From NCBI GenBank assembly GCA_951406725.2, contig OX597823.1, forward strand, positions 28,644,001 to 28,708,000: a stretch of DNA of 64,000 nucleotides, in the 5' to 3' direction. The notes beneath the pieces were generated by a model. It was not told the DNA's origin, ran no database searches, and worked only from the letters and a program-made list of their open reading frames with translations. Source of the stretch: Octopus vulgaris. Its lineage: Eukaryota. Positions 1 to 64,000 of this stretch are shown piece after piece. How positions within the stretch are numbered: position 1 is the stretch's first letter; each line of letters opens with the position of its first letter. Both the position numbers and the translations under genes were made by a program.

Positions 1-197
1 TGGAGCAATCCATTGTGAGTACAGTACTTGGCACATGAAACACAAACCACTCAAGGGGGTTGATCATGTCCAGTTAGCAGTGTGTAGATCGATAAGGTCA
101 AAAGCTTGTGTGGGCGCGAGGTCGTGGTGCATCGCGTTTCGTTGCCAGAATCTGAAACTACAGCGAATCGTAACGTGGTCGGAAAGGAGGGTTTTAT

Positions 198-530
198 TCA
201 CATAGTACAATGGATACCGGTGGTATAGTTACTATACACTAAGTGCAATGTGATTCTATTGAATATCGTTGATATGGGTACAAGTTGAGACGGGACAAAT
301 TTGTTCATGAATTCAAGAAGTGATTTTATTTCTGCTCTTTCTAGCGTACAAAAACATCCATCATCTTCAATGTATGTGTCTTCGACCACTTTAAGCTATT
401 GTAAATTTCTACTAATTACCAACTTATAAGTGGATGTTTCGCATTGCGTATTTTACAGATGAAGCATTGACCTTGTTGGTGTCATTTCCTTACCTAAAAT
501 TTATATTTTTTGTAGGGGTTCTGAATAAGA
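198..530 (-). pseudogene. Possible highly decayed Penelope-like RT fragment
   Basis: ORF 198..389 reads TYIEDDGCFCTLE..IKSLLEFMNKF, resembling the YIDD-then-helix segment of PLE RTs; weak. Confidence 0.3.
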
Positions 531-556
531 GGAGAAGATGCGAGACGACCACCAAA

Positions 557-925
557 AGTGGCCGTGCAAAAGTTTTCGGCCACTTCACATAAACCACTCA
601 AGATACAGTGTTTTAAAACAGAAAAATGTCTAAAAAGAAACCTTATTACATAACGTTCATTTCAAGAAGTTACTGTACATTGTTAATATTTCGTGTGGTT
701 TCCCTTGACTTGAATAATTGTGTCAGTGCATCTGGGAAGACATGCGTGCAAATCTTTCACCATCTTCACAGGCATGAAATGCCATTCTCTGTGGTTGAGC
801 CCCTGGATTCTTCTGATGAACTTTTCTCTTTAGTTCTGTCCATATTTGCTCGATGATATTTAAGTAAGGGCTCTGAGATGGCCAATGTTTCAATACGGCA
901 ACACCTTCATTAGCCAGAGTCTGCT
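557..925 (-). mobile_element. Tc1-like transposon 3' relic (transposase C-terminus and TIR-like end)
   Basis: HWPSQSPYLNIIEQIWTELKRKV matches the Tc1 WPSQSPDLNPIE motif; AGTGGCCGTGCAAAAGTTTTCGGCCAC at ~557 resembles a Tc1 TIR. Confidence 0.8.
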
Positions 926-1305
926 GTGTATGTATGTATACATACACACACACACACACGCACATACGCACGCACACACATGTGTATAAACGTAAATGAA
1001 TATAGATATATATTGATATATTTCTGTGTATGTATGTATGTATGTATGTATGTATGTATGTATGTATGTATGTATGTATGTATGTGTGTATAGAGGTGTG
1101 TGTGTTGCTGGGGGTGTGGATATTCTAGACAATATGGTGCAATCACTTTTCGGGACACACTTCAAAATATTTTATCGCGTAATCGATTTGCTGTTTTTGT
1201 TCAGTTTCGAAGGCTGCAAGATATTATTTCGTAACGAGCTACATCTTCATCTGCTGTTCTTCACTGCTGCTTAGGTTTATTTCTCCTAAACTACAAGACC
1301 CTTTT

Positions 1306-2208
<903 letters not shown>

Positions 2209-2364
2209 TGTTAGTCTCGCTGATGATAGCTAACAAACCGAAATTTCTAAATTTCTCTGAAAAAAAAAACCCATTCGCATGTAAAAAGCTTATATTTACT
2301 TACACATTTGTGTGAGTGGATGGACAGACAAATTGCTATAAATACATATATACGTGTGTGTATA

Positions 2365-2745
2365 CACTACCGCCAGAAATTAATTAGCACCCTTGATTTG
2401 CTCTTCACTCAAGGTATGTGCTGTCACCTAGTGGCCATATCTCGAACTATTGCTTTGTTGCGAGTTCACTGTTGCGCAGAACGATCACGTAACTTTGTTT
2501 GCAGAGCAGTTTGAGAGTCTACAGCCTTATGATGTTGACATAGCAGTGCAACAACAACTTGGAGTGCGGATGCAGACAAATCTTCCTTTGTTTAATAGAT
2601 ATAGGTAGCGCCTCGCAAGGACCGAAATCACACCATACTAAGTTTTCTCATCGCGTAAGACGTTTTGAACAGCTCATAAGGTTAATTGATTTAACCTATT
2701 TAATGTAGAAATTTGAGAAGTGCTAATTAATTTCTGACGCAAGTG
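2365..2745. mobile_element. Tc1/mariner-type MITE
   Basis: TIRs CACTACCGCCAGAAATTAATTAGCAC / GTGCTAATTAATTTCTGACGCAAGTG, TA on both sides, no ORF. Confidence 0.85.
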
Positions 2746-3778
2746 TATGTAATATATTGAGAGAAAATATGGGAGAAATTGAAAAACCATACGATCAAAT
2801 GCGTCTGTATGTAAAGAATAGATGGATTTGAGGCTGATATGGCCTTGTGTCTTGTGATTCAACTTGGTATTCACCTTGCCTAGGATTGAACTCAGAACGT
2901 CTAGGTGACTTCATTGCATTAACCAGTACTTTTATTCACTCTTCTATACCCGTAAGCGTGTCAGAGGGAATTTCTAAGACTTATGAACCTACATTGATGT
3001 CCTGTATCGGCTCTGTACCGACTGGATAATACAATTCTATATTTCTGAGATGAAGAAATTTATATGTATTAGACAGATTTTTGTCCTCATCTTCCTTGTT
3101 GCTTTCACTACGATTCAGTTGTTGTATGCTTCAACCTTCTTCGGATGTCTTAATACAAAATGTTTTGTTTCAGTTCTATACCTGACTTATTTTCCAAACA
3201 AAACGAAAGACCTTATTCAATCGACGCATCATCTATTTCACTACACAGAACGACACATCTTCTACCTTGTCATACTGACCAAAAGATTATTTTCCATTCA
3301 GTTATGTCTGTTCTTTTAAAAAAAAACTGCTGTGGCTTTAATACGTTACACACGGACAAAAAATCCTCATTTATTCTGCACTTCCGTGTTTCGACACTGC
3401 ACCGAAAGTTTTTCTCATTCATTCTACACTGCTTCGGTATTTCCACACTAAATCGAGAGATATTGTCATTCATTCTACTCCAATCTTAACATGTGATATT
3501 GAACAAAACATCACTTTCATTCGATACGTCTCTCTCCAAAGATTTCTCACTAATCACACGCCAAAGTTTACACATTAATTCCCAGTAATTCTGTCAAAAT
3601 ATACGATCTATCACTTTTACAGAAACCTGTAGGGGCTTCTCTCCTGCGGTCTACAGCTACACAAGGCATTTCCTATGGAGCGGAGACTTTTACTATTAAA
3701 TATTTTACGTGCAATCTAACAACATAGCAACACCTCATATACACATAGCATATTTACAAACACATATCCATATAACTA

Positions 3779-3845
3779 TGCGTTAATGTTCTTTCTACAA
3801 ACAAGCCCGCATACATGCACATACACGGACATCCCAACACACTTC

Positions 3846-3880
<35 letters not shown>

Positions 3881-4331
3881 AGGAGAAGATAAACATATAA
3901 ATACTCACACGCAGTAATAATATTCAGCTATCAGAAAGAGAGAAAACAAAAGCAAAATGATCTTCGAGCAATACATCAAATGATCTTTGTTGCTTCATAC
4001 ACAATTAGAAGAGTTGAATTGGTTGTTTAAAATCTTGCAATGTGTAACGTTTTACATTTTTATTCCGTGTTATTGTAATATTTTATGTAGGCTGCAGTGT
4101 TGACTCCCACTGCAAGCAGTTGTCAATATAGCAGTAAAAATTTGCTGTTTGCTGCAATTTTTCTCAGCTTGAAGTGTACTATGTGTGATGGATTGATGAA
4201 TTAATAAATTTACGTGGTAGAATAGAAGTAAGGTGGCGATGTGTGTTTTTAATTATTGTTGCAGTGCGTTAATGTTCTTTCTACAAACAAGCCCGCATAC
4301 ATGCACATACACGGACATCCCAACACACTTC

Positions 4332-4366
<35 letters not shown>

Positions 4367-4724
4367 AGGAGAAGATAAACATATAAATACTCACACGCAG
4401 TAATAATATTCAGCTATCAGAAAGAGAGAAAACAAAAGCAAAATGATCTTCGAGCAATACATCAAATGATCTTTGTTGCTTCATACACAATTAGAAGAGT
4501 TGAATTGGTTGTTTAAAATCTTGCAATGTGTAACGTTTTACATTTTTATTCCGTGTTATTGTAATATTTTATGTAGGCTGCAGTGTTGACTCCCACTGCA
4601 AGCAGTTGTCAATATAGCAGTAAAAATTTGCTGTTTGCTGCAATTTTTCTCAGCTTGAAGTGTACTATGTGTGATGGATTGATGAATTAATAAATTTACG
4701 TGGTAGAATAGAAGTAAGGTGGCG
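3779..4724 (+). repeat. Apparently perfect 460-bp tandem duplication (3779-4238, 4265-4724) with a 26-bp spacer
   Basis: Copies identical by eye, including the internal (AT)15 tract. Confidence 0.9.
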
Positions 4725-4993
4725 TCAACGATTATAGGTTTCCAATGGACTGACAATGACAATTTATCGAAACTTGGGAGGAGAGAGGATGATAACAAGA
4801 GGGTTGGCTATATTGACTAAGGTAAATATGCCCCATCCACATTACACCCTTCCAAAAACGAAATAAGGGAGAAAGATTCATATTAATAAAAATATAATTA
4901 ATGGTTAACAATGGTAGGTGTGCCTGTTTCTTTCTGATATCTACGAACGCACACATATGTATACACACATATATACACACATATATATATATT

Positions 4994-5049
<56 letters not shown>

Positions 5050-5423
5050 CATATATATAAATACATATATATTATATGTGTGTGTATGTATATATATATA
5101 TATATACGAATGAATACATATATGTTTCTACGTACATAAATATGCACATATATATGTATGTATGTATATATGTATGTATATGTATACAGTCACATACACA
5201 CATACACAAACAAGTATGCACACACATGCATATATATTATTATATCATACGTTGATACTGTGTGCTCTAAGATCCCCGTTGACAGGCCACTGGTATTTAT
5301 AGAGTGTTAAGCATATTCAGTATGCAAATTAGGGACTCCTTCATAGAGTAACTGCTGCATTTGTTGAGTATATGAACAGATTATCTGATTTTTTGGCTGG
5401 AGAGAGTTAGAATGATATGGGCC

Positions 5424-5464
5424 CCTCTGAAGAGAACCTTGTAATGTTCGAAAATCCATTAAGG
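5424..5464 (+). ncRNA. Degenerate type-I hammerhead ribozyme motif
   Basis: cct-CTGAAGA-gaac[cttgtaat]gttc-GAAA-atccat-TA-agg; lies just upstream of PLE fragments. Confidence 0.5.
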
Positions 5465-5669
5465 CTGTTCATGATTTTCTTTAATCTCCAGAAATGGCTA
5501 AATTTTGCCCTGTTTATAATAATACCATATGTTACACACACACACACACACACACATATATAAATATATATACACAAAGACATATATATATATAAACTGA
5601 AGAATTACTACGTTTTGTGAAGAATATACTTTTAGAAGAGCGGTGACCATGACTTCGAAGTTTCCAAAC

Positions 5670-5835
5670 TCCATTTAACATAGAAGTTTCAACCAACATA
5701 GCTAGAAACATTCTGACCGCTAATTAAGGAATATTTCATTGCAACCCATATTCATTCGAAACTTTTCAACGCCCACAAGATCAAGGTAAGTTACTTCTGA
5801 TGAGACAACATTGGTTCTAAAATCACACTCTACGA
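5670..5835 (+). mobile_element. Penelope-like fragment (post-RT linker)
   Basis: Translates as FNIEVSTNIARN...SKLFNAHKIKVSY, like the PLE TNIG..HKIFNRNNVKVSY region; disrupted. Confidence 0.7.
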
Positions 5836-5995
5836 TAGTCGTAAAAACACACCTACATGATATAAGTAATTAGAACTGATGTCGCTAAATAATGTATGGA
5901 GGACTGAACCAGATTACTTTTCAATTTATTACACTCTTCATGTTTGGGCGAGGTAGTGGGTTTGATTTCAATTCATATTAACTTATCACTTCTCT

Positions 5996-6290
5996 CTAAT
6001 TCCTTGTTAGAAGATTACTATATCCCCTAACAGTTTTGAGATTGTTACATTTGTGGTTGTGGGTAGGCTTCTCCTTAAAGTTGGATACATGGTTGATGTT
6101 TCTATAAATTTGCATAGTTTCTTCGTTGAGACCACGGTCAAAGTAGAAATCGCCCGTCTTCAAGTCTAGAGTTACGTCTGGTAAATCGAACTTTGCGAAG
6201 AAGGTGGTGACCGTTATAGATAATTCGGATCCTTTAAAGCACTTTATCAGCGCCTTGCTGAAATTTTCCATGTCGTGGCCTATCGTATGG
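5996..6290 (-). mobile_element. Penelope-like RT fragment (downstream of YxDD), inverted
   Basis: LSITVTT..FDLPDVTLDLKTGDF...NHVSN resembles PLE LKITIE..FLDVTLDL..G..SNHP. Confidence 0.75.
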
Positions 6291-6304
6291 TATAAAGTAG
6301 CCTG

Positions 6305-6590
6305 CAGGATCCTTCAATACCGAAATGGTTTCTCCTGAGTGCATTAAATTTCATTAGGCAATTCACAGAAAATGGGGACTTTGTCATTAAATACATCATG
6401 AACGCTGGAAATCAAACTTAGTTCACGATGATTCCTACTAGGGGATGGAGGAAGGCGACCTACTCTTCGACATATCAACGGGGCAGAAATCGCCGGCCTC
6501 GTCGGGTTATTTATCCTGGAAGCTCTAAGGAAACGCGCACACTCATATAGCTCGGCCTTGTACAGGAGTGGTGATCTAGCAATCTAAAGC
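6305..6590 (+). mobile_element. Penelope-like RT core fragment
   Basis: PSI...ALNFIRQFT...AEIAGLVGLFILEAL...ALYRSGDLAI corresponds to GAEVCELVGLYIL...GLYRDDGL. Confidence 0.75.
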
Positions 6591-7006
6591 CATATAAAGT
6601 GAATAAAATAACAAATTAATATCAAAAAGAAAATTTAACAGGGTAGAACAAACATCAGAAAATTTAATGCATGTATTTAAGAAATATAACGAAAGACTAA
6701 AGTAGAAAAATTTATATTACTAATTTTGTCTTCAGCAAAAGAATTGTACATACGGAGAGAATGTACAACAGCAGAATTATTCTTCCTCTAAAAGCAAATC
6801 ATGTTTTCAAGGAACAGTAAACATATAAATGGAAAGACAAATTACCGTACTGTATTTGACTGATGTAACCAAAGATGATATAACTATTACAGAATGTTGT
6901 TTCTCTATGGAAACAAATGCTATAAACTTAATACTCAGGTTTAATGACACAATATAAACGCGATCATTCAGCGCACGCTTTTCGTGGTTTGAAATGCAGG
7001 GTCACG

Positions 7007-7056
<50 letters not shown>

Positions 7057-7323
7057 GAGACACAGACACGCACACAGGCACACACGCGTGCGCGGCCACG
7101 CATATAGCGGTATTAACGTCTGATTTTATGTCGAGTTATAAAACTAATTTAACATTAAACTGAAAAATTACTACGTGCTTTTCGTAGACTACTTATTTAC
7201 TATATCTTTACATCATGACTGACTATCAACTCGAAGTCATTATAATTTCTCTCCTTGTAAATGTATGATTAATATATATATATATTAATCATAATTTTAT
7301 ATATATGTATTAATCATACTTAT

Positions 7324-7360
<37 letters not shown>

Positions 7361-7440
7361 ATATATATAAAGTGATGATATGTCGCCAAATAAATGTGAC
7401 AGTCCCATGAAAGGGAAGAATGCTACTGCTATTTAACCCA

Positions 7441-7473
<33 letters not shown>

Positions 7474-7548
7474 TGTATATGTACATGTATGTGTATATGT
7501 ATATATGTATGTATATATATATATATATATATATCTATATACATATAT

Positions 7549-7930
7549 GGAAGCACTCCGTCGGTTACGACGACGAGGGTTCCGGTTGATCCGAATCAAC
7601 GGAACAGCCTGCTCGTGAAATTAACGTGTAAGTGGCTGAGCACTCCACAAACACGTGTACCCTTAACGTAGTTCTCGGAGATATTCAGCGTGACACAGAG
7701 AGTGACAAGGCCGGCCCTTTGAAATACAGGTACAACAGAAACAGGAAGCAAGAGTGAGAGAAAGTTGTGGTGAAAGAGTACAGCAGGGATCACCACCATC
7801 CCCTGCCGGAGCCTCGTGGAGCTTTAGGTATTTTCGCTCAATAAACACTCACAACGCCCGGTCTGGGAATCGAAACCGCGATCCTATGACCGCGAGTCCG
7901 TTGCCCTAACCACTGAGCCATTGCTCCTCC
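7549..7930 (-). mobile_element. tRNA-derived SINE, family A
   Basis: Head GGAGGAGCAATGGCTCAGTGGTTAGGG...GTTTCGATTCCC with A/B boxes; homologous copies at 9855, 37297 and 59383. Confidence 0.9.
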
Positions 7931-7936
7931 ATATAT

Positions 7937-7984
<48 letters not shown>

Positions 7985-8402
7985 GTATGTATGTATGTAT
8001 GTATATGTATGTATATATGTATGTATGTATTGTTGACGTAGAACACGTCATCTCTTCAAGAGATGGTGATTCGAGTCACTTAGGTAGCCTTTGACATTGT
8101 GTTGAAAATGGTTTTTGATGCTAGTATTATATGCTACTCTTTATAGTTCTATGCTTGTGATTCGACATCCACTATTCCAGACACATATACACCTATATAT
8201 GTGTGTTTGTGTGTGAGAGTGTGTGTGTGTACGAGTGAGTAGACAAACGAACGAAAGGTACTCAGCCAGTTTATTAGTGTAGGGGTCAAAACAGTTTGAT
8301 TCAAATTCTGCCTCTGTGGAAACCTACAGAATGAGTTAAATGACAGAATGAGTTAAGAAATCCAATGCAATAAATAGATTTCATAACATTTATCAAGAAA
8401 AG

Positions 8403-8450
8403 GTCTTACAGCTGTTTCCGGGATATTTTATATATTCCTTCATCAGAGAC
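8403..8450 (-). ncRNA. Minimal type-I hammerhead ribozyme
   Basis: Minus strand: gtct-CTGATGA-a[ggaatat..atatccc]g-GAAA-cagctg-TA-agac; palindromic stem III ACAGCTGT; two mismatches in stem II. Confidence 0.8.
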
Positions 8451-8580
8451 AGTGTGAGAAAATCGTTGACTATTAATTATTGTAGAAAAGATATGAAATA
8501 CAAGGGGAAGTAAGGGGATGAAAGTAGCAGTGACATACATAAGGATATTATATTTGCAGTTCCATTATTCAAGTAGAATG

Positions 8581-8702
<122 letters not shown>

Positions 8703-8851
8703 AAAGAAGCAACAAAGATATCCAGAGATTACCTCAGGATATCCTTGTTACTTATTTTGATTTTAATCATCTTACTTTGAAATTTTATGGATAATACCGT
8801 ACTAAATTCTGGTGCCTCAACTTAAGTACCATATTTGTCTGATTCATCTCA

Positions 8852-8909
<58 letters not shown>

Positions 8910-8910
8910 A

Positions 8911-8970
<60 letters not shown>

Positions 8971-9316
8971 CATATATACATATACATATATGTGCGTGTT
9001 TGTATGCCTGTGTCAGTGAGTTTGTGTGTGGGTATATATGTGGATGTGTATGTATGTGTGCGTGTTTGTGTGCGTATGTATGTGTGTGTATCTGTGTATG
9101 TATGCGTGTGTGCGTATCATCACATTTGCTCACGACTAAATCTTCTGTATATTTCTAAAAGTGTAAATTCGCTCGCATTACCCGACTGATAATTATAGAG
9201 AGCCTTATATGACATTGTATGCAAGTAGAAACTGGTGATGATGATGTTGATGGTGATGATAATGAATGTGATGATGATGATTGTGATGATTATGATGATG
9301 ATAAATATCATGATGG

Positions 9317-9348
<32 letters not shown>

Positions 9349-9364
9349 CCGTTGATGGTGGTGG

Positions 9365-9395
<31 letters not shown>

Positions 9396-9854
9396 CGTCA
9401 TCATCATCATCATCATCATAGCAACAGCAGAAGCACACTCTTTTGAGATATTTTTTCTCGAAATTATCATTCATGTTACCCTGGGGTATTTTTCTTCGAC
9501 CCTTTTTATTAATATTCATTATTAGTATCACTCTGCTTCCCTCTTCTCTCTGTTTTCTAACCGAGTTGAATTTATTTCACTAAAGGAACGCAATAAGTTC
9601 GAAACATCCGGTGCTTCCCACTTCGCCTTAAAGTCGAGGACCCTTTGTTTGGTCATCATTTCATTTTCCACTATATTTTCGTTGGAGCTCTCATTGCCTC
9701 ATTAAAAAATACCAAAAGGGAGTTAATGTCTACTAATTGCATGGATAATGGCAAATATTCGATATTTTTCAAGAGACCCTTATCTATATCATTAGTTTTC
9801 TCGGATTATCAGATCTTATCCCACTACTCTCTATTACATGTATTCTATTGTCGT

Positions 9855-10217
9855 GGCACTACGTCGGTTACGACGACGAGGTTCCGGTTGATCCGATGTT
9901 CGTGAAATTAAAGTGCAAGTAGCTGAACACTCCACAGACATGAGTACCTTAACGTGGTTCTCGGGGAGATTCAGCGTGCAACAGAATGTGACAAGGCTGG
10001 CCCTTGTGAATTACAGGTACAACAGAAACAGGAAGAAAGAGTGAGAGAAAGCTGTGGTGAAAGAGTACAGCAGAGTTCACCCCACTCCCTGACGGAGCCT
10101 CGAGTTGCTTTTAGGTGTTTTCGTTCAATAAACATTGACAACGTCCGGTCTGGGAATCAAAACCGCGATTCTACGACCGCGTGTCCTCTGCCCTAACCCC
10201 TGCATCATTGCGCCTCC
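9855..10217 (-). mobile_element. tRNA-derived SINE, family A
   Basis: Colinear with 7549-7930. Confidence 0.9.
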
Positions 10218-11359
10218 ACGTTCTATGGTATATTATTGTGTTCCATAATGTTATATTTTCTCTCTTTTACTTCCGTTTCATTAACATACAATTCTTTATT
10301 GAAAATCTATCGCCATGATCTATTATATATTATATTTGTTATCAAGCATTATAACATATATTCAGCTATTGTTCGCCTTGATTCCGATTCAATTCCTCTT
10401 AGTCCAAGATATTGACTAGGGAAAGGACTTTTTCATCAATTTTTAATTAGTGTTATTTTTATCGTTTCCTTTATTTTTTTCTGTTGCTTTGTTCTTATCG
10501 AAAATTCTTAAGTGCAGTTAGTTTTTATTCTTAACTTTATTGTTTGCTGATATTGAGAGGAAAATGTATTCTTTTCATGTTGGCTTATTGACCTTACCAG
10601 CTTTTTCTTCAAAACATCTGAATATTTCCTAGATGCTGTGTTGTTACTTTGTAATTTATATTTACACCAAACACCTCCTGATACACATTTATACATCGTT
10701 AGTTTTACAGATTTGTTGTGGGTTTCAAATGCTATAAGCAGTTTTTCTAGTTTTCTAACATCTGTTAATTTAGCATCTCAATTATTTTCTTGAAACTGTA
10801 GATTACAACCGGGATGCTTCGTGTATTTGTACCTCTCTACCATTCGGCATTGAGATCTGTTTTGAATACTTCTCTTTATATTCAGTAATTAATTCACTGT
10901 TTGGAACGTTCTGTTTTACTTCTCTGATTTCAATGTTTAACCACACTAAACCTTTATTGTTTAATGCATTTCATCTTTATTACGTAGCTTTCAAATATTT
11001 TTCTTTCCGCATACTCAATGTAGTATCACCTCTAAACCCGTAGGTTCTCCAGTTACGGAGAGAGGCCCTATGTTTTCTGTTAAACCAGCCATATAGAAGA
11101 AGACCCATAAAGTTTTCAAAACAATTGTAGCTTTTTTTAATTGCTACAGTAAATTTGTAGGAGTGATTTCATTGAGAATTTCAGTAGAAAATACTTTCAA
11201 GAGAATAGCTTCTTTGGAGTCGTTCTGGTGTCTAACTTCTGAACGTCTTACAGATATATCTTAACATCCTTTTTGCTAAAGACACAATGCCTGAAATTTT
11301 GAGGGAGGAGACTAGTCGATTTTGTATTCAGAATGTACCAAGTAGTCTAAACTTTTAGA

Positions 11360-11420
11360 CTGGAAATGCCGCCAAGCATTTCGCCCGGCGTGCTAACGAT
11401 TCTGCAAGCTCGTCGCATTA
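11360..11420 (-). mobile_element. SINE head fragment, family B
   Basis: Reverse complement GCGACGAGCTTGCAGAATCGTTAGCACGCCGGGCGAAATGC matches the heads at 38010 and 60864. Confidence 0.7.
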
Positions 11421-14044
11421 AAAATATCTTATAATGATTCTGCTTGTCATTGCGTTACTTAGCCCATCGGTAACACTTTCACGTGATTAAAGAAAAAGAG
11501 GGAGATAGAAAGGGGGAGATATAAAAGAGGGAGAGAGAATAAAAGAGAGAGAGAGAGAGAAGCGTCCATGAGGTGAAGTAGGAGAAACGTCCATGAGGTG
11601 AAGTAGGAGAAACGTAATATTTATTACGTGGTTTAAAATGTTAGTTGGAGGTAGTGATACAGAGAGACAGTTAGAGATATAATTTTAGCAGAGGGGTGAT
11701 ATTCTGATGGCGAGGTTAAAGAAAGGTAGAGATGGAGTAGGGAGAGAGAGAGAGGAGAGAGAGATGGCCATGGTGGTGGTGGAGTTGGTGGTGATGATTG
11801 CATAGTGAAAAATGTATTTTGAAAAATCATACTAAGTTTTTTTATATCACCTTTCACTTAACGCATGCGCATAGCATGCGCATAAATGCAATTGTCTGAA
11901 ATATTCACGCTTATTTACGCGGCAGATATATGAAATTTAACTAAAGGTTGTATCATATGTATGGGCTATATTTTTAATGGAAAGCGTGGAAAAATAAGAG
12001 TGAATATTTATTTTATGGGTGCTGTGTGCTAGTTCTATAAAATTGGTCATAAATTATATAAAGTATATATATATAAAGTACATTAAGTAACCATCGTATT
12101 CCAAATTTTCACTTTTCACTGAGTAGCAAATGAGCGATTATCTTTTGACGCAGACACAACACAGGCTACGCTTTCAAGATTTCTGGATAAAGTTTTCAGA
12201 AATAAAACAATAAATTTACCAGTAATTCCGTGAAATATTCACGGATCCCGCTCGTATCTTTATAATATGCAATTCCTTTAGACTGACGTGATGTTAGTAT
12301 ACTGTCTTATTATAAAGCTATAAGTACTGTGTATCTTGTATTCAGAACGTACCAAGTAGTCTAAAATTTTAGACTGGTAATATGTTAGACTAGTGTTCAG
12401 TAAAATTTTTTTTGCTTTTTACCGCCAGATAACGTATATCGTTGAGACCTATGATCAATGGTGCATCAGTTTTGACTAACGTATCTCTTTCAAGCAATGC
12501 AATATAAGACTTCATTGTCCAGTGTATCTTCCTGTTAAAACTAAACTGTCAATTGTTAATTGAAGAAGATTTGTCAGCTATTTCTAGCAAGTCCGATAAT
12601 CACATAGAAGTGGGAACTGTTTCTTGTTCTAGAGTTTTGATAGCTGCTGGTGTAGATTGTACAATTCTAATATTTACTCAGATGGAACATCTTAACAGAA
12701 GCTTTGTTATAGGTTTCTGTAGCCAAGAGAGAGATGTTATTCTTCATAGCATGTTTAAAACTTTGCACAAAGTAATTTCCGACACGTACAAACTAGCATC
12801 ATTGGATTTCTGTTTTCATAGCTTACTTATTTAGTGGAGGGGCTGGAGATGAAATAGTGTTTTCCTAAGGAAATAATAAAAGAAAACTCTCATTCAACGT
12901 ATGCTGCAGGAGACGCTCCTAAATTCAAATTCGCCATAAACATATCTACGCCTTTGGTGTTTCACTTTGCAGTTACTTTTCAACAAGGTAAAGTTGAAAT
13001 TCTTGGACGCGAGAAACAGCTGATATCATGAATGACAAAAATCCTTTAGATGGTCTAAGCAATAGATGGAAATATGGCGAATAGCCAGAACACAAATAGC
13101 ATAAGAAATAATTATTTCACCCCATTGACTTCAAAGAAATTGTTACTTTTTCAATGAAAGACGGTTCGTATTCAGATCTGTTATTTTACAAGACCCTTTC
13201 TTCCGACGCAGATCTCTATTTATTTGCGTCGTTATTTAGCAAGGAAAAACGTTTTAGATTGTTAAGAAATTTTTAAGGAGAACGTAGTTGAGATATTCAT
13301 GAACAAATACCTTATTTTCAAGAGAAGCCTTTACCAATTTCTTCAAATGCAACTTGAAAGAAAAGACGGAAATAGAAACAGAGAAGATGTACATTAGTAA
13401 TTTTCATAAAAGGTGGTTGAGAATGGCAAAATTAACTTCCCTAATGGACTCACATATATTAAGCATCTTGTATGTTAGCGGCAAGAACCGAGAAAAGCTA
13501 TTTAATTTTGATGTGGTACAGGGATCCGAAACTGTGTTTCCTTGAACCACCCCTTGTATCTGCCTTCCATTTTGGCGATTTGCATCTTAATTTTGCGTTA
13601 CTTTTGTATTTTTAATCTGTGAAAGCTTACAATGACAGTTAATGTCACTATTGCTGCTGCTGCTGCTGCTGCCGTTACTGCTGCTGCTGTTGTTGTTGCT
13701 GCTGCTGATGATGAGGATGATCGTACCCGTTTACTTGACTTAAAACGTCCAATATTTCTTATTTGAAGATTGTCTATATTCTTCTACTTGTAGTAGACCA
13801 GAATATTTCTCGCTTATTATAGAGATTATTCGAACTGACAACATAAAGATCGGAAACAAATATGCTTGACACATATGTTCCGGTGTGCGAATTTGAGTTC
13901 GAATACCACCACCGAGGTTGAGTACGTTTTCATCTATCCAGTTTTGATTAGATTAAAGTACCAGTGAACTACCGGGACATGTACAGTTCACTAATTTCCA
14001 AAATATTATATTTCAAGTTTTGAGTTTAGTAGAAACAATTGTGC

Positions 14045-14760
14045 ACGCTTCGGACAAGCACGGATGTGCTGTCAGACGGGCTTGTCTAAGGTGCACGCAG
14101 AGTGATGAAACCATTCTGCACGCACTCGTTTAGTATCCGGGCATTGCTGACTTGTGGTGTTATGTCCAACAGCTGCTGTCACGTGTATCGGTCCAGTCCA
14201 TAGTGATAGTTGACCCGTCACCCTCCTTTAATTGTGCATATAAGACAGTTTTCCTTTGCGTGTTGGCTGTGGCGAAAGAGATTGTGTGGTGAACGGGGCA
14301 GAAAGGTATGAGGACAAATACATTCCTCTTTGGTAGAAATCTCCGTGATTTCTTCAAGACGTTGAGGGTGGAGAGGGAAGAGTTGACTTCGAGTAAGTTT
14401 ATGGAAAGGTGGGTGAAAGTTTCGAAAATGGCAAGAGTGGATGGCACTTGTGAGTCGGAGAAAGAGAATTGGAGATAGAACTTGCCCTTGGTGTTCAGAG
14501 AGACCTTGGACAATAAGGTTCCTCGATCAACCCGTGGGTGTCATCTTGTATAATGACTACTTTCTCTACAATCCCACCTTTTCCTAACCTTTCTATACTA
14601 TGTATATTACTCTTTCTTTTCATTGTATACCGTCTATACCTACAATTTCACATATTTATATATTTATTTTAACATTTTATTAAATGTAATCCCCTACACT
14701 TTATATCTGTTTTGTATTGTTCTCCTCATTCTTCGCGCCCGTGTCAAATAAATGAAATCA
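14045..14760 (+). mobile_element. Tx1/L1-like LINE 3' fragment
   Basis: C..C....ETILHAL zinc-knuckle region homologous to the 26686 and 33548 copies; AATAAA near the 3' end. Confidence 0.75.
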
Positions 14761-14789
14761 TTATTGTTATTATCATCATCGTTATCATT

Positions 14790-15289
14790 GCTTTTACACA
14801 GCTTCTAACGCTGGAGATGTACTACGGTGTAAGCTGTTCACTACCAATGAACTAAGTTAACACCTTTTATTTTTGGAGCACCTACCGGATTATTCGAGCG
14901 GTTTCAAGCAGTGCTGTTTTCTGCAAATGATTCACCCTTGCTGCAGCCCCTATTTGTTCCATGTACTTCTCAAGATTTTTACTCTGTTCCTAGTACTCCG
15001 GCAATTATTGGTACTACTACCACCTTTTTCATCGACCACAACTGCTGAACCTCCCATATCTATCGACTTTTCTTTCTTCCTTATTGCATACCTTGTTGTC
15101 AGCTGGGCATGCTATAGCTATGATCTAGCATAGTTTGCTTTCTTTCTCAATGAAAACTATGTCCGGATTCCTATTTTCTATCTCATGGACGCACTAAATC
15201 ATAAAATCCCACAGGATCTTTGCATTATTATTTACGATGATGCCTTCTGGTTTGTGGTCGTACCAATTTTTTTCTCTATCAAGTCTATC

Positions 15290-15290
<1 letters not shown>
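14790..15290 (-). mobile_element. R4/Dong-like LINE 3' fragment (RLE domain)
   Basis: Homologous to 21870-22270; ILWDF..RNPDIV..IACP..LQKTALL; abuts (TTA)n. Confidence 0.8.
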
Positions 15291-15357
<67 letters not shown>

Positions 15358-15379
15358 CATTATTATTATTATTATTATT

Positions 15380-15815
15380 ATTTTAATCTGCATCTTCGTT
15401 ACAGTCACTTGCCGAGACACACCCAGTGTCCTGGGGCGAGTGAAGTATAAGGGATGTTAGAGCATGACTGAAGGCATGGGGAGGGTAAGTAGCGAAATAT
15501 CGTCATGTAATGCAACACATATATTTAAATATATAGGATTTCTGTAAGGATGTGGGCAGTACTTGTCAATACAATCTTTTGGATTTCTCTGAGATATGGT
15601 TCTCCTGGGATCTTATCTAGATGTTTCTGACATTCCTTTTTCATCATTACTAGGGTAACTACAATGTCAGGAACAGTTCTCGATTTTAAGATAACACATC
15701 TTCGTGTTTCGATTTCTAGGTCCTTATATTTACATTGTTCGTCAAATTCCTTGACAAATATTTTTATCAGTGGGAACAATTTCATCTATTACAGTACAGT
15801 TATCTTCTTCCCTGT
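15380..15815 (-). mobile_element. R4/Dong-like LINE 3' end
   Basis: KYKDLEIE...HLDKIPGEPYLREIQKIVLTSTAHIL; lies between TTA and TAA arrays. Confidence 0.8.
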
Positions 15816-16084
15816 CTTTAATAATAATAATAATAATAATAATGATAATAATAACAACAATAATAATAATAATAATAACAACAGTAATAACAATACTAAT
15901 AATAATGATAATATTAATAGTGAGAAAAAGAAGAAGAAGAAGAAGAAGAAGAAGAAGAAGAAAAAGAAGAAGAAGAAGAAGAAGAAGAAGAAGAAGAAGA
16001 AGAAGAAGAAGAAGAAGAAGAAGAAGAAGAAGAAGAAGAAGAAGAAGAAGAAGAAGAAGAAGAAGAAGAAGAAGAAGAAGATGA

Positions 16085-17200
16085 ACATATTGTTGTCCTT
16101 AAAGAATCTAACACGCTTTTCATACCTCGCTATGCGGGCAGCTTTAGCAGATACCTTTTGCTTGATGGCTTCTATGGTGGCATCAATGTCAAGTATGGTT
16201 TTCATATTATATTTTTTATTTAATTTTCTGGTTTTTGTAGGTTTGGTAGTCTTGTTAAACTTAAGGTTTTTCAGACATTCTATGTCAGTCCTAAGCAGCT
16301 CTTGCCAAGAAAATTTTTTGTGGGAATGTTGCCGTTTTCTAATCTTTTCACCACATAGAATTAATGAGATTTTCGTGGATGCATAGTACAGGTGATTGAG
16401 ATCTGTGATATCAACATCATTAGCTGAAATTATATCCTTTAGTGCAAGGCGGATTTTACCAATTATTTTAAGGTTTTGGTTAGAATTGCCGATTTTGGGG
16501 AGAGTATCACTTTCCTCCATACTGGTTTCTTTAATTTCAGCCCTTCAATCATGATTTAATTTTTTAGATCATATAGTTCTGTTGGGTCGATATTTGTGTG
16601 ACTTTCTTCATCTATTTGATGTTCATCTGTCTTAGTGTTTATGGTTGGGTCAGAGAATATTTCACTTTGCCTATCAATTACATTAACACTTTCAATCATT
16701 ACTGCGTTTTCATCAGTCCTGGGCTGGTCTGTAATTATTTCCTCTGTAGTATCTTCTTTAGCTACAGCTTCGTTCTTTTTATCCTTTACTGTTTGTTTAA
16801 TTTGGTCAATCTCTACTTCAATCAGTAATTGTTTTCTCATAATGTTTCTTCTAGCGTTGGCGAATTTGTTACTGTCTATTTAGGGTCTTACTTCAGGGTG
16901 TTTCTGTCTCCAGTTTAAGTAGATTTGTACAGTATTATATTTATCTGTGTGAAAATATATGGCATGGGAGAAGGCCGCAAGAACTTCTTTATTATCTTCC
17001 CTAGACCGTTTTTCATTCTTTTTCTTTTGGTTATATGATGTCGAGCATGGATGGCCATCTTTTGGAATATTCATGTTGTGGGGTACTTCCAGCTCCTGTG
17101 TGTCGGTAAGATTTGAACCAGTAGCTGATTTTTAAACCCAAATCTGGTTCAGCATTCGAGTATGTGGTTTTTGTATTCTGGTCGATGACCATTCCGGTTT
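16085..17200 (-). mobile_element. Non-LTR retrotransposon N-terminal region, probably R4/Dong
   Basis: Broken ORFs ..WRQKHPEVRP.., ..ITDLNHLYYAS.., KQKVSAKAARIARYEKR typical of the pre-RT region of R4-clade ORFs. Confidence 0.65.
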
Positions 17201-17346
17201 GTAACTTGTTTTGTTATCACTGAGGCATGACGAACTTCGACGTTGTCATTAGGGGACGGATCTGTCTATTTTGGGTTAATTTTTGTGACAACACCCCCTC
17301 CATGTTCTCTGCATGTAAACATTGCTCGTATCGTAGCTTCTTAAGG

Positions 17347-17843
17347 CTAGCAGATCTGTATTTCTTTTTGTTGATGGATTTATCTTCGAGCATAGTTTTT
17401 TTTTTGTGGTGTTTTTTAAACTTATGAATGGTACACTCTGTGTTAGGACAAAAAATTAAATAAAAAAGGAAAAGATTTGACTTTGATTTTGCTTCGTTTG
17501 TGACACTTGCTTTCATATGCGTGGGTGCGTGCCATGTAAATTTCATGTAGTTGTGTAAACATTGAGATGTATGTGTAGTCCTGTGGGTATCAAAATGTAT
17601 ACATGATTGTCTAGACATTCGAATGCATGCGTAATTACTCAATTTATGTATTTACTATTTTGTTCCATTTCTATTTTATAATTTGTAAACTTTCCAGTGT
17701 TGATATCGCGTGTGTTTCGCACATGTTTCATTGAGACACCGCGTGTAGGAGAAACTGTGCTTTGTATGGCAGTAGAATTTCGTTTTTTTTAGTATTTTCG
17801 TTAAAAGGCTGCTTCCGTCAAGTCTTCCACAGGTTCCTTTATC
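17347..17843. repeat. ~500-bp repeat, inverted copy of 22354-22840
   Basis: Shares GATAAAGGAACCTGTG..GGAAGCAGCCTTTTAAC..GAGTAATTACGCAT on the opposite strand; diverged. Confidence 0.8.
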
Positions 17844-17982
17844 TAATTCCATCGATGTTATTAGATTAGATTTGTTTTTTAATGGGGAGCCCGGTTTAGT
17901 ACATCCATGTTGTTATTCAGCGCAGGCCTTCTTCTTCTTCTTCTTCTTCTTCTTCTTCTTCTTCTTCTTCTTCTTCTTCTAT

Positions 17983-18900
17983 CACAGGTTTTGTTGGAGC
18001 TCCTAGAGTCCTGCATGCGCAGCGGGCTTGCTACCTGCAACAAACGGTACCAAGCTATCCATTCTTTTGGACTATCTATTATGTCCCTGATTATTCTGGC
18101 CTTGCCAAGGAGACAAACCTTTTGTAACAGTTCTACTGGGCTCGCTATTCCAGTTTCCGTTATATTCCTCTTAATGCCTTCTGATACTGTTCCCAAGATT
18201 CCTATAATATCTGGCCCTATCTTCATCTTCTTCATTTCCTATAGTCGGGCTGTTTCCTATTTAAAGTGCATTGTATTTATTTTTTCATCTTCCTTCTTGA
18301 CTATTTGTAGGTCAATGGAGCATATCTCATCTACTATGTAGCATCTACGGTGCACCTTTTCCACCACCACTAAGTCAAATCTGTTATGCTCTAGCATCTG
18401 ATCTGTTTTGATTAGGAAATCCTAGAGAAATTTGCAAGTCTCCGACACCGCCACTCTCTACGGTCTGCACTCACACCACTTCTTGCCTCTCTCTAGTCTC
18501 CACTTTTCGCACAGTTTCCAGAGTAGCACTTTCGATACCTGGTCGTGTCGCCACAACTTGTAATGTTTTAGGGCAAGTCTAGGGCATTCGTTCACGCTGT
18601 GGGCAATGGTTTCAGCCTCACTATTACAGATGTGGCACAATTGAGACATTCATTTTAAAGTGGACTCTCCAGTTCGTGGCCAAGGCTTGGTCTTGCGCTG
18701 CCAGAATAGTGCTGTTTGCCTTTTTGTTTCAGTGTTCCTTTCTTCAGCCAATCCCAACCATGTCTTCCAGCAACTTCTCTTGTGGCTACATAGAATTGAT
18801 TGTGGAGTCCCTTCTTGCGTAATTCTTCTTCAGGTCCCTTTTGTACTTATTTTATTCTACCTTTTTTGTCTGCTTTCATTTCTCTTTCATTCCTAACTGA
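17983..18900 (-). mobile_element. R4/Dong-like LINE 3' part (CCHC and RLE)
   Basis: CHICNSEAETIAHSVNECPRLA..YK..RHDQV; LLQKVCLLGKARII. Confidence 0.85.
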
Positions 18901-18907
18901 CACTAGC

Positions 18908-18932
18908 AATAATAATAATTAATAATATTATT

Positions 18933-18973
<41 letters not shown>

Positions 18974-19011
18974 CAACAACAACAACAACAACAATAATAA
19001 TAATAATAATG

Positions 19012-19067
<56 letters not shown>

Positions 19068-19120
19068 TATAATAATAATAATAACAACAATAATAATGAT
19101 GATAAGAATATTAATATTTA
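18908..19120. repeat. (TAA/CAA)n microsatellite
   Basis: Read directly from the sequence. Confidence 0.95.
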
Positions 19121-19429
19121 TATTACAGTCTTCTAATAGATGAATTATCTAAGATGACAATACACAAAAAATAAATCAAGACCACCCCCGACATCATCAA
19201 TAACGAAACAACAACATACCAACAACAAATAAAAACAGCATCAACAATGAAAGGGGAGCGATGACTATCAAAGCAAAATAATAGAGTTAATAAATTGCGA
19301 GGAGTTGATGGTTGTATCGCAATAATCTTTAGTGTAGTGGAATGAGTTATCTGATCTTGAATATAATCTGACATCTAATACTGCTTTGTGGTATTTGAGG
19401 TGGAGATGGAGTGAGACTTGGTGGGTTGG

Positions 19430-19431
<2 letters not shown>

Positions 19432-19467
<36 letters not shown>

Positions 19468-20545
19468 CGACGACGACGATGACGATGATGATGGTGATGA
19501 CGACGATGACGATGATGATGATGCTGATGATAACGACCATGACGATGATGATGATCATGACGATGATGACGATGGAGATGATAATGTTAATGATGATCGT
19601 GATGGAGATAACAATGATGATGATGATGATGATGATGGAAATGATGATCATGATGCTGATGATAACGACCATGACGATGATGATGATGATGTTACAGATG
19701 ATGATGATGGAGATGATGACGATGATGGAAATCATGATGGAGATGATGGTGATGATGATGATGATGGTGAAGATGGTGATGAAATTGATGTTGATGATGG
19801 GGATGACGATGATGATGATGGTGATGACGATGATGATGACGATGATGATGACGATGAAGATTGTGGTGGCGAGCCTGGGGATGCAGATGGTGACGGGGTT
19901 AGTTCATAGTGGTAGAGTTGATGGTGATGGTGATTTTGTGAGGGTGGTAGGCACGATGGGATCATAATGATGGTGGACATTTTGGTATTGGTGCTGGTGG
20001 TTGGTGGATGGTGGATGGTGGATGGTGGCTGCTTGTAGCAGTCGTCATAGCGTTTGCGAGGCGTTGCTGATAAGGATGATGGTGACGGTGATGATCGTGC
20101 TGAAGGCAGCCATGACGCTGAAGGCGGTAGTAATGGTGATGATGTTGCTGATGATGGCGATAGGAATGTTGAAGTGATTAAGGTAACTTCTTGTGATCAT
20201 AATGCTGATGATGGCGATGATGATGTAGGTGAGGAATATGACGCTTGTGATGGTAGTGTTTGAAATAGTAGATGCTGGAGATGTTCACAGTGATGCTGAT
20301 GGTGGTGGTAGTGGTGGTAGTGGTGGTGATGGTGGTGATAGTGGTGGTGATGGTGATAGTGGTGGTGGTTGTAGAGGGGGTGGTGGTGATGGTGGTGATG
20401 GTGGTGTTGGTGGTGGTTGTGGTGGAGGTGGTGATGTTGGACGCGGTGATGGTGAAGTTGGTGGTGGAGGTGGAGCTGTGGTGATGGTGATGGTGGTGGT
20501 GGTGGCGGTGGAGATGGTGATAGTGGGGAGTGACGGTGGATGTAA
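19432..20545. repeat. Degenerate (GAT)n grading into (GGT)n low-complexity tract
   Basis: Read directly; gives poly-D/M/G pseudo-ORFs. Confidence 0.9.
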
Positions 20546-20628
20546 TATTAGAAATGATTATCCTGTTTTTGAATAACTAGTTCATTTTTTTCAGAATTTT
20601 GAAATTTTTCCAGACCGTTGAATAGAAA

Positions 20629-21548
20629 ATGGACGAAAAGCAAATTCACACAATTTTCTTATTCCAGTTTAAGCTAGGCCGAAAAGCTGCTGAAACAGCT
20701 CGCAATATCAACAATGCGTTTGGCCCAGGAACCACTAATGAACGTACAGCACAATTGTGGTTCAAGAAATTTTATAGCGGTGACGAGAGTCTTGAAAATG
20801 ATAAATGTAGTGGTCGACCTTCGGATACTGACAACGATCAACTAAGAGCCTTAGTCAAAGCCAATCCACGCACAATTGTTCGAAAGTTTGTTTCTGAATT
20901 AAACGTAACGTATACGACAATTTCCAACCACTTAAAAGAGATTGGAAAAACAAAAATACTTTGACAAATGGGTGCTGCACGAATTGAACGACAACCAAAA
21001 AACAAAAACAAAAAAAATGCCGTTTTGAAGTGTCGTCTTCCCTTCTTTTACGCAACAAGAACAACCCGTTTCTCGACCGGATTCTTTACGACAACCGGCG
21101 ACGCTCAGCTCAGTGGTTGGACGCCGACGAAACTCCACGGCACTCTCCGAAGCCAAAGTTGTACCAAAAGAAGGTCATAGTGAATGTTTGGTGGTCTGCG
21201 GCCGGTCTCATCCATGACAGCTTTTTGGATTCAGGTGAAAACATTACGGCAGAGAAGTACTGTTAGCAAATGGATGAAATGCATAAGAAACTCCCACAAC
21301 AACAGCCAGCATTGGTCAATAGAAAAGGACCAATTCTTCCCCATGATAATGCTCGGCCATACGTCACACAACTAACCCTGCAGAAGTTGAACGAATTGGG
21401 TTACGAAGCTCTGCCTTATCCGCCATACTCAACAGACCTCTCGCCTGCCGATTATTATTTTTTCAAGCTTCTCGACAACTTCCTGCATAAGAAATGCTTC
21501 AAAAACCAAGACGATGCAAAACGCCTTCAGCTACTTCATCGCCACGAG
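20629..21548 (+). pseudogene. Mariner transposase, near full length, disrupted
   Basis: FKLGRKAAETARNIN HTH; WVLHEL (WVPHEL); HDNARP; YSTDLSPADY (YSPDLAP); frameshifts and stops. Confidence 0.92.
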
Positions 21549-21552
21549 AACG

Positions 21553-22275
21553 CAGGCAGACAGAGAAAAAAGATGGCTGTGGATGACTAAAAGCGATTTA
21601 AAACCGGAAACGGAGGCTCCGTTCTGTGCTGTGCAAGAGCAAGCACTAAGAACAAACTACATAAAATACAGAATAGACAGCACATCAGAAAGTGAAGAGT
21701 GCAGAATGTGTGGACAAAATGGTGAAACCGTACGGCATATTACCGGCCAATGTACGCCACTAGCCCAGAAAGAATATAAGAGACGCCACAACAATATAGC
21801 AAGGCTTGTCCATTGGACATATTGCAACATGTATGGATTTGACAGAACAAAAAATTGGTACGACCATAAACCCGAAGGCATCATGGAAAATGATAATGCA
21901 TAGATCCTGTGGGATTTTATGATTCAGTACGACCATGAGAAAGAAAGCAAACTATGCTGGATTATAGATATAGCATGCCCAGCTGACAGCAAGTTAAGCG
22001 ATGAGGAAGAAAAGTTGATATATATGACAGGTTAGCTTGGAAGGTTAAGCAGGTGTGGTCGATGAAAAAGGTGGTAGTAGTACCAATAATTGTTGGAGCC
22101 CTGGGAACAGTGAGAAGTACATGGAAAAACTAGGGACTGCAGTAAGGGTGGAGCACTTGCAGAAAATAGCACTGCTTGGAACCGCTCGAATACTCCTGAA
22201 GGTGCTCGAAAAATAAGGGGTGTTACATTAGTTCAGTGATAGTGAAAAGCTTACGCCGCAGACGCTGTGCAAAGG
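21553..22275 (+). mobile_element. R4/Dong-like LINE 3' part fused to the mariner
   Basis: QEQALRTNY..CRMCGQNGETVRHITGQC..YKRRHN, then RLE residues and LQKIALLGTARIL. Confidence 0.88.
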
Positions 22276-22353
22276 CAATAGTAACGACATGGATGTACAA
22301 CAGTGGGCTCTCCAGTCAATAACAAATCTATTCTAATAACGTTAGTGTAATGG

Positions 22354-22840
22354 GATAAAGGAACCTGTGAAGGAAGCAGCCTTTTAACAAAAATACTCAC
22401 AAAAATGAAATTTTACTGCCATACAAAGCACAGTTCCTTTTATGCACGATGTGAAACATGTGCGAAAAATACACGCGAAATCAACATCGGAAAGTTTACA
22501 AATTATAAAATATTGATAGAACAAAACAGTAAGTACATAATTTGAGTAATTACGCATACAGTTGAATGTCTACACAATTATATATACATTTTAATACCCA
22601 TAGGACTACACATTCATCCCAATATTTACACAACTACGTGAGATTTACAAGAGACGCACGTATACGAAAACTCGTATCGCAAATGAAGTAAAAAGAAAAA
22701 ACAAAAAAGACAAAATATTGTATTTATTTTTTGAACTAACACAGAGTGAAAAATTCATACGTTTAAAAACATCACAAAATACTATGCCTGGAGATAAATC
22801 TATCGATGAAAAAAGTACAGGTGAATACAGATCTGTTGGC
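22354..22840. repeat. ~500-bp repeat, inverted copy of 17347-17843
   Basis: See the partner copy. Confidence 0.8.
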
Positions 22841-22869
22841 GTTATGAGTAATGTTTATAAAATTTGAAA

Positions 22870-23465
22870 CCGCTGACAAATGGTATAAACACCATCCTGA
22901 AGCTGTGATTGAGGGAGAAAATGTGTCGATTCTCTGGAAATTCTCCGTACATACCGACAAAACTATAAAACCTGGATATCATTATAACTGGATATTATTA
23001 TAAAAGATCAGACAAAACAGGTGTGTTTATTAATTGACATCAGTATTCGTTGCGATCACAATATAGCGGCGAAAGAATTTGACAAACTCAGTAAATATAA
23101 AGACTTGCTAATAGAAATTGAAAAAAAACGTAACATCTCAAGGCGACTACAGTACCACTGAATGTAGGATCTCTCGGAATGATTAAAAAAAGGTACTAAA
23201 AACCTATTTCAAAATGATACCAGGCTTACCATTCCTAGAGGAAGTGCAAAAAATCGTGTTAACTGGAACGACTCATGTACCGAGAAAAGCATTATCGCTG
23301 TGAAAACAACATCCATTCATGAATTTATTTATTTATTAAGTTTTTAAATATATATTTTCCCTGTGAATTTGCGTGTGTAATCTGGGAATGCATACAATGA
23401 GCTTCTCTATTCTAGGTGTATAAGAAGACACTCGGCGAGAAATGGAAGGAAATTTGAGGAAAGAA
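22870..23465 (+). mobile_element. R4/Dong-like LINE 3' end
   Basis: WYKHHPE..ILWKF..PDI..LIDIS..KLSKYKDLLIE..VQKIVLTGTTHV; followed by (TAA)n. Confidence 0.85.
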
Positions 23466-23476
23466 GGATAATAATA

Positions 23477-23573
<97 letters not shown>

Positions 23574-23612
23574 TAATAATAACAGTAATAATAATAATAA
23601 TAATAATAATAA

Positions 23613-24168
23613 ATGCCCTGATGCAGTACCAGGCAGTGGCTCTCATGGCTTCTGATCTTAACTGATTGGAAGTGTTATCATGTACATTGTTTTGTCTTGG
23701 TATAAAAGATGGGCTACAGCAAATATTCTGCTCAATACCACAGATTTGCTTGTCAGTTGTTTGACCTTAACCAGTTGAGCATGTCCCTTAGTGGCTGACG
23801 ATATGTGCATCTCTGATCACGAGCAGAAGTAGTGGGGGAGCATCATGGCCATGTGTTGAGAGGGATTCTTTGGAGTTTGAATGGTTCACCTCTGGAAACA
23901 TAGGTGTTTCGTTCAACATCCTAAAGCAACCCTTATTCAGGGACCGTTTGAGCAGGATGGGCTACTCAACCTGAAGAAAATTCTAACTGGGCCCCACCTG
24001 CAAGGTCATGTGCTGTTTATCTTGATATGAGATCACCATGTCGCGCACATATGGTTGTGATGCATGTGCCTGGTGTACCTTTATCAGACGGGTAGTCATG
24101 ATGGGTATATTGGGCTTCGTATATTTTACCCCAGTGTCACTTTGATGGCATGAACTGCTCTCTCACTC
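23613..24168 (+). mobile_element. ~555-bp non-coding TAA-flanked element, copy 1
   Basis: ATGCCCTGATGCAG...CTCTCACTC with (TAA)n on both sides; other copies at 24190, 62970 and 56946. Confidence 0.9.
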
Positions 24169-24189
24169 AATAATAATAATATTGAAAAA

Positions 24190-24737
24190 ATGCCCTGACG
24201 CAGTACCAGGCAATGGCTCTCGTGGCTTCTGTTCTCAACTGATTGGAAGTGTTATCATGTACAGTATTTTGTCTCGGTATAAAAGATGGGCTACAGTAAA
24301 TATTCCGCTCAATACCACAGATTTGCTTGTCACTTGTTTGACCATAACCAGATGAGCATGTCCTATAATGGCTGACGATATGTGTATCTCTAATCACGAG
24401 CAGAAATAGTGGGGGAGCATCATAGCCGTGTATTGAAAGGAATTCTCAGAGGTTTGGATAATTCACGTTTGGAAACATGGGTGTTTCGTTGAACATCCTT
24501 AGACAACTCTTATTTGAGTGAGATGGGCTACTCGACAAGAAGAAAATTCTAACTGGGCCCCACCTGCAAGGTAACGCACTTTTTATCTTGATATGAGATC
24601 ACCATGTCACGCACATATGTTTGTGATGCATGTGATGCCTAGTGTATCCTTATCAGACGGGTAGTCGTGATGGTTACACTGGGCTTCGTATATTTTACTC
24701 CAGTGTCACTTTGATGGCACGCACTGCTGTCTCACTC
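24190..24737 (+). mobile_element. ~555-bp TAA-flanked element, copy 2 (more diverged)
   Basis: Colinear with copy 1. Confidence 0.9.
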
Positions 24738-24811
<74 letters not shown>

Positions 24812-24962
24812 TAATAATAATAATAATAATCTCAAACTTTGGTATAAGGCCAACAATTTGGACTTCCCTTTTAATCTATATATATATACATTATGTGTAT
24901 ACACACACACACACACACGCGCACACACACACATTATTTTCTCTCCCTGTTTATTTCTGTTC

Positions 24963-24998
24963 CTTTCTGTCGAAAAGCGTAGGCTCGAAACGTAAGAG
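24963..24998 (+). ncRNA. Hammerhead-like motif with A6U core (CUGUCGA)
   Basis: cttt-CTGTCGA-a-aagc[gtag]gctc-GAAA-cg-TA-agag. Confidence 0.5.
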
Positions 24999-25104
24999 AC
25001 TTTCTCACTTCCCGAGCATTACACTAATACACCTATTTGTTGTATACACCACCTCTCTTCATCTTTTGTTTTCTTGTAAATTCTTATTATATGTATGTAT
25101 ATGC

Positions 25105-25152
<48 letters not shown>

Positions 25153-25254
25153 TTGTTTGTGTGTGTATGTATATATATATATATATATGTGTGTGTATGT
25201 ATGTACCTATGTATATATATGTTCCTTTATTCTTTTCATTGGTTAAGTTGTTTT

Positions 25255-25624
25255 AGTGTGGCTATGCTGGAGTACCCCACTGAAGAATATTAGCTGAAAA
25301 AATAGCCCCTTAGATTGATTTCTTGAGACTAATACTTATTATATCGCCCAACTTTACTGAACCGCTTGATTAGCAGGTGGGAAGCATACAAATATCGGTT
25401 GATAGGCAGAACCCAAAAAACAGACTCAAAGACATACAAACATATAAATACACACACATTTGAACATACACATATTTATATATACAACGGGTTTCTTTCA
25501 GTTTCCGTTTAACAAATCCACTCACAAAGCTTTGGTCGGTCTGAGGCTATAGTAGAAGACAATTTACATAATGTACCAAGCAATGAGGCAGAACTCGGAG
25601 GCATATGGTCGGGGAGCAAGCTTC
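25255..25624 (-). mobile_element. Decayed tRNA-derived SINE, family C
   Basis: Reverse complement GTCTTCTACTATAGCCTC..CCGACCAAAGC..GTGAGTGGATTTG..CGGAAACTGAAAGAA; 3' CTCCAGCATAGCCACA shared with 55810 and 58915. Confidence 0.7.
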
Positions 25625-26452
25625 ATAGAACACAGGCACACCTGCACCAATGAAGTAGGTATGTAACACCATCGAGACCAGGAGAGGCATAATTGCGTTT
25701 ATTCTTTAGGTGGCGTTGCAGCATTGCTGGTGTAAATTGCATAGAAGATATAGAGTCCGATGTCAGTGGTGATGATGATGGAACATTTTGGTCTTCGACA
25801 GTAAAGATGCCGGCATAGCATCCAGCAATGATTTCTGCACATTCTTCGGGATTGCCAGTAATCTGTCCTGTGTGGGGATTGCGAAGGGGACCAACAGGAG
25901 AGTGGGGTCTCTGCTTTGAGTGCACATACTTCCAGAACCCTTTGCTGTCAGGGTTAGCTGCAATGCGTTGTTCAAATTCAAGCACTGCCTTTTTTGTCGC
26001 CTGCTTGAGGTGGTTGGCTGACCTATTGCGCTTTTTCCTGTTGCTCTCTGATTTGTGCAACTTGTATTCCCGTTCAGAATTATGGCGTTCTTTCCTGGCA
26101 AGTCGGACTGCTGCAGTCTCCCAAATTGCACTATTGGGTGGCTTTTTGTGCTTGCGTGGTTCTGATGCTGCACATGCTGCCCATATTGAATTCAGAATGT
26201 TCTGGAGTATAGTGTCCACATCTCCAGAGGCATAAAATTCGCGCCAGTTTGGGCGTTGCAGCTCAGTACAATAAGAGCTCCAGTTTGCTTTATTCCAGTC
26301 GAAGCGGGCATTCTGAAGATGGTTGTGTTTTTTGTTACAACCAATCAGAGACAAGTCGGCAATGATCATGGAATGATCAGAGTCACCCAAAGGTTCTTCG
26401 GTAGCGACACTAATGATTGTTTCAGGAGAAGCGTTAAGTAGCAGATCCAAAG
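25625..26452 (-). mobile_element. CR1/L2-like LINE ORF2 fragment (APE C-terminus, linker, RT start)
   Basis: TLDLLL..PLGDSDH..WNKANW..NPDSKGFWKYV..SPGLDGV in an unbroken ~275-codon frame. Confidence 0.85.
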
Positions 26453-26615
26453 TATGCATGTATTCATATATGTAAGTATGTATGTATATATCTATATATC
26501 TATTTATCAATATTTTTATCTAATTATTTATCTACCTACCTACCTACCTACCTACCTGCCTACCTACCTACCTACCTACCTACCTACCTACCTACCTACC
26601 TACCTACCTACCTAC

Positions 26616-26685
<70 letters not shown>

Positions 26686-27719
26686 GCGAGTGTCGCGTTG
26701 CTCTCAAGCAACTCTGCCGTCCCGGGTCGACCGTGAGTGACTTCAACACAACCAAAGCATTCTATAGGGGATTAGTGGAGGGGAGGTACGACGACGAGCT
26801 CGGGGCGAACCTGGACGTCGACGAGGAGTACCTGACCCGCCTGTTCAGGACGACTTTCGGGCCAGGGCCCATGGACAACTTCCAGAGATCCCTGGCCTGG
26901 CAGTGCTACCGAGAAGCGCTACCCGTTCGGGATAAGCTCTACAGACACGGCTCGAGAAACACGGGGCCCACCTGCCCGAGATGCGGTCAGAGCGACGAAA
27001 CCGTTCTGCACGCACTCGTGCAGTGTCCAACAATTTCCGACATGTGGGCTTATGTCGAACAACTGCTGTTACGTGTGGGACGAGTCGGTTTATCAGCTGA
27101 GTCGATCGTCAATATTGTCACGCCTCTTCCTTCAAACGGGAAGGAAGAGCTATTTTCATCATCCTTGTGGTTATGGCGAAAGAATGTATCTGGTGGACGC
27201 GTCTGAAAGGATTGGAGACAAACACTTTCCTCTCTGGTCAATCTCTCATCAACTTCTTCAAGTACCACTTGAAAAGGAAAGTGAGAGTAGAGAGGCAAGT
27301 TTTGTCTAGCGAATGTTTTAAAAAAAGATGGGTGAATGTAGCAAGGATGGCACGTATGAATGACGAAGCCACCTTGAGCATAATCCTATGAACCCAGAAA
27401 TTGAAAACAGAGGGTTACCCACTTGCAAACAAATGTGGTAACATATAACAATATTGACCAAGGTTACCGTGGTCTTTTTCGTAGGCTTTTCTTCCCACGG
27501 ATAAACCTTACTTGCTTTCCCCTTTACACCATATATCATAACACTGTGATACACGATCCCTATTGATCGTTCTTTTTTTCCTCTTCCCCTTTTTTCCCCT
27601 TTTTTTCTTCTTTTTCATTTCTCTTTCCTTTTGTTCCTTTTCCTTTTCTTTTTTTTTCTTTTTATTTTTTTATTTTATTCAATTTTTTTTTGTTCTTTTC
27701 TTCCCTTTTACGATCCCTC

Positions 27720-27720
<1 letters not shown>
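26686..27720 (+). mobile_element. Tx1/L1-like LINE 3' part within (TATC)n
   Basis: LAWQCYREALPVRDKL..CPRCGQSDETVLHALVQC; (CTAT)n on both sides. Confidence 0.88.
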
Positions 27721-27781
<61 letters not shown>

Positions 27782-27880
27782 GTCTATCTATCTATCTCTC
27801 TGTCTATCTATCTGTCTATCTATCTATCTGTCTGTCTATCTATCAATCTATCTATCTATCTATCTATTTATCTATCAATG

Positions 27881-27918
<38 letters not shown>

Positions 27919-28569
27919 CTGAGTGAGAGAGGTAGGTGGGAGAGGGAATGAGAGAAAGTTAGAGAAAGATAGATAAATAAGTAGATAGATTCATGCATTT
28001 CTTTGAAGATATGCCCCTATTTCATATATACAAATATTAAATATTAAAATAGACATGCGCATTATATACCTATACACACATACATACATACGTACATACA
28101 TAAATTATATGTAAATATATATATATATATCCATATACGCACATAACTAATGTAGGCATAAATGTATGCTTCAACCCACTAATCTATTTCTTTTTATGTG
28201 TGTGTATGTGTATATGTGCGTGCGTGTGCGTGTGTATGTGATTGTGTGTATATGTGTGCATGCGTGAGTTTGTGTGTGTGTATGCACGTATGATCAAAGT
28301 CACCATTTTTGTTCTTAATTTATTTTAATCGAATATAAAACCCATAAAAGTGCTCAACGAAAGTTGATATAGTTCGCGCCTACGAGAGACATTATTGAAG
28401 AATTAAATATGAAAGCCAAATTCGCCGAAGCTTATTAAATAAAATACGAGTTATCGTCTTAAATCTTCATTAATAATCTTTCGCGTGACAAGATCTGGCG
28501 TGATGTTACCATGGTTACAGGTTCAGTGGTCCCACACATTAGCTGACATCAATTTTCATACACACGAAT

Positions 28570-28612
<43 letters not shown>

Positions 28613-28643
28613 CATAGACACAGACACAGACACACACACACAC

Positions 28644-28686
<43 letters not shown>

Positions 28687-29476
28687 TAAGGGTACCAGAA
28701 GAATATTCGCTGATATACATTAACTGAATTCGGGGGAATAAGCAGAAGTTCTAAGCTACACCACCCCGTACAAATAACGAATCGAATCGTAAACTGAAAT
28801 GCCAGATATACTCGTATCCCCATGATTTTGAACTTTGTGAAAATTCCACTTAGTTCTCCTCAACGAGTCTTACTGCTCATTACCCTGATTTCAAATAATG
28901 TGTAACAGTGAAGATTTGTGGTTGTAGTTGTCTTTCGACTCCCATTTTTAGCGTGCTTGTGCTGATTGTAGCAACCTTAATTATTAATTAATAATTTTTC
29001 ACATTATGGTATTTTTTTCAACATTCTCACCACTTCATACTTTTGTAAACATTAATATTCTTATATATTTTTTATAACTCATTATTCACTTCGATCAACT
29101 TTTTAAATTTGCCGCGGCATTAAAAACGGTTATTACACATATAGTTGAGATGGACAGTCTTGTATGATAATCCGGTCAGTAAGAACGCTGATGAGAACTA
29201 AGTAGAATTTTCACAAAGTTCGAAATTCTGACGATATGGATATGTCTGGCTCTTCAATTTACGATTATTTTCGTTATTGATTCGGGGGCTTGGAAATTCT
29301 GTTCATCCCGCGGATTTCAATTAATGTATGTCAGTCAAAATCTGTGGTTGTAATCGTCTTGCGACTGCTCTTTGTCTCGCGTTTGTGCTGCTTGTAATTA
29401 TTAACTAATATTTTTTTACCTTATAGTCTTTTTCGCATGCTTACCACTTTATATTATTGTAAACAATAATGTCCTA

Positions 29477-29531
<55 letters not shown>

Positions 29532-29617
29532 ACACGGTTGTTTTGAAAAATTAGGATATACAGGCAACTAGTTTACATGCGAATCTAGTTGTGTGTATAT
29601 TTGAAATCTAAAGGCTC

Positions 29618-29683
29618 CCTACTGACAAAAACTAGCCTCAGTAAATATTTTTTACTGGAATGAGTTAAAAACCATGGTCTAGG
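29618..29683 (+). ncRNA. Degenerate hammerhead motif
   Basis: ccta-CTGACAA-long stem II-AAAA-ccatgg-TC-tagg; stem I and palindromic ACCATGGT intact, G8 and G12 mutated. Confidence 0.45.
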
Positions 29684-32496
29684 AACTAAATTAGATGGTA
29701 AACGTTTTTAATTTTCAATCCTTTCGAGAATGTATCCATAATTAGTGGTTTGAGTTTTCTACTGCTCTTTCTAGCACAAGGCTTTCCTATTTGGAAGCCT
29801 CTTAATGTGTTCTAATGTACACGATATTTTTTTATGTGTATATATATATATATATGATGTTAATTCTGACACAAGGTGCCAAATAGTGGCCTTGTTTGTC
29901 TCTTCTATGTTTAGACCCTGTGGGCAATAAAGAAATATATATATTAATTGATCTAATTTACATAGAGAACAAACGACAGAAAAAATTATATAGGAAGAGG
30001 TTAGGTCTAATAGCTGTATCTGGTGGCTCAGAAATCTATCATAATGTTTGGAGATATAATTTACCATAACATACAAGCCGCAATGGAAACAAATACACAT
30101 GGGATTAATGGAGCCTCCGTCATCAGCGTACAAAAACATCTTACATTTCAGATAACGATGCAGAGAATTTTAAAGGTGGAATCTACCTTTAAACTCTGTC
30201 AGAATTGCCAACATTTAAGAAATATAAATAAGTAGGACTACAGCCTGTCTAACACGAATGTGAATAGCAGAAATAATTTGTAAACTATAGAAGACTTAAA
30301 AGACACATCTATTCAAAATATGCCATTAAACAGCAACATTACAAATAAAATCTGTTAGTGGAAAAACATGCTTATATATGCGAACAGATTACGGGCGCCA
30401 CATACGGTATTTGTCCCTATCAGAATATGTGAGAATACAGTTAATGACGATGTTCTAAAAAAAAACAGGTATTCACGGTACTAAATTCCAGTAAATTAAA
30501 GAAGTGACATGGGTAATTAATTCAAGTATTATTTATTACTTCCACTTTATTAAAGTATTCCGATTAATTATTGCTTTAATCAAGGGACAGCCAGCAAATA
30601 ATCATTCAGGGAAAATTATTTAAAGAAAAACACAGTATCTAGGAAATGTCGCTGCGAAATTTTGGACGACAGGGAGGGAAAAAAAGGAGAGAAAAAAAGG
30701 AACAGAAAAGAATTATTAGTGTATTATACCCTATAAATACTTAAGTAGGAACATATTAGGATAATTCTAAAAGAGGAAGGGGTCAATACAGCTTGCAGGA
30801 TGAGGGTTTGGGCATTAATAAACAACCAAATGTGTATACTAGAGTAATGAAAGTAGTTAAGGTAATAATCTGTATCAACATAAAGGATACAATTTCATTT
30901 TAGTTAAACAGTGAAATTTAGGGAGGCTGCTTATTTGGTCTTTATGACTTAACGAGTCGAATGTCTAGAGATGGAAAAGCAGAACTGATTTCCCCATCAA
31001 ATAAGAAGAAAATCGATAACCATCGACCCAAATGATGTTATTATTCGTTATTTTTACATAATAACTGAGATTAAAGCTAGCCACTCAAAAACATAACGGT
31101 TTTGTAGATAGGTCAGATCAATATTATAATAATTTGAAATTACTGAGAGCATTTAAAAAATGCTAAAAGAATTGATAGGATTATAACGAATTATCAAGAT
31201 TTACGAAGGCTATAACTATGGAGGATAACGCAAACATTATAAAGAACTCACCCGAGTTTAGAAGCAAACTGAATAAATTATGAAATATATAAAATTATAA
31301 GCATTAATAGATACCGTTAGAACTTAGGATACACAAAAGTAGCTTAAATATGATCACGTATTAGTATTAACAGTATTAAGATAGGCTAGGCTACCTAAAT
31401 ATAATTCAAAACATCGTACAAACAAATAAAATCTACACTGTAGGATTATAGATACGTATGGTATCGGCTTAAATTTTAAGAAACTTCTATGGATAGAACG
31501 CAGGCATTTGATCCTTTATCCTTCTGATCTATTTATATCATCATCCATGTTTCTTAAGATATCCAACAAGTTCAAACAGCAGGGATTACAACCATATTTA
31601 TCACTAACAGGAAGTTTAAATTATCTAGCGATGTTCCAAGTTAAATGGAAATGAATTTTTTTTGTCTTTTAACTTCCAAACGTACTCAGTGAGCAATGTT
31701 GCTTTCTCTTTTTCTCTCCTTCTAAATGCATGAAGATTTAAAATTAAAAGAAGTGGATCTTGAGAGCATGTCGATTTGTTTTAATATTACAATTGTATAC
31801 AGTGTTTTTGGTCATCTATTTTGTGAATTTATGATTCTGTGTGGTCACCAGATAGTGCATTCCTGTCTGTGTACATATCAATACCCTATATTTTTCCAAG
31901 AAATCCATGCGTAAACACGCATGTGCGCCTACACATTAACTATCTGTTTTAGTCATGATTCGCAGGTGCGGACGACATGGTACTTGTACCATGTTTTTGC
32001 TAATTGCTTTAGGTGCCTAAGCAACTGTAAGGTGACACACACATCCTTTCAGCCTTTCCAAACTTCACCCATCGAAAGAAATAGGATGTTGCAGTTGAAT
32101 GGACAGGGGGCTGTACCAGAATTTAGGTGGTATTCATTTTCAACTAAGTCAAATTTAACAATGTAGAATATTATACTTTACCACAGACGCGAACACACCA
32201 TCTGATCTAGGATTCGAAACTACTATCATATGATCTTAACCCAACACTCTAGACACGCAGACACATAAACACAAGCATTGACATGTGCATACATAAAATG
32301 TTTTACGTTTTTATATTAATCTGCAGGACAATAAAAATGGCGGGAATTATTTTGGTGAATTGCACGTTCTATATAAGCCGACCATATGAAAACTACAGTA
32401 AGACAAAATGTTCAAAACATCCAGTTCTTTATTTTCTCAATAAGAATTTGTACATGGACGTGTCCACACCAATACACACTATTAGTGTATATATCC

Positions 32497-32556
<60 letters not shown>

Positions 32557-32731
32557 GTCTACCTACCTACCTATCTACCTACCTATTTATTTATCCATCT
32601 ATCTATCTACCTACCTACCTATCTACCTACCTATCTATCTATCTATCTATATATCTATCTATCTATCTATTTATCTATCTATTTACCTATCTATCTATTT
32701 ATCTATCATTCTACCTGTCTACCTATTCATC

Positions 32732-32781
<50 letters not shown>

Positions 32782-32848
32782 GCGCGCACACACACATGTA
32801 TGTATATATATATATATATATATATATACACGCGCGCACACACACATG

Positions 32849-32893
<45 letters not shown>

Positions 32894-33343
32894 ATGCGTG
32901 TTTGATTTTATATATAGGCGTCTACGTGTATTTATATGACATTTTTAATGTACATCGCACAGTACATACTTTTATCGTTAGCAAGACTACGTGCTCATGT
33001 GTTTGTACGTGTCGAATCTATACGCACATGCTCACACGCCATACATAAACTTGAATCAAACGATGATATCGATTAAATAGATAATTTTCAGACTATTCAC
33101 GTTCTAAGTATCATCTTACGTGAAATCTTTTATTGAATTTCTATGCTAGCTTTTAGACTCTTCGTATCAAAAGGACTCTAAAATATTCTTTCATATCTTA
33201 TACGACAAATGGAACATAGACTTACGTACGATGCATAACTTTCATTGCCCTACATACACAATTCCCGCCCCTTTTTTTAATTCCCGCATCTCTTTTCACC
33301 GCATTTGTATATTTGACTACTTGTCTATCTATCTGTCTACTTG

Positions 33344-33503
<160 letters not shown>

Positions 33504-33547
33504 TGTCTGTCTACTATCTATCTATCTCTCTATCTATTTATTTATTT

Positions 33548-35909
<2,362 letters not shown>

Positions 35910-36129
35910 ATCCAAATATCATTTTCTGCTCCTTCGTTTTCATTCACACATTTCGCTTTGTCCTCTTAGTCCAGCGCCCGTGTTTAACTTATTTCATCTT
36001 TGAAATGTATGATACATATATACATACATTCATAGAGACTTACATGCATACATACATGCATGCATACATAGATACATAGATACATACATACATACATACA
36101 TACATACATACATACATACACATGTACAT

Positions 36130-36162
<33 letters not shown>

Positions 36163-36402
36163 ATATTAGGGAGTATAACCCCAAACTTACAGGGAAAAAT
36201 TCATTTTAGTATTAAATCAAATTTCACAATATAAATATATAAAATATAAATTAGAGATAAAACCACTATTCTGCAATTCAAACAATGATAGACATAACCA
36301 AATCTTACATAAAAATGAAATATATATTTTAAAACATAACTAAATCAAAAAAGTACAAAAATGAATAAATAGAATGATATAAATAACTTATATATTATAT
36401 AA

Positions 36403-36647
36403 TCTTTATATATAAAAGTGAGATTGTGTGCTGTCTGTCTCCTACGATTTAGATTCCTAACTACTCCCACATTTTGCGGTGCAGTTTAACCATAACCGGG
36501 TATCTTATAGTCGTGATTCATATCGATCCCTTCTGGGTATTAGCGCGCGTCTATGATGAGTCTACGATTTAAAGAAAAATTACCATCAATTTTTCCCATT
36601 TTTCCCAAACGAGTTATTTACCGAGCAACGCCGGGCGATACTGGTAG
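36403..36647 (+). mobile_element. Non-autonomous Helitron, copy 1
   Basis: A|TC start, 3' CCGAGCAACGCCGGG hairpin-like motif, GTAG|T end (mutated CTAG). Confidence 0.75.
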
Positions 36648-36791
36648 TTTATTGTATATTGTTTATTCATACTTGTACTTTTTGTGATCTAGTTATGTTT
36701 TCAAAAACATATTTTATTATTTATTTATGACTTGGTTTATGTCTATTTTTGTTTGAGTTGCATAACAGTGGTTTTTCTCTAATTCATATAT

Positions 36792-36838
<47 letters not shown>

Positions 36839-36887
36839 CGTTTAAATATTTGTTGGCTAAACTGGCAATATGACCATTCCGAAATAT

Positions 36888-36904
<17 letters not shown>

Positions 36905-36924
<20 letters not shown>

Positions 36925-37208
36925 GTGAAGTTGTGTGCTGTCTGTCTCCTACGATTTAGATTCCTAACTACTCCCACATTTTGCGGTGCAGTTTAACCAA
37001 AAGCAGGTATCTTATAGTCGTGATTCATATCGATCCCTTCTGGGTATTAGCGCGCGTCTACGATGAGTCTACGATTAAAAAAAAATTTTCCATAATTGTT
37101 TTCCATTTTTAATGCATTTTTTGCTATTATATAGGGGAAGTAACTCTCTAAAATGCTTATATAGTTATTTCCCTTACAAACCCGAGCAACGCCAGGCGAT
37201 ACTGCTAG
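36905..37208 (+). mobile_element. Non-autonomous Helitron, copy 2
   Basis: Homologous to copy 1; ends CCCGAGCAACGCCAGGCGATACTGCTAG|T. Confidence 0.8.
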
Positions 37209-37265
<57 letters not shown>

Positions 37266-37296
37266 ACATATATGTATACACATATATTTATAGAAA

Positions 37297-37619
37297 GGAG
37301 CATTTCGTCAGTTACGACAACTAGGGTCGCAGCTGATACGATCAACAGAACAGCCTGCTCGTGAAATTAACATGCAAGTGATTGAGCCCTCCACAGACAC
37401 ATGTACCCTTAATGTAGTTCTTAGGGAGATTCAGCGTGACACAGAGTATGTCAAGGCCGGCCCATTGAAATACAGGTACTACCCATTTTTGTCAGATGAG
37501 TAAACTGGAACAACCTGAAATAAAGTCTCTTGCTCAAGGACTCAACGCGTCGCCGGGAGTTGAACTCACAGTCATACGATCGTGAGCCGATTGCCCTAAC
37601 CACTAAGTCATGCGCCTTC
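37297..37619 (-). mobile_element. tRNA-derived SINE (family A 3' half with a different central part)
   Basis: Shares CAGCCTGCTCGTGAAATTAAC..GAAATACAGGTAC with family A. Confidence 0.8.
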
Positions 37620-37651
37620 ACTATATATATATAAATACATACATACACACA

Positions 37652-37746
<95 letters not shown>

Positions 37747-37757
37747 TATATATATAT

Positions 37758-38082
37758 ATCACGTGATCACATGACCGACCAGTCCATCAGGTCTAGTTAC
37801 ACATCGCTGGTCACAATGCTTTCGCATTGTTTTAGCCTTCGAATGACGCCACCCCGCTTGCTCAGCGAGCAGGCCAACAGAAGAAAGAGTGGGAGAAAGA
37901 GTGTTGAAAGAGTACAGCAGGGATCACGCCCGGTCTGGGAATCGAAACCGCGATCCTACGACCGCGAGTCCGTTGCCCTAAGCACTGGGCCATTGCGCCT
38001 CCACTTTTAACGTAAAGGCAGACGAAATGCCGCTAAGAATTTCGCCCGGCGGGCTAACGTTTCTGCCAGCTTGCCGCCTTAT
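37758..38082 (-). mobile_element. Adjacent SINEs: family A head with a different body (to ~38003) and a family B head
   Basis: GGAGGCGCAATGGCCCAGTG..GTTTCGATTCCC; AAGGCGGCAAGCTGGCAGAAACGTTAG. Confidence 0.75.
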
Positions 38083-38116
38083 ATACATATATATATATAT
38101 ATATATTTTTTATATA

Positions 38117-38209
38117 TTCTACAGGACTAGTACTGTTTCATTCAAGAGAAATCTTCAGAAATGCTTCCTGAAGATTTCTCTTGAATGAAACAGTACTAGT
38201 CCTGTAGAA
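38117..38209. repeat. Perfect 42-bp inverted repeat whose arms carry a hammerhead core
   Basis: Arms 38117-38158 and 38168-38209; the arm reads CTGAAGA-tttctcttgaat-GAAAC-agtacta-GTC. Confidence 0.85.
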
Positions 38210-38294
38210 CTCCTTCTATATAATAAATTAATTTTACTCTGCTATGTATTGAGTACCTTACTTACTGTGGTTAACCCCGAATCAACCCGGGACC

Positions 38295-38382
<88 letters not shown>

Positions 38383-39567
38383 TATATATATATATTGTAA
38401 AGAAACATACAGAGAGAAAAAGAGGGAGAGAAAGAAAGAGAGTGTGTGTGCGTTGTGGCTCTCCAGTATGGCTGCAGTCAAAAATACATATGTAAGTATA
38501 TCAAGAGAAAGAGTGAAAGAAACAAAAAACGAATAAAAAGAAAGAAAGAGTGTAATTGAGATTGGGAGGGAAATGAATGTTCAGTCATTTAATTTTCATG
38601 TTGTGAGGTCCGTCTTATTAATCACAAATTAATAATCCCTCTTTAGCGTTCATTTTTAATATATATCGAACAACGTATAGTCGTATTCTTTCTAGGATAT
38701 TCAATATTAATCCAGTATCACCAAATAATAAATACATAAAAACACAATTAATACATTCTTTGATCTCCAGAATTCATGTGGAGGTGTTTGGAGAGGATGT
38801 TGTTAGATATTATAAAGATCGTCTTTTTATGATACGTCACGCCATATTCTGTTTCGGGTCCCATCCCATCTTTGTACGTCGTTGTCGTTAATAATTTTCA
38901 TTTCGTCCCGCTCGCAATATTCATATATGAAATAGAGCTTAATTTGAGATTTCTAATTAGTATGCTAATTAGTACGGCAAATCTTGTTTCATTGAAGTAG
39001 TCATCTGAAACGCAAGATACATCGGTCAGTAATAGTTCATGATGAACTGATGTTGCAGCAATTGTTGTCCATTTTTAGAAAAGTAGTCCGGATTAGAAGA
39101 GATTCAGCGGAACTAAATGCGCTCAAAACGTGAACAAATCAAAGTGGATAGGAATAGACTCAATGATTAGAACCATGGTGGATTAAACGAGGTGTATGAG
39201 TGGCTAATTTTAATGAGATATTGATGGAGTTTATGAATCTAGAGAGTTAATAGAAGAAAAGGATTAGTTGCTTACAATGACTGACAATATTGGATGAGAA
39301 AAAAGTACTTTTTAAATTGAACATATTACCTCAGTGGTGTTCATTATATTCCTTTGATGTATTATAGCTAATCTCTGGAGATTTGGGGGTATAAACACAA
39401 ACATCTACATAATTATCTTTTCTGTATATCGGTCTCCCTATCGACCTACATATGTATTTGTTAATTTGTGTGGTTATCGATCAAATGCCCCCTGGACATT
39501 TTATCCCTTTTATATATAAATGTGTGAGAGTATGTGTGCGTGTGTACATAAGTATATACATACATAC

Positions 39568-39619
<52 letters not shown>

Positions 39620-39621
<2 letters not shown>

Positions 39622-40562
39622 GGAAAAAGTCAAGATAGTAAATGCTAAAATAATTTTATAAAAAACATTTTAGTATCGGTCCCAGTCATTGAGACTTTTT
39701 CAACTGTAAGTATGAAAAACAATTAAATTTTGGAAAAATTAAGAGTAAAGTTCTTTTGAAAAGAATATTTGCATAGTGTTCAAATATAAGTGACGTTTTC
39801 CTTGTTTCTGCCTGTCTCTGTTTCTCTTGCTTACTCTTGTGAGTTCGAGGTCGTTGTGAATTCTTGGTAGGGAAGAAGAAAAAGAAGAAGAAGAAGAAGA
39901 AGAAGAAGAAGAAGAAGAAGAAGAAGAAGAAGAAGAAGAAGAAGAAGAAGAAGAAGAAGGAGGAGGAATAAGAAGGAATGGAGGTAGTGTGAAAGTTGTA
40001 AGGTCTTAAATGTTCAAATGACTTAAAATAGGCAAGTTATGAATTATAGCAGTGATTGGGACTGTTTTTTAATGAATTCTTTGTAATCTCTTGAGTGTAT
40101 CATATTTAATATTTGCGTGTGTATTTGTGTTATTTTAAGGCCGTGGTAGATATGTCGTTTGTCGTAGACGCGTTCAAATGGGGACTGTATTTTGTAATAA
40201 AGAGAGTCACTTTACTAATTCGTTGGCTCCAGGTTGTATCGTCCCTGAATTAGTAGAGGGGCAAAACTTTGAAGCCTGGATTTTTATTATTGGCGCAAAT
40301 GTCTATGTGTTGGCTGAATGCTATGTTTCTGCTTTGAGGAATTTTGATCTGGGATCTGTGCAGAGCCATTCTTTTACGTAGACTGTTTATTGTTTATCCT
40401 ATATATTGCTCTTGACACCCAGAGCAGGTTAGTGCGTATATCAGGTTTTGCGAGGTACATGTGAAGTTGCTTTTCACTGTGAAACGTTGTCCCTGTTTGA
40501 AGGAGAACTCTGATTACTCATTTAAATTGACGCATATCCCACAGTTGGGTCTTCCGCATTTT
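39620..40562 (-). mobile_element. Penelope-like element 3' part (GIY-YIG and 3' region)
   Basis: KCGRPNCGIC...NFTCTSQNLIYALTCSGCQEQYIG..LRKRMALHRSQI; ends at (TA)n. Confidence 0.88.
39671..39706 (-). ncRNA. Decayed U3-A8 hammerhead in the PLE 3' region
   Basis: Minus strand: cag-TTGAAAA-agtc[tcaat]gact-GGGA-ccga-TA-cta; GAAA is mutated. Confidence 0.5.
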
Positions 40563-41069
40563 TTACTGTTGGTATAGGATGTGATGGTTTAAGGTTTTTT
40601 GAGAGATGCGGTGGGTTTGTGGGTGTTTGTAGGGTGGACTGTATGGGAGGTTGTAGGGAGGGTATGTAGTTATAGTGATTATGTTGGTATGGGATGTGAG
40701 GGTTTGGATATTTGTAGGAAATGTGGTAGGATTGTGGGTGTTGGTTGGATGGATGGATTGTATGGAGTTCGTTGGGTGGGGATTATCTGTATAGGTGTGG
40801 GTAGGATACATTGTTTGTTATTGGTGTGAGAGTGGGGAGTATTGAGAAGGAGATAATTCCTAGTGTATGGGGGGGTTCTCGATGCTTCTTGTCGGTGGGA
40901 AAGGAGGATTAGAATGATTAAAGATCCAGGTTTTGAGGTGACTCTTGTTTGAATTTTTTCGGGCAGGAAAGGGCTTTTTGTATGGTTGGGGAAAGTTTTG
41001 TCCCGTGTGGAGGGGGTTTGAAGATTATGTGTGTTTGAGGTATGGTTTGGGGTGGTGTTAATGGGGGAC

Positions 41070-42120
41070 AGTGGGAAACGTGCCAAGGAAATCGACAATA
41101 ATACACTAAAAACCACCCAACACAGTACTACCCAACCTTTAAAATACTTCCATACATTTCCACCCACAACCCCAAAACCATTGAAGCATACACCACAATC
41201 ATACAAAAACTCTCCTTACTGTCCACAGACCCAAAAATGAATAATATTATCAATACACATAACATCCTTAAATGCAAAAGGCAACATAAATCAGTGAAAA
41301 AACTCTTAACAAATGCCAAATTTCACACACCACATCCACCCTCATCAGTTAAAAAATGTGCATGCCCTAACTGTGGTACCTGTCCTTTTCTACTTGATGG
41401 CTATGACTTTACTTTCAAACAAGGAAGAAAGTTTAAAATCGCGACAAACTTCTCTTGTTCCTCCGAGAACCACATTTACGTTCTTACATGCGCGGTTGCC
41501 AACTTAATTATATCAAACAAACGAGCCTTCCTTTACGCAGAAGAGCAGCAGTCCATAAAACAGATAAATCTCCCACAATACCGTCAAATTCCACTCTGTA
41601 GCCACATAGACTCTTGCGCTAGAAATAAAAATCCCAAATTTCATATATTCCCTTTCTATCAATGTAAAGACAGAATCTCTACACAAGAAAAAATTAACAA
41701 GGAGAATCTTTTTATTGAAATATTCCAAACGCTTCTTAATATGGAAACTCCATGGTGACCGTATTACATTTCCTAGCATCCTGTTTGACAAAAAATCCAG
41801 CATTCCAATTTAAGAGTATAAAATCCACAGAATTGTTTCCCCTTATTCACAGGAAGTGGATAACTTCTACAGCATTTCTTGTTTTCACACATAAGCATCA
41901 AACCTTTTGAAACAAAGCACTACACTTGAACACATGCATCCTAATCCTCCAAAGAAGTTTTTCCATGGAATAATATTGAACTCTAAAAACATACAATGTA
42001 TTGGTATACTTATTTATTAATTTTTGAATATATTTATTATTTTTTTAAAAAAAACATTGTAAATTTCTTTTTTCCCCTTTCTCAATTTAAAAGAAAGTTC
42101 CCCCCTCCAAATCTAGGTTT
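41070..42120 (+). mobile_element. Penelope-like element 3' part (GIY-YIG)
   Basis: ILPYISTHNP..KCACPNCGTC..NFSCSSENHIYVLTC..SHIDSC..FHIFPFYQ; ends at (TA)n. Confidence 0.88.
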
Positions 42121-42486
42121 ATATATACGTATATATATATATATATACACCTATAAATACACATTGTAAATAGAAGTATACATAAATGATCATACACTTG
42201 TTATCTCTGGCTTTGTGCCATTTTTATAGAGGAGTAAATATGCATTAAAAGTTTAGGATACATCAAGGTGGGCATCATGCATAATTGCTCATATACATGC
42301 ACACACACACACGCATATACATATATATGTATACATATATATACATATATATGTATATGTATATATGTGTGTGTATTTATATAAATTGTACATACGCATA
42401 ATTACATATATATAGAAATACATATATAACATATATATATGAACATGTATACATGTACATACATACATACAGACATACATTCATAC

Positions 42487-42559
<73 letters not shown>

Positions 42560-43554
42560 GTTCATAGCGACATTCACAGAAATAGACTTTCCCTCATAAA
42601 CATACCTGTTCACAATTATATACAGCTATATTAAGAAATTCTTTACTCTGAAGGCCACCGCTGATTTGCCTATTTGTGTACGAGCAAAGATATTGATCTG
42701 ACTAATGTAAGTTTAACGTATAATTTCTCCGAAAACCCGTTATTCATTTCTCTTTCTGTAGATTTAAGTATTTTTCTCGGTTAATACTGTAAGAAAATAG
42801 TATATTAGTAAACTTACTTGTTAAATGTGTCCAAGGTTTCAAGCGGTACCAACGTCAAATAATGATGCATTCAAAGCAGGCACTGTTCTAGGTGCTCAAT
42901 AGCAGGATATTCGTTGAAATAAATAAGATATTTGACGGTAACCATCGAAATATATTGAGTGAAACATCACATAGGCGCAGGAGTGGTTGTGTGGTATTAG
43001 CCATTAAGATGTTATATCTGGTTCGGCAGGGATTTTACCCGGTTAACCGTTTCGACATATTCCTACATACTGGGCCATCTGAAATCGCAGTCAAACTTTT
43101 GTGTGTACCTCAACCCGTTGAGAGTGATGTTTGTTTATTTCCCTCCCCATAATGCCACCCTCTGTGCACAATTGATCAGCATGTCCAGTCTCAGTAAATT
43201 TCGCAGAAAAATATTAAGGTTATATCATAAAATAGAATCCATGTGACCATTTACATGAAGATATAAAAGTTACAGCTAAAAATAAATCGCTATGTGTATT
43301 TGCATGCAAAAAGCCTATTGACTTTATAAAACCCCTGTTCAGGCGCAATTATCGATTTTCTGTCACTGCCATGAGCCTCGCGCACGCATCAATTTTCATC
43401 AAAATCGGACAAATACAAATCGCTGCCAACTGAGCATTATCGTGTTTTCGAAATATTCCCACCTTATTTGAACTTTGCTTGACAACATCACTTGATAGCA
43501 GATACAGGTGTGTTTGCGTCCCAGTAAATTAGCGGTTCGGCAGGACGTGCAACA

Positions 43555-44530
43555 GAAATCGACATAGAAACTTTGAGAAATATTCAACACAGCAACACAT
43601 CATCCCCGAAAATACTGCCTTGCATATCCACATACAACCCCAGAAACAAAGAAGCCTTCACCATCATCACCCAGAAGTTACCAATACTTCATAAAGACCC
43701 CAAATTAAAGGAAATTCTAAACATACATAAAATCATTAAAAGCTACAAACAACCTAAATCACTAAAAAAGATTCTCATAAAGGCAAAATTGTTTTCTGAA
43801 ATTATGGATGCAAAAGTAACAAATGTTGTAGACCAAACTGCGCAACATGCCCAAACCTTCTAGAAGGATCAGAATTCTTCTTCAAAAGGGGACGAAAATT
43901 CAAGATCAAATCTAATTTTACTTGTGCTTCATAAAACATAATTTATGTCATAAGATGCTTGGGCTGCCACCAAAACTACGTAGGGTCCATGGGATTATCA
44001 CTCAGATGCAGATGCACTCTTCCTCGACAACAGATTCCATTTCCAGAATACAGAATGATACGCTTTAGTGAGCATATTGAGAAATGCGCAAAGAAACTAC
44101 TACCACAATTTTTTATCTTTCCATTCTATCAATGTGCTATTGGAACACCAACACAAATTAGATTAAACAAGGAAACATTCTTCATTGAAAAATATAAGCC
44201 TAAACTTAACCATCCTAACATTCTTATACAGAGAAACTCATCTCATTGAAAAAAAGAAAAAATATAAAGTGATTATCTCCCTTATACCGGAAGAAATCCC
44301 TGATTACCTCCCCCGCCTGGAACTCTTCTTTGCACTAGATAACGAAGACATGACACTATGTAGGTAAAGAAATTTGAGAAATTTGAAAAGTTTACACGAA
44401 ACCGGTTATTTCTCCCAAAACTATGTTACTATACACAAAATTTTATAACATTTCTCTAACATAACGACTTAAATATATTCTTTAACCTTATAAAACAAGC
44501 CTTCTGAAGTTTTTTCACTCTTTTCTATTT
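43555..44530 (+). mobile_element. Penelope-like element 3' part (GIY-YIG and HHR)
   Basis: LPCISTYNPRN..CRPNCATC..NIIYVIRCLGCHQNYVG..KETFFIEKYKPKLN; ends at (TA)n. Confidence 0.88.
44376..44414 (+). ncRNA. Minimal hammerhead, U3-A8 variant
   Basis: gagaaat-TTGAAAA-gt[ttac]ac-GAAA-ccgg-TT-atttctc; 7-bp stem I, palindromic ACCGGT. Confidence 0.75.
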
Positions 44531-46051
44531 ATATATATATATGTACATATATATGCCAGATATGCCAGCATGGAAAACGGAGGTTAAACGATGATGACGG
44601 AGATGATATTTACACACACACGCACACACACAAAACAGCTTTTCTCCGAATATTATTTTACTGAAAACGGGAACGTATTTCTATTTTATCTACTTTATTA
44701 CATTTTCTGTTATTACTTTCACCTGTCCGCTTTGTTTTTGTCAATAAAATGTTCAAATCCTGCATTTTCGTATCTAGAACTGGAAAACGTTCATCTTCTG
44801 GCTGAAGTCATGCTGGTCTGTGTTGTTGCGACTATATTATAAATATAATAACTGTCATGGCTATAGGACTTAAAGCCAGAATTGTAAAGTTTGTGAATAG
44901 ATGCAAACGCCTCAATCTCGGTGCGTTCTCTTTTCTGCTTGTATTTGTTCTTTGTAAGTATATTTCAACATCTTCCTCTTCTTAGGAATTACTTATTAAA
45001 ACATTTACTTTTGACGAGAAATCTGTTCAGATTCTATACGGTTTTCATTAAGGCCTCTGTAGCTAATTACATTTTATTGTGTGGTATAGTGCTTTGTAAT
45101 CGCTCCTCATATGTGCACAGTGATTTCATGGTAAAATCTCGAACATGCGTGGTTAATATATGAATTGGAATGATGAATTAATAACTGACACTTTTGAAAT
45201 AAAATTTTAATTAATTTTGTCATTCGTAACTTGCAGCTGTACCGTATTATTAATACGAAGGTTTCATTGTTAATGTTTTTGTAGAATATAATTGATGTTA
45301 GATTACACTTTGGTGTAATGCACTTTGTAATATGTTTCGGGAGGTTTTTGATTATGTGTTCATCTATTATGAACTTAGATTACTTTTAATTCATGTAAAG
45401 TATTTTATGTGAAGTTTTATTTATGTTTAACAGATGAAATATCTTATGTATTTTAGACGTCATTTTATTTACTATATATTTGTGAAATAGCAGACGTTGT
45501 CTCACAAGCAGTTGTGCAGGCTAAAGTGTTAGTAAATGTGGTCGAATTGACCTGAAAATTTGCACACCTATGTTAAAAGTGCTGGGAATTTTGCATGGCA
45601 ACTTTGTATTTACTTCATTGAAAGGCCTGGTTCCTAGGGCAAAATTCTTCATCTTTAAAATGTGGCCCAAGTAGACCCGAATGAAATCGGATTATAATAC
45701 TAGTTTATAATAAAACGCAATGTCCTTTACTAACGCTGGGGAAAGAAGAATAGAATAATAGAATAACAGACGGAGAGGCTGACAGTTAGATACGCTGAAG
45801 GCACGCGAACATCCTTCACAGTTTCTGCTCTGGAGACGGTGTTATTTTAATCAAAATAAAACTGGAAATTGTATCTAGTTATTAGTTTCACACAGAAACA
45901 CACACACACAAAAAACATAAGCACACACACATACTCACACACACACACACACAAAAATTTATAATGAAATTGAATATTAAGCACTCTTTGCTTCAAAATA
46001 TTATTTTTCGTATTACTTATATATATGCATATATAGAAAAATATGTAAACG

Positions 46052-46130
<79 letters not shown>

Positions 46131-46388
46131 TATGTGTGTGTGTGTGTGTGTGTGTGTACATATACTTTCATGGCTTTCTTTCGGTTTACTTCATTTTTGC
46201 ATGTCAGCCCTTTCTAATACAAACCTTTATTTCCTTTTCCAGATAAAGAACATACTTTACTGATTTCATCGATGTGAAAAATATAAACAAATATAAACGC
46301 GCATACACTCAGAAATGCATACACACATATGCAAGTGTATGGACATTCATAGTAGCATATAATTATATATGTGTATATATGTACATAT

Positions 46389-46460
<72 letters not shown>

Positions 46461-46877
46461 CAGCAACAATTTAGATTCAAATGAATATGGCACTTAATTT
46501 AGATGCACCAGAATTTTTTTTTATGGCGTTACCCATAAAAATATGCGGGGTGATTATAATAAAAAAATAAGCAACAAGAATGAATCCGGTAATTTAGTAC
46601 AATTGTTTCATACTACAACATTTTATTAAAAGCTGTAAATATTACAGCAGATTTAAGATCCCGAGTAATCTTCAGCTAATTTTATATAGGTTTTCCAATA
46701 ATATAAAGTTATCAAATCAATTAATAACATTTTAGGGAAGGTAAATACACAGATAAAGATGTAAATATGAATCTTAGGAAACAGAGATCGTGTAGTTCAG
46801 ATGCCAACTGACCAAACCTTGTTTACAACTGACTGCGGTAAGAGAATTTCTTTAGTTATAAGGATTGGGGTAAGGGC

Positions 46878-47092
46878 AGGTAAAGAATTCAAGTTAGTTG
46901 AAGAAAAGAGGAGGAAAATTCAGGATATGTAAAAGAAGAACAGGTTGTCACTAGAACTAGTGACAACTTGTTCTTCTTTTACATATTTAATCTAAATAGA
47001 ACTAGTGACATAGAACTAGTGGCAACCTGTTCTTCTTTTACATATCCTGAATTTACCTCCTCTTTTCTTCAACTAACTTGAATTCTTTACCT
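46878..47092. repeat. Nested fold-back inverted repeat
   Basis: ~77-bp arms 46878-46954 and 47016-47092, plus an inner 30-bp hairpin at 46925-46986. Confidence 0.85.
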
Positions 47093-48182
47093 TTACAATA
47101 GAATATATAATATTCTATTGTAACTATATGAGAGACCTTATATATCGGTCTCCATATGAACAACTAGTTGCACCATCATTTTATGTATATAATTTATCTT
47201 GTGGACCACGAAAGGTTGTTTTTCCTATGGCGAAAACTAATAATTTCTTCAGTCTGGAATCTAGTATCATGGCGATTTAGTGTTAGGTGTTGGTATACAG
47301 TTATTAATATGATTTCTATCAAGGGACTTCAGTAAATAGACTAAATCTAAGAGGAAAACTATCACCAATTTGTTAGTTTCTTTCGGTGTCTCTACGATAT
47401 TTTGCATACCTTAGTTGGATATTGTTTGATAATAAATGTTATCTAGTTGCTTTCCAAGCTCTTACGATGATGTATTGAGATAATATATGTTGCAGAGTTG
47501 GTTGTTTGTGTACTGATATCGTTCTTAGATAAAAGTTAGAGAGGATTCCCTTTTAATCGTGAAGACATTATCTGTTCTTATATGTGCGTTTCTCGCCCAA
47601 ACTGTTTTATTAATTTTCAAAATAAATTTTTAAGTCGCTATAAATTTGTTTTTATTGCCGCATAATCATTTTCAATATATCATTTCAATATCATTTCAAT
47701 ATCATTTCAATATATACGTCTTTAATCGTGACAACAAATATATCACATTTTTATTCTTAGATATTTTTCTTTCTCGTTATTTCCTAATATAAATCATGCA
47801 AATTTTGTTTAAGTTTCAAATGAAAAACTTATTAAGATAGGTGTTATGTATTTCTATTTTATTCTTGTCGATGTAATTCATGATGTTTACCAACTATATT
47901 TTTAATAGTTGTATATCTTAGTTCTTTTTTAACAACTGGACAGTAGTCTTTTTTCTCTTTTGCTCATATTTTATTTTTAACTGGAGGTTACTTCCAAGGT
48001 TGAATAAGAAAACTTGCAGTGGTGGTGGAGGTGGGGAGTTGGGGAAATGTTGCAAGTTTCAACGAAATATTTTTCCTGGGTAAGAAGAGCAACATTTTCT
48101 TTGTACAGTTTGCTTTACTTATTTATATTGACCTGTTTAATTTGGTATGAAAGGGATCACTATCTATCTATTTATCTATCTA

Positions 48183-48247
<65 letters not shown>

Positions 48248-48538
48248 ATATCTCTATCTATCTGTCCATCTATATATCTGTGTATAATATATATATATAT
48301 AGGTATCAAGTAAGAGGAGTTTAATACCTCTAAGGGATAATTAAATCCAGAGTCGCTCCTGGCTATTTGCTGGGTATGTACAGCCTTTTTCTAAAATTGT
48401 ACGGTAGCAAGTGGTTCGGTTGGTAAACCAGAGTTTAGGTTATATAAGAAAAGAAAATGGATACAATAACAATATGAAACTCGTGGTATGTCTTTAATTA
48501 AATAGGTAACAAAGAAGGAAGAAGCAGAGATGAGGGTA

Positions 48539-48589
48539 GCATTTACGATCGTTTCGATTTACTGGAGTAAGTAAATCTCTTCAGAATGC
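48539..48589 (-). ncRNA. Canonical minimal type-I hammerhead ribozyme
   Basis: Minus strand: gcatt-CTGAAGA-gatttact[tactcc]agtaaatc-GAAA-cgatcg-TA-aatgc; all core residues and stems intact. Confidence 0.92.
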
Positions 48590-48989
48590 GTATATATAGA
48601 TAGATGCATCTGTTAGGATGCTAAAATAATTGATACATATGCGATAGTAATGTAAACAAAGTGGTAATTTTAACATTGAAATTTTTTCTTACACTGCTTA
48701 ATTCACTGGGTAGAGGTTTCCTCGTGGTAGATTGGTTCGTTTTGTTAGGTAATTAGGGCGATGTGGATATTATTTAGGTGCAGATTACCTCGTTTAATTA
48801 AGCACATTCTCACGTGCGCATTCCGTTGTACAGTTACTGCCACCGGCCATGTACAACTGTATATATATATATGTGCGTGTAGGTATGTACATATATGTAT
48901 GTATATATGCATATATATATTATTTATATCATTATATGATCGAACGCCACGCATCCATTTCCAAATAGATTTTATAGTTATATACATAT

Positions 48990-49025
<36 letters not shown>

Positions 49026-50009
49026 ACAAACACACACACAAACACATACACACATACACACACACACACAATGTTATTCATTTATTGATAATTTATCATC
49101 CTGATAACAAACTGTTGATAATAATCTGGTGTTAAAATGGTTCACCAATTACGTTTTCTATTCCGAAACAGCTAGAATTTATTTGATTGGCACCCATACA
49201 GCTTTGGCTTACAAGCTTTCACTACCGTTCTTTGATTTCACTGAGACGAAAGGCGAACATTTTTCGAATAGACAGTGCTAAGGGTTTGAATAGAAACCAC
49301 GCAATGAGCAAGAAATCAGGAAGTTATTCAAATAAATGTAGGATTCATACGATATCACTTTGCTTAAAGTAGAATTGTATTGTTAGAGAAATAATTTAAA
49401 AGCAAGGTCTTAAATTTTAAAGGAATAGTAAGCGTGGAAATGACGTTGGAACAATAGCTGTATCATTGTAACGAAATGGCTTAACCTAATCTTTTCACGA
49501 GGCAAGCCAACGGTTAATGGACACACTAAAAATCATGCAGGGAAAGGGGAGAAACCAAGTATATAATCACATATACCCGCACATACACACACACACATAT
49601 ATATATCTACGCATCTGTATGTAATTATATATGTGCACCAATCTACATATGCAATGTAGAAATACACAAAATACACAAAAATATTCACATTTACATAGAT
49701 AAATTGCATAAATCTGTGAATACAAATCATCAGCCTTGAGGATGAGATTATAAAACATTTGCTGTAATTTAAATATCTTTTGTCTTGCAGACACTATTAT
49801 GCCGGACCTTGGACAGAGATTAGGGGAGATATGCAAATCATGCGTATGTACGTGTATTACACTCCGAGGGCAATACATATACATGTGTGTGTGTGTGTAT
49901 GTGAATGGGTGTCTTTGTGCGTGAGTGTGTGTATAAAGTATATATGTATATAAATGATACAAATATATATATATATATATATATGCATACATGGATACAT
50001 ACCTATATA

Positions 50010-50059
<50 letters not shown>

Positions 50060-50869
50060 GTTTATGGCTAAACTGGCAACATGACCATTCCTAAATACAA
50101 CAATATATATATATATATCTGTGTGTGTGTGTGTATGTGTATGTACGTATGTATGTATATCCATACAGGTGCTGTACATGTCTCTGTGAGTGTATGCACG
50201 TATGTGCGTGTGTGTGAGTTAGTCTAAAGATTCATTATACGTGGTAAAAAATAACAGAAAGCGTTCAGAACGCATATTATTCATTCTCTAGTGAAAAGAG
50301 AAGAGGAATTGTGTGGAATTCAATTGAGAGCATTTTCAGTTATATTGTATTAAATTAATTGGATTCTAAGTTGTATTACTAATTATGTTTGAGCTTTCTT
50401 ATTAAAGTAGATATATTCAATGTATGTGTGTAAAAATCTCATTTTAAAGAAAAGTATTAATACTCTTTTTTTCGCAATATAAATTAACGTTCATTGTGGG
50501 AAATTAAATTGAACATACACAAACAAGCATATGCACTTATACACGAATACATACAAAAAAAAATTGTGCCTGCACAGAGTACCTGTCGTTTGCAAAAGCG
50601 CATTGCAGGAATTCTGGAGCGGCGAAGGTATGGTCAACGAGTTCAAATGAATAAATGTATTCTACAATTTCGAGTAACCATTCCTTCGTTTCTGAAAACG
50701 CACACACACTCGCGCGCGCGCGGTCATACACACACACACAGACGAACACACACATACGCACACACACAGCATACATACAAACATACAGTCACGAAGAAAG
50801 TGCATCTTTCTTCCTTCATACTCTCTCATACATACATGCTCAAACACATAGACAAACACACAGCACATG

Positions 50870-50903
<34 letters not shown>

Positions 50904-51042
50904 GCAATATGCAACAGTAACACCCCACCACCCTGCCCTGTCCCTAGCCATATTCAGATGGCTTTAGTCCCTTATGTTATATATATATATATATATATGT
51001 ATGTATATATCTATATATATATATATATATATGTAAGTATAT

Positions 51043-51106
<64 letters not shown>

Positions 51107-51329
51107 AGAAATTCCACCAACTCTGTTTTATGTTTTATTTACATTCTTTATAATATTAATGTAGAATATAGAATGTATAGTATAAATGATATATATAGTA
51201 AAATAAAATGAAGTATTGATCGTCTTATTGAATAGATGAAATATTGAATATTGAATATATATGTAGAAGGTTATAAAGGAGCACACGAGTTGATATATAT
51301 GGAAAAGGGGAACACACGAATTGTCCATG

Positions 51330-51419
<90 letters not shown>

Positions 51420-51504
51420 TATATAGATATAGATATACATATATAGAGAGAGATAGACACGTATAGATACTCACTTGCATAAATATATATACGCTCATAA
51501 ATCA

Positions 51505-51964
51505 ATTTCTATAACCGGTGTCTCGAAGGCAATTCTTAGATGTTGTCGAGAAGCAATCAAAGAAAAAAGGCCGGGAATTCTCACCAGAGGAGTCCTTTTC
51601 CATCACGACAATGCTCCAGCACACACATCAGTGGTTCCCATGGCAACAATTCGTGATTGTGGATACGAACTTGTTCCCCATCCGCTTTATTCGGCAGACT
51701 TAGCCCTCTCTGACTTTCATCTATTTCCAAAAATTGAAAAATCCCTGGCTGGTCGCCATTTTGTCAGTGACAATGACGTCACAAACGCTGTAGGATGTTT
51801 CTTGGAGTCTCAAACAAAAGAGTCCTTCTGCGCCGGGATAATGGCGCTTCAGCACCACCGGAGAACGTGTTCAGCCACCGAGAGGGACTATGTTGAAAAA
51901 TAAATCACAAGTATTATACCATGTTTTGTTTTTTTGAGGCTCAAGATTTTTCATACACCCCTCG
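51505..51964 (+). mobile_element. Mariner 3' half with right TIR
   Basis: HHDNAPAHTS..HPLYSADLALSDFHLF..DYVEK*; ends ...CATACACCCCTCG+TA. Confidence 0.9.
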
Positions 51965-52380
51965 TATGATATTTTTCCATTTTCAGTATTTTCAAGGATG
52001 TTTCTTTTCATGTCGTGATGTATGTTTCGGAAATTATTTTCTCTTCCCTGACTTGACTTGACACTCTGTCAGACTATCAGTGGAATATTCTTTAAATCTA
52101 TCTATTTATCTATAGAAGTTGTTTGTGTATGGAAAGTTTGGTAGCCTTCAACTAACACTATCTCCTCCGAGACTCTGCGGCGCAAGCTGTCCAAAATTGA
52201 GAGTATGATAGAAGGCTTGCTCTTCCTTCCGTAGAAGAAAAAAATTCAAATCGGACCATGTTAACACCAAAAACACCCCCTCTTCATTTATGTACACAAA
52301 TGTATATATGCATACACACAAGTGTGTGGGAGGAGAAGCATGGGTGGTTGAGTGCGTTTGTGTTGACTCTCACTCTTTCC

Positions 52381-52417
52381 TTTCCCGGACGAAGAGCCTA
52401 TGCTCGAAACGTCACAT
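52381..52417 (+). ncRNA. Degenerate hammerhead-like motif (relative of 24963)
   Basis: CGGACGA-a-gagc[ctat]gctc-GAAA-cg-TC; stem I lost, U4G. Confidence 0.35.
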
Positions 52418-53528
52418 CCTCTTCTTTTTCCATCTCGAACTTTCTCTTAGCGTCAGTCTAATACATTCATTGTGTGCGTCCTTTTGACCCATGTTGTTTC
52501 TCTAGCTTTTAATTTTGATTCTCTCTCTCTCTGTACATATATATATATATACATGCATTATGATATATGCGTATTAAAATAAATATGAAAGCCCTTTTTG
52601 CGAAAATTCACTATGTAGGACGATAGCACACTAAACATGTTCTTTTGATATTTGCCACGCACAATATTGCCACGCATACTCATAAGCTAAAAAGTTTATA
52701 ACTATCTATCAATTCACACAGATGTATATTATCTGTATTGTGTGTGTGTGTGTGTGTCTTTTCATTTAATTTATTTATGTATTCTTTCTCTATTCTCGAC
52801 TTAATGCATTTATAAAGCTTTTATGAGGAAATCAGTGGTGAAACATCGACAAAAGTAATTATTTTTTTATCATCACCTGAATCACATGATAATAATATTC
52901 ACTTAATAAATCAATTTTCTGTCGCAGTTCAATTAATAGATTTATTGATAAGTTGTTTTGGCCCTATTTCCTGTATATGGATCTTGCGGGATTGCAGTGT
53001 GCGTGATTTTGACAAATAGTTTCTCAGAATACTTTTGGGAATAGTCTTCTGTGTGCGTGAGTGTGTATGAGTGTCGGCGATTGTATGCTTTTATATGCTT
53101 GTGTTCCAGTGAGAAATTATAAATGTGTAACTGTATGTATTTGTTTATACATGGCTTTGATTATGAGAGAGAGAGAGAGAGAGAGTAAGCCTCTCTGTGT
53201 TTGTATTTTATACGTTCGTGTACGTGCGTGAGAAATATTTTGTAGAGCGCATGGGTTTTGTAAAAGATTATACATGAATATGTGATTCCAGTCGATCGTT
53301 ATACGTGTTGATGTGTTCGTGTGTGTTTGCTTGTAATTCTTCAAATGTGTTTATATGAGAATTTATCCATATGCCGCTATGTATACGTTTGCAGTGCTGT
53401 GTGATTGTCTCTTCATTTCATAAACTTGATGTTCAATATTATATGTATTTACCCAAACAGTGTTTACTGTGGACAGTTAATTTCATTCGCAAAATGTGGC
53501 TTTATGTGGCTTTTGTACAAATATTTCA

Positions 53529-53607
<79 letters not shown>

Positions 53608-53764
53608 CATTATTAAGTGAGAGAGTAGCACATACCATCAAAGTGAAGCTGTATTATTGTTCTTATTGAAGATGACGATGACGACGACAACGAGGATGAG
53701 GATAACGACGATGATGGTGATGATTAAAGTAATCGTAGAAATGATAAAGAATATTAGCAATAAT

Positions 53765-53920
53765 AATGAACACAAAAGCCTGGCATGAGAAACTACCAGA
53801 CATCATCAGAAGAAAACAGTTGGCAGCCATAAGAGGAACATTGCATGTGTAGAGGCAAGCTTTGCATTTCGAAACTGTGTGAAGTAGCTGAGACATGACA
53901 TAAATAAGCGAAGCCTTCGA
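53765..53920 (+). mobile_element. R4/Dong-like extreme 3' end
   Basis: IIRRKQLAAIRGTLHV*RQAL, then (TAA)n. Confidence 0.5.
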
Positions 53921-53941
53921 AAATAATAATAATAATAATAA

Positions 53942-53972
<31 letters not shown>

Positions 53973-54470
53973 AACAACAACAACAACAATAAGAAGAACA
54001 ACAATAGTAATAATAATAGGAATAACAACAATAATCATAAAAATAACAATAATAATAATAACAATAATAATAATCACAACAACAATAATAGTAATAACAA
54101 CAACAATAATAATAATAGTAATAACAACAATAATAATAATAACAGCAATGATAATAATAACAATAATACTAATAACAATAATAATCATAATCATAATGAT
54201 AATAACAATAATAACAACAATAATAATATTAACAATAATAATTATAACAACAATAATAATAATAATAATGATGATGATAATAATAATAATAATATTTTAA
54301 TTTTTAAAAAAATGAACGAACTATTGAGTTTGGTTTAATGGCCTACCAATGTATACTATGAGTTTCTTTGCCCTAGGAGTCGGGAAGACACTCGGCAAGA
54401 AATGGAAGCAAATTTGAAAGAAGAAAAAAAAGTAATAATAATAATAATAATAATAATAAAAATAATAATG

Positions 54471-54532
<62 letters not shown>

Positions 54533-55690
54533 CCCAAAAGATTCTACCAAGAACTTGGCAAAGATAAATCAGTGATCAATCCAGCACCAACAGGCTAACC
54601 TACAAAACTACGGACTGATACCTTGTCTCCTTACTATTTACAAAACATTTACTGCAATAATATCAAAGATAAAGGTCAAACACTATGAAAAAAAACAATC
54701 CGTTTTCAGAAAAGCCGAAGGGATGCTGCAAGGGCGTATATGGATGGAAAGAACAATTATTGATCAATAAAGTCATAACTGAAATCAACCGAAAGAAAAA
54801 GAAGGGTCTAGCATGGCTTGGGCAAAACAAGTACCTATTTTCTGTTTTCAAAGAAGAGTTTATAGTACCTGAGAACTATGAAGAAAAAGAAGAAACAACA
54901 AAAGCTGTAAAGCAACTATAAGCTAAATATAAGCTAAAACTAGAACGACCTTGATAAAACGATGGAAAGAAAGGCCCTTGAATGGAAAATCATAGGATAA
55001 ACAAATATGAAGGAAATGAAGTAAAATCTCAACAAGTTTTAGAATCTATGAACTCAAAACATAGACGGAAGGATTCAAATTACGTCTACAAGATTAAAGG
55101 CTCCCCACTAGAAACCACCAAAAGCATACAATGAAGAAAAATGAAGTAATTGTAAAATATGTGGTGATGAGGAAGAAACATTAAATTATATTTCTCAGGT
55201 TATCCAGTCGTGGTTTATAAGGAATATATCCAGACATAAGAGAGGTGGAGCTATATACAAAGGCAGCTGTGCCAGAACTTTGGAATGGCAACAGAAAACG
55301 TGGTATAAGGATATCCCAGAAAAGGTATCCATAATCTGGGATATACCAATTCTCACAGTTAGAGAGATCGAGGCAAATCCGCCAGATATTGTTGTCATGA
55401 ACTACTAAATCAGAAAAATGACTTTTAACTGATATAACATTTCCAACATAAGATAATTTATCCCTGTAAGAAACGGAGAAATTCGCAAAATGCAAAAATC
55501 TGGGAATAGAGATGACCCGTGCGTGGAACAGGAAAACAGGAATAATCCTTATAATAGGTACATTAGCTATGGTAAAAAAAACACAGATGAATACATAACC
55601 AAAAACAACAGGACTACTGCATACATATGTCGTACATAAAATACCACTGCTAGGCACTGAAAAACAACCTACTTAAAGCACATTCAATAC
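54533..55690 (+). mobile_element. R4/Dong-like LINE, internally deleted (RT start and CCHC/RLE)
   Basis: KGCCKGVYGWKEQLLINK; CKICGDEEET; IWDIPI..NPPDIVV; preceded by (TAA)n. Confidence 0.8.
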
Positions 55691-55707
55691 AGTAAAAATA
55701 ACACGTT

Positions 55708-55862
55708 TATGTCCTCGTAAATTAGCGGTTCGGCAAAAGAGACCGTTAGAATAAGTACTAGGCTAACAAAGAAGAAGTCCCGGGGCCGATTTGCTTGACT
55801 AAACGCGATGCTCCAGCATGGCCACAGTCAAATGACTGAAACAAGTAAATGAGTAAAAGAGT
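55708..55862 (+). mobile_element. SINE 3' part, family C
   Basis: TTAGCGGTTCGGCAAAAGAGACCG..CTCCAGCATGGCCACAGTCAAATGACTGAAACAAG. Confidence 0.7.
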
Positions 55863-56054
55863 ATATATTCAATGCACACAGCTCTGCGGCCAGTAGTGCA
55901 GCGAAAGCACGTGACAAAATTAAGATTACTTATTATTATTATTATTATCATTATTTGCATATCAAAGCTTTCATGCAATAGCTCAATAATTAAATAACAT
56001 ATTGATTCGTCTCTAATACCTTCTTCGTTCGAAATAATATGCAGAGCGTTGTTG

Positions 56055-56102
<48 letters not shown>

Positions 56103-56163
56103 TACATACATACATATGCACACATGTATACATGCAAGTGTATGCATATACCACTATACAGAC

Positions 56164-56203
<40 letters not shown>

Positions 56204-56945
56204 TTGTGTGTGTATGTGTGTATATACACACACATACACATGCATGTAAATATTTATGGGCACATTGCTGCAGACGGTCTTTTAGCTTTTAAATCATATA
56301 AAGTGTTTTTGTTATCTATCTTTATCTAATTTTGCTGTTATATATATTATCAATACAACCTTTGCTACTCTATTGTAAATATCTTTTGACATAATGATTT
56401 ACATTTCAGGAAAAGTTTCGTAACCGAAGTATGAGATAATATTTTTCCTCAAAACGGTACAATAGAACCTATCAATTGTATAAGCCGAAAGAACGACGAA
56501 TCACATCGGAATTTCACCATTCATTTCACTATTTGCAATACTCTCAGTGTATTAAAACTACTGTCTCAGTTGAAGAGACCTTATGCTTAGGTATGGAAGG
56601 CCTTTACCTTCTCATTGAGATACAGCCACTCTGTTGTCATTTATTTTCAGCAAAAGCCATATAATTCTATACGGCACCGATCTCTGTTTCCTATATTGCC
56701 ATTCAATGGTGTCTAAAATGTAACAGCATGAGTTTTCTATTGCCAATAGTTGAGTAATTATCTGACATTGATAAATATGCAGCACTAGTGATGTACAAAT
56801 ATAACATTGACGCAATATCTAGATATATACACTACAATAAGGAGATTTTGAACTGTTACGAACATAGTTTTCATGGCAGCATCAAAACTGTTACCAATCG
56901 CTGAATTATTGTTTCAATCAGCGAAAGTTGCTAGATTAGATTCAC

Positions 56946-57117
56946 CACACGGCCATGACGCTCCCCCACTATTTCTGCTTGTGATGAGAGATGCACATAT
57001 CGCCAGTCACTAAGGGACATGGTCAACTGATTAAGGTCAAACAACTGACAAGCAAATTTGTGGTATTGAGCAGAATATTCGCTGTAGCCCATCTTTTATA
57101 CCAAGACAAAACAATGT
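56946..57117 (-). mobile_element. Partial copy of the 555-bp TAA-flanked element
   Basis: Matches 63280-63452. Confidence 0.85.
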
Positions 57118-57145
57118 TGTTGTTGTTGTTGTTGTTGTTGTTCTT

Positions 57146-57176
<31 letters not shown>

Positions 57177-57242
57177 TTCTTATTCTTCTTCTTCTTATTA
57201 TTATTATTATTCTCCTCCTCCTCATCCTTCTTCTTCTTCTTA

Positions 57243-57304
<62 letters not shown>

Positions 57305-57307
<3 letters not shown>

Positions 57308-57548
57308 TACTTTCAATCTGCCCTGCCTGTTCATTACAATCACTTGCCGAAACACACCCGGCGTCCTAGGGTGAGTGAAGGATAAGAGGATGCTACTGAA
57401 AGCTTGGGAAGGGGAAGTGCCAGAGACAGTAGCGAAATATCTTCATGTAATACAACACAGGCATTTAAATTGGTAGGGTTTTCTAAACATGCGTGCAGTA
57501 CTTTTCATCACAATTTCTGAATTTCTTTGAGACGTGGTTCTCCTGAGA
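57305..57548 (-). mobile_element. R4/Dong-like 3' end
   Basis: Homologous to 15380-15610; abuts (TTA)n. Confidence 0.8.
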
Positions 57549-58197
57549 TATATATTTATATATACACATATATACACCATACCGAAAATCAGAGAAACTG
57601 ATGTATATCACATATAAACTTGAATATTAAAACCTATGAAAAACAATCAGCCACTGACTACATATAACTTATGCTCAGTTACATAAATTCTTTTCTTATT
57701 TGAATGCAGCAACGAATGTTGAGATTTAGTATGAGCTTGACTGACGGTGTCTATCGCCAGCAGGATAATTCGAATCGGAATACTGATGTCTTACAAGCCA
57801 TAGATGTCAATAGAAATGAACTCTAGTTTTAACACATCAGTCACTGCAAAACCTTTGACAGGCACAAAATGCTACAGCTACGAAAGCTTTACGTTTGTAT
57901 GCGTGTTATAAATATTATATAATTGTCTTTATTTTAAACCAATATTAATACAAATATGTGTATTGATTTCATTTAAAACCTTGGTGGATCCCACACAAAT
58001 CAGCGAATGTTATATTTTATTGATTTCTATATCGAAACGAAATTTTCACTTAGACCAACCAGTATGACCGCAGGTGAAAGTCATTGTCAACCAGCTGTGA
58101 TTTTAATACATGAGGTCTCTTCAGAGAAGTTTCTCCGAGACAAAGTAGTACAACTAAACTAACAACATATCTGTTCGTTTCTATATACATTATTAAT

Positions 58198-58251
<54 letters not shown>

Positions 58252-58324
58252 ATAGCACCAGGTGGTGCTATTAAGTTAGACATGGCCTGGGCCAATAATG
58301 GCCGAAACCTATCAAAGTATCAGA

Positions 58325-58373
<49 letters not shown>

Positions 58374-58382
58374 TATATATAT

Positions 58383-58768
58383 AAAAATAATAGTTATCGC
58401 CATACTAATATGGCATTCTTATAAAAATAAGAAAAATGCTGTCCGCTTATTAGCTCCATGAGGCCATCGCCTTAGTGGATGTATTCCACCGAAACTAGGT
58501 AAATAAAACCATCGAACAGAGATTGTCGGAAGCGACACCTACTGGCTGGCTACGCTGCATTGAAAAGGGGCAATACCCCGAAACGCGTCTGTAGCTGCCG
58601 GTCAAGTAGTGTGGAGCGACTGACCTCCCTTGTTCGAAGGTTATATGGATACAGTTTGTGTATCAAATAGCTAACTTAAGGCGATGGCCTCATGGAGCTA
58701 ATAAGCGGACAGCATTTTTCTTATTTTTATAAGAATGCCATATTAGTATGGCGATAACTATTATTTTT
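58383..58768. repeat. Perfect 92-bp inverted arms enclosing a ~200-bp hammerhead-bearing core
   Basis: Arms 58383-58474 and 58677-58768; next to (TA)n. Confidence 0.9.
58554..58595 (+). ncRNA. Minimal hammerhead, U3-A8 variant
   Basis: gctgca-TTGAAAA-gggg[caata]cccc-GAAA-cgcg-TC-tgtagc; 6-bp stem I, GUC site, palindromic ACGCGT. Confidence 0.85.
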
Positions 58769-58962
58769 CGGGAACGCTGCCGCTGTTCTCTTTTAGAGAG
58801 ACTTAGTTATTTTAATATTTCTATTATATATATATATATATATATATATATTAATATATATATATATATATATAGACATACATATATTTTTCGTTTTTCC
58901 TGTTTCAGCTCAGAGCTGTGGCCATGCTGATACACCACCGTATATATGTATGTATGTATCTA

Positions 58963-59001
<39 letters not shown>

Positions 59002-59057
59002 CGGAGATGTACTCGCATAGCAAGTAATTTGATCTGAGATCGTGTGCTGAAACGAAA

Positions 59058-59229
59058 ACAATTGCAGCGTGGAAGGTGTTTATAAGCCATTTAAGAAACA
59101 CACACAAGCCGTTCGATTCACTTCAACATTTTAAATTTAAATTTAAAATTAAACTTAAATGTTGAAGTGAATCGAACGGCTTTTGTGTGTTTCTTAAATG
59201 GCTTATAAACACCTTCCACGCTGCAATTG

Positions 59230-59230
<1 letters not shown>
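59058..59230. repeat. Near-perfect 74-bp inverted repeat with an AT-rich spacer
   Basis: Arms 59058-59131 and 59157-59230, one mismatch. Confidence 0.9.
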
Positions 59231-59314
<84 letters not shown>

Positions 59315-59350
59315 GTGTATGTATATATATATGTATGTATGTATGTATGT

Positions 59351-59381
<31 letters not shown>

Positions 59382-59382
59382 G

Positions 59383-59735
59383 GTGGGGGTGCAATGGCCC
59401 AGTGGTTAGGATTTCGGTTTCGATTCCAAGACCGAGTGTTGTTACTGTTTATTGACCGAAAACACCTAAATCACCATAAGGCTCCGGCAGTGGGGTGATG
59501 GTGGCGAACTCTGCTGTGTTCTTTCTCTCACTCATTCTTCCTCTTTCTGTTGTACCTGTATTTCAAAGGGGTCAGCCTTGTTACACTCTGTGTCACGCTG
59601 AATCTCTCCTGAGAACTACGTTAAGGGTACACGTGTCAGTGGAGTGCTCAGCCATTTGCACGTTATCTTCATGAGCAGGCTGTTCCATTGATAGGATCAA
59701 CTGGAGCCCTCATCGTAGCAACCAACGGACTTCCG
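59383..59735 (+). mobile_element. tRNA-derived SINE, family A
   Basis: Reverse complement of the 7549-7930 family. Confidence 0.88.
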
Positions 59736-59745
59736 TATATATATA

Positions 59746-59794
<49 letters not shown>

Positions 59795-59831
59795 ATAGAT
59801 AGATAGATAGATGGATAGATAGGTATGTATT

Positions 59832-59863
<32 letters not shown>

Positions 59864-59893
59864 CAAACACGTATATTTATATATATGTATGTG

Positions 59894-59946
<53 letters not shown>

Positions 59947-59971
59947 GTATATTTACATATACAGATATGTA

Positions 59972-60007
<36 letters not shown>

Positions 60008-60646
60008 CACGTGTATTTACATACGAATATACGCACACAGACATACGCACACACACACACACATACATGTATTGTATTTATTTCACCATCTTGATACTAT
60101 GAATAATGCATTCCCATCTTTTATTTGTTTCTTAATATTTTCTTACTGTTTTCCTTTATCGGTCCCTGGTTTACTTCCATAAAAAGATGCCCGCAAATCA
60201 CTCTATTCCCGATTCTGTTCAAACACAGGACACATATGTAAATAGTTATATATTAAACATGAAAACAAAATGTGTAAATGTCTTAGGAAGGTAGTAGTAG
60301 TTGAGTTCTAAGTATACTGTCTTTATTTCGTAGTTAAATACTCGCTACTTGCGAAGTCATTTGTTGTGGCTAAGCTTACGCTCGCTTTCATTTTAGCAGC
60401 TGTTAAAATGGTGGATCTCTGTCCATCCATTTGTTTCTTCGTTTCTTCCTTCAATTCTTTTCCTTTCCTCTATTTCTCTTCTTTGTGACATTCTCATCGC
60501 CATCATCATTTCCACCATCATGATCATTATGACCATTATTGTCATTAGTCTCCTCCCTTTCTTCTCCTCTTCACCAACCACACCACATGGTGATAGTAAT
60601 CATGAATGCCATCATCATCATCATCATCACCATCACCACCACCACC

Positions 60647-60677
<31 letters not shown>

Positions 60678-60863
60678 AGCGTCATTACCATCATCACCAC
60701 CGTCATCATCATCATCATCAGTATTTATCATTGTTGTTGTTGCTGAAGTTGTTGCTATTGTTGCTGTTGTTGCTGTTGTTGTTGTTGTTATTGTTGTTCC
60801 CCAACAATGTTCCCCCATTGTCACTTAGGACAACATCACCATCGCCATCATTTTACTGCTGTC

Positions 60864-61240
60864 TGCAGAAATGTTAGCTCTGCAGGCGAAATGCTTAGCG
60901 GTATTTCGTGTGTCTTCATGTTCTGAGTTCAAATTCCGCCGAGGTCGACTTTGCCTTTCATCCTTTCGGGGTCGATTAAATAAGTACCAGTTATGCACTG
61001 GGTCGATGTAATCGACTTAATCCGTTTGTCTGTCTTTGTTTGTCTTCTCTGTGTTTTTAGTCCCTTGTGGGTAGTAAAGAAACAGGTATTTCGCCTGTCT
61101 TCGTGTTCTGAGTTCAAATTCCGCCGAGGTCGACTTTGCCATTCATCCTTTCGGAGGTCGTTAAATTAAGTACCAGTGAAACACTGGGGTCGATTTAGTC
61201 GGCCAGTCCCCTCTTCCAAAATTTCAGGCTTTGTGTCTTT
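60864..61240 (+). mobile_element. SINE family B, internally duplicated, with a Meta-like central domain
   Basis: GAGTTCAAATTCC B box plus GCC(T/A)TTCATCCTTTCGG..GTCG..AAGTACCAG occurring twice. Confidence 0.8.
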
Positions 61241-61724
61241 AGTATTTTACTGCTGTCTGCCGTGTGTATTTATGCCCAATTTTGTTTTTTGTTAATATAG
61301 TACAATATCTGTGCTCACTGGATTGGTGCTTAATTATTGCGCTTTTTTGTCAACAAAAACAATAACAACTTGTAACAAAAACATCTTTAAATGATTGTTC
61401 CGGAGTATATTCACGATCTACTGTCCTTTTTGTTTACACCTAAAATGTACGATAATTACTCAAAGTTCTAGGGAATGACGTAATTGGGTTGGGTTTGATA
61501 TTCTGTTACGGAGCAATGCTAAAGCGTCGGCGTAATCTATATCGGTTATATTTGGAGCTGGATGTCCTTTCGATCTTCTTCCCGCGAGTGTGAAGCCGAG
61601 GGTGTTTGGGTTGCCAAGTGATGTTCTGGGGACTGTTGCAGGGAAATCGACCCTCTCAAATAACGTTAAGAAGAATTTTACGGTGCAACAGTAGCGTCAG
61701 TCTTTTTCTATTGAGCAACAACTT

Positions 61725-62050
61725 ACCAGAGGAAAACGAATTCAAACTAGATGGAACTTACACCCGAAAGTTAAGAACAGTCTTAGGCATATGTTGAAAA
61801 ACTCCTCCCATCAAGAATCAGCTGTATGGAGATCAGCTGTTTGTATGCAACATAACATGGGAAAGGTCCTTGCGCTTGGCGGAACATTGCGGGCGAACTA
61901 AACAAGAGCTGGAAAATTACTTACGGCTATGGATACCACAACATGGCCGTACCCGAGCAGGTCGTCCGAACACATCGTATGTAGATCAACTTACAAGAAA
62001 CACTGGATGCCTGCCTGAAGATTTCCCTCAACTAATGCAGGAGCAAGAGA
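61725..62050 (+). mobile_element. RTE-like LINE C-terminal fragment
   Basis: KLDGTYTRKLRTVLG..LRLAEHCGR..LWIPQHG..GRPNTSYVDQL. Confidence 0.75.
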
Positions 62051-62844
62051 TGAAACTCTTTAAACTCTACTTGAGGTCCATATAAATGTATTGTTCTTAC
62101 CGTTAGGACGATGTTCCTGCTATACAGACAAATTATCCTAGACCGCTTCCCGAATACCACAATCCGCCTGATAGTCATTAAGTTACACAAAGACAAATTT
62201 AAACATCTAGCTCACGAGGGTGCTGCCTCATCTCAGGCTTTACTTCTGTCATTATAACAACTTTTACCTCGAGAGTATAGCTGCAAGCAAGCTACCTTCA
62301 CTCGAGCTAATCTCTAAGGTCATCCGCTAGCAACTACACCCATCCTTTGCTTCACTGAACGCCATCTTTCCTAGAATCCATAGCCACTCCAGCTCATATC
62401 TTTCTTGCAAACGTAGACGTTGGAATGTTCAACGGGAACATTTCTGCAGCTCGACCTTTAATGGTTATGAACAGACCAAAGAAGTTAAACAAAATATCGC
62501 TCGCCTTCGCATTCTTCATTTTATTTCCTCTGTAACCACTCCATATTTTTATTAATGGAGGCTGATTTCATTCAGGCTCGTACTTATCCCTGGTAGAATT
62601 TATGTGGATTGCGTGTTACTACCTGTAACCTTAAGTATCCACGAGCTTTCAATAGTCTTTCAAGTGCTTAGAACCTTCCTGATAATCTTTCCTCTCCCTA
62701 AGAAGCTCTACAGGACATTGTATTTGAATCTCCGACAACCATTTGTCTATATCTTTACTCACAGCTCCCAATGCACCAATCCTTTTAGGCAAAACCATGA
62801 CAGCTTTCATATTCCAAATTCTAGGAATTTCAAATTTTAAGGGA

Positions 62845-62950
62845 CTCCGCCGAGGTCGACTTTGCCTTCATTCTTTTCGGGCTCGATAAAATTAATACCA
62901 GTTCGATACTGGGGTCAACGTAATCAACTTATGCTTATAATAGAAAGGAT
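62845..62950 (+). mobile_element. SINE family B fragment
   Basis: TCCGCCGAGGTCGACTTTGCC..TACCAGTT. Confidence 0.7.
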
Positions 62951-62969
62951 TATTATTATTATTATTATT

Positions 62970-63631
<662 letters not shown>

Positions 63632-63669
63632 GAGTCAAAATTAAAAGAAGTGTGCCATTGTCATCTAAC

Positions 63670-63708
63670 GAACGATATTTCGACATCTCGTGTGTCTTCA
63701 ACAGGTTC
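63670..63708 (-). ncRNA. Minimal hammerhead-like motif, A6U core
   Basis: Minus strand: gaac-CTGTTGA-a-gaca[cacgaga]tgtc-GAAA-ta-TC-gttc. Confidence 0.65.
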
Positions 63709-63834
63709 AAAGAATAATTTTGTCAATCTACTTCATTTTGGGTAATATATTACTATTATTATTATTATCATTATTATCTTTATTATAGTTATTATTATTG
63801 TTGTTGTTATTATTGATGTTGCTGTTGTTGTCAT

Positions 63835-64000
63835 TAAAGTGGCGTACTGGCAAACCGGTTAGCAAGCCGGGTAAAAATGCACGGCGCCATTTCTTCCGTC
63901 GTCTCTAGGATCTGAGTGTAAATTCGGCTGAGGTCGACTTTGCTTGGCGACGATCCTTGCGTAATTGATAAAATAAATACCAGTTGAACACAGGGAGCGA
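63835..64000 (+). mobile_element. SINE family B, decayed
   Basis: GGCGTACTGGCAAACCGGTTAGC..GAGGTCGACTTTGC..AATACCAGTTG. Confidence 0.7.

What the first reader, a model, noticed from the sequence alone, without database searches (positions are those of the whole stretch)
43555..44530. GIY-YIG Penelope copy followed directly by a U3-A8 hammerhead
About 150 bp after the endonuclease region lies a 39-nt HHR with a 7-bp stem I, UUGAAAA, only a 2-bp stem II and ACCGGU; the element then ends at (TA)n. The related minus-strand copy (39620-40562) has a decayed UUGAAAA motif in its 3' region. This ties the U3-A8 variant to one PLE lineage.
Basis: partly seen in the sequence, partly recalled or inferred. 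Interest (0 to 1): 0.7.

Follow-up and report, generated by a model that had tools for sequence, protein, structure and literature searches.

The report
Penelope hammerhead with known U3-A8 swap
A broken fragment of a Penelope-like jumping gene carries, in its tail, a tiny hammerhead RNA motif that would cut only as a pair of copies; its swapped U-A core pair is already published and turns up in several unrelated branches of these elements, so the find is largely ordinary.

Summary
Window 44376-44414 is a minimal type I hammerhead: 7-bp stem I, UUGAAAA, 2-bp stem II, palindromic ACCGGU. It lies 126 nt after the stop of a 5'-truncated, frameshifted GIY-YIG Penelope-like fragment that ends at (TA)n; 1 of 20,000 shuffles matched. 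Two relatives carry the same 2-bp-stem/ACCGGU design in the same place, but with canonical CUGAUGA.

The interpretation, that U3-A8 marks one lineage, fails. U3-A8 needs 7 changes on a 39-row protein tree, and a single U3-A8 clade is rejected (AU p about 1e-73). The same UUGAAAA is printed for a Schistosoma Cercyon element (PMC4209133). A second U3-A8 hammerhead without sequence likeness sits at 58554-58595.

Contigs of four organisms suggest U3-A8 is this family's norm, but 98 variant rows were hidden. The decayed motif in the minus-strand copy is only suggestive. Cleavage is untested. The scan has noted U3-A8 Penelope hammerheads before in other genomes. New member of a known kind.

The parts
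43544..44530 (+). Copy A: 5'-truncated, decayed Penelope-like element (end of the RT-EN linker, GIY-YIG endonuclease, 3' tail/pLTR), ending at (TA)n
   Evidence: tblastn to full-length RT+GIY-YIG proteins, 47-56% identity, E to 1e-57; 5' junction inferred from a loose-end consensus that matches from about 43544; contigs cover it to 44528 in all 4 runs
43528..44249 (+). Broken coding remnant: linker (frame 1), a frameshift near 43820, the CxxxxCxxC motif, a stop at 43932-34, then IIYVIRCLGCHQNYVG (GIY-YIG) and the rest of the endonuclease (frame 3)
   Evidence: Pfam does not recognise the fragments, but 52 homologues found with P0001 carry RT and/or GIY-YIG domains
44376..44414 (+). Minimal type I hammerhead motif with U3-A8 core, 2-bp stem II and palindromic ACCGGU; predicted cut after U44407
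   Evidence: same design in L002 (both repeats) and L011
44530..44543 (.). Short (TA)n at the 3' junction, the likely insertion target
   Evidence: tails of relatives L008 and L012 also run into (TA)n
39620..40624 (-). Copy B: another decayed family member (59% nt identity to A in the endonuclease), with a doubtful decayed motif at about 39665-39710
41063..42120 (+).
58554..58595 (+). Second U3-A8 minimal hammerhead (TTGAAAA, 4-bp G-C stem II, ACGCGT, C17) between 92-bp perfect inverted repeats (58383-58474 / 58677-58768); no sequence likeness to copy A
   Evidence: no PLE protein match among the best hits for 58001-59100

Best explanation
This is the 3' remnant of a Neptune-like Penelope retrotransposon whose tail holds a minimal type I hammerhead motif with U3-A8 in place of the C3-G8 core pair, likely inherited from its family and predicted to cut only when two copies pair through ACCGGU. 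Shown: the anatomy, the sense-strand position behind the endonuclease, the same design in relatives, and the scatter of U3-A8 over the tree. Inferred: in an intact tandem element the two repeats each supply one motif, and the two ACCGGU hexamers form a 6-bp helix III in trans. U3 pairs with A8 as C3 does with G8, and the RNA is cut after GUU (44407), perhaps with help from the element's own protein. The swap has likely arisen several times, by two transitions through a U3-G8 wobble. This lone, truncated copy has no partner motif and no RT, and is probably inert.
For: Descriptor match, 1 of 20,000 shuffles. In 129 related loci, 43 hits lie on the coding strand and 6 on the other. L002 (both flanks of a full ORF) and L011 have GT-N4-AC GAA ACCGGT T with an 8-bp or longer stem I, 117 and 88 nt behind the endonuclease. 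ACCGGU self-duplex -8.3 kcal/mol. Among 39 motifs assigned to an ORF, positions 3/8 are C-G 21, U-A 14, U-G 4, C-A 0. Seven changes on the tree; one clade rejected. Only 1 of the 40 listed variant rows falls inside the 39-mer, and it is in loop II (44393). Literature: minimal hammerheads in PLE repeats, U3-A8 variant, weak dimer cleavage (PMC4209133); natural U3-A8 covariation, said to be active in vitro (PMC3088659); a PLE hammerhead that needs the 3-8 pair and the element's protein (PMC11167929); CX2-5CxxC linker in Neptune/Nematis (PMC8557442).
Against: No cleavage assay. The monomer's predicted fold misuses the core: P(10.1-11.1 pair) is 0.04 here and 0.03 with the majority letter at 44393, against 0.68 in L002 and 0.28 in L011. 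Rfam finds nothing. The family state at 44383 and 44388 is inferred from absence in a cut table. All 40 shown rows reach a share of 0.852 or more in some run, so a C/G share below that is not excluded. Copy C and 49 of 88 elements scanned gave no motif under the strict rule (some for lack of downstream sequence). In PMC11167929 hammerhead mutants did not affect insertion in vitro, so cutting may not be needed for transposition. The clade name rests on motifs, not on a tree with named references.
Confidence: 0.8

Rival explanations
1. U3-A8 is a derived character of one PLE lineage.
For: Copy B, in the same starred clade as A, also shows TTGAAAA before a hairpin (34 of 20,000 shuffles). With near-copies left in, the label is clustered (0 of 500 shuffles as low). 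The core state of the database proteins nearest to copy A (P0001, P0004-P0011) is unknown because no DNA context is held.
Against: Seven changes, 0 of 200 bootstraps with one, AU p 1.5e-73. The nearest loci with DNA and the same design are C3-G8. S. mansoni Cercyon has UUGAAAA while the S. japonicum Cercyon with a near-identical stem II has CUGAAGA. A second, dissimilar U3-A8 motif lies in this window.
Confidence: 0.05
2. U3 and A8 are private decay of this copy (C>T and G>A in an AT-rich genome), and the family has CUGAnGA.
For: The copy is old: about 100 variant places per run, a frameshift and a stop. Same-design relatives are C3-G8. 98 variant rows were not shown.
Against: Changes private to this copy show up as rows with 85-100% share in some run, and neighbours 44357, 44393 and 44416 are listed, but 44383 and 44388 are not. 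Two hits at exactly the paired positions, with the rest of the core intact, are unlikely by decay.
Confidence: 0.12
3. The motif is kept as a binding or folding signal for the element's protein, or is a relic, and does not cut at a useful rate.
For: 2-bp stem II, U17 and a poor monomer fold. Low in vitro activity of PLE minimal hammerheads. No effect of core mutants on insertion in vitro and no reads ending at the cut site in PMC11167929.
Against: The 3-8 pair stays paired in 39 of 39 motifs, and the palindrome and NUH are kept, as expected if the active fold is selected.
Confidence: 0.2
4. Chance match in AT-rich DNA.
For: TTGAAAA occurs 39 times in the window on both strands; no Rfam hit; fold z -0.15.
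Against: 1 of 20,000 shuffles; same design at the same place in L002 and L011.
Confidence: 0.02

Closest known systems
Minimal hammerheads (min-HHR) of metazoan Penelope-like elements, U3-A8 variant of Schistosoma mansoni Cercyon (Cervera and De la Pena 2014, PMC4209133; read: parts 1-2 of 4 of the main text, supplement 2 parts 1-2 of 3)
   Same: Type I, in the repeat 3' of the RT-EN ORF, palindromic remnant of helix III, U3-A8 core. The heptamer UUGAAAA itself is printed for S. mansoni(4), and 5'-truncated copies with only the 3' motif are described.
   Different: Here stem II has 2 bp (in the supplement S3 rows I read the shortest has 3 bp, most 4-8). There is no extra base between A9 and G10.1, stem I is 7 bp, and the palindrome is a 6-mer. 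The carrier is Neptune-like by motif, not Cercyon.
Natural U3-A8 hammerheads (Perreault et al. 2011, PMC3088659; read: passages)
   Same: [quoted passage not shown]
   Different: That survey centres on motifs with tertiary contacts; this one has no closed helix III and would need a partner copy.
Neptune clade of PLEs (as defined in Craig et al. 2021, PMC8557442; read: passages)
   Same: C-terminal GIY-YIG endonuclease with CCHH residues and an upstream CX2-5CxxC motif; 3' end at (TA)n; hammerhead in the tail.
   Different: No named Neptune reference was in my tree; Nematis shares the linker motif.
Dimer-cleaving small hammerheads of Penelope-like elements (Lunse, Weinberg and Breaker, RNA Biol 14:1499; not held, seen only as a citation and in the review PMC6765202, passages)
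   Same: Short palindromic stem III, cleavage as dimers, association with PLEs.
   Different: I could not see whether it covers 2-bp stem II or U3-A8 forms; it may.

Membership tests
Minimal type I hammerhead | Core YUGANRA ... GAAA ... UH with positions 3 and 8 able to pair | tested here: met
   UUGAAAA, GAAA, GUU; U3-A8
Minimal type I hammerhead | Stem I closes the junction | tested here: met
   7 Watson-Crick pairs; inner-pair probability 0.72
Minimal type I hammerhead | Stem II closed by G10.1-C11.1 | tested here: inconclusive
   G-C and U-A present, and the same two pairs in L002 and L011; predicted probability in the monomer only 0.04; no covariation in these two pairs
Minimal type I hammerhead | Palindromic 15-16 region for a helix III in trans | tested here: met
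   ACCGGU, self-duplex -8.3 kcal/mol
Minimal type I hammerhead | Self-cleavage after H17 | not testable with these tools
   needs an assay; the runs laid were contigs, which cannot show RNA ends
EN+ Penelope-like element | C-terminal GIY-YIG endonuclease with CCHH | tested here: met
   52% identity over 130 aa to P0001 641-770; one of the two His positions reads T in this copy (alignment)
EN+ Penelope-like element | Telomerase-like RT in the same ORF | tested here: inconclusive
   absent from this truncated copy; present upstream of the endonuclease in the homologues (PF00078)
EN+ Penelope-like element | Tandem arrangement giving two pLTRs, each with the hammerhead | tested here: inconclusive
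   not in this copy; seen in L002 (positions 58 and 3757)
Neptune clade | CX2-5CxxC motif between RT and EN | tested here: met
   C-xxxx-C-xx-C in copies A, B, C and P0001; invariant C642, C647, C650 in 29 proteins
Neptune clade | RT phylogeny with named Neptune, Nematis and Poseidon references | not tested
Rfam hammerhead families | Covariance-model match | tested here: not met
   no hammerhead among 4 matches at E up to 10 in 43900-44525, and none for 58400-58780

The most novel reading that the evidence does not exclude
The 3-8 core pair of Penelope hammerheads flips repeatedly between C-G and U-A through a tolerated U-G wobble (here 21 C-G, 14 U-A, 4 U-G, 0 C-A; 7 changes on the tree). That would be a phylogenetic signature of continued selection for the catalytic fold. 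In addition, a very small design (2-bp stem II, no bulge, ACCGGU) persists across Neptune-like families only about 38% identical in protein, and this abundant family carries its U3-A8 form as an active, possibly protein-assisted dimer ribozyme.
Probability: 0.4. Interest if true: 0.3.

Novelty: new member of a known kind. Interest (0 to 1): 0.14.

Why it matters
Little that is new. Both the element type and the core swap are in print. The useful by-products are that U3-A8 cannot serve as a lineage marker for Penelope-like elements, that descriptor searches limited to CUGAnGA or to stems II of 3 bp or more miss an abundant family, and that this motif and its C3-G8 twin (L002) form a natural pair for testing what the swap costs in a dimeric hammerhead.

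Tried and rejected
No whole genome is held, so a copy-by-copy consensus could not be built; the single lay of contigs stood in for it and hid 98 variant rows.

Rfam scans of the window, the tail and 58400-58780 gave no hammerhead (in one search the 150 listed of 181 matches were all microRNA families). Pfam gave no meaningful hit on 4 fragments.

Viral contigs gave no relatives and no pattern match. No RNA holder was listed among the runs, which says nothing about expression.

A MAFFT alignment of 7 motifs put 3 of them out of register and was not used. Copy C gave no motif under strict or relaxed rules. The hit at 42085 (-) has no stem II and was rejected as chance.

Earlier-findings look-ups by sequence, genome, relatives and one word set were empty.

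Paper searches: 'hammerhead'+'U3-A8' found only PMC4209133; 'hammerhead'+'C3U'+'G8A' found one paper with no bearing on Penelope elements; 'hammerhead'+'octopus' listed nothing on ribozymes in cephalopods (15 of 51 listed); two searches listed no description of a 2-bp stem II PLE form. The Lunse et al. paper, the most likely place for such a form, is not held, and supplementary file 1 of PMC4209133 was not searchable.

Full report
OBSERVATION. The 39-nt motif is at 44376-44414 on the + strand as described: stem I GAGAAAT/ATTTCTC, core TTGAAAA (44383-89), stem II GT/AC around TTAC, GAA, the palindrome ACCGGT, and T at position 17. My own descriptor found it in 1 of 20,000 dinucleotide shuffles of the 317-nt tail. 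In 100 block-shuffled windows the mean number of hits at score 10 or more was 0.01, against 3 in the real window. Energy alone does not single it out (z -0.15), and Rfam does not see it.

THE ELEMENT. Each holds only the end of the RT-endonuclease linker, a CxxxxCxxC motif and the GIY-YIG domain. A has a frameshift near 43820 and a stop at 43932-34. The homologues are full-length RT + GIY-YIG proteins of about 750 aa. A C-terminal endonuclease with the CX2-5CxxC linker is the Neptune/Nematis plan (PMC8557442, passages), and the (TA)n 3' junction fits; the clade name was not tested with references. A, B and C are each 59% identical in the endonuclease DNA, so they are separate families or very old copies. 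The host is not known. The window is 35% GC and microsatellite-rich, and the nearest named eukaryotic homologues are from bivalves at 40-42%. A mollusc, perhaps a cephalopod, is my recalled impression and was not tested.

FAMILY STATE. No genome is held. I laid contigs of four runs, from four coded organisms, on 43555-44528 at 80% likeness: 3,996, 2,915, 1,746 and 1,258 records, covering all 30 bins including the motif. The family is therefore abundant and the tail is part of it. The table shows 40 variant rows and hides 98. Every shown row reaches a share of at least 0.852 in some run, which suggests ranking by share. Only one shown row lies inside the 39-mer (44393, in loop II, 66-85%), and none is at 44383 or 44388. 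So C3 and G8 are probably not fixed in the family, and U3-A8 is probably inherited, but a lower-share C/G subfamily is not excluded. This step is an inference from a cut table.

RELATIVES. Searches with a 29-protein alignment gave 75 metagenome loci (the best 80 of 460, from part of the collection) and 54 loci from prokaryote assemblies, which I take to be host contamination. A descriptor scan of all 129 gave 43 hits on the coding strand and 6 on the other. L002 has the motif GT-N4-AC GAA ACCGGT T on both sides of a full ORF, and L011 has it once; both have CTGATGA (2 of 129 loci). This confirms the design, including the 2-bp stem II, and shows that the design does not require U3-A8. Of 88 elements reaching the endonuclease, 39 had a motif within 700 nt downstream. 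I dropped 5 duplicates and added 5 by hand from the relaxed scan, giving 39 labels: C-G 21, U-A 14, U-G 4, C-A 0.

ONE LINEAGE? On the careful tree (39 rows after dropping 15 near-copies, long branches and unlabelled rows; 29 labelled: 18, 9, 2), U3-A8 needs 7 changes. At least 5 are forced by starred branches, 0 of 200 bootstrap trees give one, and shuffled labels do as well in 127 of 500 cases. Holding the 9 rows together lowers the log-likelihood by 731 (AU p 1.5e-73). Caveats: the window rows fill only 18-31% of the columns. Five of the 9 U3-A8 rows come from one record series, where tandem arrays could pair a motif with the wrong ORF. The L005 and L080 motifs have only 3-bp stems I. The model was LG+G4 without mixture. 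The proteins nearest to copy A have no DNA context, so their state is unknown. With near-copies kept, the label is clustered, as expected within families. Independent of my tree, the 2014 supplement prints UUGAAAA for an S. mansoni Cercyon element and CUGAAGA for the S. japonicum one with a near-identical stem II, and U3-G8 for a Saccoglossus element. This window also holds a second U3-A8 motif with a 4-bp G-C stem II at 58554-58595 and a C3-G8 motif at 48584 (-).

COPY B. Its TTGAAAA is followed by AGTC-TCAAT-GACT and GGGACCGAT. A rule written after seeing it is met by 34 of 20,000 shuffles. But GAA is lost, stem I has 2 pairs, the design differs from A's, and the tail alignment places A's motif about 70 nt further upstream. 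It may be a decayed hammerhead; it is not established.

MECHANISM. In published models, tandem PLE copies give two repeats per transcript. Two minimal motifs pair through the palindrome to build helix III and cut after NUH; activity in vitro is low (PMC4209133; PMC6765202, passages). Here ACCGGU gives a 6-bp duplex of -8.3 kcal/mol and the cut would fall after U44407. C3-G8 to U3-A8 keeps the core pair and is described as natural and active (PMC3088659, passages). A lizard PLE hammerhead needs the 3-8 pair and the element's protein, yet its cutting was not needed for insertion in vitro (PMC11167929, passages). Against activity here: the monomer is predicted to pair GUUU with AAAC of the core, and the G10.1-C11.1 pair has probability 0.04 (0.03 with the majority loop letter), against 0.68 in L002. 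This single truncated copy has no second matching motif in the window and no RT, so it is probably inert. Anatomy, position, conservation of design and scatter of U3-A8 are shown. Dimer cleavage, inheritance of U3-A8 in the family and the route through U3-G8 are inferred.

VERDICT. A real motif in a real element, of a kind and with a core swap already in print. Earlier notes of this scan report the same kind in several other genomes (unchecked AI notes, not counted as support). The lineage claim is not supported. The only unusual trait is the 2-bp stem II without a bulge. My searches listed no description of it in PLEs, but the paper most likely to hold it could not be read.

Noticed in passing
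window 58383-58768: 92-bp perfect inverted repeats next to (TA)n enclose about 200 bp holding a well-formed U3-A8 minimal hammerhead (58554-58595) with a long extended stem I (90-mer folds at -41 kcal/mol). No PLE protein match nearby. It looks like an inverted 3'-end PLE insertion or a non-autonomous element of another family.
   Followed up: partly
window 48584 (- strand): Canonical CUGAAGA minimal hammerhead with an 8-bp stem II and the palindrome ACGAUCGU, with no PLE protein match nearby.
   Followed up: partly
window 41063-42120 (+) and 39620-41060 (-): Copies C and B lie head to head. The C/A-rich 440 nt between B's endonuclease and C gives only weak matches to the linker (best E 0.003 for 110 aa). 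Copies A and C begin at almost the same codon of the ORF (RAxEID).
   Followed up: partly
L045, L066, L067, L004: U3-G8 wobble cores (TTGAAGA) in otherwise intact motifs; three near-identical copies share it, so it is a family state there rather than decay.
   Followed up: partly
L076-L129: 54 loci in prokaryote genome assemblies encode Penelope-like RTs, often with hammerheads; likely eukaryotic host contigs binned into these assemblies.
   Followed up: no
window 59055-59232: A long AT-rich inverted repeat (hairpin of about 180 nt) that scores against plant microRNA models below their thresholds; probably a MITE-like element.
   Followed up: no
window 20626-21590 and 51457-51903: Decayed frames that look like mariner-type transposase fragments (resemblance recalled, not tested).
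   Followed up: no
window 3779-4724: A 460-bp tandem duplication that is 100% identical; very recent or an assembly artefact.
   Followed up: no

Follow-up and report, generated by a model that had tools for sequence, protein, structure and literature searches.

Introduction

Metazoan non-LTR retrozymes, as far as the available parts of the two accounts go (PMC7229834; bioRxiv 10.64898/2026.07.22.740005), are non-coding tandem repeats with units of 170–400 nt (350–390 nt in mussel) that carry one type I hammerhead ribozyme with a C3–G8 core per unit, adopt a self-paired circular fold and are dispersed as monomers to multimers in genomes that also contain Penelope-like elements (PLEs); both their expression and their circles have been observed. 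The retrozyme model is that of PMC7229834, and the same two sources propose, from co-occurrence and from similarity to PLE pseudo-LTRs (pLTRs), that PLEs mobilise retrozymes. Insertions of endonuclease-bearing PLEs consist of a head-to-head inverted, 5′-truncated copy with a one-sided tail of 30–40 nt, lie at AT-rich or (TA)n targets with short duplications (PMC3846280, Arkhipova 2013; PMC8557442, Craig 2021) and use two internal start sites; a PLE protein cleaves AT-rich DNA on both strands and extends each of them, the two start sites on the RNA bounding the tail (PMC11167929, Frangieh 2024). In the sections available to us, the mechanism behind the inverted-plus-tail layout and the enzyme that moves animal retrozymes are described as open questions (PMC8557442, PMC7229834, bioRxiv 10.64898/2026.07.22.740005). 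Covariation of core positions 3 and 8 to U3–A8 has been reported, again in partly available texts, for several natural hammerheads and is cited as active in vitro (Perreault 2011, PMC3088659), with ~1,300 matches in the Cercyon PLEs of Schistosoma mansoni (Cervera and de la Peña 2014, PMC4209133).

Here we describe an octopus repeat that touches on each of these systems. Our main reading, to which we assign a probability of roughly 0.78, is that a young, non-coding 362-bp repeat with a U3–A8 hammerhead, likely a retrozyme, inserted head to head in a TA tract after its RNA was reverse-transcribed twice, once from each DNA end, by a borrowed Penelope-like enzyme. The unit resembles the metazoan retrozymes in length, tandem and dispersed arrangement, GC content (42 % here), hammerhead type, circular fold and the company of PLEs; it differs in its U3–A8 core, which Rfam misses, and is known from genomic sequence. 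Insertion ends, tail and head-to-head arms are measured here and are not described in the available retrozyme texts. With PLE insertions it shares inversion, 5′ truncation, one-sided tail, target type, short duplications and two internal start sites, whereas it has no ORF, its tail is longer (~60 nt) and its arms go round a unit that is circularly permuted; the use of one of each start site per insertion, and of a common template, is measured here and is not stated in the parts available of PMC3846280, PMC8557442 and PMC11167929. Its ribozyme has the 3–8 covariation and palindromic stem III for dimers of the natural U3–A8 hammerheads (PMC3088659, PMC4209133) and, unlike the minimal U3–A8 motif of PLEs, is of canonical size, with an extended 6-bp stem I and a 4-bp stem II, in a young retrozyme. 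Among the papers listed for retrozymes, hammerheads and cephalopod Penelope elements, none is on this octopus family, paywalled papers and supplements being places that may hold cephalopod retrozymes. U3–A8 hammerheads, retrozymes and inverted PLE insertions are each already published; what we add is a quantitative argument for two primings on a single template. The family's youth, small size and hundreds of loci allow every insertion to be read from one end to the other. A direct in vitro test could draw on it for a 362-nt RNA, two start sites and a (TA)n target.

Anatomy of the insertion

The insertion lies in a 64,000-nt stretch of Octopus vulgaris DNA, the whole of which we call the window (assembly GCA_951406725.2, contig OX597823.1, 28,644,001–28,708,000, forward strand) and in which all positions below are counted unless a locus or the unit is named. 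It occupies 58383–58827 and is flanked by (TA)n target tracts at 58325–58382 and 58828–58875. Alignment to a 362-bp reference unit, taken from locus L025, resolves it into an inverted arm on the minus strand (58383–58474, unit ~204–294), ending at a fixed end site 'a' (unit 284–296), and a direct arm on the plus strand (58474–58827, unit 1–354), ending at a second fixed end site 'b' (unit 348–355); the two meet head to head at 58474 with a 1-nt overlap. The direct arm differs from the commonest unit at two positions, and the inverted arm carries both differences.

A preliminary description of this DNA had reported perfect 92-bp inverted arms, and 58383–58474 and 58677–58768 are indeed exact reverse complements of that length, with a 202-nt loop between them. 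The stretch named there as the right arm (58677–58768, plus strand) is unit 204–295 within the direct arm, and the right boundary placed at 58768 was 59 bp short, as the insertion runs on to 58827 through a one-sided tail of ~60 nt between the two end sites (58769–58827, plus strand). The 92-bp arms are not the ends of an element; they likely represent sequence that was, by chance, included in both cDNAs. The same description proposed a transcript folded into a long hairpin whose loop contains the ribozyme; this holds as a by-product of this one insertion and not as the working unit, which is the 362-nt repeat.

A 362-bp repeat family

Searching the genome (2.8 Gb, 227 contigs) with the inverted sequence as the query gave at least 172 matches among the best 40 of 975 candidates, many of them at 362-bp spacing. 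The unit has a 362-bp period, a GC content of 41.7 % and a longest ATG-initiated ORF of 38 codons, and in circular form it folds at z = −8.2 relative to 40 shuffles. Near-identical copies occur on ~30 contigs, with cores on both strands and a median divergence of 0.7 % for the family, and two sister subfamilies are ~86 % and 80 % identical to it. From 52 cores in 32 loci on C1, this subfamily is estimated to have roughly 500 loci. Units are often in tandem, and one array (L089) exceeds seven units. In that array (L089, 937–3914), the units have one private stem II change in common and are preceded by a direct partial copy. Among the records listed, none that contains the unit is RNA; a 392-nt contig from a run presumed to be RNA equals one unit plus 30 nt and is as compatible with a circle as with tandem DNA.

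Tandem units within the ~170–400-nt range, a type I hammerhead, GC below 45 %, dispersal and the lack of coding capacity and LTRs together place the repeat with non-LTR retrozymes. It encodes neither the reverse transcriptase (RT) nor the GIY-YIG endonuclease of an autonomous PLE and is non-autonomous. We conclude that it is likely a young element of the non-LTR retrozyme type, in which both the core variant and the insertion layout are already in print. The suggestion that the locus is an inverted pseudo-LTR product of a PLE was correct as to the layout, which is of the Penelope type with a tail. The pLTR stump of a coding PLE was ruled out as an identity for the unit, since complete monomers of it recur in tandem and contain no ORF above 38 codons.

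A U3–A8 hammerhead at the tip of a long rod

Pattern and predicted fold place a type I hammerhead at 58554–58595 on the plus strand. Predicted stem I pairs 58554–58559 with 58590–58595 (six pairs, including one G–U) and continues through an internal loop into a long outer helix, the ribozyme motif sitting at the tip of a rod predicted at 58507–58642 (plus strand), with compensatory changes between subfamilies. The core UUGAAAA lies at 58560–58566 (U3 at 58560, A8 at 58565) and is followed by stem II (58567–58579, four G–C pairs and a 5-nt loop) and GAAA (58580–58583). Stem III has 2 bp as a monomer and lies inside the palindrome ACGCGU (58583–58588), and the GUC site has its predicted cut after 58589. 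Core positions 3–9, GAAA, an NUH site and three stems in order are thus all in place, with the U3–A8 covariation. Computed pair probabilities for stems I and II are 0.94–1.0 in the circular unit and the armed transcript alike. The preliminary reading of the core as U3–A8, a covariation already in print (PMC3088659 and PMC4209133, as available), is borne out, as are its GC-rich stem II, GUC site and 6-bp stem I in the predicted fold.

Rfam returned no hammerhead match in 58250–58800 at E values up to 10, and no hammerhead family is among the best 150 of 263 matches listed for the whole window; searches fixed on CUGAnGA miss whole families of retrozymes and PLEs. An exact core pattern that left positions 3, 7 and 8 free had 787 matches genome-wide, compared with 0 for a reversed-pattern control, and position 3 is U in all 787; a looser pattern, which includes the sister subfamilies, had 1,768. 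Given these counts and the z of the circular fold, the core is not a chance occurrence. Among 269 cores from the fetched loci, a count that includes overlapping fetches, U3 and A8 are invariant (269/269), while position 7 is A in 228, U in 25 and C in 16. Stem III reads ACGCGUC in 236 of these, ACAUGUC in 23 and otherwise in 10; the swap from ACGCGU to ACAUGU keeps the palindrome, with self-duplex energies of −7.5 and −4.6 kcal/mol.

In an alignment of 12 units, both partners are changed in 7 of 75 pairs, among them pairs in stems I and II, and 98.3 % of cells are paired in the covariation test, compared with 31–43 % in slid controls. As only three related subfamilies are involved, we take this covariation as support for the fold rather than proof; the comparison supports selection on the ribozyme structure and core. 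Of 244 arms, four have their stop precisely at the base that follows the predicted cut, a site chosen beforehand (0.58 expected, p = 0.003), and 13 stop at unit positions 113–120 (4.6 expected). A stronger peak of arm stops, at unit 156–165, is unrelated to the cut site. In the available text of PMC11167929, hammerhead cleavage is dispensable for insertion in vitro, and according to the accessible part of bioRxiv 10.64898/2026.07.22.740005, eight of nine tested Xenopus retrozyme dimers did not cleave.

A degenerate second hammerhead-like motif, a 5-bp hairpin followed by GAAAC, is conserved at 58475–58500 (plus strand). It had been described as truncated; the motif is there, although truncation did not make it, as a UUGAAAA-like word precedes it in whole units. 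Its hairpin (58475–58489) is invariant in the 12 aligned units, and GAAAC is altered to GTAAC in one subfamily, which makes a working ribozyme unlikely. In the circular unit, the motif adjoins site 'b' on its 3′ side. RNA located 3′ of the start site is required according to the available text of PMC11167929, an analogy by which the motif may be an RT binding site. In a search for an snRNA-type promoter, the unit's best match to a sequence common to U1 and U2 genes at about −57 fell in the motif, with a score equalled by 7.8 % of 500 shuffles and exceeded by that of a minus-strand site; a weakly predicted transcription start lies near unit 58. At L283–L309, that sequence stands ~57 bases upstream of U1 genes and most U2 genes, some U2 copies being without it, and it is likely the proximal sequence element of this animal.

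Insertions end at two fixed sites

The loci were grouped into set A (27 loci from the inverted query, and biased), set B (63 loci chosen by the core alone on contigs C1–C2) and set C (98 loci picked for having an end at unit 293–294). Duplicate fetches (L024, L026, L028 and L052) were dropped, L090 lies outside the three sets, and L100 (bad alignment) and L128 (a twin of L127) were left out of the stop, allele, fold-back and arm-length counts.

Ends cluster at 'a' and 'b', ~60 nt apart. In set B, 45 of 63 loci are cleanly two-armed, all of them head to head, with 41 pairing 'a' with 'b' and four having one untyped end; none of the 45 is a + a or b + b. The pairing recurs in 77 of 79 two-armed loci of set C, and in 16 of 24 distinct two-armed loci of the sister subfamilies, where one is b + b and seven have an untyped end. 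Exceptions to the rule are L271, the b + b locus, from the third subfamily, and L108, which holds a + a pieces. At a 15-nt threshold, 17/63 loci of set B and 14/98 of set C are one-armed and six loci are complex, all of which speaks against double priming; in a few of the one-armed loci, a second arm, short or decayed, is visible in the flank. The flanks of single-armed loci were not seen to join PLE coding sequence.

A TA-like 12-nt flank adjoins 257 of the 284 typed ends in sets B and C, and non-repeat targets have duplications of ~9–15 bp, judged by eye (L009, L010, L071, L045 and L189). The last of these is a tiny two-armed insertion reached via a loose-end motif that led to nothing else. 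Head-to-head inversion, one-sided tail and AT-rich target, the layout of PLE-mobilised insertions, are found together. Where the arms join directly, microhomology of at least 2 nt is present in 82 of 98 joints (16 % expected) and spans 2–7 nt; 47 other joints carry fillers, and seven junctions are symmetric fold-backs. A junction at unit ~30/158 recurs in L007, L008, L010, L013, L014 and L017, all from the biased set A, and at this junction the two sides of the outer RNA stem give a long imperfect microhomology.

Two cDNAs probably copied from one template

The two arms of one insertion agree at 138 of 155 informative comparisons over 16 polymorphic sites, compared with 15 % (maximum 29 %) for shuffled partners. 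Rare variants are common to both arms in 29 of 173 cases (0.2 % when shuffled) and differ between them in 144, as later mutation predicts. Later gene conversion between the arms could also produce such likeness. Successive tandem units within one arm behave similarly, with alleles in common in 143/165 comparisons and rare variants in 46/210. Arms longer than 362 bp number 119 of 290, and of 208 passes over the cut site, 204 go on; since arms exceed one unit and run through the cut site, the main template is something other than the cut linear monomer. The best model is that of two target-primed reverse transcriptions on one RNA, circular or multimeric and likely a circle.

Under our main reading, tandem copies would be transcribed, and two hammerheads would pair via their palindromic stem III and excise monomers to be ligated into circles, as anatomy and known retrozymes suggest. 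A PLE protein with RT and GIY-YIG domains would then make a double-strand cut in AT-rich DNA, staggered by ~9–15 bp if the few duplications seen by eye at non-repeat targets are a guide. One target end would prime near unit 354 and the other near 291–294 on the same RNA, a step that rests on the observed fixed ends, their pairing and the alleles common to both arms. The resulting cDNAs are seen to be of variable length, often continuing beyond the cut site and on around the unit, and their ends to be joined by 2–7-nt microhomology or a short filler. In L1 twin priming, a single RNA is likewise primed by both target strands, and the outcome is a head-to-head inversion with a microhomology join; there, the internal site at which the second primer anneals varies and the two halves have no overlap, whereas the octopus sites are fixed and used by nearly every two-armed copy, and its halves overlap in sequence.

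The template need not be a circle. Double priming could have taken place on a multimeric transcript that a tandem locus produced and that was left uncut, with the hammerhead slow or a passenger, an account that we consider unlikely while giving it appreciable weight. Passage through the cut site in nearly every case is in its favour, and RNA left unprocessed is the predominant substrate in the available text of PMC11167929; against it, tandem units agree as the two arms do, as if one monomer had been re-read, the core and structure are conserved with compensatory changes, and arrays of more than seven units exist. A single priming followed by fold-back onto the new cDNA, with an endonuclease trimming the hairpin to leave the tail, would explain the common alleles trivially and finds precedent, in the parts of the texts available, in the self-priming proposed in PMC3846280 and the endonuclease-mediated tail resolution of PMC8557442. 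Fold-back requires one arm to lie within the span of the other; among 116 loci of sets B and C, this geometry fits 73, the window copy included, and is impossible in 43, exactly the share predicted for independent arm lengths (41.8 ± 4.5), the lengths being weakly correlated (rho 0.23, p = 0.012). In L134, L135, L161 and L178, moreover, the b-arm is tail sequence alone. These results favour two independent primings on one template and contradict fold-back as the general route, which makes it improbable as an account of the family, though it may apply to a minority of loci, the seven symmetric junctions being in its favour.

The preliminary description had also offered a MITE-like unit with the ribozyme as cargo, which would be a DNA element with 92-bp terminal inverted repeats, and had asked whether the core always travels with these arms. 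It does not: inverted-repeat length is 0–842 bp (median 141), only 4 of 116 loci fall within 85–100 bp, and 120 of 124 junction pairs differ from one another. Perfect arms and TA-rich targets would suit such an element, while the arms are internal to the unit, one end has a 60-nt overhang and units occur in tandem. As repeat length and junctions vary, the layout is that of a PLE inverted truncated copy with a one-sided tail; a MITE is rejected for a family without fixed terminal inverted repeats, and we give it next to no credence. That the palindrome arose in assembly or from fold-back reads is scarcely more credible, given that 150 cleanly two-armed loci have this layout, their ends fixed and their junctions varied, that targets appear duplicated, and that one contig from a separate run contains an opposite-strand joint.

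Extending the double-priming reading, we tentatively propose, at a little short of even odds, that Penelope-type insertion is obligate twin priming, in which a dimeric RT/endonuclease would start from both DNA ends at two fixed sites of a single RNA and, on a 362-nt circle excised by the hammerhead, two enzymes would follow one another round and write tandem arrays both ways. If true, this would explain the inverted pLTR and tail of PLEs, long without explanation, and provide genomic proof of animal retrozyme circles as the transposition template, with the U3–A8 ribozyme common to the parasite and its helper clade.

Candidate helper elements

A GIY-YIG search returned at least 148 matches among the best 150 of 6,136 candidates, many of them in 781-codon open frames. 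A 765-aa protein has a GIY-YIG match and an RVT_1 score of 28.9 bits, just below the 29.6 cut-off. The 3′ repeat of intact PLEs carries a minimal U3–A8 hammerhead, found in 6 of 8 wider regions and 19 of 30 GIY-YIG loci; the U3–A8 motif is thus common in the PLE clade of this genome, and a capable enzyme is present. L276 is a head-to-head intact PLE with a tail of ~34 nt on one end (~60 nt in the unit). The unit showed no significant similarity to 38 PLE loci, comprising 30 of the 148 GIY-YIG matches, which gave only one neighbouring third-subfamily copy, and the eight wider regions (best E value 0.1). A Penelope-like enzyme is a candidate helper for the 362-bp unit, the intact family showing no significant sequence link to it. 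The young intact PLE family at L277, 120–3784 (also L275, L276, L281 and L282), has a long 3′ region, and a 466-aa ORF with no Pfam match lies upstream of and overlaps the 765-aa RT and GIY-YIG ORF.

Other features of the window

A second head-to-head insertion lies between (TA)n tracts at 59000–59230, with arms of at least 47 bp and a one-sided tail of ~58 nt; the Rfam microRNA matches here fall short of the gathering score and reflect no more than the hairpin. Adjoining the left TA tract, 58250–58325 holds a tiny inverted insertion with a tail and a decayed hammerhead-like stem plus GAAAC. Inverted insertions of other families, also with one-sided tails, are present at 38117–38310 and 46878–47160 (perfect arms of 42 and 37 bp, respectively). 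PLE RT/endonuclease fragments at 40172–40651, 41141–41740 and 43528–44210 are 47–53 % identical to the intact protein, two of the three pointing away from each other around 40.9 kb. Minimal hammerhead-like motifs of the CUGAnGA type occur at 5427, 29188 and 48584.
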